Positions 1 to 64,000 of a DNA stretch of 64,000 nucleotides are shown here, in pieces. A program made the translations under genes and the position numbers. Below the pieces are notes generated by a model. The model ran no database searches. It was not told where the DNA came from and saw nothing but the letters and a program-made list of their open reading frames with translations. This DNA is from Blastocladiella emersonii ATCC 22665 (taxonomy: Eukaryota > Fungi > Blastocladiomycota). Position 1 is the stretch's first letter, and every line of letters begins with the position of its first letter. The stretch spans positions 1,178,001 to 1,242,000 of the forward strand of contig JANHCV010000004.1 in NCBI GenBank assembly GCA_025594325.1. Reading direction: 5' to 3'.

Positions 1-3000
1 CCAAACTCGGACATGAGCGCCGCTCGCACAAACTCGCCGTTGTTGGGCGCAACGAGCTCGCCGGCGCGGTCGAGAAACGCGACCGTTGCAGCCTCGTCAA
101 GCGGGGCTCTAGCCGCAGCGGCCGAGCGTTCGAGCAGCAGCTCGAGACACTTCTTCGCGCCGAGGGGGTGGCGCGCGCACAGGTCGCCGAGGACGGACGA
201 GAAACGCGCAGCGAGCCGCGAGTCGATGCCGCTCTGCCGCATCACCGCGAGCGCGTCGCGCGCGAACGCGTCCTGGCTCGGCTTGTCGATCTGCACGGCG
301 CGGAACTTGGTGAGCAGGCGCGAGTTCATGGCCGCCGTAGCCGTGGCCGTGCACAGCACGCGCAGCCCGCGGACGTGGATCCACTCGAGCGTCTTTGGGT
401 GATGGAACCCGCCGTGCTGGATGAGCTGGTGCAGGAGCTGGTGGAGCTGCACCGAGCGGTACTGGTCGACGCACGGGAGGTCCACGTCGCACACGTATAG
501 CGCGAGACCGCCGTCCGGCGACACGTGCGGGGTCAGGTAGCACCCGTCAAGGCCCGTGGTCACGCTGCAGTGCTGGAGCAGCGCAGCCACGACGTGGTCG
601 GCGACCGTCTCGCGCGTGCACTGGATCCACAGGCCCTTGCCCGCGCCGAGGTCGACGAGCTTGCGCTTGCGGCCGCTCGCGAGCGAGCCGACGACGAGGT
701 TGTGCCGCGACTCGCTCGCCACAGGGAACGTGCTGGTCAGGAACACGATGGCGAGGCGACTGACCGTGGCCGGGGACGCGAACTGGAGCGAGTCGGCGAC
801 AAACACAAAGTTGACGTTGGCCTCGAACTTGATGCGCTCGCCGTTGGGCATGGTGAGCAGGCGGTTGTCGTCGAGAACCGAGTTGAGCGCCTCGATCCAC
901 TCGGGGTCAATGTCGCCGTCGAGCACGATCAGGTGGTGCGCCTCGGGCGCCGCCACGGTCTCGCGCGAGTACATGGTCAGGACGCCGTCGTGCCACTCGC
1001 GCGTGTCCGGGTCCATGAACCCGAGCAGGCGGTTGCGCCGCATCGCCTTGGGCGACGCGAGGTGCAGCTTGACCTGCTTGCCCTGCCGCGTCCACGCGTC
1101 GACGACGAGACGCACCAGCGCCATCTTGCCCGAGCGCGGCGGACCCGCGAGGCACACACCCATGCGCTGCTCGCACGCGCTTGAGAACTGGATCGCCGCC
1201 GCCATCTGCCAGTCGACGACGGGCAGGTTCGCCTGCTTGTACGACTCGACGAGCGCCGTGAGGAACGACTCGGGCCCCGAAGGCGCGCCGTCCTGGCCAA
1301 AGTACGCCGTGACGAGGCCGAGGAAGGTCTCGACGTCGGAGCTCGTCAGCTTGCTCTCGGTCGCGAGTCGCATCGCCTGGGCCATCACCGCGTGCTCTGG
1401 CGGCGCGCCGCCGTCCCGTTGCGCGAGCCGCCGGCGCAGGTCGCCCGCCGTCATGAGCACGGCCTTGAGCGCGCGGAGGCCCCAGTCGTAGTGGCGCTGC
1501 TGCGAGAGCACCTTTTTGCACGCGTCGAAGAAGTCGACGGTGACCTGGCCCAGGATCTCGGTCGACTCGCGAAAGCCGAGCGCCTTGAGCTCGATCTGGC
1601 AAATGTACACGACGTCGGGGTGCGTCATGGCGATGTTGCGGAACAGCTGCTTGAGGTTGGTCGGCAGCTGCTGGCGGCCCTTGTACTGCTTGCCGGCGGG
1701 GTTGAGCGTCACGAACAGGCACGAGCACGGGTTGACGGCCACGTCGTTGCCGGCGATGGCCACGCGCGGGAGCTTGCGCAGCAGCGCGTTCTGGATCGTC
1801 GAGACCAGATTACTGACGGCGGCGAGCACGCTGGCCGTGAGCCGGTTGAACTCGTCGAAGCAGCCCCACGCGCCGCACTTGATGATACCGCAGAACAGCC
1901 GCGTGATCGAGTTGACGTCGAGCGCCTCGTCGCAGTTGAACACGAGCACTTGTCGCCCGAACATGTACCCGAGGTGCTTGACGCTCTCCGTCTTGCCCGT
2001 CCCGGCCGGCCCGTACAGGCACCCGCCGAGGCCCTCGGACATGGCCTGCGTGAGCGTTGCGAAGCACGTGTCGGTGAGCGGCGTGACGACAAGCTTGGAC
2101 GGGTTGCCCTGGTACTCGAAAGAGTAGGCGAACTCGGCGTCGAAGGTCCGGATCACGCACTTGCCGCCCTGGTAGTAGAACCGGAGCAGCTGCGCCCACC
2201 GGAAATCGTCGAGCCGCACCACGCGTTGCGTGATCAGCTCCTCGATCACGCGCGCGTAGTAGATGGACTCGTACGACGTGCTGTCGAGGGTCTCGCGCAG
2301 CGCCGTCAGCGCCGTCGCGACGGCGGCCGCGTCGGTCCCGTTGCCCGCCTGGATCGCGGCCTCGAGCTTGGCCGTCATGCCGATGCGGAACGCGAGGTCC
2401 GTGATCTGCTCCGGGTACGCGCGGTCGGGGCACGGGCCCGCGAGGTACTCGTCAAGCAGGCGCGCGAGCGTCGACTGGATCTCGTTGCACAGGCACGACA
2501 GCCACTCGTCGACCTTGTTGGTGATGGCCACGGGTGCGTCGAGCATCACCTCCTCGCCCTTGGCGCTGGCGATCCCAACCACGGACTCGCCCTCCATGAT
2601 GACGCGGTGGAGCCCCGAGAACAGCTTCTTGAGGTGCATCTGGACGACGCGCGGGTTGGTCGCGGACTGCGACAGGATCTCGAGCAGGTCCTCGTCGCCG
2701 ATAAAGTAGAAGCGCGGGAACGAGTTGCGTTTCTCCTCGAGAAAGTCGAGCAGGCACTTTTGGCACGTCTCGAGGTACCCGACCGCGGTGCCGAGCTGCG
2801 CGGCCTGCGGCAGCGACAGGAGCGGGAACGCGCGCGCGTCCGTCTGCGCGTGGCGCATGATCTCGCGGAACATGGTGTCGACCGTGGCAAACTTCTGCTG
2901 CTGCGCGGGCGGGAGCGCCGAGATGATGGCGACGAGGTACGCCCACTTCTTCTGCACGATCTGCAGGTGGCGGAGGAACTGGTCGAGGTCCTGGAGCCGC

Positions 3001-6000
3001 TTGTCCCAGTACGTGAGCACGTCAGCGAACGACGCGGCGTTGGCCGCGGCCTGCAGCGACGAGACGGCGGACCGCTGGTCGCTCAGCTCGCTGAGGATCG
3101 TCTTGAACTCCTGGATCAGCACGATCCCCTGCGGGCCCTTGCCCGTGACGGCGAGGCTGCACGACACGGACCACATCTCGACCTCCTGGACCGCGTCGCG
3201 GATCACCGACTCGTTGCGCGCGCGCATGCCCAGATCCTCGAGCGCCTTGCGCTTGGCCTGGATCGTGTCGACGCGCGCCGCGAGGTGCTCGAGCAGCACC
3301 TTGTGTGTGGCCGGCATCCCGAGGACCGCGCAGAACTCGCTCCAGTGCTGCGCCGTGAAACGCTTCGTGTCGCCGAACACGGGGCCCCACTCGCGCGCGA
3401 GGTACGACAGCGCGTCGAGTAGCTTGTGCATGTCAAGCGTGGCCTTGGACAGCTTGACGCCGTCGAGCCGGGACTTCCACGCGGCCGCGAGCGACTGGAT
3501 CTCGTCAAGCTGCACCTGCAGGATCCCGACCTCGAGCAGCTTCCCCGTCGCGTCGGCGAACTCGGTGGCGAGCTTCTTGGCCTCGAGCGACTCCTCGATG
3601 AGCGCCTTGCACTCGGCGAGCTGGTCGAACGTGGGCGCGTCGACGCCGAAGAAGCGGCAGTCATCCTGCAGCGCGTGCGCCTGGACGTCGAGGTCGAGGA
3701 GCATCTGGAGGTGCTCAGCCGGGTCGACCGCGGTACTCGATCCCGCCGCGGCTGCGACGGCCGCCTCGACCTCGCCGTGGAGCCGGCGCAGCTGGGCCGC
3801 GATCTTCTCGGCGCGGGCGTCGAGCTGGCCCATCATCTGGTCGAACTGGTCCTGGATCATGAGCTCGTGACCCTTGACCATGAGGTCAAACTGGTTGTAC
3901 TGGGCGAACAGGTCCGAGAGGTCGGGCGCGCTGCCGGCGACGGCGCGCAGGAGCTTCTGCTTGACCTGGATCTGGGCGAAATGGTGCTGCGTGTCGTTGG
4001 TCTTGAGCTGGTCGTGTACGCCCTTGGCCTGGGCGATCTCGGCGACGGACGAGGGCACTTTGGCGAGCAGCGACAGGCCCGAGTTGAGGTACCCCTGGAC
4101 GCTCTTGGCGTGCGCGTTGATGCTCGAGTGCAGCGCGGCCACGAGCACGTCGAACAGGCGCTGGAGGTAGTCGTCGATGACGGCCTTGAGCGGGAGCACC
4201 GAGCACGTCAGGTTCTCAACCTTGAACGAGTTGGGCAGCAGCTCGGCATCCTTGCCCTTCTGCTTGAGCGTCTTGAAGTGGGCCTCCCAGTCCTGCACCG
4301 TGATGCAGTTGGCCGAGACCACCTCGACGAGCTTGTCCTGGGTCAGGCACCCGATGGCGGCCCAATCGGCGTACGCGGCCAGCTTCTTGTCGAGGTCGTC
4401 GAACACCTGGTCGGCCTTGCGGTACACGTCGAGAAGGTCCTCGGCGTAGTCGTCGACAATGTCGCTGTACGACTCCTGCTCGATGAGCCCGCGCAGGTTG
4501 AGAGGCATGCTGATGAGCCGGCGCACCTCGCGGAAGTACTTTGCCTTGAGCTCCTCGAGCGGCGGGCGGAGCACGATCTTGCCGTTCTTCATGGTCACGT
4601 CGACCTTGACCTCGGGCAGCGAGAACTCCTTGAGCGACTGGGCGTAGTTGGTGCGCATCACCTTATACAGCTGCATCTGCAGGTGCGTGCGCCACGGCAG
4701 CAGCTGCGCCGACGTGTACCCGAGCTCGGCGAGCGTCGTCGACAGCTCCTGCACGCCGAGCTTCCACTGGTTGACGGTCGGGTACCGCAGCATCTTGAGC
4801 AGCACGCCGAGACAGTTCTGGTGCACGAGGTGGAACCGGTTGTTCTGCGCCTGCAGCGCCGCTGCCACGCTCGACAGCTGCGCGATGAAGGTGCGCACCT
4901 GGTCGCGGTCGCGCCAGTTGATCTGCTGTTGCGCAAGCGCCTCGAACCGGACCGCGAGGTCGAGCAGCAGCGGCCGCTGGAACTCGTAGATCTGCGCGTC
5001 GATCGTGTTGTAGAAGTGCGCGATCTGGCTCAGGCTGACGGCGGCCTTGTAGTTCTTCTCGGCTTCCTCGGCGATGCGGATCAGGTTCGGCTTGACGGCG
5101 CACCCGAGCGACAGCAGCACGCGGATCTGGCGCAGGAACTGGCCGAGGTCCTCCGAGTACAGGACGTGCATGCGGCCGTCGGCCATGTCGAGGACGAGCA
5201 GCTGGTTGTTCTTGCCGCCGCCGGACGCGTTCACCTCGCTCGCGAGCCGGCCCTCGGCCTCGGAGCACCAGTCGGCGACGACGTTGGCCTCGAGGCTCTC
5301 GAGCGTGGATCGCAACCGCGCGACGAGCGTGTGGTACGACGAGGGGACGATGGTCGGACCGAGGCGCGACGTGATGCCGTCGAGCTCACGGATGCGCGCG
5401 AGCGACTGGCGGACCCACAGGACGCGGTCAACGGGGCTCTCGGGCGGAACACGCGCCTCGCCGTCGATTTGCTGCAGCTCGGTCTGGAAGCGGTTGATGC
5501 TGACCTTGAGGATGGGCGCTACGGATGGGGGTGCTCGCGGCGGTCAGCATGCGTTCCAACTGGACGGGGGAGCAATAACCCGTACCGAGCGCGTCCTGGA
5601 TTCGAGGCCGCTTAAGCGCCGACATGTACTTGGCGCCGTGCTGGATGAGCGCGGCGTCGTTATCGCGCAGCTGGGCCGAGAGGAAGCGGCAGAGGTGGTC
5701 GTCGAGGGGCTGGAGCTGGTACTCGAACTGCTCCCACGCTATCGTCCACGCGTTGTTGGACCCGAGCAGCAGGTTGCGGCTGAGCGGGGCGAGGAAGGTG
5801 GCGGGATCGAGGCTGACCGAGGCCTGCGATCGCAGCAGCTGCATGCAGTGGCACGCGTCGAGCAGCTGCTCGAGCCGCTGCGCCACGGTCTGCACGACGG
5901 CGAGGGCGTTCGGGTCGAGCGCGAGCGGCGGGTTCGGGCAGCCCGGGTACCCGTTGAGCGTCGACAGCTCAAGGCAACGCTCGAGGATCTTGATGTCCTG

Positions 6001-6561
6001 GTCGAGCGCCTCGATGAGCGAGGGGAGCCCGTCGGTCGACGAGATGAGCGGGTCGGGGATGCTGCCGTGCACGTAGGCGGCCACCGAGTGCAGCAGTGCG
6101 CGGGCGATGGTGGCGGCGCGCGGGATCGGGAAGCCGTCGGACACGAGCTCGCCGAGCATCTCGTGCGCAGCGTCGACGGTCTGGATGATCTTGAAGGGTG
6201 AGAGAAGGCTAGACGGGAAAACATGTGAGATGGGGTCGCCGTGAGGACGCGACGCGCGAAACGTACTGAAACGTGAGAAACTCTTGACGGAGGCTCGAGA
6301 GCTGAGCGACCGCGGCGTGTGCAATGTCGCGCTCGGCCTGGGACTGGCCCTTGGCGCCGAGCTCGGACCAAAACTGACACTCGTCCTCGTACACGGCCGC
6401 GCCGTTGACGAGACTCAGTGCCTTGGGATCATCTACTCGTTGGGTTTGGCCGAGTGAGCTCGTGCAACAGGTCGGTTTGCTCTGAGGACGCGGCACTCAC
6501 CGTGAGAGTGCGAGGATGAGATGGAGTTGGCGGATGATGGTGCATTGACGAGTCCCGGCAT
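1..6561 (-). CDS. DYNC2H1: Cytoplasmic dynein 2 (IFT dynein) heavy chain, 5' part; the gene runs off the left edge. Three short 5' introns (~6500-6437, ~6266-6197, ~5583-5519), then one long exon to position 1
   Basis: Minus-strand translation gives AAA1 GGCLYGPAGTGKTESVKHLG, GAWGCFDEFNRL and FVTLNPAGKQYKGRQQLPTNLKQLFRNIAMTHPD (dynein-2-type NPAGKxYxGRQ). It also gives HYDWGLRALK, AAA2 REWHDGVLT and DGDIDPEWIEALNSVLDDNRLLTMPNGERI, and tail motif DECQFW. Start ATG inferred at 6561 from GTGAGT...TAG splicing. Confidence 0.93.
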
Positions 6562-6851
6562 GGTTGCATGGGCGTGGCGTGAGTGGTTTCCCTCGTAGCG
6601 AGGAGGGCGCTGGGGAGCGGGCAAGAGGAGACGAGGCGCGGCGCGCGAGACGCGTCGCGACGCGCCGAGGGGCACGTGAAGCGGGACCGGCCTGCCACTC
6701 CTGTCGCGGCGGTCAGCCACACATATTGAAGGAACGCGTGAAGCGACCAGGCGAGGATCGCCACCCGAGGCCGCGCCGCCTCTGCCTCTCGAACGACGTG
6801 AAGGGAACCGTCTCGACGGGACAGACCACTCATAGCAACGCAATCGACACC

Positions 6852-8056
6852 ATGGAGAACCCCGCTGTCACGCAGGAGGACCGCCTCAAGATCGCCGCCG
6901 GCTTCATCGCCCAGGCGCCGCCCGGCGAGCTCAACGACGTGCTGAACGGTAACGCGGCGCGGGACGCGATCGATCCGTGTCCGCAGTGGCGCTGACACTG
7001 TCGCTGGGTCGCGTAGACGTGACCGTGCTGTTCAACGACGACGAGGCGCTGCAGGCCAGCATCACCAAGGCCCTCGCGACCTACAACAAGGAGCAGCTTG
7101 CTACCCTGCCCGTCCCTTGGGGCGAGCACAAGGTGCGGTCCTCGTGTATCAGCGCGTGTGCGCGACCGCGCTGACTGGCGGCTGCCGTGTAGACGGTGCT
7201 GTGCGAGGCCGCGCTGCTGGAGAACGGCCGCTTCGTCGACCCGCGCGGCAAGAAGACGTTTGCCATTGACCACGTCACGCTCGCAGTGTCCGAGCCCGAG
7301 GACCTCGAGTCCACGGAGCACGACGCGGCACGGTACGCGCCTGCAGCTGGCCGATCTTCGCACCTGGTGCTGATGAGCCACTCCTCTCGATAGCGAGGCC
7401 CTGGAGGCCCAGCTCGACGCGTACATCAAGAGCCACTACCCGAACGGCGTCGGCGCCGTCTTCTACCGCGAGGGCCGGTTCGAGATCGTGATCGTCGACT
7501 CCAAGTACAAGCCTGAAAACTACTGGTGCGTCTCGGTTGCTTCCGATCGAACTTGTACTGGCGACCCTCGTTGTTAACTATCCCGACCTTACCAGGAACG
7601 GCCGCTGGCGGTCGCAGTGGACGTGGTTCGACGGCAAGCTGACGGGCACCTCGCGCGCCCTCGTGCACTACTTTGAGGACGGCAACGTCCAGCTCGTGCT
7701 GAACAAGGACTTTGACCTCGAGATGCCCGAGACGGTACGCGTCTGAGCGCTGGTCCGACGAGTTCACCCTTCGTTGACCCGCTACTCTCATGCGTAGAGC
7801 ACCCCCGAGGCCGTGTTCCAGGCCATCCGCAAGGCCGAGAACGCGCAGCACCGCGCCACCAACGAGACGTTCCCCACGCTGAGCGAGAACGCGTTCAAGA
7901 ACCTCCGCCGCGCGTTGCCGCTGACCAAGACCAAGGTCGACTGGAACAAGGTACGGGGTTTCTTCCACCGCATACCGACATGAACCTGTGCCTGACCCAG
8001 CTGCGAACGTGTAGATCGCCAACTACAAGGTTGGCGCCGAGCTTGCTGGAAAGTAA
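6852..8056 (+). CDS. CAPZA: F-actin capping protein alpha subunit, multi-exon (~7 introns)
   Basis: MENPAVTQEDRLKIAAGFIAQAPPGELNDV; NYW/NGRWRSQW; VHYFEDGNVQL; FKNLRRALPLTKTKVDWNK; ends IANYKVGAELAGK* (TAA 8054-8056). Introns are canonical. Confidence 0.96.
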
Positions 8057-8319
8057 GCGCAGTCCACTCCCTCCGCCATCGCCTCCGGGCCTATTTTTGA
8101 TTCGTTGATCCAGTAATTTGATTGAGATTGCCTCGCACGTCCCTTGGGCCGCTTCGGACGTCGCTGCTGACTCCCTGGCCAGCGGTTGCGACGCGACGGT
8201 TATCATGTGATGGAGTGTCTCGCGGCCGATCGACGTCATCGCACGCGGACCCCCTCTCCGTGCTCCCAACCTCCCCCTTCACTCCATGGAAAGCACATGA
8301 AGCACTTGGTGCAACTTCA

Positions 8320-9726
8320 ATGAGCAAGCGGCCACTCGACAGCGCTGAGAATGGCATAATCGAGCTCGTCCAGCGCGTCCAGCGACACGCCTCGCGGCTC
8401 GAGACCCTGCGCGACGAGGAGCAGGTACCCCCGCGGGTTTCTTGAGATCGCGGCCGCGCAACGACTCACCGGCTACAGCGACTAGGTCCTCGATCGCGCC
8501 ATCCGTGACCTGAGCACCCTCTCGCGGCTCGCGCACGCGATCCGGTCGCCGTCGAGCAACGCAGCCGAGTGGGATCTCTCGGTCACGCCTGTGCTGTTGC
8601 CGAGCCCGAGCTGCGGCCGGCAGGCAAAAAGCCCGTTCCTTCAGGTCGTCCTGAAGCCGGCCGCCTCGTCGACTGTTGCAGCGCGTGCTCGCTCGCCGTT
8701 GAGTGTCACGATCGCCGGCGTGCTTGTCGAACGTGAGCAGCTGGCCGTGGTGCTTCGCTTCGAGAGCCTTGGCTGGGACTCGGCGTGGACTTTGACGCAC
8801 CACCTGTTTTTGGGCGAGCGACACGATCCGCAGGACTCGTGGTACGGAGTTTTTTTTCGCTTCCCTTCATCGCGGTGCGAAACTGATGTGCCGAATCTAG
8901 GTGTTGGGATGTTCCCGTGCCGCCAGAATGGCTTCAACAACTGCCGCTTCTCGTCACGCCGTCGCTCTCGTTCCTGCTCCACGAGGAGGGCACTGCTGTC
9001 GATCTCGCCGTGCCATGGGCCGCGACTTGCGTTGATCTCCTGCACTTTGCTGTCGCGGAAGCGTACGATCTCGCGCTGCCGTCGGAAACGTGGATTTCCG
9101 AGGCGCACCTCGAAGCGCAGCTGGACCACCTCCGCGGTCCTCGTGCGAAACTGCCGCCACGACCGCCACCAAGCTCGTCGTTGTACCGCGGCTCGCTCTC
9201 GATCATGGCCGACCCTTCGTCGTGGGGCCGCGTGCTTTCTACGCTTCTCGCAGATGGGGTTGCCGGCAGCACGCTGGTCTCGGGACCGACCGTCACGTTC
9301 TACGTCCCGCTGTGGGATCGGACCTGGCCGGCAGCTCCGTGCCGCGTGACGCTCACGGCCGAGACGCCCGGCACCAAGTCCGCGTCCGAGGGCGAGGGTA
9401 GAAGGCGAACCTGTCGGTTGTCGATCACTGCCTCAACCCAGGTCGGCTTGCTCGCCGTCAAGGCCGCGGTCGTGGCCCGTCTCGCCGATCTCGCCGTGGG
9501 CGACGACGACGAGGTCAAGGCATCCGACGAGGCGCCAAGACGCGACGGGCTCGCTGCGCTCGCGACGCGGCTCGAGCTCACGACGCTCGCCCGCGAGGTG
9601 GACTGCACCGACCCGCTCACGGAGCGGTCGCTCGCCAACGTGCTCCGCTCGGCCGCCGACTCGGTGCAGGCAACCGAGGCGAGGGTCGGCCCGCTGCCGT
9701 GCCCACGGCTGGACCCGCCGGGATAG
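8320..9726 (+). CDS. Hypothetical 3-exon protein (~430 aa): N-terminal coiled coil plus beta-rich domain; possible FAAP100-like C-terminal half
   Basis: ATG 8320 MSKRPLDSAENG; introns at ~8426-8484 (GTACCC..TAG) and ~8843-8900 (GTACGG..CTAG) join the ORFs 8122.., 8591.. and 8917..9726 in frame. The family call is a pattern-level resemblance only. Confidence 0.6.
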
Positions 9727-9999
9727 CAGTACTATATAGACACTTTATTTCACGCTCATTTTCACGCCAAGGCAGGGACGCGGAGTGGCGCAACGCGTGG
9801 GGACAGGCATGAGACACGCGTGGCGTGATCACCGCCGATCCCCCGCCAGCGATGCGCGTTGCGCGCAGCACCGCCCGCCCGACCGGCGGCTATCGCGCGC
9901 CGATACCCGCTCGCGGCCATCTCTCCCGCCATCGCCGCCCCGCCGGTCCTGACGCATCCCCACCCGCCGAAACACGTCCGCATTCACACATCACACACC

Positions 10000-12900
10000 A
10001 TGATCGGGTCGGCCGAGCTCGCGCGGCGCGCCCTCGCCAAGCTCGACGTCAGCGACGCCGACGGCGCTCCTTCGCACGATGAGGGTGCCACCGCTTCGAC
10101 GCCGCGCTCGACTCGCACCACGGAGCACACGCAGAGCAGCAGCGACGACACCAAGAGCATCTCGGCGTGCGACTGCCCGTCCATCACCAACCCCAAGCTG
10201 TCGGTCATCTCGCCGCTTGTCCAGGGCACCACGGTCCCCTTCACCTCCGACGTGACGTGCCGCGCCGAGGAGGAGGACCTCAAGCGCCGCCTCGCCAACC
10301 TGCACCAGCGCCTCCCCATGGCCGCCTGCACGCCCGTCGAGGAGCGGTGCTACGTGCGCAAGCACGGGTACCTCCCGATCGGTACGCTATCGAGCTGCAC
10401 GCGTTCGTGGCGACCGGAGACTCACTCGCTCGCTCGCGCGTGTGCTGCATCTAGAGAACTATGGGCTCATCGGCAACATGCGCACCGCGGCGCTCGTCTC
10501 GACGGACGGTACGGTTCCTGCTGCCGAGTCGCGATGATCACTGGCTGACTGACTTGCGACCCTGCTCGTTCTAGCCTCGGTCGACTTTATGTGCTTCCCC
10601 AAGGTACGGTCCCGCGCGCTGCACGACGCGCGACGCCGCATCACTCATCATCACGCGTGCCCGTAGTTTGACAGCCCGTCGCTGTTCGGCCGGCTGCTCG
10701 ACGACCAAAAGGGCGGCTTCTTCCAGATCGTGCCGCGGCACTCGGCCTCGCACAAACAGCAGTACCTGCCCAACTCGAACGTGCTCGTGACGCGCTTCCT
10801 CGCCGACAAGGGCGCGTCGCAGGTCACCGACTTCTTCCACCTGCCCGACTCGACGCGCGAAAGCGAGCCGTCGGCGTCTGCGTCAGCGACTGCGGCCAAC
10901 GGCGGCGTCCCGTCGGCCCGCGGCCCGTCGTCGATCCCCGGCGCGAGCTGGTTCTCGGCACCCTTCTCCAACGCGTCGGCCAAGCCGCTGTACCCGTGGC
11001 TCATCCGCATCCTCGAGGCCGTGCGCGGCACCGTCGAGTTCGAGGTGACGTGCTGCCCCGCGTTCCGCTACGGGCTCGCCGAGCACTCGACCTTCATCCT
11101 GCCCTCCTCTCCTGGCGACGACAACGACGAGCTGCCCGCCAATCCCCGCAAGCGCGCGGCGTCCCGCAACGCGCCGTCGCCCTCGACGGTCGTCTTCAAC
11201 TCGCCCGACCTCGTCATGGACCTGCGCTGCGTCCAGTTCGAGCCGTGCGCCGACTCGGTTCCCGGCACCGGTCACCCGGCATCGCAGCAGCAGGAGCCCG
11301 TCCAGTGGGAGCTCGTCGAGAAGCCCGGGTGCCGCGGGCCGGGCGTGCGCGCGCGTTTCTCGCTCAAGGAGGGCCAGCAGGTCTGGTTCGTGTTCCGCGA
11401 GCGCCCGCGCTGGCTCGAGCACGGTCTGCCGCTCGGCGAGGTCCAGAAGGACGAGGAGTCCATGGACGGCGGTAGCGAGGGCGAGGGCGAGGACGGCGAC
11501 CTCGACTCCAACGACAGCCTCATGTTCGAGTTTGACGCCGACGGGGCCGAGTCGCCGCCCCCGCAGCAGCAGCACGCCCAGAAGAACCACGCCAAGTCGC
11601 GCGTGTCGGCTGACGACAACGGGTTCCTCTCGCCCAGCCCGGCCCCGCTGCGCACCGACGCCACCGTCGCCGACGACGGCCCGCGCTGGTGCGCGCCCGA
11701 GACCATGTACCAGAACGGCCGCCGCTCGTTCGACTCGGTCCGCAGCGTCGACGACCTCGGCGGCGGGCTCGCGTCGCCCACCTCCGACAAGAGCAACGGG
11801 TCGGACGCGTCGGACCTGTTCCTCGACGACACCAGATCCGCGGCCGGCAAGGCCCGCTCGCGCCACGCCAGCTTCGACCGGGCGGTCAACGGCAACGGGA
11901 ACGTGAACGGCGACGGCGACGCGGACGGCCGGTTCAGCCCGAGCCCGGACCGGTACAAGGACGTGCCGCCGACTCGCGCTGCGGCAGCTCACCCGCCGTC
12001 GCCGCCGACCGGCTACTACGGGCTCGCGCTCGACGCCAACAACCTGCCGCCGGCGCTGTCGATTGCGCCCATTGACGGCAAGCTCGCCGACACGTGCGAG
12101 GTGCCACAGGCGCCGCAGCGGCCGCGCGCCGTCAACCCGCGCGTCAGCGAGTCGGTGCCCTACTATGACCGCGAGCGCGAGCGCGCCGACCCGCCGCTCG
12201 CGATCCCGCTCCTCCAGTCGCTGCTCCGCCAGACGCTGCGGTTCTGGCAGCGGTGGATTAGTCACTGCACCTACGTACGTTTTTCCCAACTCGGAGTTTC
12301 ATGGTCATTCTCACTCACTGCTGCGTCCGACACCCGTGTAGAAAGGGCGGTGGCGCGAGTCGGTCCACCGCAGCGCGTTTGCGCTCAAGCTCCTGACCTA
12401 CGAGCCGACTGGTACGCTTTCCTCTTCTGATGCATGCGTGACCTCGGTCCAGTGAGCGCTGACATGACGTTGGATCGGGTCCAGGCGCCGTCATTGCCGC
12501 GGCCACATTCTCGCTGCCCGAGGAGGTGTGCGGGAACCGCAACTGGGACTACCGCTACTGCTGGATCCGCGACTCGGCGTTCGTCACGTACGCCTTCATC
12601 CGGCTCGGCCTGCTCAGCGAGGCGCGCAACTACATCCGCTTCATCGAGCTCGTGTGCAAGAACCGGGTACGCTCGCGATCGCTGATCCTTCAGAACCTGG
12701 CAACGCTCAGCTCACACCTCGACGACGTGTGTAGAACCCGGATGGCGGGCTGCAGGTCATGTACACGATCGAGGGCCACCGCGACATTCCCGAGCTCGAG
12801 CTGACGCACCTCGAAGGGTACCGAGGTACGCGACCCGACGCGTTGCGCCACTCACGTGTGCGTGCGAGGATTCTGAAACGAAACTGATCATGATCATGAT

Positions 12901-13988
12901 CATGATCGCTCGCCCGCGTCGACGCTTGTCTCGCCAACTCCAGGCTCGCGGCCCGTCCGCATCGGCAACGCGGCGTCGAGCCATCTGCAGCTCGACATTT
13001 ACGGCGCGCTGCTCGACTCGATCTACCTCATGGTACGCCAACTCTTCCTGTTCACGAGTCGCGGACCGACTGATACGAGATCATGCGACAACAGAACAAG
13101 TTCTCGTCGCCCGTCGGCATCGACATGTGGGTCGTGTGCTCGCAGCTCGTCAACTTTGTGTGCCGCAACTGGCGGCGGCCGGACATGTCGATCTGGGAGG
13201 TGCGCGGCACGCCCATGCACTTTGTCTACTCGAAAGTCATGTGCTGGGTCGCCGTGGACCGCGGACTGCGGCTCGCCGAGAAGCGCGTGTTCCCGTGCCC
13301 GGACCGCGACATGTGGACGGCGACGCGCGACGCCATCTACCTCGAGATCCTCGAAAAGGGGTGGAACAAGGACGGCCAGTATTTCCAGCAGGCGTACGAG
13401 AACCCGGTGCTCGACAGCTCGGTGCTCATCATGCCGCTCGTCTTCTTCATGTCGCCGACGGACCCGCGCATGCTGTCGACCATGGCCGCGATCCTGCGCG
13501 TCCCCGAAAAGGGCGGGCTCACGTCCAACAACCTCGTGCACCGGTACCTCGTCAACGTGGTCGACGACGGGCTCAAGACGGGCGAGGGTACGTTTTCTCG
13601 ATTGTGGCCGCCGAGTCGAGCCTCGACACTGACCGAGAGCATGCGTCACGGCGCAGGCTCCTTCACCATGTGCACCTTCTGGTTGATCGAGTGCCTCTGC
13701 CGCGCGGTACGCTTCTTCTATGTTCGCAGCCACCAACCACTTGCTCATCTGACCGAGATTCACCCCCTCTAGGGCCGCTACGTTCCCAAATACCTCGCGC
13801 GCGCTCTGTACACGTTCGACCAGACGCTCGCGTACGGGAACCACCTGCTCCTCTTCTCCGAGGAGATCTCGACGGCCGGCGAGCTCGCGGGCAACTTCCC
13901 GCAGGCCTTCACCCACATTGCGCTCATCTCGAGCGCTTTCAACCTCGACCGCGTGCTCGGCCACCGGTCGGGCAGCGACCTGATCTGA
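10000..13988 (+). CDS. Glycoside hydrolase family 15 (glucoamylase/trehalase-like six-hairpin glycosidase), many introns, with low-complexity insertions
   Basis: [23 protein letters not shown]; [12 protein letters not shown]; [15 protein letters not shown]; [15 protein letters not shown]; [10 protein letters not shown]; [13 protein letters not shown]; [16 protein letters not shown]; FSEEI...[19 protein letters not shown]. Confidence 0.93.
12885..12907. repeat. (TGATCA)x3.8 palindromic-hexamer microsatellite inside a GH15 intron
   Basis: Sequence tgatcatgatcatgatcatgatc is read directly. Confidence 0.9.
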
Positions 13989-14192
13989 TTTTTCTCGGTG
14001 TCGATAATGAGTTCAAACAAATCGAAAGGAAGCAGCAGTCTTGTAAATACATTTTCAAGTGTCGACCTGCCTCGAAAATTTGATGGCCCTTGATCCGCAC
14101 GTGCGCGTGTCCTCGACGTGTCGTGTGGCTCGTCAGAGCGACGAGCGGCACCAACTTTCGCTCTCTGTGCCCCCTACTGCTACGCTAAACGA

Positions 14193-15901
14193 ATGGATTA
14201 TTTTTCACACGACTTGTCGCATTCGCTTGCGGCCATGCCGGAGACCGTGCTTGACGCGCTTCAGCCCTTCCTCGGCCCAATCGAGACCACGCGCCTCCGC
14301 GCAACTTGCCGCAGCCTCGCCAAGCTCTCAGTGACTTCCTTCGCTCCCGAGCGCCTCAAGTGGTACCTCGACCATAACAGGCATCGCTGGGCCATGGATC
14401 CTCATACGGGCGGCCCGCTTCTTGATGCTCGAGGCGAGCGCGCCTCTGTCCTGAGCCAGCTGCTCGATTCGCCGCTCGTTGATCCTCTTGCCAAAGACGG
14501 CCGTGCGCTCCTGCTGGCTGCTACCCACGGCGACGTTGCCGTTGTTCGACGCTATCTTGTGGATCCCGAAACGCGCTTCCCGCATCTGTCCGAGGACACA
14601 AAGACCGCTTTCAAGGATTTCAAACGGATGTCTGATCTGTGCTCGAGTGCCTTCAACGCTCTCACCGATGCAGCCGACCAGCTTTCAACTAGCGAGCACG
14701 GTATTCAATGCGCGCACCAGATTCTTCGCCTGCTGGTCGCGCATGGACTTGCGGACTGGAGCCAGGTCGCGCTGGCTCACTACAATTTGTTCCACTCCTC
14801 ACTTACGGACCAGGGCTCGGAGCTCGAGCCGCTTCCCCGCTTCGATCTTTCACAAGCCGAGTTCTCGGACGTTGCCCGTTTTCGTGTCCCCGCGTTGCGC
14901 CTGCGACTCTTTGACGTCGAGAAGGCTCGACTGGCCTCCGAGCTCTGCGTTTCAACAATCATTGGCGATGCCGAGCGTGTCGCGGCCGCACTGCCGCACA
15001 TGTGCGATGACGACGAGGACTACTCGGGCCCCGAGTGGCGCGACGTGTGCACGGACGCCGTCTACCTTGCGCTTCACGGCGACCAAGATCGTGTCCTGTT
15101 CGAATTCACTCGCCCTGGCCGTGATAGCATTGTTGACCTGGCCGGATACTGTTTGCCCGAGGCCGCAACGTATCCCAATGGTCAAGCATCCGCTTTGCTC
15201 TCTATGGCGATTCGTTTGCGCGCGGTCAAGTGTGTTCGCCATCTCAGCATCGTCGTTTCTCGCAACATGCCATCGCGAATCCTTGCCGAGGCGTTCGAGT
15301 CCAAGGACCCCGAGCTTGTCCGTAATTTAATGGGCGCAATCCTCAAGCTCGAGGCCGAGGAGCGCTCCCCTGAATCCGACGAGCTACTTGCAAAACTTCG
15401 TTCGATGAGTCGTAGCCAGCGAGACCAGAACCAGTTGTCACTTTCATCCCTCGAGCACTTGCGCACTTCATTCTCGAACACACCGAGCTTCCGCTCGACC
15501 TCGTTTGCATCATCGTCGAGCTTACGCCCAAGTACGCCTTGCTCGCAACCGACCTGTACTTTGGCGCCGTCATCGTTTCTGGACTCATCGATGTCAAAGC
15601 CGAATCGTTGCTGCGACTGCTTGTCGATTATGACGGTTTCGAGACCATCGTGCGTGCTTCGACCGAAGATGGAGAACTGCCCCAAGGTGATCCCGTTCGC
15701 TGGCTTCTTGATGTGACCGGGTTGACTGGTGGCCTAGGACCCTTCACCGAGGCCGCTCAAGTCCCGGTCGACAAATTGGCTGCTATTAGTGCAATGTTCA
15801 ACGGGATTACCCTCGCGGACGACTACGGGCCGCGCGTTCCGCGGACTATGATTTACGCTGGCCGAGGTCGCGGTTGGGTTCCGTACCAGGACTGGGCGTG
15901 A
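14193..15901 (+). CDS. F-box-like plus ankyrin-repeat protein, probably joined by an intron (15322-15419) or a frameshift to a C-terminal F-box-like/unknown domain
   Basis: ORF 14118..15716 contains LAAMPETVLDALQPFLGPIETTRLRATCRSL (F-box-like) and DPLAKDGRALLLAATHGDVAVVRRYL (ankyrin-like). After ~15420 this frame becomes Ser-rich and looks non-coding, while another frame (15417-15901) encodes a domain conserved in the copy at 16.1-16.7 kb. Confidence 0.6.
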
Positions 15902-16028
15902 GCGCGCTGTGGCAGAGCGCGAGCGTTGTCTTTTGTTCTCAAAGATCATACCATACTGATTCGATGTTTCATTCGGTTGTTGGAAATGTGTCTCGAGTTT
16001 CGGCAGGATTGACCTCATCGTGCACCTT

Positions 16029-16680
16029 ATGGTCCGCGGTGACCGCGAGCCTAGTCTTTCGCTGCTGAATCGACTCGGGTCCAACTGTATTACTGACAGT
16101 GCTGGATACAGTCTCCCAGCTCGAGCCTGACGACGCTTGGGTAAACTCGAATGTTGTAGCACAGTTGAATGGCCAGCGAGCCCCGAACAAGACGATTGCC
16201 TCGCTTCCCGAAGCGCTAGTACACTACAACTTTCATGCAGACCAGCTCCCAATTGGCTTGGTCCGCATCATCATTGAACTCACGCCGAGGTCAGTGCCGC
16301 TCGCGACCAACGCTTATTATGGCGCGGTAATTATCGCTGGACTGATTGACGCCGAGGCCGAGTCGCTACTGCGGCTGCTTGTTGATTACGATGGGTTCCA
16401 GTACATTCTCCGCGCCTCGACCGACGACGGCGAGCTTCCTTTGGGCGATCCCGTTCGCTGGCTCCTGGACGTAACGGGATCGAAAGGCGGCCTTGGGCCA
16501 TTCACTCGACCCGCTGAGACCATGTTGATACACGATTATTGTCCTGTGTTGGGAGTGAAATACGCTCCTCCGCGCGTCATGATGTATGCCGGCCGAGGTC
16601 GCGGCTGGGTGGCCTACGACAAGGTTGCCTGGGTGGTGTGGGACGCTCCGGCAACGATCCTGCTTTGTTTCCTTCTATAA
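16029..16680 (+). CDS. Paralog of the 15417-15901 domain (F-box-like motif plus unknown ~120-aa domain); probable 2-exon gene
   Basis: LPIGLVRIIIELTP...YYGAVIIAGLIDAEAESLLRLLVDYDGF...GDPVRWLLDVTG...GGLGPF...MYAGRGRGWV aligns with the upstream copy. Putative ATG at 16029 with an intron at 16039-16099 (GTGACC...CTGACAG); the donor is weak. Confidence 0.6.
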
Positions 16681-17320
16681 TCGTCCAACTCAACCAATAA
16701 TTCATGTTAGGCGAAGGTCGATAAGAAAAATGCTTCGTTTGCTTCGTCTGGCAGGGTCAGGCATGCCCGAGAGTGATCCATCAGCTGCGGGTAACCTTGC
16801 AACAACTCGGGCAGCTTCCGCGCCCCTGCCGCTCGTCCGATCACAACAAGTGCTGATATTGCACGAAGTGGTGTAACATTTATCACTAGTTCTATTGCGT
16901 ACTGTGAGCGCCTGGCGCGATGCAGTGATGTCATCGCGGTCAGCTCAGCATCGACGCGTCGCGAAATCACGTTTTGTCTCCGCCGCGGTGCGAGACGTGT
17001 CGGTTCCGCTCGAACCCACTCGCGTATCATCCCCCACCCTCCTCCGAGACTATCCCGGCGCCCACCGGGCGCCCTAGTTGCTCGGCGCGAGGGTATCCCG
17101 TAGTCCGAGTCGACACTTGGCGCAACGACGAGTGCTCGCTGGCCAACGCATAAAACGCACGCTCACCGACTTTTTCGTCTCGTCGCCTCCGCTCGCCGTG
17201 CCCAAGTCTTGTAGCTGAGGATCTCGCTCAAGATACTGGACATGGCGCCCGTTAACCCTCGCTGTGAACAAGTTTCGTGACGGATCAATATGTGTGCAAT
17301 ATATATATCATCATCCCGTC

Positions 17321-20300
17321 TCACACCCGCTTCTCCGCCGCCGACCCTTCTGCCGCCGACGCGACAGTCCGCGCGGCCTCGCTCCGTGCGCGGGCGAACG
17401 CGAGCGACGAGACGAGCGCGCCGCCATCTCCCGCAGCACTCCCGCTCGCGACCCCGGCCCGCCGCAGCGCATCGATCGACTCCTGGGTGAGCGCGATCCC
17501 GGCGCGGAACGTGGTGCGGTGCGGCTCGACCTCGTCCTCGGACTCGGCGTCGCTGTGGCCCGAGTCGTCGGGGTCCACACTGTCGTCGTCGGACGAAGAC
17601 GTGTCCGGCTCACTGTGCTCGAGCCCCGCGGTCGCCGTCGACAGCGAGACGGGTCCGCCGCGGCTCACGGACGCGGCAGAGGCGGAGGGCACGCCGGCGG
17701 CGTCGTCAAAGTCGGCGTCGCTGCTGGACGTAGTCCCGTCGCCGCCGCCCTCGACCTCGAGCGTGTTGAACACGGCGGCCGCGGCGCGGACGGGCGTTGC
17801 GACGCGCGCGGGGATCGGGTCGCGCGGGAGCGGCGGGACGGGCGGGAGCGCCGAGGACGACGGCGTCGACGACATGGCGTACATGCTGCGGACGCGCGGG
17901 ATCGAGGCGGCGGCAGCCGGCGCGCTGGCGACTGAGGACGCCGACCGGCGGCCCGCCGAGCCGGGCGTCGTCATGGGCGACCCGGGGGTCGACGCGGACC
18001 GGGTGAGCTGCGCGGCGGACGCCGTCGACACGGGCCGAGGCCGCGCACCACCGCGACCCACGGCGCTCGCGGGCGGCGTGACCGGCGGGACCGGCACCGG
18101 GGCAGCCGAACTCGCTGCCGTCGGCGTCACCGCGCGGGACCGCGGGCGGGCAGCGGCCATGGCGAGACGGGTACGCAGGTCCGCGTTCTCGGCGCCGACG
18201 CGGGCGGCGTACCGGGCGAGGTCGCGGCACCGCTGGTCGTAGGTGCGCGGGCGCACGTGGAACTGCAGGACGAGTGTGCCGCGGGGGCTGAGCAGGCCGT
18301 CGCGGTGCAGGCGGTCGAGCGGGTAGAAGCGGTTGTAGCCCCAGCACTCGCCCGTTGTGAAGGTGCTGGCGAACTCGCGCGTGACGCCGGCGACGAGCGC
18401 GGAGGCGGCAGCGGCGGGCGGAGGGGTCGGGGCCGAGTCGGGGCGGGTGGCGGGGGTCGCGCTCGACGACGCGGCCGACGCGGACGAGGACGACGCAGCC
18501 GCCTTGGCGTCCGCGACGTCGTCGACGGGGTGCGACGCGATAGGCGTGGACGCGGGCGACGCCTTGTTGGGCCGGGCGGCCTCGACGTTAGCCGGCGCGG
18601 GCGCGGTGGGCTGGGCCATGAGCACGATCTTGTACTGGTACTCGACGCTCTCGCCGGGGGCGAGGCCGTCGATGAGCTCGACGAAGATGGAGAGGCACTC
18701 GCCGCGGGCCTGGCCGTTGCCGACGGGGTACACCTTGAGGCGCCACGTGAGCCCGCCGACGACGACGTGCGGGCTGTAGAAGACCTGGCCGGTGACGGCG
18801 TGGGTCTCGTACTCGCGCATGACGATCTCGGCGACCTCGAACGGCGGGACGAGCGGGTTGTCGAGGGTGTCGAGGACGGGCGCCTGGATCGTGGTGGAGA
18901 CGAGCGGGAGCTGCGCGCCCTGGAGCTGCGCGAGGAGGGCGGCCGACTGGCTGAGCAGGGTGGTGCGCGGGAGCTCCTTGATGACCTCGGTGACGCTAGC
19001 GGCGACCGACTGCACGTGCAGGATGTGGTTTTCGAACTGGTCCTTTTCGGCGAGCAGCGCCGTGGCGTTGGCCTGGACCTGGTCGTCGAGGTGCTTGGCG
19101 GCGAGCGAGGTCACGGACGCGAGCTCGTCCTGGGCGCGCTCGCGGACCTGGTCGAGCGCCTCGAGCCGCGCGTCGACGGCGCCGAGCGAGTCCTGGTACT
19201 GGCGCACCTGCGCGACGACCGCGTCCGTCGACTGCCGCAGCCGCTCGACGTGCTCGGCGTACACCTTGTCGAGGTGCTTGAACTCGTGCCCGCGGTGCGC
19301 GTCGCCGAACATGGCGCAGTCCGAGCAGATCGGGTCCGCGCACGTCAGGCAGTAGTAGTACAGCGGCGCGCCGTGCGACCCGCACACCTCGACGTCCTTG
19401 CCGCCGCTGCTGCTACTGCCGCCCTTGGACGAATGCGGACCCTTGTCGGCGGCGGACGAGGCGGTAGCCTTGCCCTTACCCTTACCGTTAGTCGACTCGG
19501 ACCCGTCGGATGGCGACGGCGAGGCGAGGTCGCGGCTGACCTCGGCGGCGAGCGACTTGAGCTGGGACTGCAGCTCGTCCACGAACCGGCACTGCACGAG
19601 CTGCGAGACGAAGAGGTGGGTGCGGCAGTGCGGGCACTCGCGCTTCGACTCGGTGATCCATTTCTGTGCGAGAAAAGCGTTAGAGAACGTGTCCGTGTGC
19701 GCTAGATGTCCGTGAATGACGTACCTTGAGACACCCCTCGCACGCCATCTTGGAGCAGGACGGGCACATGACGGCGCGCTCGAGGTGGCCGAGGCAGATG
19801 AAGCACCGGAGCAAGTCCTCGACCGCCGCAAAGGACGTGGGCCGCGTCGGCGACAGGTCGATCTGGCGCGTCGCCGCAGCCGCCGCCGCGGACGACGATG
19901 ACGGGCCGGGGCGCGAGTCGGCGGTCCCGGCATCGATAACCGGCGTCTCGACGACGCGCGGCATCACACGGCGTACGCGGGGCCGTGACGCCGCTGCTGC
20001 CGCTGCCGCTCCCGTTTCGGACGTGAGGTTGAGCGAGACGGGCCGGCGGGACCGCGCAGTGGCGGCACCCGGCGCCGCCGCGGAGCCCGAAGGCGGAGCA
20101 CTCGTCGGTGGCAGGCGCGAGGCGAGCAACGGGTTGGTGAGCGGGGCGGGCGGGTCGAGGTCCGACGCGCTGGACCACGCGCGGCGGGTGGAAGGTGCCT
20201 GGGCGAGCCGCGACGCGCGCTCCGCCGGCTGCGCGGGCGGAGCCGTGGAGAGCCCGAGCGACGACAGCCCGCGGCCAATCGTCGTCGCGGACACGCGGGC

Positions 20301-21682
20301 CTCGTGCAGGCGGCGGCGCGCCGCGGACTCGCGGTCACCGAGATCGAGAGCGGCGGCCGTCTGGGCCGCACGGCGCGGCGGCGACATGAGCCGCGGCGAG
20401 GCAGGGCCCGTCGACGGGGTCGAAGGAGGCGCCGCGTCGGACGACGCGCTTGTGGTGCGGTTGCGGTAGCGGGTGCGGTGGCGCGACAGGCCGTCGGGCG
20501 ACGAGATGGGCGAGGCGATGCCGTCGACGTCGTCATCAGCGGCGTCGTCGTAGCCGCCCCAGCGCCGCGTCGGGACGTATTCGGGCGGCAGCGGCCGCGG
20601 CGTGGCGGTAGCGGCGGTGGTGGTCGCCGACCCGGTCAGGCGCGCGCGGCGCTGGGCGTCGGAGGCCTTGCGCAGCGACTGGGTGGTGGAGCGCATGGTG
20701 CTGACGAGGTGCGAGAAGCGGGCGAGTTCCGAGTCGACGACGGCCGCGCCGCCGTTGCCGTCGCGGCGCGGGGTCGACGGGCTCGCGGTCGACGGACTCG
20801 GGGTCGGCGAAGCGACTGCACTCGCGCTCGCGCGGGCGGCACGGAGGGCGGCCTGGCGCGCGCGCACGTCGTGGGCGTCGAAGAGGAACTGGCGGTCAAA
20901 GTACTCGTCGTTGTCGTAGACGGCGGCGAGCTCGGGGTCCATGTCGCTGACGTTGAAGCGGTTCATGAAGTCGACGACGAGCTCCGAGTCGATGGCGCCG
21001 TCATCGTCCTCGTCGTCGTCACTCGCGTCCTCCTCCCACTCGCTCTCGCTGCTACTGCCGGTGCTCGAGTCGGCACCGTGGGCGAGGAACGGGTTGGCGC
21101 CGTCGAGTCCGGCGGCGCGGGCCTCGCGGGCGTTCAGGTCGGCGAGCGCAATCTCGTTGCTACGAACGCGGTGAGGTTGGTTAGATCAGGCGCATGCACG
21201 GATGTATGCGCCGAGCCGTACCTCTGCGATGACGGAGTCCATCCAACGCGGGCCGCCCGCGAGTGGTCGCGGTCGCGCGAGTGATCCCCATGGCCGGGCG
21301 CGACGGCGGGCGAATCGGCGCGCGACGTGGGACCGGTACTCTGGTCCCCGGCTTCGACCGAGTCGTCGTCCGAGTCGTCGTCGTTGGCGGGCAGCTCGAG
21401 GCCGTGCGGCAGGTACAGCTCGTCGCCGTCGCTGAACATGTACTCCATGTCGGGCCCGAGCGGCGGCGGCGGGAAGTAGCGGCGGGCGGCGGTTGCGGTG
21501 GCCGCGGTGGCCGAGATGCGAGCGTCCCGCCTGGCCGCGAGGCGGTCGAGGCGGTCGCGGAGGGCGGCGTCCAGGTCCGCGACGGCGTCGCGCATGGACT
21601 GGCGGTCGCTGCTGCTGCCGCCGCTGCCGTTGGCAGGTGCCACTGCGCGGTCGAGCGAGGCCCTGGCCGGATTGCGATCCAT
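17321..21682 (-). CDS. TRIM37: TRIM37-like E3 ligase (RING, B-box, coiled coil, MATH) with a long disordered N-terminal extension; 2 introns
   Basis: RING: LLRCFICLGHLERAVMCPSCSKMACEGCLK|KWITESKRECPHCR...LVQCRFVDEL. B-box: CGSHGAPLYYYCLTCADPICSDCAMFGDAHRGHEF. MATH: VFYSPHVVVGGLTWRLKVYPVGNG...LSIFVEL, FTTGECWGYNRFYPL. Confidence 0.88.
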
Positions 21683-22066
21683 GGGTGGCGGTGGTGACTC
21701 CGGATGGTCGAGCGGGAGAGGAGAGAGAGAGAGGGCGGAATCCGCGGACGGGAGGGCGAGTGCGATCGTGGCGGCGCAGGCGGCGACCTCTTGAAACGAT
21801 TCGAGATGGGGTGGCGTTCTCCCCGACGACGCGCTGCGTTGCAGCTCCCCTCGCTGATCTGCAAGGGACGGATCTCAGGAGGAGGCCGAGGTCGGCGCCG
21901 CCAACGTCGGCCCGCTCGCGCGCGCGAAAGCGGACGCGAGGCTGGGGCCGCATCACCTGACGCTCCGAGGTGGGCCCACGCGACGCCGATGCCGACGCGA
22001 CGCGTCTCGCTGCGAAAGTGTCTCGCGGGAGAGGCAAAACCGTGTATTCCACAACCACCCAGCATC

Positions 22067-23773
22067 TCACGCGGCGGCGGCGTCTTCCGTTGCGGGTTGC
22101 GCGCTGCCGCCCCACAGCTTGAACGTGCGGTCGTACCCTGCGCTGACGAGGTACTCTGCGTCGGGCGACACGTCGATGCCCATGACCTTGCCCGCGTGGC
22201 CCTTGAGCGCCTTGAGGGGCTTGTAGTCGCTGTCCGACCAGATGCTGACGACGCCGTCGAACCCGCCCGACACCAGGAACATGCCCGACGTCCCCGCGCA
22301 CCCGCGGGTGTACTTGCCCGCGTTGGGTCCGCGCAGGTCGCGCGCCGCCGTGGGCAGGCGCGCCGCGGCAAAGTACTTGACCTGCGACACGAGCGACGTG
22401 TGCGCGGGGATCGTGTGCGCGCACCGGACGGCGCGGAGGTCCCACACCTTGATCGTGTTGTCCTCGGACCCGGTCGCGAGGTGGTACCCCGAGACCGGGT
22501 GGAAGTCGGCGGCGAGCACCTGGCGCAGGTGACCCTGCAGGTTCAGCACGTTGCGCCCCGTGCGCAGGTCCCACAGCTTGCCGAGCCCGTCGAGCCCGCC
22601 TGTCGCGACCAGGCTGCCGTCCGGGTGCGCCGCGATGCAGTACACTTGCCGCGCGTGCCCGTCCTGCTCGAGCAGGCTGGCGCCCGTCTCCACGTCCCAC
22701 AGCCGCCACGTCTGGTCGAACGAGGTCGTGGCGAGGAACCGGCCCGACGGGTGGAACGCGATGCGCGACACGCGGTCCGTGTGGCCGACGAGGCTCGCGA
22801 GGGGCGTCTCGCGCCCGTCGAGCGACCACAAGTGCACTGCGTGGTCGGCGCCCCCCGAGGCGAGGTTGCACGCCGACTCGGACTGGCCGACGGTCGCGCG
22901 CGGGTGCCACGCGATTCCGCCGATGCGGTCGCGGTGCGCGCGCAGCTCGCCGAGGGGCTTGCAGTGCGGCACGCTCCACAGCTTGATGGCGCCCGAGAAG
23001 GAGCCCGACGCGAGCGTCTGCGAGTTGGGCGCAAACGACACGTACGACGTGGGCCGCTCGTCGACGATCTGCGACGCCACGGGCGTCCACGTCTTGAGGT
23101 CCGCATACAGGTCGCGCCGCAGCGACTTGTACACGCTCATGGGCGTGTCGAACTCGATCCGCTGTCGCGCAATGCGGCGGCGTGCTCTACACGTGTTGGC
23201 CTCGGTTAGTGGTGATGCTGTGGGAGCCGATGCGCGCAGTCGTACCGGCGCAGCGAGTAGTTGGCCATCCACTGGCGCGCGTGCAGCAGCTCGTCGGTCC
23301 CGGCCGTCCAGTACACTTCCTCCTCCTCGCCCTCGCTGTCCGACTCGTCGTCGAACGTCACCGTCACACCGTCCATCTGGCTGATGAGGTGCCGCAGTCG
23401 GTCGCGTCGTTCTGCTGGCTACACACACGCCCAGACCGAGTCAGTCCCTGCCCTCACACAGCGCTCACACGGGAGAGACGTACCCCTTCGCCGAACAGCG
23501 TGATGGGATGCCCGAGCTCGCGCAGCTTGGCGCGCACCTTGGTGTCGTCGGTCGGCACCGCGATTGACCGCAGCTTCTTGCGCTTCTCGAACTGCTCCAT
23601 GATGGCCGCCTGCTCCGTCTTGGCCTTGGCCATGGCCTCGGACATTTCCTGCTCGTCGACTACACGCGTTGCGACGGTGCGTCAGCGGCGCACGGCGAGA
23701 GCGAGCAAGACGGCGGCAACGGACCAATGTCGTCGAGGTCCATGAGATCGTTGAGGTCCACCGTGTCCGCCAT
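22067..23773 (-). CDS. PRP4: U4/U6 snRNP protein Prp4 (PRP4 motif plus 7 WD40 repeats)
   Basis: [35 protein letters not shown]; [14 protein letters not shown]; [31 protein letters not shown]; LLEQDGH; [15 protein letters not shown]; YDRTFKLW. Confidence 0.95.
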
Positions 23774-23998
23774 GGTGTCGGTGCGTTCGGGTCCAAAAGG
23801 TTGCAGCAAGTCACACTTCACAGATGCATGGCACGCCGGGGCGTGGTCGGTCGGAGTAGAAGATGTGCAGCCGGCGGGATCTCGAAGATCAGACGAGCCG
23901 TCGCGCCCGCTGACCGACGCGCCTGTTGCTGTTGAGCCTCAACAACTCTCCTCTCCCCCCTCGTAAAGACACGTCCGATTATTGCAACGTATCACACC

Positions 23999-25700
23999 AT
24001 GCTATCCCGCGCCCTGCGTGCCGCGGCCGTCCCCGCGACCGGCCGCCGCGCCGCCGTGCGCGCGCTGCACGGCTCGGCGGCGCTCGCCACGCGCCATCGC
24101 CCCGCGGGCGTCCCGAGCAACGACGACTTTGGCCACGCCGCGTCATGCCGGCCACGCCAGCCGGCCACTGCCGCGCCGACGGCGGCCGTGTCCGAGGCCG
24201 AGTTCCCGTGCCTCGACAAGATCGACGCCAAGACGACGCGGCTGGCGCAGGCCCTGCAGCAGCAGTCCGCGTCCGCTGACGCTACCTCGGCCGCTGACGC
24301 GGACCAGGGCCCGGAGCCGTCGTACGCGACGACCAAGCTGCGCGGGTACAAGACGTGGCGGCACACGGGCCGGCCGTTCCACCTGGACCTGGGCGGCGTT
24401 CTGCCCGAGTTCACGCTGGCGTACGAGACGTGGGGCGAGCTGAACGCCGATGCGTCGAATGCGATCCTGCTGCACACGGGCCTGAGCGCGAGCTCGCACG
24501 CGCGCAGCCACCCGGACAACACCGACCGCGGGTGGTGGGAGGACTTTATCGGGCCGAACGCGCCGCTCGATACCAGCAAGTACTTTGTGATCTGCACCAA
24601 CTCCCTCGGCGGGTGTTTCGGGTCGACGGGCCCGAGTTCCGTGGATCCGGCGCGCAGCGGGGACGAGCGGTACGCGGCGCGGTTCCCGTACGTGACCGTG
24701 TGGGACATGGTGCGTGCGCAGCGCGCGCTGCTGCAGGCGCTCGGGATCGGCAAGCTGCACGCGTGCGTCGGCGCGTCCATGGGCGGCATGCAGTCGCAGG
24801 CGTACGCGGCGCTGTACCCGGCCGAGGTCGGCCGCCTCGTGTCGATCTCGAGCTGCGCGCGCGCCCACCCGTACTCGATCGCGCTGCGGTTCGTCCAGCG
24901 CCAGATCCTCATGAACGACCCGGCGTACGCGGCGACGCGAGGGAACTACTACGGCGGGATGCCGCCGCATGTTGGGATGAAGCTCGCGCGCGAGGTCGCG
25001 ACTATCACGTACCGGTCTGGACCCGAGTGGGAGCGCCGGTTTGGCCGCAAGCGTGTCGATGGCGAGCCGTCGCTGTGCCCCGACTACCTCATCGAGACGT
25101 ACCTCGACCACCAGGGGTACGCGTGCTCGCGCTCCGTGCTGGGGATGCGTTTGCTGACTGGTCGGCCTGCAGTGAGAAGTTTAGTCTCGGCTACGACGCC
25201 AACAGTCTGCTGTACCTGAGCAAGGGTACGCTCTCCCACCCGCCTTCCCCCCCCCCCCACTCACCTATTCCCTCCCTCCCTTAGCCATGGACATGTACGA
25301 CATGTCCGCCCCGTCACTCGCACACGTCGCGGCGCGCAAACGGTCCCCGTGGGAGCCCGCGCCGCCGCTCCCGCCGCTGCCGCCCGCGTCCGAGACGCTG
25401 TCGGCCGAGGACCAGCTCGCGCTCGGCATGAGCGAGCTGCAGATGCCGACGCTGGTGCTAGGCGTGACGAGCGACATCCTGTTCCCGCTGCCGCAGCAGG
25501 CTGAGATCGCGACCACGCTGCGCAAGGCGGGCAACGACCGCGTCACGTACTATGTCCTGGACGCCGAGTATGGGCACGACACGTTCCTGGTACGTCTCTT
25601 TCGGCGAACAACGAGCGCGGGACCGAGCTGACACCGTGTTCGTGACGTTTAGATTGACCGGATCTCGGTCGGCGCGGCCGTCGCGGGCCACCTCGTCTAG
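23999..25700 (+). CDS. CYS2: Homoserine O-acyltransferase family; Cys2/CysA-type serine O-succinyltransferase with an N-terminal mitochondrial-like presequence
   Basis: [15 protein letters not shown] (Cys2-type rather than Met2 CHALTG); GWWEDFIGP; [11 protein letters not shown]; VGASMGGMQ nucleophile elbow; [19 protein letters not shown]; YGHDTFL. Three introns. Confidence 0.85.
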
Positions 25701-25831
25701 CCGCGCCCGCGCGGACGCGGCTACCGTCGATGGCCGCTCGTCGCCATAAAGAAGAGGAACCAACGTGTAAGGACGAGAAGAAGAAGCATAGTTTTTGACA
25801 GTCAATACCAGTCATTCATATCCTATCACTA

Positions 25832-28192
25832 TCACACCTTGGGTCCCTTCGCCTTGGGCTTCCAGCTGCTCCCCAGCACCTTGCCCAGCGCGGCGCTCGT
25901 TATGGCCGTCGCCGAGGATGCCGCTGGAGTAGTGCTCGGCGTGGGCTTAGCTGCGAGTACCGGAACTGGCGACGACGCTGCTGCCGTGACGGGCTTCGCT
26001 GCTGCTGGAGCTGGAACCGCCGGCGACTCGGACACGGTCTCTGGAGCAGTCGCCGCCGGCACCCTCGCCGCAGCCGTCGCTCGCGCGGGCGAACTCGGCG
26101 CGCTGCCATTCGGCGTCTTGCGGGGCGGCATATCCTCGTCGTCTATGACGCTCGAGAACTTGGCGACGACGTTGATGAGGGCTTGGTTCTCAGCGACGAG
26201 CTGGGCGACCTCCTCGCGCGACTTGAGGAAGTTGGCCTGGACGTCGCGCAGGAGGGCCTCGGCGGCGGCGCGGTCGCGGTCAGCCGCTTCGGTGCGCTCG
26301 CGGGTCGCGGCCGCGACCTCGGACTCGCGCCGCGTCCAGTTGCGCGTGTGGATCGACTTGGCGAGGACCAGGACGCGCTTGGTCAGGAAGTCGGACAGAG
26401 ACGCGTGTTTTGCGGGGCCGAGGGCCGCGGGGAGGTACTACAGTGCGGTTGGTGTGAGAGAGTGCCCGGGCGAGAGTCAACAGGAAGGCGCACGTCTTCG
26501 TTGAGCGCGAGCGAGAGCTCGGCCTCGAACCGGTCGACCCCCGCGTCGGGCTCGTTGACCACGGCCACGAGCTTGGCGTGGACGCGCTGCAGGGCCTCGT
26601 CGCACAGCCGCGCCGACTTGTTGTGGTTGGCCTCGTGCGCGGCCGCGAGCGACTTTTTGATCCACGCCTACAGCCTCGCGAGCGTGAGTGAGTGGCACTC
26701 GCAGGGCGATGAGCGAGAGAGGGAACCGTACGTTGACCTTGGCCGCGATCGCGCCTGCCGTCGGCTCGCCGACCTGCTTGTCGAGGATGAAGGCGCGCAG
26801 CTCGTCCACGCACGTGTCGTGCACGTCCCAGAACCGCGCCGTGAGGGCGTCGTCAGCGAGCGGGAGCGCGTCCGCGACCTTGACGCGCCACGCCTCGTCC
26901 CAGCGGCGCGTGGCGGTGGCGAGGAACCGGTCGCACTCGGCCGAGACCACGTTCTCCCACGCGCTGCGGATGACGGGCATGCCGCCGTCGTTCATGGCGC
27001 GGACGTAGGCGGCGACGAGGTGGGCGAGGTTGGCGCCCGTCAGGGTGCGGCCGAAGAGCTGTTTTGGCATGACGGTGGCGTAGACGAACTCGGTGACCTT
27101 GCGCATCTGGTCGAGGAACTGCGGGCGGATCTCGGCCTCGGTCAGCGTGTCAAGGCGCTGTAGGAGCTTCTCGTCCGAGACGGGCCGCTTGAGCGTGAAG
27201 CACCGGCGGTCCGGGAAGTAGGTCTTGATCGACTCGCGGATCAGGTTGCGCGTGCGCAGCTTGTCCGAGTCGCCCTCGATCTACACACTCCGGGTCAGCG
27301 TCAGCGGTGACGGCGTGGAATGGAGGCAGAGCGCGTACCGGGTTGAGGACCGACTCGAGGTACTCATCGCTCGTAATCGCGCGACCGTCGAGCTCGAGCT
27401 TGAGCCCAAAATCGCGGACGAGCCAAGCAAACTTCGGGAAGAACTTGTTGAGCGCGTAGGCGTCCGCGGGCCGGTCGCCCGCCTCGCCGTCGGCCTGCTG
27501 CAGGCGGATGTGGTTGGACAGCTCGGCGACGAGCGAGAGCCGGTCGAGCGCGCTCTCGTCAATGCTGCCCATCGAGTTGTACAGGAACAGCGACGAGAGG
27601 AGGACCGCGAGCGAGAACATCTTGACGTCGTAGGTCTTGGACTTGGTGAAGCTGCCGAGGCCCTCGGTGTCGAGCAGCACGATGGTCATGGCCGAGTTCT
27701 TCATGAGCGCGGCCAGCTCGGGTGGAGGCTGCGGGACGATCCACATGTAGATGCCCTGCGTGCATGGCTCTACGGGACACGGGGCGGTGGTTCAGCGGGC
27801 TAAGGCGGAGCGGTGTGCGGACGGTGAGAGTACCGACGCGCGACCCCACGTCGAACCCGCGGTTGGAGCCGGCCAGGCGCTACACGTCGACGTCCTCGGT
27901 CAAGATCAGCGTCCGAGTCGTTGCCTCTCATGCGCGGGTACCGTACGTTGAGCACATACGACTTGCCGGTCCGGTACAGCCCGGCGATGGTGACGACCTG
28001 TCAAAGTCGCGTGCGCTCACGGCATGAAGTCAGCCTCCAGCTCGCCGATGCCACACACTCGGTGCAACATACACCGATAGGCCCGTCGACGGCGGCCAGG
28101 AGGTCGATGGCCTTCTGGTTGACGCCAAAGTGCGGCGCCTTGTTGTCCGAGTCATTGGCGACGACGGTGATGAGCGGGACCGGTTCGTTCAT
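25832..28192 (-). CDS. Guanylate-binding protein (GBP/atlastin superfamily large GTPase) with C-terminal helical region, multi-exon
   Basis: VVTIAGLYRTGKSY (G1); GFDVGS..EPCTQGIYMW (G2); VLLDTEGLG (G3); FSLAVLLSSLFLYNSMGSIDESALDRL; FPKFAWLVRDF; NLIRESIKTYFPDRRCFTLKRP. Confidence 0.9.
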
Positions 28193-28596
28193 GGTTACAT
28201 GCGAATGCATAGAGTGGCGTGCAAGTGGAGCTATTCGGGGAGAGGAGGTCAAGGAGAGCGAGAGTCGAGTCGCCGGCTCCGAACGCGTCGCGATGCGCCA
28301 CACTGACGTGCGAGACAAATTCTCGCGCGTCACGTGCGGACGCGTTTGTGGCGCGCCGATCCCTGGTCGCGTTTCGCGTTGCGCCGGCGACGACGCGTTG
28401 GGTGCGCGCTCAGCAACACTCGCCCGCCCGCTTGCCGAGGACGCGGAGAAGGCCCCAGAAGTTCCGTGCTGCGCCTGCCAGCGCTGGCAGGGGGTGGCCG
28501 CCTCAAAAAGCGCCCGCCCGCCCCGCGCGCGCCCACGCTCTCCCCCCGCAGTGCGAGTACCCACGATACGCAACGCATCAAACACATACATCAACC

Positions 28597-29272
28597 ATGA
28601 CGACCTTCATGCCCGGCAGCGCGGATCCCTTCTCGGATGTGCCGGCAGTCCCTCGGCACCTTGGCAGTCGCATCCTCGAGACCGTCGGTGGCGAGCTCTG
28701 GTGCGTGCCCCCCTCATCGGCGGTGTCGCGGCGGCAGTCGACTGACCATCGTGCGCGACGTGCAGGCGGCCGGCGTCGGACGTGTACGAGACCGAGGACG
28801 GCGCCCTTGTCGCGCACATTGACTTGCCGGGCGTGCCGCGCCACGCGATCATCATTGGTATGCTGCTCGCCCTCGTCTCACCCTCATCCCTCCCTCGCTC
28901 TCTTCCTCTCCCTAACCACACCGCCGCCACCACCACTACACAACCACCGTGTCGCTCAGACACAAACGACATGGACGAGATCACGGTGCATGGCGAGGCG
29001 CCGCAGGCGCAGGAGTTCCAGGCGGCGTCGTCGCGCGTGCGCGAGCGCAACATTGGCAAATTCCGCAAGATCCTGCGCATGCCGCCCGGGTGCGACTACT
29101 CGAACATTAAGGCCACGTACAGTACGTCCTGCTCGGCCGTCTCTGAGTGATGCACAGGCGGACGCTGACTCAGATGGACGCGCGCACCTCCGTAGAGGAC
29201 GGCCTGCTCGAGATCCGCGTCCCGCGCACGGCGGGCGGTCTTGGCCCGAGCAAGGTGGTGCCGATCCACTGA
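28597..29272 (+). CDS. Small heat-shock protein (HSP20/alpha-crystallin domain), 3 introns
   Basis: WRPASDVYETEDGALVAHIDLPGV...ITVHGE...RERNIGKFRKILRMP...IKATYEDGLLEIRVP. Confidence 0.9.
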
Positions 29273-30021
29273 GGCCGGTGACGGCGACGGTGGTTGTGAG
29301 GAGGCGGTGCGGCACGAATTCGAGGTGGTGAGCCGTGTCGCCGAGTGTTTGTCTGTACGATGAATGGAGTTCCCCTTGATCCCAAACCAACCGCCCGCGA
29401 GAGATGCCCGAGACGCGCTGCTCACCCGCACGTGTGGCCTGCAGCGATGGCGCAACGTCCGTGGTTTGAGATTAGAACGGTGAAATCGGCCGCTCGTTTC
29501 GAGTGCCTTTCTCCGCCGCTCCGCCGCTACACGTGAAAATCGGAGCGCTGCCGCCGTCGCGTGCGCTACGCTCGCCCCGTGTTCGCCGGCAACCCTTGTT
29601 GACCGCCCCGCTCTAAACGCAACGTCATGCATTCAACATCGCCGAGCACGCACATGCGCCTGCTCGCCGTCGCCGCCCCTCGTCACTCGTCGTCACCCGT
29701 TCTCTCTTCGCCGGTGCCGACGACGGCCCTTTGCTCCCGCCTGGTGCCGTGCGCTCGACTGCCGCTCTTGCTCGAGGGGATCCTCTGATTGGTCGGTCCC
29801 AGACGCCGTCTGTCCATGGCCGGCGACCCGCCCGCGCTTCGTCCTCGCTCTCGCACTCGCACTCGTTCAACTCGCTCAAGGCCTCCTGATCCCGGGCTTG
29901 CAGCAGGAGGATTCCCACGGTGACCCGACCCGGATCGCTTGGCTCCATTCGTCGTCGTCGTCCTCGTCGTCGTCGACGCTCTCTCCTCCACCTCGCTTCG
30001 CGCCCACCACGCATCAACGCC

Positions 30022-31205
30022 ATGACCATGTCCGACGCACCGCCGCCAGATCCGTCGCCGCCGTCGGACGAGGCGCCGTCGCCGCAGCAGCCCGGCAGCG
30101 TGTCCGAGATCATTCGACACTTGCGGTCCAACTCGACGCACATGTACGGTGGCCTCTCGCGCTCGACGCCCCACGGGCGAGCAACTAAATAACGCTCAGC
30201 GGTTGCTGTAGCCGCATCTCGTACACGGCGACCAAGCTGGCAATCCACGTTGCGCTGATCCTGCTGCTCGCGTGGGAAGCGTACTGGTCAACGTGTCCAC
30301 CTCCACGAGCGGGTACGACGAGTGTCCCGTTCGCGCCAGCGCCGACGTCGTCCCCGCCGCCGCTTGACGCGTCGTTCCCGGGCTACAACTTCACATCTGG
30401 CAGCAGCGACGCGTGCACCTGGCCGCTTGCGGTCCGGTACAAGTGGACGCTGCGGTTCACGCTCGTGTACCTGGTGGCGGCGCTGGCGACGGTGGCGGCG
30501 TACCTCCCGCTGGTCGACAAGGTGGTGCACGTGTACGCGCTGTGGCCGCTCAACTACTACCTGCACGAGCTGGTCGTGCTGCGGCTCCAGCACGGCGATG
30601 GCAACGACCGGCTGCGGTGGGCACAGATCCTGCTGCCGTGGGCGGCATCCCTCGTGTACCACCTGTACCTGCGGCGCACGCTGGTCGCGGTGCGGCTGTG
30701 GCAGCACAGCCGGTCGTTCCCGCACCTGCACGCGGCGGCGCCGCACCCGGGGATCGCGGCGGGCGTGTTTGCGCGGCGCACCGACTCGGAGCTCGGCACG
30801 CTGACGGGGTCGCCGCCGCCGAGTCCAACGACCGCGGCCGCGGCCGCGTCGCGCGCCAAGCAGCCGGTCCCCGGGATCCACCCGGCGCGCGTGTTCGTGT
30901 CGCACGGGCGGCAGCTCGTGTACCGCGCGTACACGCTGGTCGCGCCGTACGCGGGGCAGGCCGTGGTGGCCGTGGTCGGCGGGCTCGGCGCGGGCGCGGG
31001 GTTCGCGGCGCCGGCGCTCCCGCCCGGGTGGACGCCGCTGTCGCCCGTGCTGTGCGTCGCGTCGTGGCTCTCGCTCAAGCTGTTTGTCAGCTTCCACTGC
31101 TTCCAGGTCCAGTACATTGTGTGGAACCCGCGCGCCGTCGGACGGCAGGGCGTGCTCGTCTGGCGCGGGCAGGCCGATGGATGGCGCGCCGGCGTGTTCG
31201 TGTGA
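30022..31205 (+). CDS. Uncharacterised multi-pass membrane protein, 2 introns
   Basis: MTMSDAPPP...; spliced (GTACGG..TAG, GTACGA..CAG) into ORF 30465..31205. Several hydrophobic helices (KLAIHVALILLLAW; FTLVYLVAALATVAAYL; AQILLPWAASLVY; PVLCVASWLSLKLF) and GC3-biased codons. Confidence 0.65.
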
Positions 31206-32085
31206 TGTGATACCCCTTCCCTCGCTTGTGATATACCAATCCGTTCTCTTCCCCTCCCTCACGTCTCTCGAGTCGCGTCGCGTCACGAAGCAGCAGGGCG
31301 GGAGAACTCGACGCGTCGACCTGCAGCCCGACCGCCACTGCCGCCACGCGCTCAGCCCCGCCGCGGACACACACCTCGTGGCCGGGGAGGTCAAGCGCCG
31401 GCCGTGGCTGGCCATGGCGTCAGCGGTGGCCGCGACCACGAGTTCTCGTCCCGCGCGTGTGTGGGGAGACAGACAAGGCCCGCGCGCGAGACACGCTGCG
31501 AGACACCCCGCTCGTGTTGTGCGCGAAACGTGCTCTCGCTCTCGCTCCCCTCTCATCGACGAAACGCTCATTCGACTGTGCGTGGGAGCACCGTCGTCAT
31601 CGTCATCGCTGTCATCGCCACGGAAGTGGCCACGTTGCACCGCGGCCGGATCGCACGCGGCGGAGAATCCAACGCCGGCCTGAAATCGAGTCCCTCCCTC
31701 CTCCCCATCGCCACGGCTTCTTCGCTCTCCCGCTCCCTCCCTCAAAAGCACCTCGCTCTTCTGCAACGTATCAACAACCGCCGGGCCTCGCAACCTGCAG
31801 CAGCCCGCACCCCAGGCGTCACAGAGTCGCGCCACCCCGGCCACCGCGACCGTCGTCGTCTCCCCAACCCACCTTCGAGTCTGGGGTCCGCTCCCCACCA
31901 CGGCGTCCGACCTCTCCTCCTCCCCCACGCACTTCACTGTCCCGCGCCCTGGATCCGTCGCGGCCTGGGCTCCTTGGAGTGTACAAAAGCTCCGCCACCC
32001 CGCTCCTTACCTCCTTCGCTCCACCTCCACCACCATCTCCTCCCTCCGTCGCCATCGGCCATCGCATCAACTCCATCGCGCAACC

Positions 32086-33384
32086 ATGATGGCCTCGACC
32101 TCGTCCAGCATGCTGGCCTCGCCGCCCGCGACCCCGCCCGTCCCACCCGCGCGCTCGCTGTCCGGGACCCCGCCCTCCGCGCCCGCGACGCTCGCGCTGA
32201 GCCGGCGCGACCTCGACTGGCCCGTGTCGCTGGACGCGACGCGGCCGCCGCTCGTGCAGCTGACGCTGACGCACCGCGGGATTGGCGGAGACGCGCCGGT
32301 CCTGTACAAGTTCAAGACCAACGCGCCGCACCTGTACCGCGTGCGGCCGTCGGCGGGCCGCGTCACGCCTGGCGGGTCCGCCACCGTCTACGTGCAGTGC
32401 GCCGACCTCGCCGCGATTCGCCCGCGCGTCGATAATATCCTGGTCCAGACGTGCCGCGAATCCCTCGGCGGCGGGTGTGCCGGTGTGGGTGTGCCCGTGG
32501 CCGACGCGGCCATCGCCGAGTGGATGCGCGGCCGCCCACGCGACGAGGTCGCCGAGCAGGTCCTCCCGTGCGTCCGGTCCGCGTCCAGCCCGACCATCGT
32601 GCGGACCGCGTCGCCCGTGCCCTCGTCGCGCCGCGAGTCGGTCGTCTCGGTCGCCTCGTCCATTGCCTCGTCCTCGCTCTCCGCCGGCGAGGAGTCGGAC
32701 TCGTCCGAGTACCTCCTGCACCAGCGGTTCCGCTCCGTGTCGCCGCAGCCCAACCCGCACCCGTACCCGCACCTCATGCGGCCGGCCACCGCCGCGGGTC
32801 CGGGCGTCATCAGCCGGCCCACGAGCCCGCTCGGCACCGGGTCGTCGCCGCGCACGAGCCCGAGCGGCGCTGGTGGGAGCCTGTCGCGCCGCGCCTCCCT
32901 CCGCGGCCCTTCCACCACCACCTCTGCCGTCCCCGACCGCTCCGTCTCCCCCGGCGCCTGGCCCGCGGGCCAACCCCGCCCGCGGCGCACCTCGCTCGTG
33001 TCCCCACCGTCGCCCATGGCCCAACTCCGCGCCCCACCCGCGCCGCTGCGCGCGACCCCGCCGCCGCCGTCGGCGCACCAGCACCGGCTGCAGCACACGC
33101 CGGCGGCGTGGCTCGCGGCGGCCGCGTGGCGCGCGATCCGGTACGTGTGCCTGCACGTGCTGGCGCGCGCCATCACGGTGATGCTCGGGACCGCGATCCT
33201 GGTGGTCGTCGCGTCGAGCCACGCGGTGCATGCGGTTGTCGCCGCGGTCACGGGCGTGTTCTGGGTCCGTCCGATCGCGGCGGTCGCGGCTGGGAGGGGG
33301 AAGCGGGTCGGCAGTGGGGCTGTCGTGGACGCCGCGCCGCCACCCGCGCAACGGTCGGGCACGGTGATAGCCGCCGTCTCCTGA
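32086..33384 (+). CDS. MSP-domain (VAP/Scs2-like) protein with Ser/Pro-rich linker and C-terminal hydrophobic segment; intronless
   Basis: LTLTH...PVLYKFKTNAPHLYRVRPSAGRVTPG resembles the MSP signature FK(V/I)KTTxPxxYxVRP; C-terminal AITVMLGTAILVVVASSHAVHAVVAAV. Confidence 0.72.
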   Translation: MMASTSSSMLASPPATPPVPPARSLSGTPPSAPATLALSRRDLDWPVSLDATRPPLVQLTLTHRGIGGDAPVLYKFKTNAPHLYRVRPSAGRVTPGGSATVYVQCADLAAIRPRVDNILVQTCRESLGGGCAGVGVPVADAAIAEWMRGRPRDEVAEQVLPCVRSASSPTIVRTASPVPSSRRESVVSVASSIASSSLSAGEESDSSEYLLHQRFRSVSPQPNPHPYPHLMRPATAAGPGVISRPTSPLGTGSSPRTSPSGAGGSLSRRASLRGPSTTTSAVPDRSVSPGAWPAGQPRPRRTSLVSPPSPMAQLRAPPAPLRATPPPPSAHQHRLQHTPAAWLAAAAWRAIRYVCLHVLARAITVMLGTAILVVVASSHAVHAVVAAVTGVFWVRPIAAVAAGRGKRVGSGAVVDAAPPPAQRSGTVIAAVS

Positions 33385-33515
33385 GTTCTCTTTAGCGCAC
33401 GCACCTCGTGGTGAGGTGCCCAACCAACCAACCAGTTTTGATCAGTAAATAAATCGTTGTTTGTATAGCAAGCAACGGCTAGCGAGAGGGCGCGCGCCGC
33501 GCCCCTACCCCCTCC

Positions 33516-34792
33516 TCAAACACGCTCGAGGATGACCGCGATACCCTGGCCGCCGCCAATGCACGCCGAGCCGACGGCGTACTTGCCCTTCTTCTGGTCG
33601 AGGGCGTGGGCGAGGTGGGCGAGGATGCGCGAGCCCGAGGCGGCGAGCGGGTGGCCGAGGGCGATGGCGCCGCCGTTCAGGTTGGTCTTGTCGTTGTCGA
33701 GGCCGAGCTCCTTGGCGACGGCGAGGTACTGCGCGGCGAAGGCCTCGTTGACCTCGACCAGGTCCATGTCCTTGAGGGTCAGCTTGGCCTTGGCGAGGGC
33801 GCCCTGGATCGCGGCGACGGGGCCGATGCCCATGATAGTCGGCTCGACGCCGACGACGTGCCACGACACGATGCGGGCGAGGGGCTTGAGGCCGTGGGCC
33901 TTGACGGCCTCGTCGCTGGCGACCACCACGGCCGCGGCGCCGTCCGAGATGCCCGACGCGTTGCCGGCGGTCACGGTGCCGACGTCCTTGACGAACACGG
34001 ACGGCAGCTTGGCGAGCGACTCGATGGTGGTCTGCGGGCGCGCGTGCTCGTCGACGGCAAAGGTCTCCTTGGTGCCGCGCTTCTTGCCGGGCACCTCGAC
34101 GGGGGCGATCTCGGCGGCAAACACGCCTGCGGCCTGGGCGGCGGCCCACCGCTGCTGCGACTGGAGCGCGTACGCGTCGCAGTCGGCGCGCGAGATCTGG
34201 TGCGACTTGGCGAGGTTCTCGGCCGTGATGCCCATGGGGGTCACGGTCGGGAACCGGTCGACGAGCGCGGCCGCCAGCGTGTCCTCGCCCTTGAGGTCGA
34301 CGCCGTACCGGGTACCCCAGCGCAGGTCGCGCAGCGCGTAGGGCGCCTGCGACATGGACTCGGACCCGCCCGTCAGCACCACCTTGGCCTCGCCGGCGAG
34401 GATCTCGTGCGCCGCGTTGATCACGGCCTGGAACCCGGAACCGCACAGGCGGTTGATGGTCAGCGCGGGCGTCGTCACGGGCAGGCCCGCGCGGTGGCCG
34501 ACGTGGCGCGCAAGGTACGCCGCGTCGTTGGACGTCTGCGCCACGTTGCCGAAGATGACCGAGTCGACGGGCGTGCCCGCGGGGAGCGCCGCCAGCGCCG
34601 CCTTGGCCGCGGCACCGCCGAGCTCGTTGGCCGTCATGTGCTTGAGCTTGCCGCCAAAGGCGCCAAAGGGCGTGCGCTTACTGGAGGAGGGGCGTGATAC
34701 ATGGTGGTCAGCCGCCGGCACGGTGGACCGCGGGCCGCACGCGGGCGGCGAGGTGATGCATACGCGGCGACGATGAACAGGTTCTTGGACAT
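33516..34792 (-). CDS. ACAA2: Acetyl-CoA C-acyltransferase (3-ketoacyl-CoA thiolase, ACAA2-like), 1 intron
   Basis: MSKNLFIVAA|KRTPFGAFGG; LTINRLCGSGFQ (catalytic Cys); VTAGNASGISDGAAA; NEAFAAQ; NGGAIALGHPLAASG; SACIGGGQGIA. Confidence 0.93.
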
Positions 34793-35227
34793 GGTGGTGA
34801 CAGATCGTTCTGGGGTCAGAGGAGCGAGAGCACGGGCCGAGGGGCGTTCGCCGCGCTTTATACGCGGGCCTCGAAGACCCGTGAAAAGGCGCGCTCGCCG
34901 AGTGCGGAATCCGCGGAAACGCGGTCAGGTGAACTGATGTCACCCCGCCGCCACGAATTTTTGACGCGTCGCTCGTCGCGTCCTGCTTGCTTCTCGGGCA
35001 TGTGTGGTCGGCCGTGCCTCGGGATTGGAGAGAGCAGTCGCGCGCTCGGGACCATGTTCCCGCTGTCTCCCCGCGGTGTGGTCGGCAGAGTCGGAACGGC
35101 TCGGCCCGCCGGGAACGCCGCGGACGCGTCCTTGACTTTCTACGCGAGGCCATTACGCTCTGCATCACGACTAGAACGCTGAGGACACGTAAATGACAGA
35201 CGGGCGACAGTAACCGGTCATTCGGGT

Positions 35228-36645
35228 CAGGGGGGCTAAGTGGGGGTGAGCAGGCTAGCCAAACCGTTGTCCCCGACCTCTGCTGCAGGTCACACGTGAG
35301 CCGGCCGGTCCACCTCGTCGGGGAGCCAATCGTTTCGTGTCAACTCACCGCCCACGATTTATCAAAGTGTCTCACACCTATATTGCGTTAATCATGGTCG
35401 TCCGATCCGCTTGCGGTTGGGCCTCAGGTTGGCCATACTCGCGCTCACATAAAGCAGCAACTCAGATCCGAGTTTCGTGGGCCGTGCGGGGCGTGAGCGT
35501 GGATGCAAGTCGCGAACGAGGCAGCGGGCCGTGATGCGACTCGCCGCGGAAGGGCGCGCACGAGGTGGGCCTGGAGCCGTGCTGATCGCGACGCACGCGG
35601 CGCGGAGGCATCCATAGCGTTGGTGGGTAGCGGGCCCGAAGGGTAGCAGCACGCGAAGGGGGCATGAAGGGCGGGCAGCGACTTGGACTTGCTACACAAG
35701 TTGTCGCGGCAGCGATCCGGACAAGCAATGTTGCGAGTTGAGATCGGCAGGGAACGAACCGAGGAGAAATGTAAGCGGCTACCGCGAGTTGGAGCGAGGA
35801 TGAGGTGTGGAGCGTCGCGAGCGAGACGGACGAGGCGGTTGATCATGGCCACGACCGTCGCCAGCAAACGCCGCGCAGCAGCGTCCGACGGCCACCGCGA
35901 AGAGGTTCGCGAGCGCTCTAAGGCGCAAGCCGACGTGGAGGGAGCGGAGTCGGGGAGGGAGAGACGCGAGGGGAGCGAAGAGACGAGGGTGGCGGTCAGG
36001 TCGGTGCATGCGCGAGGGTCGGACGACTCGGCGCGCGACGAGGCTCACAAGTTCAAGAGCCCCAAGTGCCGGCTGACGATGCAAGTAGCGGCTGCGCGCT
36101 CAGGCGTGCGATCGAACGGCGAACGGCGAACGGCGAGCTGAGCGGCGAGCGGATCAGGGGCGAAGGCCAAGGAGCGGGGCAGAGTCGGCGAGGGCAGCAG
36201 GGAGGGTGGGGGCAGGTCTGTAGCGAGGACGGGCACCAGCAGGGCCGCGAGCCCCGCCTGCACGTCGGTAGGTGCGAGTGGGGAGGGCGACGAGTTCAAG
36301 ATCGAGCGGAGAAGGCTGCGCGAGAGCGGGGGCGGCGAGGTCGGCGGACAGCTGGTGGCCGCGCGGCGTCTGGTCGGCGGGGTGGAGCCGTAGCGGGACG
36401 TGAGTTCCACGAGATGATCAACGTGTTAGGGCGAACGTATTTCAGAGAGAAAGAGTGCGAGCGATCGACAACTGAAGGGTGGGGGCGCTGGGGGACACGT
36501 GGGTGAGGTGAAAGGCCCGTGCCGCCACGAGGCAGAGTGACCCGAGCTGCTGGAGCACAGCGAGCGGGTCAGCTCACGTGTGACCTGCAGCAGAGGTCGG
36601 GGACAACGGTTTGGCTAGCCTGCTCACCCCCACTTAGCCCCCCTG
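35228..36645. mobile_element. Non-autonomous TIR DNA transposon, 1418 bp, with perfect 74-bp terminal inverted repeats and a 7-bp target-site duplication (TTCGGGT)
   Basis: 35228-35301 CAGGGGGGCTAAGTGGGGG...CACACGTGAGC is the exact reverse complement of 36572-36645. TTCGGGT directly flanks both ends (35221-35227 and 36646-36652). No transposase motif was seen inside. Confidence 0.92.
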
Positions 36646-36785
36646 TTCGGGTCGGTCCATCGACTGTTCTCGAGACCCGCGCCACGTGGGCGTGTGTTGA
36701 CGTGGCAGCGACTTAAAACTCGACGAGGCCCGGCCGCTCGCTTCCTCTCCACGACGCATTCCTCCAAGGCATCAAACCACACAAA

Positions 36786-37715
36786 ATGGCATCAACAACT
36801 TACGGCAGCAGCGGCAGCCGCTTCGACTTTGCCGGCTTCCAGGCGCAGGCCTCGTCCATGTGGAACTCGGACCGCCGGTCGCCGCTCGACGCCGTCTTCT
36901 CGACGCTGCCGCTGACGCCCGCCATCAAGCAGCACGTTGCGGGCGTGTACGGCGTCCTCGCCGGCATGATGGCCGTGACCGCGACCGCCGTCTACTTTGA
37001 CTTTGCGTCGCGCCTGCCCTTCCTGCACGGCTGGGTCGGCGTCGTCGCCCTCATCGGGTCATTCGTCGCGTTCATGGCGCTCGCCCCGACCCCGCAGAAC
37101 TACTCGCTGCGCCACGGCATGCTGCTGGCCATTGCCGCGCTCAAGGGCGTCATGCTCACGCCGCTCGTCGAGGCCCTCGATTTCGTCAACCCATCGATCG
37201 TCCCGCGCGCCGCCGTCTCGGCCCTCCTCATCTTTGCCTCGTTCAGTATCGCTGCACTGTACGCCAAGCGCCGCGTCGCCATGTACGCGTTCGCCACGAT
37301 CGGCGCCATCTCGTTCATGAGCCTCGCCATGGCCGTCAGCAGCTTGTTCGGCGCGCGCTTCTCGGTCGAGACGGACCTGGTCCTCGGGCTCGTCATGTTC
37401 TCGGCTTACGGTACGTCCCTTCTCCGTGAAATGAACTCGAGGCGCAGCTGCTGACCACCCTCAACTCGTTTCGTAGTCGTCGCCGACACGCAGGTCATGA
37501 TCCACCGCGCAGCCATGGTCGACCTGGCCGACAAGAACCTCGACCGCCACCTGCAGCTGTCGCACGCCATCGAGCTGTACACGGACCTGATCCAGCTCTT
37601 CATCCGCATCGCCGCCCTCATGGCCAAGAAGGAGGACGACGAGCGCAGCCGCCGCCGCGACAGCGACGGCAACCGCCGCAGCAGCTCGCGCTCGGCGAAC
37701 CATCGCTCACGCTAA
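36786..37715 (+). CDS. TMBIM6: Bax inhibitor-1 (TMBIM6/BI-1 family) membrane protein, 1 intron (~37410-37476)
   Basis: LTPAIKQHVAGVYGVL; GVMLTPLVEALDFVNPSIVPRAAVSALLIFASFSIAAL; VADTQVMIHRA; HAIELYTDLIQLFIRI; charged tail KKEDDERSRRR. Confidence 0.9.
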
Positions 37716-38557
37716 GTGGGCGGAGGTGACGGGGGTCTCGGGTCCTCGTGTGTGTGTACAGATCTATATAACAGCCAGCTCGCGCGAGCACTTCTTCATC
37801 CCTTTTGCGAAGAGCGATAGATGATCGAGCCCTCGGCGGAACGTGCAAACGACTCCGACCTCATCTCGTTGCCGGCCGGTTGTTGCCGACGGGATCAGTC
37901 GCGCTCTTCTTGTTCATCTCGCGCGCGCACCGCGACCAATAGTAGACGCGCGCTGACGCATCGTCCACGCGATCACATTTCCCATCACCATGGCGCCGCC
38001 ACCCCATCCCCCGCCGCTGCGGCCCCACCCTCGCGTCAAGACTTCCTCCATTCCCGCCCGCGCGCTGGCTAAATCCAAGGCGCCACTCGGCCGCCTAAAC
38101 CGTCGCGAGATCCGCGCCGCGGCGAACAATGGGACCCGCGCGCCGCGCTGCGCCCTCCGCTCGCGGCCACGGTGACTCGCCGGGTCGCGTGCACCCCCGT
38201 AGCCGCTGCAACATTGTTTCGCGCGCGAGCGCGCTGCGCCCATATCGCCGCACCTGATTGCCCGTCCGTCGGCAAACGGCAGGGGCAGGGCGCGAGGGGG
38301 ACGGGGCGGGAGGGAGGCGCAGCAATCCATTTCGCGGCTAGAAGCCGGGTCCGTGGCCACGGCCCTGCCCGAGCGTGAGTACATCGCGCGCGCGGGCGGG
38401 CGGAAGAACAAGCGCCGCGTCGCGTCCTCGCGCCCCCGGGTCCGCAGTGCGCGGACGCGGACGCGCGGCGGGGAGTACAAGAGCCGCGGGCGCCCGCCGT
38501 CCCTGGCTTGTTCCACTCAGACCTTCGTCCCATTGACCGATCAGTCACCTCATCAGC

Positions 38558-40043
38558 ATGCAGCCCCACCACGAGCCTCCAACCGACGTCGAGTCGCCCC
38601 CACCGCCGCCGCCGCCCGAGTATGAGCGCGTCGCCATGTTCCGCGTCACGATGCTTGGCGTCGGGTTTCTCCTCGTCCTGACGGCCTTGTACGCGTCTCA
38701 TCCCCTCTCACCGAACCCCTCGACTCATGGCTAACATTTGCGACCATAGCAACGTCGCCGAGTCGCGCATCACGCTCATGTTCCCCGAGCACGGCTTCAA
38801 CTCGATGGCCATCATCTACTTCTTCCTCGTCTTCAGCTCCGTCCTCGCGCCGTACCTCACGCACCGCGTCCCGATCCGCGTCATCCTCTTCGTCTCAACG
38901 CTCTTCTACGCGCTGTTCATTGTGTCCATGAACTTTGACGTGACCTTCCTCTTCATCGCCTCGGCTTTGACCGGCTGCGCGGCCGGCGCGCTGTGGGTCC
39001 ACCAAGGGTACTACGTTTCCGTGGCCGCGAGCTGTTTCGGCGTCGACGTCGGCAAGCTGTCGGGCCGGTTCCTCCTCGTGTTCACGGCCAACATGATTGC
39101 AGGCAACGTCGTGTCGCTGCTGCTCCTCAACATGGGCGTGTCCGTCACGATGCTGCTGTACGTGATGGTCGGCATGGCGCTCGTCGGGTCGGCCATTCTG
39201 GCCATGCTTCCCGAACCGCGGCCCGCGACCACGGTCACCGCCACCATCGACCCCGACGCGCCCGCGGATCCGCACGCGACGCTCGGCGACCAGGTTCGGA
39301 TCATGGGCCGCCTTCTCGCGACGGCGCCGCTCCCCACACTGCTCCCGGTCTTCATGTGGAGCGGTTCCATCAGCTGCCTGGCGTTCGGCAACTACCCCGC
39401 GATGCTCCCGCGCGACGCGCCGTCGTGGCTGCTGCCGGGCATGTGCACGGCGTTTGGCGTGACGGGCACGCTCGCGTCGCCCGTGTGGGGCAAAGTGTAC
39501 GACGCGCGCGGCCCGATGCCGCTGGTCGGCGGCGCCGTGGTGCTGTCGGTTGCGACCTACGCCATGGTCTACGTCGCGGTCCTCGCGCCGACCACCATGT
39601 CGCCGACGTCGTGGACCGCGGGGATGGCGTTGCTCGGTGCGCTCGACAATGTGACGAACTGTCTCATCAACTTCTGTATCGCGGGTTGGTTCGGCAACGG
39701 GCCGGAGACCGCGCCCGCGTTCTCCCTGTACCGCGCCGTGTTCAGTGTTGGGTTCATTCTGCTCAGTCTGCTCTCGAACCTCGGCATGTGGCAGGTCGTG
39801 CTCGGGTGTAACCACCTTCTCACGATCGGCACCGTTGTCGCGTTCGCTGTCCATCACCGCCGCCACGCGGCCACGGTCAAGTCTAAGGCGCCGCGCGAGG
39901 CGGAGCATGGGCGCGGCGGGTACAAGGAGGCGGCCAAGGTCGATACGGCTGACCTCGAGGCTGGCGCGAAGGCCAAGGCCTCAGTGGCAACCGACGAAGA
40001 CGAAACGGAGCCGCTGGCGGCCACGGCCTCGCTCGTCGAGTAG
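38558..40043 (+). CDS. UNC-93-like / MFSD11 family MFS membrane protein, 1 intron (~38691-38748)
   Basis: VTMLGVGFLLVLTAF|NVAES...GFNSMAIIYFFLVFSSVLAPYL...ASALTGCAAGALWVHQGYY...GRF; about 11-12 hydrophobic segments. Confidence 0.82.
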
Positions 40044-40112
40044 CTCCCTCCTTCTCCTGGTGTGCCCATTGATTCAAACTATACACTCTATATCACTCTT
40101 TCACACACCTCC

Positions 40113-41170
40113 TCACGCGATCCGCACAACCTGATCCGTGCCTGGGTACGCCGGGAGCACGAGCCCGAACCGGTGCGCGAGCGCGGGCGGGACGAAGCGA
40201 CCGCCGACGTAGTGGATGCCGGTGTACCCGATGACACCCTGTTTCGGCGCCGTCAGCGAGATGAGCGCGTGCGGCGAGCGGATGCCCTGGCCGGCGTCGA
40301 CCTGGCCGCGCTCTACGTCCCAGCCCGACGGGATGTCGACCGACAGGACGGGTTTGCCGGACGCGTTGATGGCCTACGCGAACGAGAGGTCAGTCGTCGC
40401 TGCAAGCGGAGCAGGCAGAGCGCGGGCGGACCTCGATGGCCGTGTCGAACGGTGCGCGGATCGGACCCGAGAAGCTGAAGCCTACATCAATCACATGGTG
40501 AGACCTGCACCAAGACGACGGCAGCAGCGAGCGGGAACGAACCGAAAAGCGCGTCAATGACAAAGTCGGACCGCGCGAGAGCCGCCTCGAACGCGACCTT
40601 GAGCGGCGGCTCGCCGGTGAAGGGCACGCCGAGGTTCTCGAGCTGGCGCACGAGACCGACAAACAGCGGCTTGGAGCTCACCTTCGGGTAGTACACGGTC
40701 GGCGAGTAGCCAAAGTGCACGAGGTGGCGCGCCGCGACGAGGCCATCGCCGCCGTTGTTGCCTGTAAGCGAGCGACTCGGTGAGAGTGCGTCGAGAGTAT
40801 TAACGCGGAAGAGACGAACCAGGGCCGCAGCAGACGAGCACTGGGCCGGGCTGCGGGAACACGCGGACGGCGGCCTGCGCGACACTCAGGCCAGCGAGCT
40901 CCATGAGCTGGTCAATCGAGAAGCCGCCCGCAGCCGACATGAGCTCGACGTCGACGGCCTGCGCCGCGCGCTGCGTGAGGTACTAGGGGCGGGTGATTGT
41001 CGCCGTCAGCCTCGGGTGGCGTTCGCACTGGGCGCGCGACGACGACACAGTGAAGGCATGCGTTGTTGACGGACAGTTAGAGGCTTTGCAGCAGCTGAGG
41101 AGAGATGCATCGCGATAGGGGCGTCGGTGTCAAGGAGCGCTCGGGAGAGAGAGAGGAGCGCGTCGCTCAT
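40113..41170 (-). CDS. NAXE: NAD(P)H-hydrate epimerase (YjeF_N), multi-exon; start codon uncertain (41170 or 41110)
   Basis: [32 protein letters not shown]; [14 protein letters not shown]; [18 protein letters not shown]; ends [11 protein letters not shown]. Confidence 0.92.
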
Positions 41171-41353
41171 GCGAGGCTGCATGCAAGGCCGCCGATCGAT
41201 CAGGCCGCGGCTTGCCTTCCATAATCGCCATTTCACGTGATTGATAACCGCTGATCGGAAGCGGATGCCCGGCGCTCCGAGCCTTGGTCAGCGAGAACCC
41301 GCTGCCTTCTCCCCGCAATCACACACGGATCATTATACGAATCAACAACGACC

Positions 41354-43041
41354 ATGCCGACCGCGTCCTCGTCGGACGAATCGACGCCGATCCTCGGCCG
41401 CCGCCGCGGGAGCACGCACGACGACGTCGAACCCGAGGCCGAGGCCGCCGCCGACCTGTCGTCGTGCAAGGGCCTCGGCGCGCTGCTGACGGCGCACACG
41501 CTCGAGACGTGGACGTCGCGCACGTGGGAGTTTGCGTGGCCCATCTGGCTCGCGCTGCTCGTCCCCGACAGCCTTGCGCCGCTGTCCATCTACGGCATCG
41601 CCATCTGCCTCGGGGCCATGCTGTACGGCGGCCGCATCGGCGCCATGCTCGACCACCCGCGCTTGACCCGCTGGGACGCGGTGCGCGGCGCCGTTGTGAT
41701 TGCCAAGCTCGCCATGGTCCTCGCATGCTCCATGCTGCTCGTGTGGTTCGAGGTCGAGCAGAACCCTGATGGCTGGATCGCAAGACATGCCGTGCCGTTC
41801 CTCCCGAGCAACGACATGGCGCGCAAGGGCGTCCTGATGGCGCCCATGGTCGTCGCCGGGCTGCTGATCAAGTGGGCCAATACGGCTTACGTCATCACGG
41901 GTACGTTCGGGAGCGCTGTGCACTTCATTCGGCGTGGGTACTGACATTTCCCGTCGCCGTAGTCGAGCGCGACTGGGTCGTGGTCATCACGCACGGCAAC
42001 CCGCTCAACCTGGCCTGGACCAACGGCTGGGTCCGCCGCATCGATCTGCTGTGCAAGCTGCTCGCCCCGCTCGTCATCGCCTCGCTCATCGCCGCCCTCC
42101 CGCCGCGCGTCACCGTGTTCGGCCTCGGCGCCTTTGCCATCGTCGACATGGCCCTCGAGCTCGTCCTGTTCGCGTCGGTGCGCCGCCACTACCGCGCACT
42201 CTCGCTGTCCAAGCACGCCGCAGCTGCACCGGCGCCGCTGTTCGCCTCGGCCCCTGACTCGGCCATCACCGACTACGGCGGTGCAGTGAACGGCGACGAG
42301 GACGACGCCGTCACGCTGACCGCGCCAACGCACGAACCGACCGCCGACCCGCGCTCGCCGCTCGCGCGTTACCTGCGCCACCCGATCCTGCTCGCGTCGT
42401 TGGCCATGGCGTCGCTGTACATCACGGTCCTGTCGTTCGGCGGCCAGATGATCGCGTACCTGGCGACCGAGGCGCACCTGCCCGCGCCCGCGATTGCCGG
42501 GTACCGCTCCGTGGCCGCGTTCGCGGGCGTCGTCGCGACGTGGATCGCGCCGGCGCTCATCACGCGGTGGGGCCCCGTGCGCGTCGGCCTGTGGAGCATC
42601 TGGGCGCAGACCGCGTCGCTCGTCCCCGTCGCGGTCTTCCTAGTCCTCGAGACGGCGGGCGGCGTCACGCCCGACTCGGCCATGATGCGGACCCAGGTCC
42701 TGTGCGGGTGCGTCGCGGTCAGCCGCGTGTTCTTGTGGACATTCGATCTCGCGCACTCGCAGGTCATGCAGGAGTCGGTCGCGGCGCACGAGGTTGGTGC
42801 GATTAACGGCGTCCACTACGCCGTGTGTGCCGCCGGCGACCTCATCACGTACATCCTCACGCTCGTCTGGTGGTCACCCGCCGACTTCCCGCTGCCCATG
42901 CTCGTCTCGGTCGCGTGCGTCGCCATGGGCGCCGTGTGGTGGTCCGCGTACGTGCTCAAGGTTCGCCATCATCTCATTCACTGGGAACGCGTCCCGTTCC
43001 TGTGGAAGCAGCTTGCTCTTCGCTACTCGCAGCCCCACTAG
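41354..43041 (+). CDS. SLC40A1: Ferroportin (SLC40/IREG/FPN1) family iron exporter, 1 intron (~41902-41961)
   Basis: AHTLETWTSRTWEFAW; VERDWVVVI; WVRRIDLLCKLLAP; LYITVLSFGGQMIAYL; SRVFLWTFDLAHSQVMQESV. Confidence 0.9.
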
Positions 43042-43105
43042 TTCTACTGTCAAAATTCGCGTGTATTGCAAACAAAATCGTATTCATATTGCTACTTCAA
43101 CATGG

Positions 43106-44150
43106 CTACACTGCCGGCGCCAGCTCGCGCGCGTCGACAAACTCGTACTCGTCGTCGCTCTCCTCGTCGTCGTCCGACTCGACGGACTGCTGCTGGCCGC
43201 GCACGACCTCGCGGTCCCGCGCGACCGCCGCCTCGACGTACGGCACTTCGAGGAGCACCGAGCGCTCGACGGGCAGCGGGACGCCGCACGCGACGTCCAC
43301 GGCCGCGGCCCCCGTCACCTCGTCTAGCACGCCCGCCACCATGCGGTCGATGGCCGCGTTGCACCGCTTCACGGCCATGGCGATATCGTGCTCCATCTCG
43401 TCGGTCCCGCACAGCGTGCTGACCACGATTTTGGGAACCGGCGGCGCGTACTGCGTCGCGCTGACCGAGGTCGCGGACGCCGTCTGCGTCGCCGCGGGGG
43501 CCGCGGGGCGCGGGATGTACGACGGAGCCTCGAAGATGGGGTCGGCCGCGGGCGAGACGGGCGCAGGAACGCTGCGCTCACTCGCGGTGGCCGAAATCGG
43601 GTGCGTCCACCACGGCGCGGGGATGGTCGTGGCCGGGGCGGGCGCCCACCACTTGGCCGCGTCGATGTCGCTCGCGCCCACAGCCGCCGCGACGTCGAAG
43701 CGCATGTACTCGGAGCGGATAGCCAGGAGCTGCGCCGAGAACGCGGCCGACGCCGCGGCGAACAGCTGCTCGACCTCGTCGGCCTCGCGGGCGAGCGCCG
43801 CCTCGAGGAGCGGCAGCGTGTCGCTCTCGTCGTCGCCGATGAAGCGCTCAAAGCCAGCGGACGTCGAGGGGGAGACGGGCGGCGAGGGCGGAGTGACGAA
43901 GCGATTGGGCACGGCGAACTCGGTCTTGCCGCCGTCGAACGAAAGGGTCGGCGGCAGCGACTTGAGCGTCAGGTCGACGGCGGGCGTCGGGTGCAGGAGC
44001 GCCTGCGCCTCCTCGTCGTAGACGGCGGGCTCGGTGTACGCCGTGGGGTTGAACCGGGAGTACGAGGCGGAGGGGAGGTAGTAGCCGTCTGGAGCAGTGC
44101 TGAACGTGAGCGATGGACACGCGCGGATGCGGCGAGGTGGGCGTACCCAT
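43106..44150 (-). CDS. Hypothetical Ala/Pro-rich protein (~330 aa), 1 intron after ATG G
   Basis: ATG G|GTACGC...TCCAG|AC gives MDGYYLPSASYSRF..., continuous with ORF 43106..43912; codon usage is GC3-biased; no family recognised. Confidence 0.6.
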
Positions 44151-44536
44151 GATGAGAAAGTTGGGAGCTTGTTGTAAGGTGAACTACGCTCAGTCGATGT
44201 CGCTGAGAACTGGGCGTAGCGATGGTTGGAGGACAGGATGGGAGCGGGCCGCCGGCCGCTTTATAGCCGCTCCCCCGCGCCTAAGCAGTGCCAGTCAGCG
44301 CAAGCACTATGAACTCATTTTCACCGTCGCGTCATCGCGGACGGTTCGAGACTTCAGGAGCGATGCTACGCCACCACTCGGCTGGTGCGGTGTGGCGACG
44401 GCTTGTCTCGCAACGCGTCTCGCAACGGTCACATGATATCGAAACGCGTGAACCGAGGAGCAATGGAAACCGCACGACCCGCGTAAAAATTGGGAGAGTA
44501 CAGTACATATATTGAGATGAGAAACAACAGCGACGA

Positions 44537-46003
44537 CTAGTAAAAATGGCCTTCTTTGAGGTCACGAACCGCGAACCCAAACCCAGTAAACTTGAGCGGG
44601 TACGGGCGGGTGAGGAAGTGCGCCATGTGCTCGACGTGCTTGATCTCTGGGAACAAGGCGAGCAGGATGGTTGGCGACGGGGTCACGATTTGCGGGTAGA
44701 ACGGGTTGTAGAGATGGTTCGTGACTGTCAAGCGTTTCCAGTTCCAGGTCGTGGTATGGCCAGGGAGAAATCGCCACAGGACGTTCTCAACTAGGTACAG
44801 GACGCCGCTGTGGACGCGTTCCTGGGCCTTGCCGTCGGCTGCAACCGTGGACACGATGTACCGCACAAGCATCGACACGGAGCCCCATTTTTGGCTAGAC
44901 GATCCAGATTCGCGAGGTGAGTTGGGTTGGCGTGACGCGGCTCCAGATAGAACGTAACGCACTAGCTTGTCCCGTACGGGTTATCCATCCCAAACTGGTT
45001 GAGCCCAAACGAGTTATCTTCCTTGGTCCCGCTTTTTTCTTGAGTCAAGCGCTCCGAAAACAAGGTAGTCGTGTGGGACCCGGTTGCGCTGTGCGTCTGG
45101 AACTCGACCTGCTTCAACACACGCGCGGAAGCGGCCGCGCGCATGTTGATGCACATGAGGATCGGACCAGCTTCGACCGGGTCGACGTCGTGAACGAGAA
45201 GAAAGGGCGCGAGAGGCAAGTTGTGGACTCGAGTCGCATGCTCAATGCACCCAGGGATGTCGCCGTGGAGTTCGGGGTCGAACGGAAACACGTTCCGCGG
45301 AAGCGTGGTTGGTGTCGCGCGGAAAAGCGAAAGCGGTCGGCAAGGCGGGGTGCACCGCTTCGGATTGGTGATAATTTCGTCTACTTTGGCAAAGAACTGG
45401 TGCATCTCTGCGATCAGAGTCTCAAAGTCCAAGATGTACACAGGGGCGCTGGTCAGCTTGTCTAGGGAAGTCTAAGAGGTTAGCATTTGATGCAAGTCGT
45501 GGCGGGATCTGTGAATATATGTCATGCGTACACGCAGGCGGTGCTGAGGGAAGATAGCCGAGCAACGAAATGACGGCGGCCCAATGGCACCCAGCTCCAA
45601 CTGCGCGCATGACGTTGCCGTACGCGGCCACGACGTAAACGTCTTCGAGGCAGGTGTAAGACTGGCCGTAGCACCCGCGGGCTGCGGGTAAGGCCCGGTC
45701 GGTCACCCAGTCATCTCGCCAAGTACCAGCGATCTGAAGACCGTGGATGCTCGCTAAGGTGGCGCACGTCTCCGCGCCGGCGTAGCGCAGAGCCATGTAG
45801 TGCGCAAGCAGGGCGGCAAGCAGAACATCAATGTTGACGAGCTGGAGGCACATGCTGTTGGGGAACGGCGCTTGCCGAACTTCGTCGAGGGTGCACGACC
45901 AGTTCTGGACCAAGCGGTGTTTCGGCGCGAGGTAAGGAGGCTGCTTGCGCGACGGCCTTGGTGCCGCGGGCGCCGCGGGCCCATTGTCGAGTTTCTCAGT
46001 CAT
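44537..46003 (-). CDS. Tandem unknown family, copy A (most divergent, lower GC), 3 exons
   Basis: ORFs 45422..46084, 44962..45441 and 44537..44962 carry FPNSMCLQLVNID, AYGNVMRA, SAPVYILD..EMHQFF, RPLSLFRAT, HSGVLYL..FLPGH and TPSPTIL, matching copies B-E. Confidence 0.8.
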
Positions 46004-46219
46004 AATGGCGCAAGAAATGCTGTTGCGACAAGTCTTCAAGCTATTCCATGTGTTTTCATGAGTTGTTGAAGGAGGAGGGATCACAGGTCGCCTCGCCAGC
46101 GCTCAAAAACTTGAAGTATGGCTCAAAGATCGTCACATGATATCTCGTCGCGTCCTCTCCTCTCGCTTCCAGCAGCGCCGAGCAGGCCCTCCTCAACGCG
46201 CGTAGTATGATAAATCAAC

Positions 46220-47632
46220 TCAACTAGTGTATCCCGCAGCCTCCCAGAGCGAGACGGGGGTTGCAAAGTACATCTCGACAATCTCGACGTGCTTGATCAC
46301 GTCCTCGCCGTAGAGGTCCATGAGGAGCAGCGGCGACGGCGTGTTGCCGTGGCCGTCCTCGGCGTAGTCAGGCAGCGGTACGGGGACCGGGCGGCAGTGT
46401 GGGTTGTCGGGCGAGACGTGGCCGGGCAGGAACATCCACATGCAGTCCTTGTCAAGGAAGAAGATGCCGGCGTGCAAGGTATTGCCTGCTGCGCTGGAGA
46501 CCAGGTAGCGCACGACCGTGGAGACGTTGATCGAGTCCGAGCTACACGGAGCAAAGTCAGCACTAGTCGATCATGACGAGCGAATGAGAGCTGCCGTACA
46601 CGACGCCGATGGGCACGTTGAGCCCGAGCCGGTCAAACACCTCGTCGGATTCGGGGTACATAGTAGTCGACGTGAAGCCGGGCGTGCCGTTGACGCGGCA
46701 CTTGACAGCCTTAATACCGCGGGTCTGCGCTGCGGCGACAAAGTTGACGCAGGTCAGCAGGGGCTTGCTCATGTCGACGACGGTACTCTCAATGGTGAAC
46801 GACTTGTCGAACTCGTAGGCCACGGTGATGAGATCGAGACACCGCGGGACGGTGCCGTGGGCCTGGGCGTTGTAGACGAAGACGCCGCGCGCGGGCGTGC
46901 GGGCCGTGGCGCGGAACAGCGAGCGAGGGCGGTTCCGCTTGTGTCCGGCGGAGCCGAAATCGGCGACGAGGAACAGCGTGTCGATCTTGGCGAAGAACTC
47001 GTGCATCTCGGTCAGGCACCGCGCAATGTCGAGGACGTAGACGGGCGACGCGCACAGGTCGGCTACGAAGGCGAGGCGGTGGAAGGCGTCAGTCGATCGC
47101 TGTTCACCGCACGAGCACCACCGCACCGCGCGGCAAACGTACCGAGCGAGGGACCCGACGGCAAGAGTCCGAGCATCGCGACGATCGCGGCCCAGTGCTG
47201 CCCGGCGTGCAGGGCGCGCATGACGCGGCCGTAGGCGACGAGCAGGTCGCGAGGCGGGAGCACCTTGAAGCGGGTCCCGTACCCCTCCCGCGCGGCGCGC
47301 TGGGCACCCGGCGTCACCCACACGTCGGTCTCGATCGCGTACGCGGCGCCGTCGGGCATGACGAAGATGGCCTCGACGTTGGCCTCGGTGTAGCTCAGCG
47401 CGAGGTGCCGCGCCAGCAGCGCCGCGTGCAGCGTGTCGATGTGCACGATCTGCAGCGACATGGAGTTCGGGAAGCGGCCGGCGCGGATGCCCGCGAGCGA
47501 GCACGCCCAGTAGTCGACGTGCGCGAGGCCCGCGGTGAGGAAGGCGGGCCAGTGCTGCGGTGGGCGTGGCGGGGCGCTGGTGGGGGTCGTGGCGGTGGCG
47601 GTGGTGGTGGCTGCGGTGGGTTGGCTGGTCAT
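46220..47632 (-). CDS. Tandem unknown family, copy B, 3 exons
   Basis: MTSQPT...GRFPNSMSLQIVHID...AAREGYG...QHWAAIVAMLGLLPSGP|ADLCASPVYVLD...RPRSLFRAT...FDRLGLNVP|VRYLVSS...LHAGIFFLD...FLPGHVSPDNPHCRPV...HVEIVEMYFATP. Confidence 0.85.
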
Positions 47633-48023
47633 GTTGCTGTGCTGTCGAATGAAGATGTCGGTGGATGAGCGCGGGAGAGAGAGAGAGCGGGAGGTTCGGA
47701 CCATCAAGTACAGTGGAGGCGCGCGGGCGGGGTGTCCCCTGGCGGCGGCCGCCGCGAGTGGCCACGGCGTCTGGCGTTTGCTCCACTCACTTGATGGACG
47801 TCATTTCTTGGCGCACTGTCAGAATGAGCCGGCAAAGGCGCTCATGTGTTTGCGCGGATCCGGCGGGTGCTTGGGAGCCCGTGCACCGCACGTCTGCACC
47901 GCGGTGGCGGCCGTGCGCCGTGCACCGCGTGTGGAGCGCGATCTCGGACGCCGGCCCATCACTCACTCGCAGTCTCTCCACGGCACCGCATGTTCGCGCC
48001 AGCGCGTGTTTACGTCTGTAACC

Positions 48024-49457
48024 TTAGTCTGTATGGCACACGACCTCCCAGTAGGACGGCGGCGTGGTGAAATACAGCTCCGCGACCTCAATGTGCCCGA
48101 TCACGTCGTCGCCGTACATTTCCCGCAGCACGAGCGGTGATGGCGTGGTGCCGTGGCTGTCGTCGACGTGGTCGGGGAGCGGGGCGTAGACGGCGCGGCA
48201 CTGCGGGTTGCCGGGCGAGACATGCCCGGGGAGAAACATCCACTTGCACTTGAGACCGTCATCGTCGTCGTTGTGCTTGCCAGGTTGCTTCTCGGCGTGA
48301 TCGAGAAAGAATACGCCCGAGTGGAGCGTCGTCGCGGATGCGCCGCCGTCGCCGCTTGTCACGGTGTACCGCACGGCCATGGCGACATGGGTCGCGTCGG
48401 AGCTACACACGCGCGCGTGTTGGTGAGTACGTTGCAACGACAAGTGTCGGGCAGAACGAAGACGCACGCGATGGGTTCAGTCGCAGAGAGTCCGAACCGG
48501 CCGAACGTCGCCTGCGACTCGGGGAACAGGGTCACCGAGGTGACGCCCGCGGCGCTGTTGATGCGGCACTTGACGGGCGCGATGCCGCGTGCGCGGGCCG
48601 AGTCAAGGACGTTGACGCAGGTGACGTGCGGCTTCGTCCAGTCCACCTTCGCGCCGAGAAGCGAGAACGAGTCCTCGAAGTCGTACCCCTTGACCACCGC
48701 GTCGAGACACCGCAGGACGGTACCGTGGACCTTGGCGTCGAAGGTGAAGATCCCGCACGCGGGCGTCGTCTCCGTCGCGCGGTACAGGGCGCGCGGCCGG
48801 AACCGCGTTCCAGCTGCGCCAAACTTGGACGTGAGCAGGGCCGTGTCGACGTCGGCGAGAAACTCGTGCATCTCGGCAAGACAGCTAACGAGGTCGAGGA
48901 CGCACACGGGCGCTGAGCAGATCTCGCCTACCGCCGTCCACATCGTTAGCCTCCTCGTCCGATTCCTCTCGGCGCGCAAAATGCGTACTAAGCGCGGGCG
49001 CAGACGGCAGCAGCCCGAGGAGCGAGATGGCCGCGGCCCAGTGCTGATTAGCGTGCACCGCGCGCATAATCTGGCCGTATGCCGTGAGCAGCGGTTGCGG
49101 CGCCATGGACGTGAAGTGGACCCCATAGCCCTCGCGCGCTGCACGCACGGCGCCGTCGGTCAACCACACGTCGGTCTCGGGTTCGTACATCCCAATCATG
49201 CTGTTGATGGCCTCGACGTTGGCCTCGGCAAAGCCCACCGCCATGTGCCGCGCGAGGAGCGCCGCGTACAGGGCGTCAATGTGCACGATCTGCATCGACA
49301 GGCTGCCCGGAAACCGCCCCTCGTGGACGCTCTTTAGAGCCGAGGACCACGTGTAGACATGATTGAGCCCGCGCTTGAGGCAACGAGGCCAATAATCATC
49401 ATCGGCGGCGGCGGGCCGAGTCGGGGCAATGCCAGTGTCCTCGGGACGACTGGTCAT
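48024..49457 (-). CDS. Tandem unknown family, copy C, 3 exons (alternative in-frame ATG at 49502)
   Basis: ORFs 48885..49505, 48359..49144 and 48024..48467 share all family motifs; intron positions and phases match B and E. Confidence 0.85.
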
Positions 49458-49857
49458 AGTAGGCTGGATCTCGGCGTGCAACGTAGGGTGAGCCCGTTGC
49501 ATCAAGTGCCGTCGTCTTTACGACACAGTTTCATGGATTTATGCGTTGTATGAGGGAGGGAGAGCGAGTGTTTGAGCTTTGATCGGGCGGCTGCTGCGCC
49601 ACCTCGCGAAACGTGGGCGACGGGACTCCCCAGGGCGGCTTGTGCGTTGGTTTTCGCTCCACCTCAGCAAAGGAACGATGTCGGCTTCGTGCTTTCACAG
49701 GAGTCGCTCTTCGCCATGCATCGCGCCATCCTGAATGCGGTGCCCACCGTATTTCACCTGTGCACCGCACCGCACGCAAATCGCTTTGTGGCCGGGACCG
49801 CCGATCAACTAACGCTCGCGTAACATCGCGTCACATCACATCATATCCATCATCAAA

Positions 49858-51333
49858 CTAATCCCATTCCCATTCCTTGTACAAGGCCGACAGGTACGTC
49901 AGATGGGTAGCAAAATACATGTGCAGGATCTCGACGTGCGTGATCCCGGGGCCGTACATGTCGCAAAGGACGAGCGGCAACGGCGTGATGCCGAACCCGT
50001 CGCCCGTCAAGAGGGAGCGAGGAATAAGGACCGGGCGGCATTGCGGGTTGTCGGGCGAGACGTGGCCGGGCATGAACATCCAGTGGTAGGTGATGCCGCG
50101 ATCATCGTCGTCCACGAGGAAGAAGACGCCTGCGTGGAGGCTAGCTGACGACCGGCCACCAGCTGACGACTGGCCACCATCCGTGGTCGCCGAGGAGACA
50201 AGGTACCGCACGAGCATGGAGACAGCCACAAAGTACGAAGCAGGGTGCGCGACAAGCCGGTCGTACGAAGCGGGGCTGTTCTCGAAGCTCATGGGCACAT
50301 TGACCCCGAGCCGGTCAAACGCCGCCTTGGTCTCGGGGAACATGGTTACCGAAATGGTGCCCGCGGCGCCGTAGATACGGCAGTTGACGGGCTCAAGGCC
50401 GCGGGAGCGGGCGCCGGCGAGAAGGTCGACGCAGGTGACGCACGGGCACTGTTGGTCCTCTTCTGTCGACTCGATTTCGTCCCGCGGCGGCCGCACGCCG
50501 TGCGACTCGAGCGCGAGTTCGAGGCAGCGCGGAATCGAGCCGTGCGCGGCAGCGTCAAACTCGAGCACGTTGCGAGCGGGCACGGTATCCGTTGCGCGGT
50601 ACAGCGAGCGCGGGTGGAAGCGCAATGGCCTGGAACGAAATGTAGTCTCCAGAAGGTACTGGTCCACTGCAGCAAAAAACTGGTGCATCTCGGTAAGACA
50701 GCGGCTGATGTCGAGGACGTACACGGGCGCTGAACACAGATCGGCTACACGAGCGAGGGTCAGAGCCAAGGCCTTGTAAATGCAGCGAGGTGTGCGCATA
50801 CCAAGCGTGGGCGCGGATGGGAGCAGCCCTAGGAGCGCAATAGTTGCAGCCCAATGCTGATCAGCGTGTAGCGCGCGCATAATCTGGCCGTACGCCACGA
50901 GCTGCTCATAGCCAGTCATGGACGTAAAGTGGGTCCCGTAGCCCTCCCGCGCCGCGCGTACGGCGGCGTCGGTCACCCACACGGTGCATGCGTGGTAGTC
51001 GCCGGTATTCGGATCGAAGACGGCTGACCCCACGGAGATGACATTGATGTTGTTTCTGGTATAACTCAGTGCGAGGTGCTGCGCAAGGAGCGCCGCGTAC
51101 AGGACGTCGATGTGCACGATCTGGATCGACAAGCTGTCAGGAAACCGCCCGTTCCGGACACTGGCCACGCTGGAAGTCCAGATCTTGATGTGGTCGGGAC
51201 CGGATTCCAAGTATTTCGGTGGGTCTGGATTTGGCGGCTCGGCCGTCGCCTCGGCCGTCACCTCAGCCGTCACCTCGACGGTCACATCGGCACTCAAGTA
51301 TTCTTCAGCTTGAGTAGTCATGGCAGGTTGCAT
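49858..51333 (-). CDS. Tandem unknown family, copy D; intron 1 (57 nt) is in frame and intron 2 appears exonised
   Basis: The 491-aa uninterrupted ORF contains all motifs and a canonical GTATGC...CTGAC...TAG intron 1. Confidence 0.85.
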   Translation of the reverse strand: MQPAMTTQAEEYLSADVTVEVTAEVTAEATAEPPNPDPPKYLESGPDHIKIWTSSVASVRNGRFPDSLSIQIVHIDVLYAALLAQHLALSYTRNNINVISVGSAVFDPNTGDYHACTVWVTDAAVRAAREGYGTHFTSMTGYEQLVAYGQIMRALHADQHWAATIALLGLLPSAPTLGMRTPRCIYKALALTLARVADLCSAPVYVLDISRCLTEMHQFFAAVDQYLLETTFRSRPLRFHPRSLYRATDTVPARNVLEFDAAAHGSIPRCLELALESHGVRPPRDEIESTEEDQQCPCVTCVDLLAGARSRGLEPVNCRIYGAAGTISVTMFPETKAAFDRLGVNVPMSFENSPASYDRLVAHPASYFVAVSMLVRYLVSSATTDGGQSSAGGRSSASLHAGVFFLVDDDDRGITYHWMFMPGHVSPDNPQCRPVLIPRSLLTGDGFGITPLPLVLCDMYGPGITHVEILHMYFATHLTYLSALYKEWEWD

Positions 51334-51495
51334 TAAAGTGCAAGATGGACAAGTTGCATCAAGTGTCAGGGCCGAAAGGTCGCAGTTTCATGGGATCATG
51401 CGTTGCATTCGTTGGCGAGGGGAGAGCGAGAGCACGCCGCGAGACAGCAGCTTCAGCACGCTCCCCGCTGCCTTCCCCGCTTCACTCATGTGATT

Positions 51496-52923
51496 CTACT
51501 CAGCGTTCATATATCCTACCACCTCCCCCAACGAAGTCGGCGTCGCAAAGTACATATCGATGATCTCGACGTGCCCGATCGCGTCGGCGCCGTACATGTC
51601 GCGCAGGCACAGCGGCGACGGCGTGACGCCGTACCCGTCGCCGTCGTCCGCGTGCGGCGGCAGCGGGACGACGACCGGCCTGCACTCTGGGTTGGGCGGC
51701 GTCGCGTGGCCGGGCAGGAACACCCACTGGCACAGGTGGCTGTGGTCCGGGTCGTCGTCGAGGAAGAAGACGCCCGTGTGCAGCGTGGCCGCGGGTCGGC
51801 CGCGGGCCTTGGGCGGCGGCGACGGTGGCGAGGTCACCGTGTACCGCACGGACACGGACACGTTGACTGAGCTGGACCTGAACGTTGCGCGCGCGTGGGT
51901 TGCGGTTAGATCAGCGCGTGCGTGGGAGTGAGGGAAGCGACTCGTACGCGACACCCACGACCGCGTTCAGCCCGAGCCGGTCGAACGCGTCCGAGTTCTC
52001 GGGGAACAGCGTCACTTTCGTCGCACCCGTGGCGCCGTGGACGCGGCACTTTCTCGGCTCGATCCCGCGGGCGCGCGCGCCAGTGAGCAAGTGCACGCCC
52101 GTGACGTGCGGCTTGGACCAGTCCGTGACGTTGCTCATGAGCGAGAACGCGTTCTGGAGGCCGTGCTCCTCGACGGCACGGTCGAGACACCGCGGGATGG
52201 TGCCGTGCGTGGCGGCGTCGAACGCGAGCATGCCGCGAGCGGGCGTAGTGTCCGTTGCGCGGAACAGCGAGCGCGGCCGGCACCGCGTCGGGCCGGGCGA
52301 GCTGAACGTCATAGTCAAGAGGACTTTGTCGACCTCGGTCAAGAAGTCGTACATGTCGGCAAGACATCGAGGCAGGTCCAGCACGCAGACTGGCGCGGAG
52401 CACAGCTCGGCTACACGCGAGAATCAGGTCAGGGGCCAGCTCGCCGCCCACCAGTCAATCCGACCGTACCGAGCGTCGGCGCGGACGGCAACAGCCCAAG
52501 CAACGCAACCGCCGCGGCCCAGTGCCGGTCAGCATGCAACGCGCGCATGATCTGGCCGTACGCGGCGAGGAGCTGTCCCTCCGCCATCGCGGTGAAGTGG
52601 AGCCCGTATCCCTCTCGCGCCGCACACACCGCCTTCTCGGTCAACCACGCGTCGTCTTTCGGATCGTACTGCTCGGGCAGAATCGCGTCGAGGTTGGTCT
52701 GCGCGTAGCCGAGCGCCATGTGTCGCGCGAGGAGCGCCGCGTAGAGCGCGTCGATGTGGACGATCTGGATCGACAAGCTGTCGGGGAACCGCCCGTCGCG
52801 GACGCTCGCCAGCGCCGAGGACCATGTGTAGACCTGGCTCGGCCCGCCTTCGAGGCACGTTGGCCACGCTGGGTTGGTTGCGGAGGGAGGAGCGGGTTGC
52901 ATCAAGTCAGACTCGGTTTTCAT
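51496..52923 (-). CDS. Tandem unknown family, copy E, 3 exons
   Basis: ORFs 52429..52923, 51911..52384 and 51496..51954 share the family motifs and intron positions. Confidence 0.85.
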
Positions 52924-53364
52924 GGGTTCATGCGTTGCATTCGTCGAGGAGAGGGAGAGCGAGCGGGATCAGGGCGGCGGCAGCTCGAGGTGTCCTTGCA
53001 ACAGCCCCTGCTCGCCCAACGCCCTTGAAGCTGTCCGTGGCCGCGGCCGCTCGCCGACCACGGCCATGGTCATGGCCACGATTCTCGTTTTTGGTCGCCG
53101 ATGAGCTCTCCCAAGCTCCACAATGCCCATGTGCGCGGTGCCGTCGGCCGTTCACCGCATCGCACATGCTTCGCTTGTGGCCAGAGTCCTCGGATCGTCA
53201 TGTACCACCGCGGCCACCGCGGCCACCCTGAGCACCGTGGAATCGTACATCTATCATGCAAAGTTGAGGGAAAATCGGGCGCGGGCGTGGGAGTGCAAGT
53301 GCAAAATGCGGAGGAAGGGAGAAAGGACACACGAAGGAGGGGAAGGAGACTCACACATCTCCGT

Positions 53365-55824
53365 CTAAGCAAACTGGACGCCGCTCTCGATACTCCCGAT
53401 ACTACTAACACTCGCGCGGCGGGGCTGCTGGAGCTGCTGGGCCGACGGCTGGTGGACCGTGACCGTAGACGCAGCGACGACGCCGCTACCAGCTGCACCC
53501 GCGGGCATGGGCGCGGACGTGTAGCTGTGCACCGACGGCGACCCGTTGGCCGCCGCGTCACGGCGGATCAGCGTCTCGGCGGGCAGGTACAGCTCGTCGG
53601 AGCTGGCCGTGTGCACGCTGGCGTTCTGCGCGCGCGGCGTCACGGGCGAGGTGACGACCGTGGTCGTCTTGCTCGTCGTCACCGCCGACGTCGTGATGAC
53701 CGGCGACGTGACGATGGTCGACGTCGTCGCGAGCGTGTGCTGCTGGTGGTACTGCTGCGCGCCCGCGGACCCGGGGCGCGTGATCCCAGCACCAGCCGCC
53801 GAGTTCGACGCGACGGCGTCGCTCGCCGTCGACCGCGTCGTGTACCCGGACATGCGCGACATGCGGTTCGCGTTGTTGCCGCTGCTGCTCGCCGCCTCGG
53901 CATCCACGCCGGCGGCAGCCGAGCCGGCGCCGTAGTCGGACACGGACGCGCTGTCGCGGTGGATGACGGGGATCACGGGGCGCGTGGTGACGACGGGCGG
54001 GTGCGACTTGGCGGGGCCCATGTACAGGATGTTGAGGTTGGTGGCGGGCGTGGTCATGGTCGGGTGACCCGCCGAGTTGGGCCGCTGCTGCTGCATCGGC
54101 TGCGCCTGCTGCTGCTGCTGGTACGGGTCCGCCATGTCCATCTGGTACGCGTCGTACCCGTAGTCGAGCTGCGCGGGCGCCTGCTGCTGCTGGGGCTGCG
54201 AGTACATGTTGTGCGCGACGCCGGCACCACCGGAAGCGAGCGTCGACGCGCCCATGGTGCCAGCGGACGAGGCGGCGGCGGCAAGCGGCGCGGTCGGGCC
54301 CGAGAGGCCGAACTGCGGGCCGTTGGACCCGAGCTGCGGCGACGTGGCCGCGACGTTCACCTTGGTGGAAGCGGCGCCGACGTTGTTGTTCGCCGACGCG
54401 TTGGTGGTGCGGAACCGGGCCGCGGACACGGCGTCGCTGAGGCGGCGGTTATCCTTGGCCTTGCGGCTGCGGTTACGGCAGTACCATGCGACGAGGGCGG
54501 CGGCCATGAGCAGGGCGACGCCGGCGCACGCGATGCCGACGATGACGGGAACGGTCCAGAAAGTGGTCGCGTTCCCGCCGGCGGTGCCGTTGGGCAGCGC
54601 GACGGTCGGGACCACGTCGCCGAAGATGAGGGACGCGTCGGGCGGCGAGTACTGGGCGGTCCACCCGGTGGTGGCCTCGGTGATGCTCGAGAAGTCGTAG
54701 AGGTGCATGGCGGCGATCGGGTTGGCGCCGGCGGCGCCGTCGAAGACGGCCATGCCGAGATCGGCGACGTCGCGGACCTGGAGCGACGAGTACCCGAACG
54801 ACACGAACACGTGGCGCGCGGCGCACGTCAGCTGGTGGAAGGCGCGGCCGACCGGGTAGACGGCGGCGTCGGCGCGGTTGGCGTCGTAGTTGGCGGCGGC
54901 GGGGCGGTACACCGGGTTCCAGGTGAACGAGTCCTTTTCCTTGTCGAAGACGAGCGCGCTCATGTCGGCGTAGAAGGCCGAGTTGTCCGTGTTGGTGCCG
55001 CCGAACATGTACACGAAGTTGCCGATGGAGCAGGTCGCGTGGCCGCGGCGCGCGACGGGTGGGACGCCCGTGGCCTGGTACAGCTTCCACGAGTTGTTGC
55101 TGACGTTGTACACCCACACCTCGTTCATCGGGTGCAGCGTACCGTCGGCGCGCACGCCGCCCACGACCGTCAGAAGGTTCTGGTTCTCGCGCAGCGCCGT
55201 GAACGTGAACTGCGTCAGCCCCGGCGGGCCGCCCGACACGGCGTACTGCGTCCACGCGTTGGTCGCGAGGTCGAGCTTCCACAGCTCGTTGGTGCCCGGG
55301 CCGGGGACGCCGAGGACGGCTACACGGGAGGATGGCGCGCGTGGGTCAGCTTCGACACGCTTGACATGGAAGAGAAGAAGGAGCGTACTGTTGGACGCCG
55401 TCTTGGACCCGCCAAACACATAGTACCCGCCGTTCGCGTACGCTACGCCGTGCCCGATCCGCGGCCCGGGTCCGCCACTTGCGGGCGCCGTCGAGGTCCC
55501 CGCGGTCCACTTACCCGTCGCGTCCGAGTAGATGAGGTCGAGCATGCCGCTGCCGAGCGTGCCGGAGGTCTCGACGCCGCCGAGGCACCGGACGTGGTCC
55601 TTGGCGAGCGAGCGGCACCCGGAGCCCGACAGGCCCGAGGGCGCGGCGTTGTCGGCGGCGCGCATCGAGTAGGCCGGGCTCGACACGGGCCACGACTTGG
55701 CCAGATCGACGCGCAGCACCTCCGAGATGGCCGCGGCGCCCGTCCGCCCGCCGATCAGGTACAGCTGCGTGCCCGCGACGAGCCCGCTGTGCCCGTAGCG
55801 CGGCGCGACGGCTTTGGATGCCAT
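53365..55824 (-). CDS. Kelch-repeat beta-propeller protein with a single transmembrane helix and a Gln/Ser/Thr-rich tail; one 69-nt in-frame intron (~55375-55310)
   Basis: Kelch blades PRYGHSGLVAGTQLYLIGG, PRIGHGVAYANGGYYVFGG, ARRGHATCSIGNFVYMFGG and GRAFHQLT. TM segment VPVIVGIACAGVALLMAAALVAWYC is followed by RNRSRK. Confidence 0.82.
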   Translation of the reverse strand: MASKAVAPRYGHSGLVAGTQLYLIGGRTGAAAISEVLRVDLAKSWPVSSPAYSMRAADNAAPSGLSGSGCRSLAKDHVRCLGGVETSGTLGSGMLDLIYSDATGKWTAGTSTAPASGGPGPRIGHGVAYANGGYYVFGGSKTASNSTLLLLFHVKRVEADPRAPSSRVAVLGVPGPGTNELWKLDLATNAWTQYAVSGGPPGLTQFTFTALRENQNLLTVVGGVRADGTLHPMNEVWVYNVSNNSWKLYQATGVPPVARRGHATCSIGNFVYMFGGTNTDNSAFYADMSALVFDKEKDSFTWNPVYRPAAANYDANRADAAVYPVGRAFHQLTCAARHVFVSFGYSSLQVRDVADLGMAVFDGAAGANPIAAMHLYDFSSITEATTGWTAQYSPPDASLIFGDVVPTVALPNGTAGGNATTFWTVPVIVGIACAGVALLMAAALVAWYCRNRSRKAKDNRRLSDAVSAARFRTTNASANNNVGAASTKVNVAATSPQLGSNGPQFGLSGPTAPLAAAASSAGTMGASTLASGGAGVAHNMYSQPQQQQAPAQLDYGYDAYQMDMADPYQQQQQAQPMQQQRPNSAGHPTMTTPATNLNILYMGPAKSHPPVVTTRPVIPVIHRDSASVSDYGAGSAAAGVDAEAASSSGNNANRMSRMSGYTTRSTASDAVASNSAAGAGITRPGSAGAQQYHQQHTLATTSTIVTSPVITTSAVTTSKTTTVVTSPVTPRAQNASVHTASSDELYLPAETLIRRDAAANGSPSVHSYTSAPMPAGAAGSGVVAASTVTVHQPSAQQLQQPRRASVSSIGSIESGVQFA

Positions 55825-56379
55825 GAGGAAGAGGTGGGGTATGGGTGCAGGAGTGGCGTCAAGCGAGGGTGCACGCCCAGAGATAGAGAAGAGATCGCCG
55901 CGACGGAGAGCGGGGGCGCGACTGCAATAAGTCGCGAGGTTGGGCGCTGCTCTCGTTGTTGCAGGATGTTGAGCAGCGTCAAGATTTGCGTTGCCGTTGT
56001 CGCCGACGACGGCGAGTGGCGGCGGCGCCGACGACGAAAGCCAGCCAGGCAGCGGCCTTTGAACGAGCCATCGGGTGCCCGCATGGGCCCGCCCTGCTGC
56101 GGCTGAGTAGCGCCGTGAGCGCACGTGCCGTGTGGCGCGCCCCCTTGTCTCGCGCCGGTCGCGTGAGTTCCGCACGCGTCTCGCGTCAAAGTGGAGCTAA
56201 GCCGAGTGAATGAAGTGGGTTCAGCGCGGTATATTGGTGAGGAGGGAGAGAGAGGGTCTAGCCCGCGTCGCGATAACGACGCGATTAAGTAGCACGGGCG
56301 CGCGCACACACAGGGGGAAGGGTGGGCGAGCACACGACGTTGGAGTGGGGTAGGGTAAAGCGACACACCGCGTCAAGCG

Positions 56380-59258
56380 TCAGCGGGGAGATTCGGCAAA
56401 CCAGGGGGAGGCCGGAGACGCGGCCACGTTCTTGGCCAAGTTCAGAGACGAAGACGACGAGGACGAAGAAGACGTGGCGAGGAACGAGCGCATCCCGCTG
56501 GGCGCGGTGACGGGCGAGGCCGGGATCGCCGTGGGCACGGCGACCGAGGACCGGGACCGCGACAGCGCCGAGGGGCGGAACGAGTCGGTCGAGTTCTGGC
56601 TGGTGGTGCGCGACAGCTTGCGCATGGCCGTTTCCTGGCGGCACTGGTCCGTGAACTCGGTCGCGTCCATGGGCAGGTACGCCATGGGGTCGCACCGGTT
56701 CGGGAACTCCTCAAAGAACTGCTTGTACCCGCCCTCGAGCACGTAGATTTCCGGGTAGAAGACGGTCGGGTACCGCTCGAGATTGAGGATGCGGTCCTGC
56801 GCGCGCAGGTGCTTGGCCATGTCGGGGGCGCGCTTGCTCGAAAACTCGCAGTGGAACACGAGAACCGTCGAGCGCATGGCGCGCGGCTGCGACAGGAACA
56901 GCGCGTCCAGGTCCTCGAACCGGTTCACGTTCGCCGCGCCACGGATGTGCCCGCCCTCGTACTCGAACGGGAACCGGCAGTCCAGTACGTGCACCTGCTC
57001 GACGCCCGGCACCCGACCGTCCAGCACGTCCACCAGCGTCGCGGGCGTGATGCGGCGCAGCGAGTCCGACTTGCCGACCGTCGACTCGAGCAGGTGCGGC
57101 GTCGCCGGGTTGTGGTGCTGCGACGCCGGTGCCGGGGCGAGCGCCGGGGCGGGCACAACGGCCGACGACGACGACGACGTGTCCATGCGGTCCTCGCCAT
57201 GGAACGCCGTCACCATCCCACCACGACCCTTCGCCGTGACCGGCGCGGGCGACCCGAACACGCGCGGCTCGCCAGGCAGCGCGTCGGTCGTGAGCATGGT
57301 CGACGGGCGATACTCCCACGCGCCGCGGCCGAGCCCGGGCAGCGCCATGCTGTTGGTGGTACGGGCGCGCGCGAGAGATGGCGGGCGGATTGACGGTGCG
57401 CGTGGTGCGGGCATGACGCAGTTGGACACGTCGTCCGATGCCGCGGCGGGGACGACGGTCTGCAGCGACGCGGCCGTCTTGGTGCGCTTGAGCGGGCGGC
57501 GCACGGGCACGGGCGAGCGCGACGCCGCCGACGCGTGGTGGTCGTCCTCGGACATGGGGTCCGACGACCGCGTGTGCATGGGGCGCGGCGGCGGGCTCGC
57601 GTGCGGGTTGAAGGTGGCGAGGTCGCGCTTGCGCGACACGACCGATGCCGCGGCGGCGGCGGCTGCGGGCGCGGGAACAGGCGCGCCGAAGTTCATCATG
57701 GTCTCACTCCTATCATCCAGCACACGCGAGGAGAAAGTTAGCGCGCGCACTCGCCCAACCGTCCCGATCGTCGCGCCACATACCGAGTGCGGAACAGCGT
57801 GGGCGCCTTCCCGTCGTCGAGCTTGACCGACGGCACGCGGCCCGTGGACTTGCGCTGGATCGCCTTGGGCGGCTGCTGCTGCTGCGACGGCTGCTGCTGC
57901 TGCCAATGACGACCAGCAGGAAGCGTACGCTTCGGCGGAGCAGGAGCAGGAGCGGGAGCAGCGGGTAATGGCGGCTCGGCAGTCGACGCGAACACGGGCG
58001 AGGGCACGCGTGCCGCCGACGACGAGGTGCGGCGGAGCGAGGGCACGGGGGTCGGCGCGGCGGCGGGCGAGGGGGCGATCGAGATGGGCGTGGGCGCGAC
58101 GCGCGGGGTGCCGAACACGTCCGATGATGGCGTCGGCACCAGCGCGGGCGACGCGAAAAACGTGAACCCCTGCCCAGGCGTCGCGGCGGCGACCGACGAC
58201 GACGGAGCGGGAGCGCCGGCCAGCTTGGCGGGGCACGGTGTCCACGCGTCGGAGAGGTGGGCCGGAGTCCGCATCACGGTGGCGGGCGCGGACCGGTGCG
58301 AGGCCGACGCGGGGTGATGGCGGCGCGTGGACGGCACGGCGCCGGCCCACGGCGTCGACGCGCCCATGGACGACGGGGTGCTGGTTACGGTGCTGAGCAT
58401 GGCGGGCGCGCTGGCGCAGTCGTCCTCGAACTCCTCCCCATCGTCACCCGCAGCCGCCGCACACGGCGACGACGGGGCCGAAGCCGACGACGCGGCGACG
58501 GGCGAGAGCTCGGGCAGCGACGACGTCGAGAGCCGCGACGCGCGGGATGCGGGCGCAAAGTGCGCGGCCATGCTCACGGCCTCGTCGTGGTAGTAGTCGT
58601 CATCGTCCGAGAGCTCGAGGCAGACGCGCTGCTGCGAGAAGTGCGAGCGGCGGCGCGTGCGCGTCCCACCACTGCCGGCCGAGGAGCCGGACCGCGACCA
58701 CGTCGAGGCCGACGACGGGAGGCCGCTGTCCGGGGTCGCCGTGGTGGTGGTCGGCGGCGAGACGGGATCGCCCATGCTCGCGAGCAGGAGGTTCTGGTCG
58801 AGGTCGGCGGCGAGGACGGCCATGGGCACGGCCGACGCACACACGGAGACGGCGGTCGGGACGGCGGGCGACGTGGTGTCGGTGTTGGCGACGGGCGAGG
58901 CGAGGGGTGAGGAGGAAGAGGACGATGAGGAAGTAGCGTGGACGACGGGAGATGATGCAGCGGCAGCCGACTTGCGGAACCGCTGGGCGAGCGACGAGGC
59001 CGCGACCGGCTGCGGGGTGCGGAAGGCGGCAAACGAGTGCGGGGCCGACGCCGGCATGGCCAACGACCGGGCGCCGAACGAGGGCGTCCTGGCCAGTGGG
59101 TGCTGCGAGGACTGCGAGCGCGGGATCGAGTGCAGCCGTGGTGGCGGTGGAGGGAGGGGCGCCGAGGGCGAGGCGGCCTCGAGCGCACACGACGACGACT
59201 GGCCACCGCCACTGCCGACCAGGACAGTGGTGAAGGCATGCGAGTACGAGTGGGTCAT
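56380..59258 (-). CDS. CDC25: M-phase inducer phosphatase Cdc25/Mih1 (rhodanese catalytic domain, long disordered N-terminus), 1 intron (~57786-57718)
   Basis: LRRITPATLVDVL; LDCRFPFEYEGGHIRGAAN; active site VFHCEFSSKRAP; YPEIYVLEGGYKQFF; CDPMAYLPM. Confidence 0.93.
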
Positions 59259-60169
59259 GGAGCTGAAGGGTCGGCGGCGGCGGTGGTGGTGCAACGCGGC
59301 GGCGACGGGGAGTGCAGGCAGTTAGTCACAGTGACCATGGGAAGCGCGGTACGGGGAAGAGAGGGGGGCGGCGCGGGTGCGGGTGCGGAACGAGGATCGT
59401 GATGGCCCGGTGATGGCGATTGCGATGCCGGGGCGGGGACGGCAAGGGGTGGTGGAGGGCGGTGTTTGCTGGCTGCCGCGTCGTCGCATGTGGCGGGCGG
59501 GAGGGCAGACTTTCAGCAGCGAGCGGGGATCACGCGAGAGAGGGCTACGTACGATTCCATGTCCACGTCCGACGTCGATGAGTGCATGCTACTGCCGCGA
59601 GGGGGGCAGGGACGGGAACGGCGACCAGGGCGGGCCGGGGCGGAGCGCGGAGAGCGGGGACGACGCGTGCGCGCGGGTGGAGCAGCAGCGCGAGAAGGAT
59701 GCGCAACGTGTGTGTGGAGGGTATGCGATGCTAAGGCAAGGACCGGCGGCGACGCGCAAGGGCGGCACGTCGTCGTCGTCGCGTGGGGCGTGCTAGAGTA
59801 CGAGTGCGCAAGTCGGCAGCAGCAAGTCGCCCGCGGGTCGGGGAGGAGGGAATAGGGGATATGGCTAGGCGATGCAGCGAGGGAGGATGCCGTCCGTCCG
59901 TCCTCTGCGTGGGGGGAGAGAGAGCACAGCCGGCAGCAGGCAGCCAGCAGCGTCGGACGGGACGGCGCGATTTTGCAGGTGCCCTGAGACGGCCGGCTGT
60001 GCAAAACCAGTTTTCCCTGATCACGCCGCGGCGCGTCTCGCACGGCGCACGCGTCTCGCACTTCCTCTTCCCCTCCCCTCCACTTTGCTCAGCATGACGC
60101 GCCGATCCCCCTATCACCTCACCAAGTGCACTTGTTTCCATCCATTCCCACGCGCTCACCTTCTCACCA

Positions 60170-63100
60170 TCACAGAAACCCGCGCCGGTACTCGGCCAGC
60201 CGCGCCCGCGCCATCCCCTCGTCCGCCGCCGCGAACGCAAACGGGTGCTGCCCGGCGTTGATTTCGGCGACTACCGCGTGCGCCGCGAACGGGTACCGCG
60301 ACCGCACGCGCGGCCACGGCGCCTGCGTCGCGCTGACCGTCGCCGCGAATGTGCCGTCGACCGTGAAGAAGATGAGGGGCAGGCCCGCGTCCGACTCGGC
60401 GAGCCCGACGCCGACCACGACGGGCGCACCGTGCGCCACCGCGAGGCTCGACGGGAGCATCGACACGACGCGGGTTGGGTCGGCCGAGGACGACGACGGG
60501 GAGAAGACGATGGCGGGCACGAGCTCGCCGTCGCTTGGGCTGCTTGGTGGCGAGCCCGACGACGAGGTCTGGATCTTGAGCCCGCCCGCGTGCCCGTGGT
60601 CAGCCGCGCTCGACGATCCGCCCCCGGGGACCAGCGTGAGGTACATGCGTGTCCCGTCGCGGTCCGCGAGCCCGACCTCGAGCGGCCGCCCCGTCTTGGC
60701 TGACGCCGCCGACTCGAGCGCGATCTCGACGTACTCGAGCAGCGCGCTCGCGTCCACGCCATGCACGCCCGGGCTGCTGGGCCATGCTGGGCTGGACGGC
60801 GCGACGGGCGACGTGGGCGAGGCCGGGAGAGGTGTGACCATGGCCTGCAGCGTGTCCTCGTCCCACTCGTCGTCGTCGTCGTTCTGGCCGAGTCGCGGCG
60901 AGGCGACGTCGTCCTCGATGGCCGCCAACGTCTCGAGGAACATGGTGCGCACGTGCTGGAGCGGCGACGTGGTCGGCGACGACGGTGCCGAGGCGGAGGC
61001 CCGACGGGGTGGCAGCTGCGGCGACTTGGCCGACGGCGGCGCCGGCGTGATGGGCGACTTGTTCTCGGTCCCCGCCGTGTACGGGTTGAGGTGCACGAAC
61101 CCCTGGTTGAGGCCTTGTGCGATCGGCGTGTACCCCTCAACCGGGTACCTACGCGCGTCATGAGGTCAGTGTCGGTCACAAAGTGAGAGTGCGAGAGTAG
61201 ACAACGTACAGAATCGGATCCCGCGAGTGCCCAAACCGCACGCGGCACCCCTGGTTCGACGCGAGCGAGAGCGCCGGGTACCAGAGCTCCTCGCCGTCGA
61301 CGCCCTTGAACGCGGTCCCGAGCTCCTCGCCGTTCTGCGTGAACGCGATCGTCCCGTCCTCGAGGTCGATGAGACACCCGACCACATCCCCGGCCGTCCA
61401 CGCGACGCCGTACTCGGTCCCCTCGGCGTGGGCCACGAGCCCATGCCACGCGCGGCACCGGACGCCGTCGTACGCGTAACTGTGGTCGTCGTCGCCGATC
61501 CCGCGCCCGCACGCCACGTCGTACTTGCACGCGGCCGCGGCCCACCCGACCTGGACCAGGTCGCCCGTCAGCAGCTCCACCTCGAACATCCACCGCCCGC
61601 CGCCGCTCACGCCGTGCGTGCCGCGGATCGACTCGAACGCCCACCCGGGGTTCCACGCCTCGCGCCCGTGCCGCGCCGTCGCGAGCCCGGGCGTCTTGTC
61701 TTCGTGGCACAGGCCGACACTTCCAAAACGCGTCTCGCGCCGCGTCGACCGGTCGATGGCGCGGTCGAGGATCGCAGATGCGGCGAACCGCGCGAGCTCG
61801 GATGTCTGGGAAGTATCGCTGGACGAGGTCAGCAGCGTGTACCACGCCGCGTCGACGAGGAACGGCGTGGCCGTGATCCGCGACCGCGGCATCGCCTCGG
61901 TGCACCGCGCGAGAGCCAGGAGCGCGGGCTCGCTCAGCGACACGGGGTCCATGCGCATCGAAGCGATCAGTGTCGAGATGAACCCGTCCTCGTCGAGGTA
62001 CGCGCGGACGGGAGCTACACGGCACGAGTCAGCACCAAACCAACCCGCCAAGTCCCGCACCAAAACATACCAAACCGGTACATGAGCGCGAGCGTCGCCA
62101 TCGCCGTCCCCGCGACCGCCGACTTGAGCGCGTGGTGCCGGTCGACCACGAGCCCCGCCTCACCCGCGCTGCCGCCTCGCCACTCGCGGTCAGGCTTGAG
62201 CGCCATATTGTCGTCGAGCATCGGCAGCATCACGAGGTCGCACAGCGCGTCGGCGAAGATGACCAGGATATCGTCGTGCCGCTCGAGCGCCGTGTCGAGC
62301 AGGTCCGGGAACATGGCGAGCACCTGGACCGTGCGCAGCGCGCCGTCGACGCGGTCCCACGCGTTGGCCACCAGGATCGCGCTCGCGGTCTCGGCCAGCC
62401 CGGCGTTGCTCGTCACGCCCGCGGCGATCAGCGCATCGTCGCCATCGGCGGGGGATACGGGTGACCCGGCGGGTGCCGCCGACATGGGCGGCGACGCGAG
62501 GTCCGCGGCCTCGTCGCGCCGCGCGCGGTGGACGGACGAGACGGGTGAGCCGACTACGTCGTCGCTGCCCTCAACAAACGTCGCGTCGCCTCCGTCCTCC
62601 TCATCCTCCGACACGGGGCTCGGGAACACCATCGCCGCGCCGCCGCCCTTGGTCGGCGACCCGGGCGACGCGAGGTCGCCCGAGCTCCCGCGGTTCGACC
62701 GCGTGAGGAGAACCTGCATGAGCTTGTGCGCCTGCTCGATGACCACGCCGAGGACGTACGGCTGAACGATCTGGTCAGCGAACCACGCGAGGATCGTGGC
62801 GTGGTCGACCTCGGTGACGCCGAACGCGTCGCGGTCCGCGGGCGCGAGCGGGTGGTCGACGGGGACGCGTGTGAGCATGCACGCGAGTTTCGCACACATG
62901 ATTTCGGCGGCGGGTTTTTCGGACGCCAGGAGGACCGTCGCGATGGCGTCGTCGGCGCTGCGGTCCACTAACCCGGCGAGGAGCGGCGCGGGCGCGAGGA
63001 CCGCGAGGTTGAACATGGCGGCGAGCGCGCCGACGACCACGTCGTGTTCCGGGTGGTGGAGCAGGCGGACGACGGCGGCCAGCACGTCGCCGTTCGCCGG

Positions 63101-64000
63101 GACCGCGGGCGCCAGGAGCGCGGCGGGCGTGACGGCGGGCGACCCGCACAGGCAGTTGAGCACGTCGACGACGTACAGCGGGACGAGGGTGCGTGTGCTG
63201 GATCCGAGGTCGAGCAGGATGCGCAGGTTGCGGTGGTCGAGGATCGCGCGCGCGGCGCCGGGGACGGGGGCGAGGTCGTGCAGCAGCGTGAGCGCCCAGT
63301 ACTGGGCGTCCTCGTCGTTGGTCGCCCCGAGACACGCCATGACGCGCGGGACCGCGCCGAGGTCGGCGAGCCGCGGGTGGAAGTCGGGCTCGCGGATCCC
63401 GAGGAACTTGGCCACACGCAGCGCGATCTTGCCCGTGCCCACGTCCTCGGGCGCTATCAGCTGCACCACGCTGCGCAGCAGCGACGTGTTGGCGCGGACC
63501 GGCGCGCGGAACGCGTCCTTGACCGCGCACTCGTGCAGAAGGCCGAGCGCCCAGTACACAAGCTCGACGTCCTCCTGCTTGAGCGCCGACGCGATGAGAC
63601 CGACCAGGTTCACGTCTGCGAGCCCGAGGAGCGCGGTCTGCGCGTCGGCCGCGTCGAGCGCGCCCACGATGCGCACGAGCGAGTGGAAGCACAGCTTCTG
63701 CAGGGTCCAGTTGCCGTATACGACGCGCAGGCAGGCGCCGAACACGTTGACGAAGCCCGACTCGGCCATGATGCGCTGCAGGACCTCTACGCGTCGAGGG
63801 GTGGATTAGACGCGACGAAGAAGAGAGGGTGAGGGGGCATACCAGTCATGGCGAGGTTGTGCAGCATCAGGATGGACCAGTTGACGAGGTCGCGGTTGGC
63901 GCTGTGCGCGGCGCGCTTGAGGCTGTCGAGCAGGCCGTGCTTTTGGACCAGGCGTAGCTTGATGACATCTACGCTCGGGAGTGTAAGCGTGGCCTTCAGT
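60170..64000 (-). CDS. Armadillo-repeat plus SPRY-domain protein with a second degenerate SPRY-like region; 5' end lies beyond the window
   Basis: ARM-like helices (DVELVYWALGLLHECA, EDAQYWALTLLHDLA). SPRY: FESIRGTHGV...WMFEVELLTGDLVQVGWA...GIGDDDHSYAYDG...WTAGDVVGCLIDL...IAFTQNG...YPALSL. The C-terminal exon has VVGVGL...IFFTVDG...EINAGQHPFAF. Confidence 0.78.

Follow-up and report, generated by a model that had tools for sequence, protein, structure and literature searches.

In poorly sampled lineages, orphan tandem gene families are often found. Those of early-diverging fungi are the closest counterpart to the locus described here, an array of five genes in Blastocladiella emersonii ATCC 22665. 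The array resembles them in consisting of old tandem paralogues with signs of purifying selection, and in lacking both a Pfam domain and an outside homologue. Its proteins differ in being larger (420-460 aa), with three conserved modules, numerous invariant residues (His, Cys and Arg) and a beta core that folds in part, in contrast to short, basic, mostly disordered chains. Local likenesses to two other groups were also observed. The likeness to Kelch proteins (Pfam Kelch_1 and related models) is a single blade-like YDPxxDxW...R.G.G signature in the N-terminal module; however, Kelch proteins contain 4-7 tandem blades of ~50 aa, whereas the array proteins contain one motif and no propeller is predicted. 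The likeness to arylamine N-acetyltransferases (NATs; PF00797/PRK15047) comprises a weak N-terminal helical match in one copy and a weak beta-barrel row, but the two matching regions lie ~200 residues further apart in the array proteins than in NATs, and the position aligned with what we take to be the NAT active-site Cys motif is Gly in all copies.

We analyzed a window of 64,000 nucleotides, in which five head-to-tail genes on the minus strand occupy positions 44537-52923. These limits, the copy 1 stop codon (44537) and the copy 5 ATG (52923), are exactly those proposed in a first-pass annotation made from the sequence alone. The units are spaced at 1.6-1.87 kb, and the reading frames, 1.3-1.4 kb each, are open in all five copies, in agreement with the earlier view that every copy is intact. 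The array is flanked by ordinary genes, which encode a Kelch membrane protein, a rhodanese-domain protein and BI-1. The features of the array are as follows:

52918-52954, minus strand: conserved 5' leader block with upstream ATGs (families D16 and D19), at copy 5
51496-52923, minus strand: copy 5, first gene of the array; exons 52923-52470, 52410-51948 and 51877-51496
52469-52411 (59 nt) and 51947-51878 (70 nt), minus strand: introns of copy 5
51386-51422, minus strand: the conserved 5' leader block at copy 4
49858-51333, minus strand: copy 4; exon 1 51333-50802, remainder 50744-49858
50801-50745, minus strand: intron 1 of copy 4, 57 nt, in frame and stop-free
50266-50228, minus strand: intron 2 position of copy 4; donor-like GTACGA, AG acceptor missing, read as coding
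49529-49565, minus strand: the conserved 5' leader block at copy 3
48024-49502, minus strand: copy 3; exons 49502-48989 (alternative ATG at 49457), 48927-48468 and 48402-48024
48988-48928 (61 nt) and 48467-48403 (65 nt), minus strand: introns of copy 3
46220-47632, minus strand: copy 2; exons 47632-47143, 47062-46600 and 46541-46220
47142-47063 (80 nt) and 46599-46542 (58 nt), minus strand: introns of copy 2
46132-46144, plus strand: exact 13-mer GTCACATGATATC, 3' of the copy 2 stop codon
44537-46003, minus strand: copy 1, the most diverged and lowest in GC; exons 46003-45532, 45461-44978 and 44894-44537
45531-45462 (70 nt) and 44977-44895 (83 nt), minus strand: introns of copy 1

The 13-mer is repeated identically 3' of copy 1 (44428-44440), and degenerate copies of it are found 3' of copy 4 (49830-49847); when up to two mismatches were allowed, six matches were observed against 0.5 expected.

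Two short spliceosomal introns (57-83 nt; donors GTAYG, branch sites CTRAC, acceptors YAG) interrupt the genes at equal positions and in equal phases, intron 1 in phase 1 after an LLPSxPxL motif and intron 2 in phase 2 before a VRYxV motif, and splice signals are retained in 9 of the 10 introns. The earlier claim of shared introns held, with two corrections that concern copy 4. Because intron 1 of this copy is 57 nt long, in frame and stop-free, copy 4 can be read as a single ORF of 491 aa; at the site of its intron 2, the GTACGA donor is still in the right phase but the AG acceptor is gone, and the 39 nt are therefore read as coding. The published annotation, which is ab initio, contains three gene models for the array. 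Copy 2 corresponds to GenBank H9P43_004168 (P0001, 424 aa), and our predicted splicing gives P0001 exactly; residues 1-414 of the model P0002 are the spliced product of copy 5, and the end of P0002 is formed by the middle and C-terminal parts of copy 3. In the public annotation, the three gene models (one right, one a fusion of copies 5, 4 and 3, and one mis-spliced) should be replaced by five genes.

The predicted proteins are about 420-460 aa long (~45 kDa), and each exon encodes one module: the N-terminal module has ~150 aa, the middle one ~153 aa and the beta-rich C-terminal one 105-125 aa. All of the conserved motifs listed in the first-pass annotation were found in the alignments. Copies 2-5 share 142 invariant residues, including 8 His, 5 Cys, 7 Asp/Glu and 12 Arg, of which copy 1 retains 88 (54 lost), missing four of the five invariant Cys and three of the eight invariant His. 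The N-terminal tails vary among copies, and the conserved blocks are long and distributed over all three modules. No transmembrane helix was found in the copies (best 19-residue Kyte-Doolittle window 1.5, with prolines within), nor was a hydrophobic N-terminus or signal peptide, as had been noted previously. The array proteins are probably soluble and intracellular on these sequence features, with which the cytosolic location suggested earlier is consistent.

We compared the copies at the protein and DNA levels, counting GC and GC3 on the strung-together exon DNA. Amino-acid identity was 49-58% within copies 2-5 and 36-38% between copy 1 and the rest (33-63% per exon module), and GC3 ranged from 0.74 to 0.91, in line with the heavy divergence in sequence and GC described before. 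Pairwise dN/dS values were 0.38-0.59; pN was smaller than pS in every pair and no ratio exceeded 1. For an enzyme, ratios of 0.4-0.6 are high, but they are distorted by saturated dS (0.7-1.4, pairwise) and extreme GC3. Around intron 1, the flanking exons are ~66% identical in DNA sequence while the introns are unalignable beyond the splice signals, which indicates old, selected coding paralogues. Judged on these alignments, the array is old and stable; purifying selection on it is moderate, and one member, copy 1, is strongly degenerate.

Relatives of the family were sought with copies 1, 3, 4 and 5 searched exon by exon or via the database models P0001, P0002 and P0003. When 1.84 billion representative proteins were searched with a profile, only three models matched, all belonging to the array, and word searches of protein databases returned P0001 only; outside the array locus, the profile and word searches together gave zero relatives among about 15 billion proteins. 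Per-exon alignment scans of viral and metagenome contigs also gave none. Pfam produced no match at E <= 10 in any copy (HET, NLR, NACHT and NB-ARC included), PADLOC models produced none at E <= 1, and searches of NCBIfam, PHROGs and PDB sequences returned nothing significant. In the whole 32.6-Mb genome, each exon module is present exactly five times, always inside the array, and no fragments, pseudogenes, young duplicates or dispersed copies were detected anywhere. These searches support the view that the array is an orphan, or taxonomically restricted, family so far found only in Blastocladiella emersonii, in accordance with the lineage-specific origin proposed earlier.

Structure prediction gave poor AlphaFold2 models (mean pLDDT 46 and 58), in which the beta-rich C-terminal core alone reached pLDDT 70-87 in two independent runs. 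For the whole-protein model, the highest Z in the VIA-wide search was 5.2 and lay on helices, which is uninformative, and Foldseek returned nothing from PDB at E below 0.1. The C-terminal model was likewise uninformative (best Z 4.6, to Med18/20; Atlas TM < 0.45), and the ESM Atlas feature search gave no usable match. The structural check suggested by the first-pass annotation yielded the beta-rich core but no significant fold match, and its statement that the family is unrecognized agrees with the profile, family-library and fold searches, none of which gave a confident match to a characterized family. Likewise, no fold or family match in the libraries searched supports catalytic activity.

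The gene anatomy and the substitution pattern indicate real coding genes under purifying selection. The reading that we favor, to which we assign about an even chance, is that a single gene gave rise long ago to five separate tandem copies, all selected coding genes, whose product may be an intracellular enzyme-like or ligand-binding protein. The conserved His, Cys, Asp, Glu and Arg residues could form a putative metal- or substrate-binding site, and each copy may be specialized for its own substrate, partner or life-cycle stage. Copy 1 lacks the majority of the invariant Cys as well as several invariant His and is probably either a non-catalytic derivative or a gene heading to decay. A more specific proposal, which we consider unlikely, is that the family represents a new fold or enzyme family that arose, or diverged past recognition, in Blastocladiales, whose predicted His/Cys/Asp site would serve Blastocladiella-specific chemistry (zoospore organelles, sporulation or self-recognition), with the role split among the five paralogues.

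The first-pass annotation had favored an enzyme, effector or toxin at a defense or allorecognition locus under birth-and-death evolution. A self/non-self, defense or toxin locus, at which copies diversify by positive selection, birth and death, would account for the strong divergence of the tandem paralogues (33-63% per exon module), the relatively high dN/dS (0.38-0.59), the variable N-terminal tails and the lineage restriction of the family. However, birth and death was not seen, given that young duplicates, fragments and pseudogenes are all absent genome-wide and dS is saturated; dN/dS exceeds 1 in no pair, and the conserved blocks span all modules rather than leaving a single hypervariable surface. 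Moreover, no HET, NLR or toxin domain was found with Pfam and PADLOC was blank, and thus neither the defensive role nor the enzyme, effector or toxin role gained support. We regard this explanation as unlikely.

Still less probable is that the copies are silent or decaying relics, whose open frames serve no present function. This would be in keeping with the loss from copy 1 of 54 of the 142 family-invariant residues and with the missing intron acceptor in copy 4, but five frames of 1.3-1.4 kb have stayed open while synonymous sites diverged to saturation, 9 of the 10 introns retain their splice signals, and pN is below pS throughout.

A foreign or selfish origin, by capture of a viral gene, a transposon gene or a gene of another organism and its later amplification, is very unlikely. 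The GC content of the array (0.585-0.70 per kb, mostly 0.585-0.65) is indeed below that of most flanks (0.68-0.70); however, the introns are of the host spliceosomal type and the flanking genes are ordinary. A mobile element or provirus was rejected, as the array is single, without flanking terminal repeats or dispersed copies in the genome, and neither PHROGs nor the scans of viral and metagenome contigs revealed a relative.

The least probable explanation, which we hold to be highly improbable, is that the family is a very degenerate Kelch-repeat or NAT-like protein; these two leads cannot both hold because they claim the same residues. In the N-terminal module, a segment of 27-50 aa looks like one Kelch blade, and over their whole sequences designed and natural Kelch proteins were matched at E 1e-9 to 1e-4, but these totals are inflated because the targets carry six near-identical repeats, and each stretch contributes 4-8 bits (i-E 22-370). 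With no Pfam Kelch match at E <= 10 in any copy, no internal repeats (hhalign between modules) and no similarity by BLASTP between the adjoining Kelch gene and the array proteins, a Kelch identity was rejected. The NCBIfam NAT model PRK15047 matched residues 54-116 of copy 5 (E 0.042), and a NAT beta-barrel appeared in the fold search (Z 3.1). A NAT identity was also rejected: the PRK15047 match fell short of every threshold, scoring 13 bits where the cut-off is 493, PF00797 was absent from both the proteins (E <= 10) and a six-frame search of the genome, and NAT chains were absent from PDB profile searches at E <= 10.

Blastocladiella emersonii is under development as a model for zoospore sensing. 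If the array is expressed, the organism would possess a well-conserved ~45 kDa protein family with an unrecognizable fold and no relative among ~15 billion predicted proteins. Such orphan families may point to lineage-specific biology and to new folds.

A tblastn search with copy 4 and P0001 (the database protein model H9P43_004168, 424 aa) as queries yielded minus-strand matches at 44.5-52.9 kb that fall into five co-linear sets, each of three blocks, in agreement with the tandem array proposed in the first-pass annotation. The locus holds five separate, intact, intron-bearing paralogues, listed here from the last to the first in transcription order:

44537-46003, minus strand, copy 1
46220-47632, minus strand, copy 2
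48024-49502, minus strand, copy 3
49858-51333, minus strand, copy 4
51496-52923, minus strand, copy 5

The window corresponds to positions 1178001-1242000 of contig 16. In the repeat analysis, successive units lay 1611, about 1850, about 1815 and about 1665 nt apart, and no terminal repeats bracketing the array were found. Six-frame profile searches (E <= 1) of the organism's own genome (32.6 Mb, 21 contigs) recovered exactly five copies of each module (N, middle and C-terminal, corresponding to exons 1, 2 and 3), all inside the array. GC content per kb in the array was 0.585-0.70, mostly 0.585-0.65, and below that of most of its flanks; a second low-GC stretch was observed at positions 14001-17000 (0.56-0.59, compared with 0.64-0.75 in the remaining window).

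Reading of the splice junctions showed one exon-intron structure common to all copies except copy 4: exon 1 ends in phase 1 directly past an LLPSxPxL motif, and the phase 2 end of exon 2 lies a few residues ahead of a VRYxV motif. The introns are 57-83 nt long, with the donor GTAYG (GTGCG once), the branch site CTRAC and the acceptor YAG. The claim of shared intron positions held for both introns of copies 1, 2, 3 and 5 and for intron 1 of copy 4; intron 2 of copy 4 lacks an acceptor. Because intron 1 of copy 4 (57 nt) keeps the frame and contains no stop codon, this copy appears as a single 491-aa ORF. At its intron 2 site, the GTACGA donor is kept in the correct phase; since no AG occurs between this donor and the conserved VRY block, the 39 nt at this site are most simply read as coding.

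The published assembly (21 contigs) was annotated ab initio by funannotate (PMC9730499). The only database match to the 491-aa ORF was P0001, which is the exact product of copy 2 after removal of two introns and the only public model consistent with the conserved intron pattern. P0002 (1176 aa) fuses copies 5, 4 and 3, omitting each C-terminal tail and the following N-terminus, and P0003 (215 aa) represents copy 1 in mis-spliced form, lacking half of exon 1 and nearly the whole of exon 2. The public models at positions 48024-52923 and 44537-46003 thus look wrong.

All of the exon frames were open (15/15), as expected from the description of the copies as apparently intact, and pN was lower than pS throughout, for all pairs and all exons. 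Pairwise dN/dS values were 0.38-0.59, with dS near saturation (0.72-1.40). The exons are under coding constraint: DNA identity of exon sequence beside intron 1 averaged 66%, whereas the introns were alignable at the splice signals only (46-50% identity after heavy gapping). Taken together, the open frames, pN below pS, the near-saturated dS and the contrast between exons and introns mark the copies, at the level of sequence, as old duplicates maintained as coding sequence. The strong divergence noted previously was evident in both amino acids and GC; identity was 49-58% among copies 2-5 and 36-38% between copy 1 and the others, and GC3 was lowest in copy 1 (0.74; other copies, 0.77-0.91). Copies 2-5 share 142 invariant positions, of which copy 1 retains 88; copy 1 has lost 4/5 invariant Cys and 3/8 invariant His and is probably a degenerate derivative. 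Birth-and-death turnover was not supported, because no young copies, fragments or pseudogenes were found.

We searched for relatives with a family profile built from all five copies (414 match states); for copies 1, 3, 4 and 5, searches and alignments used the individual exons or the models P0001-P0003. Among 1.84 billion cluster representatives, the profile matched three proteins, namely P0001, P0002 and P0003, all models of the array locus. Word searches with an N-module profile and a middle-plus-C profile (E <= 10) returned nothing beyond the array, pattern scanning detected no relative among metagenome or viral contigs, and no copy or module had a Pfam match at E <= 10. The family is confined to one locus and, to the databases' reach, one species, and its designation as unrecognised and lineage-specific was upheld. 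The proposed defence, toxin or allorecognition role was not supported. PADLOC and PHROGs both returned no match.

Apart from noise, searching PDB sequences with individual proteins and with a profile per module revealed nothing but a motif resembling a Kelch blade in the N-module. This signal amounts to 4-8 bits per stretch, and the low whole-sequence E-values arise because the targets hold six near-identical blades. A Kelch reading was rejected, as each protein has a single blade-like motif, with no similarity between modules. Despite this motif, there was also no similarity to the Kelch-propeller membrane protein encoded directly upstream (53365-56175, minus strand; Pfam E 2.6e-30), which carries a long Gln/Ser/Thr-rich tail. 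The best NCBIfam match, an N-acetyltransferase model, was noise (E 0.042, 13 bits where the cut-off is 493, single copy only), as were the PDB matches to designed ankyrin-repeat proteins (DARPins).

An AlphaFold2 model of copy 2 based on the five-copy alignment had a mean pLDDT of 46 and was good at residues about 320-410 only (67-87 per 10-residue block). A second run on residues 262-424 reached a mean of 58, with a core (70-82) made up of long beta hairpins plus one short helix. Structure searches gave the following:

VIA-wide search, whole-protein model: best Z 5.2, on helices
Foldseek PDB, whole-protein model: no match at E below 0.1
VIA-wide search, C-terminal model: best Z 4.6 (Med18/20)
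ESM Atlas by shape, C-terminal model: TM 0.43 or less
ESM Atlas by features, copies 2 and 5: no usable match

The searches thus assign no fold to the protein; because the predicted models are weak, this is no proof of a new fold.

The flanking genes are ordinary and include, besides the Kelch gene, those for a rhodanese-domain protein and BI-1. A co-oriented 268-aa ORF directly downstream (43106-43912, minus strand) had no Pfam match and, at E <= 1, no relation to the array proteins. Two short elements recur in the array: a leader block of about 40 nt with upstream ATGs, ending ...GCAACGCATGAWCCCATGAAA, and the 13-mer GTCACATGATATC.

52918-52954, leader block, copy 5
51386-51422, leader block, copy 4
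49529-49565, leader block, copy 3
44428-44440 and 46132-46144, exact 13-mer, about 80-110 nt 3' of the copy 1 and copy 2 stops
49830-49847, degenerate 13-mer match

The ATG that starts copy 5 has its counterpart upstream of the start in copies 4 and 3, whose main frames are therefore preceded by short uORFs. The DNA around the 13-mer is otherwise unalignable, and the 13-mer could be a 3΄-end or regulatory element.

The products comprise about 422-457 aa, with variable N-terminal tails rich in Pro/Thr/Ala; in copy 4, a short 12-nt tandem repeat (51234-51274) encodes (V/A)T(A/V)E repeats in this tail. Neither a hydrophobic N-terminus nor a membrane helix was present, consistent with the earlier claim that signal peptides and transmembrane segments are lacking, and the products are probably soluble and intracellular. 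Copies 2-5 share many invariant His, Cys, Asp and Arg residues, which may reflect a binding or catalytic site.
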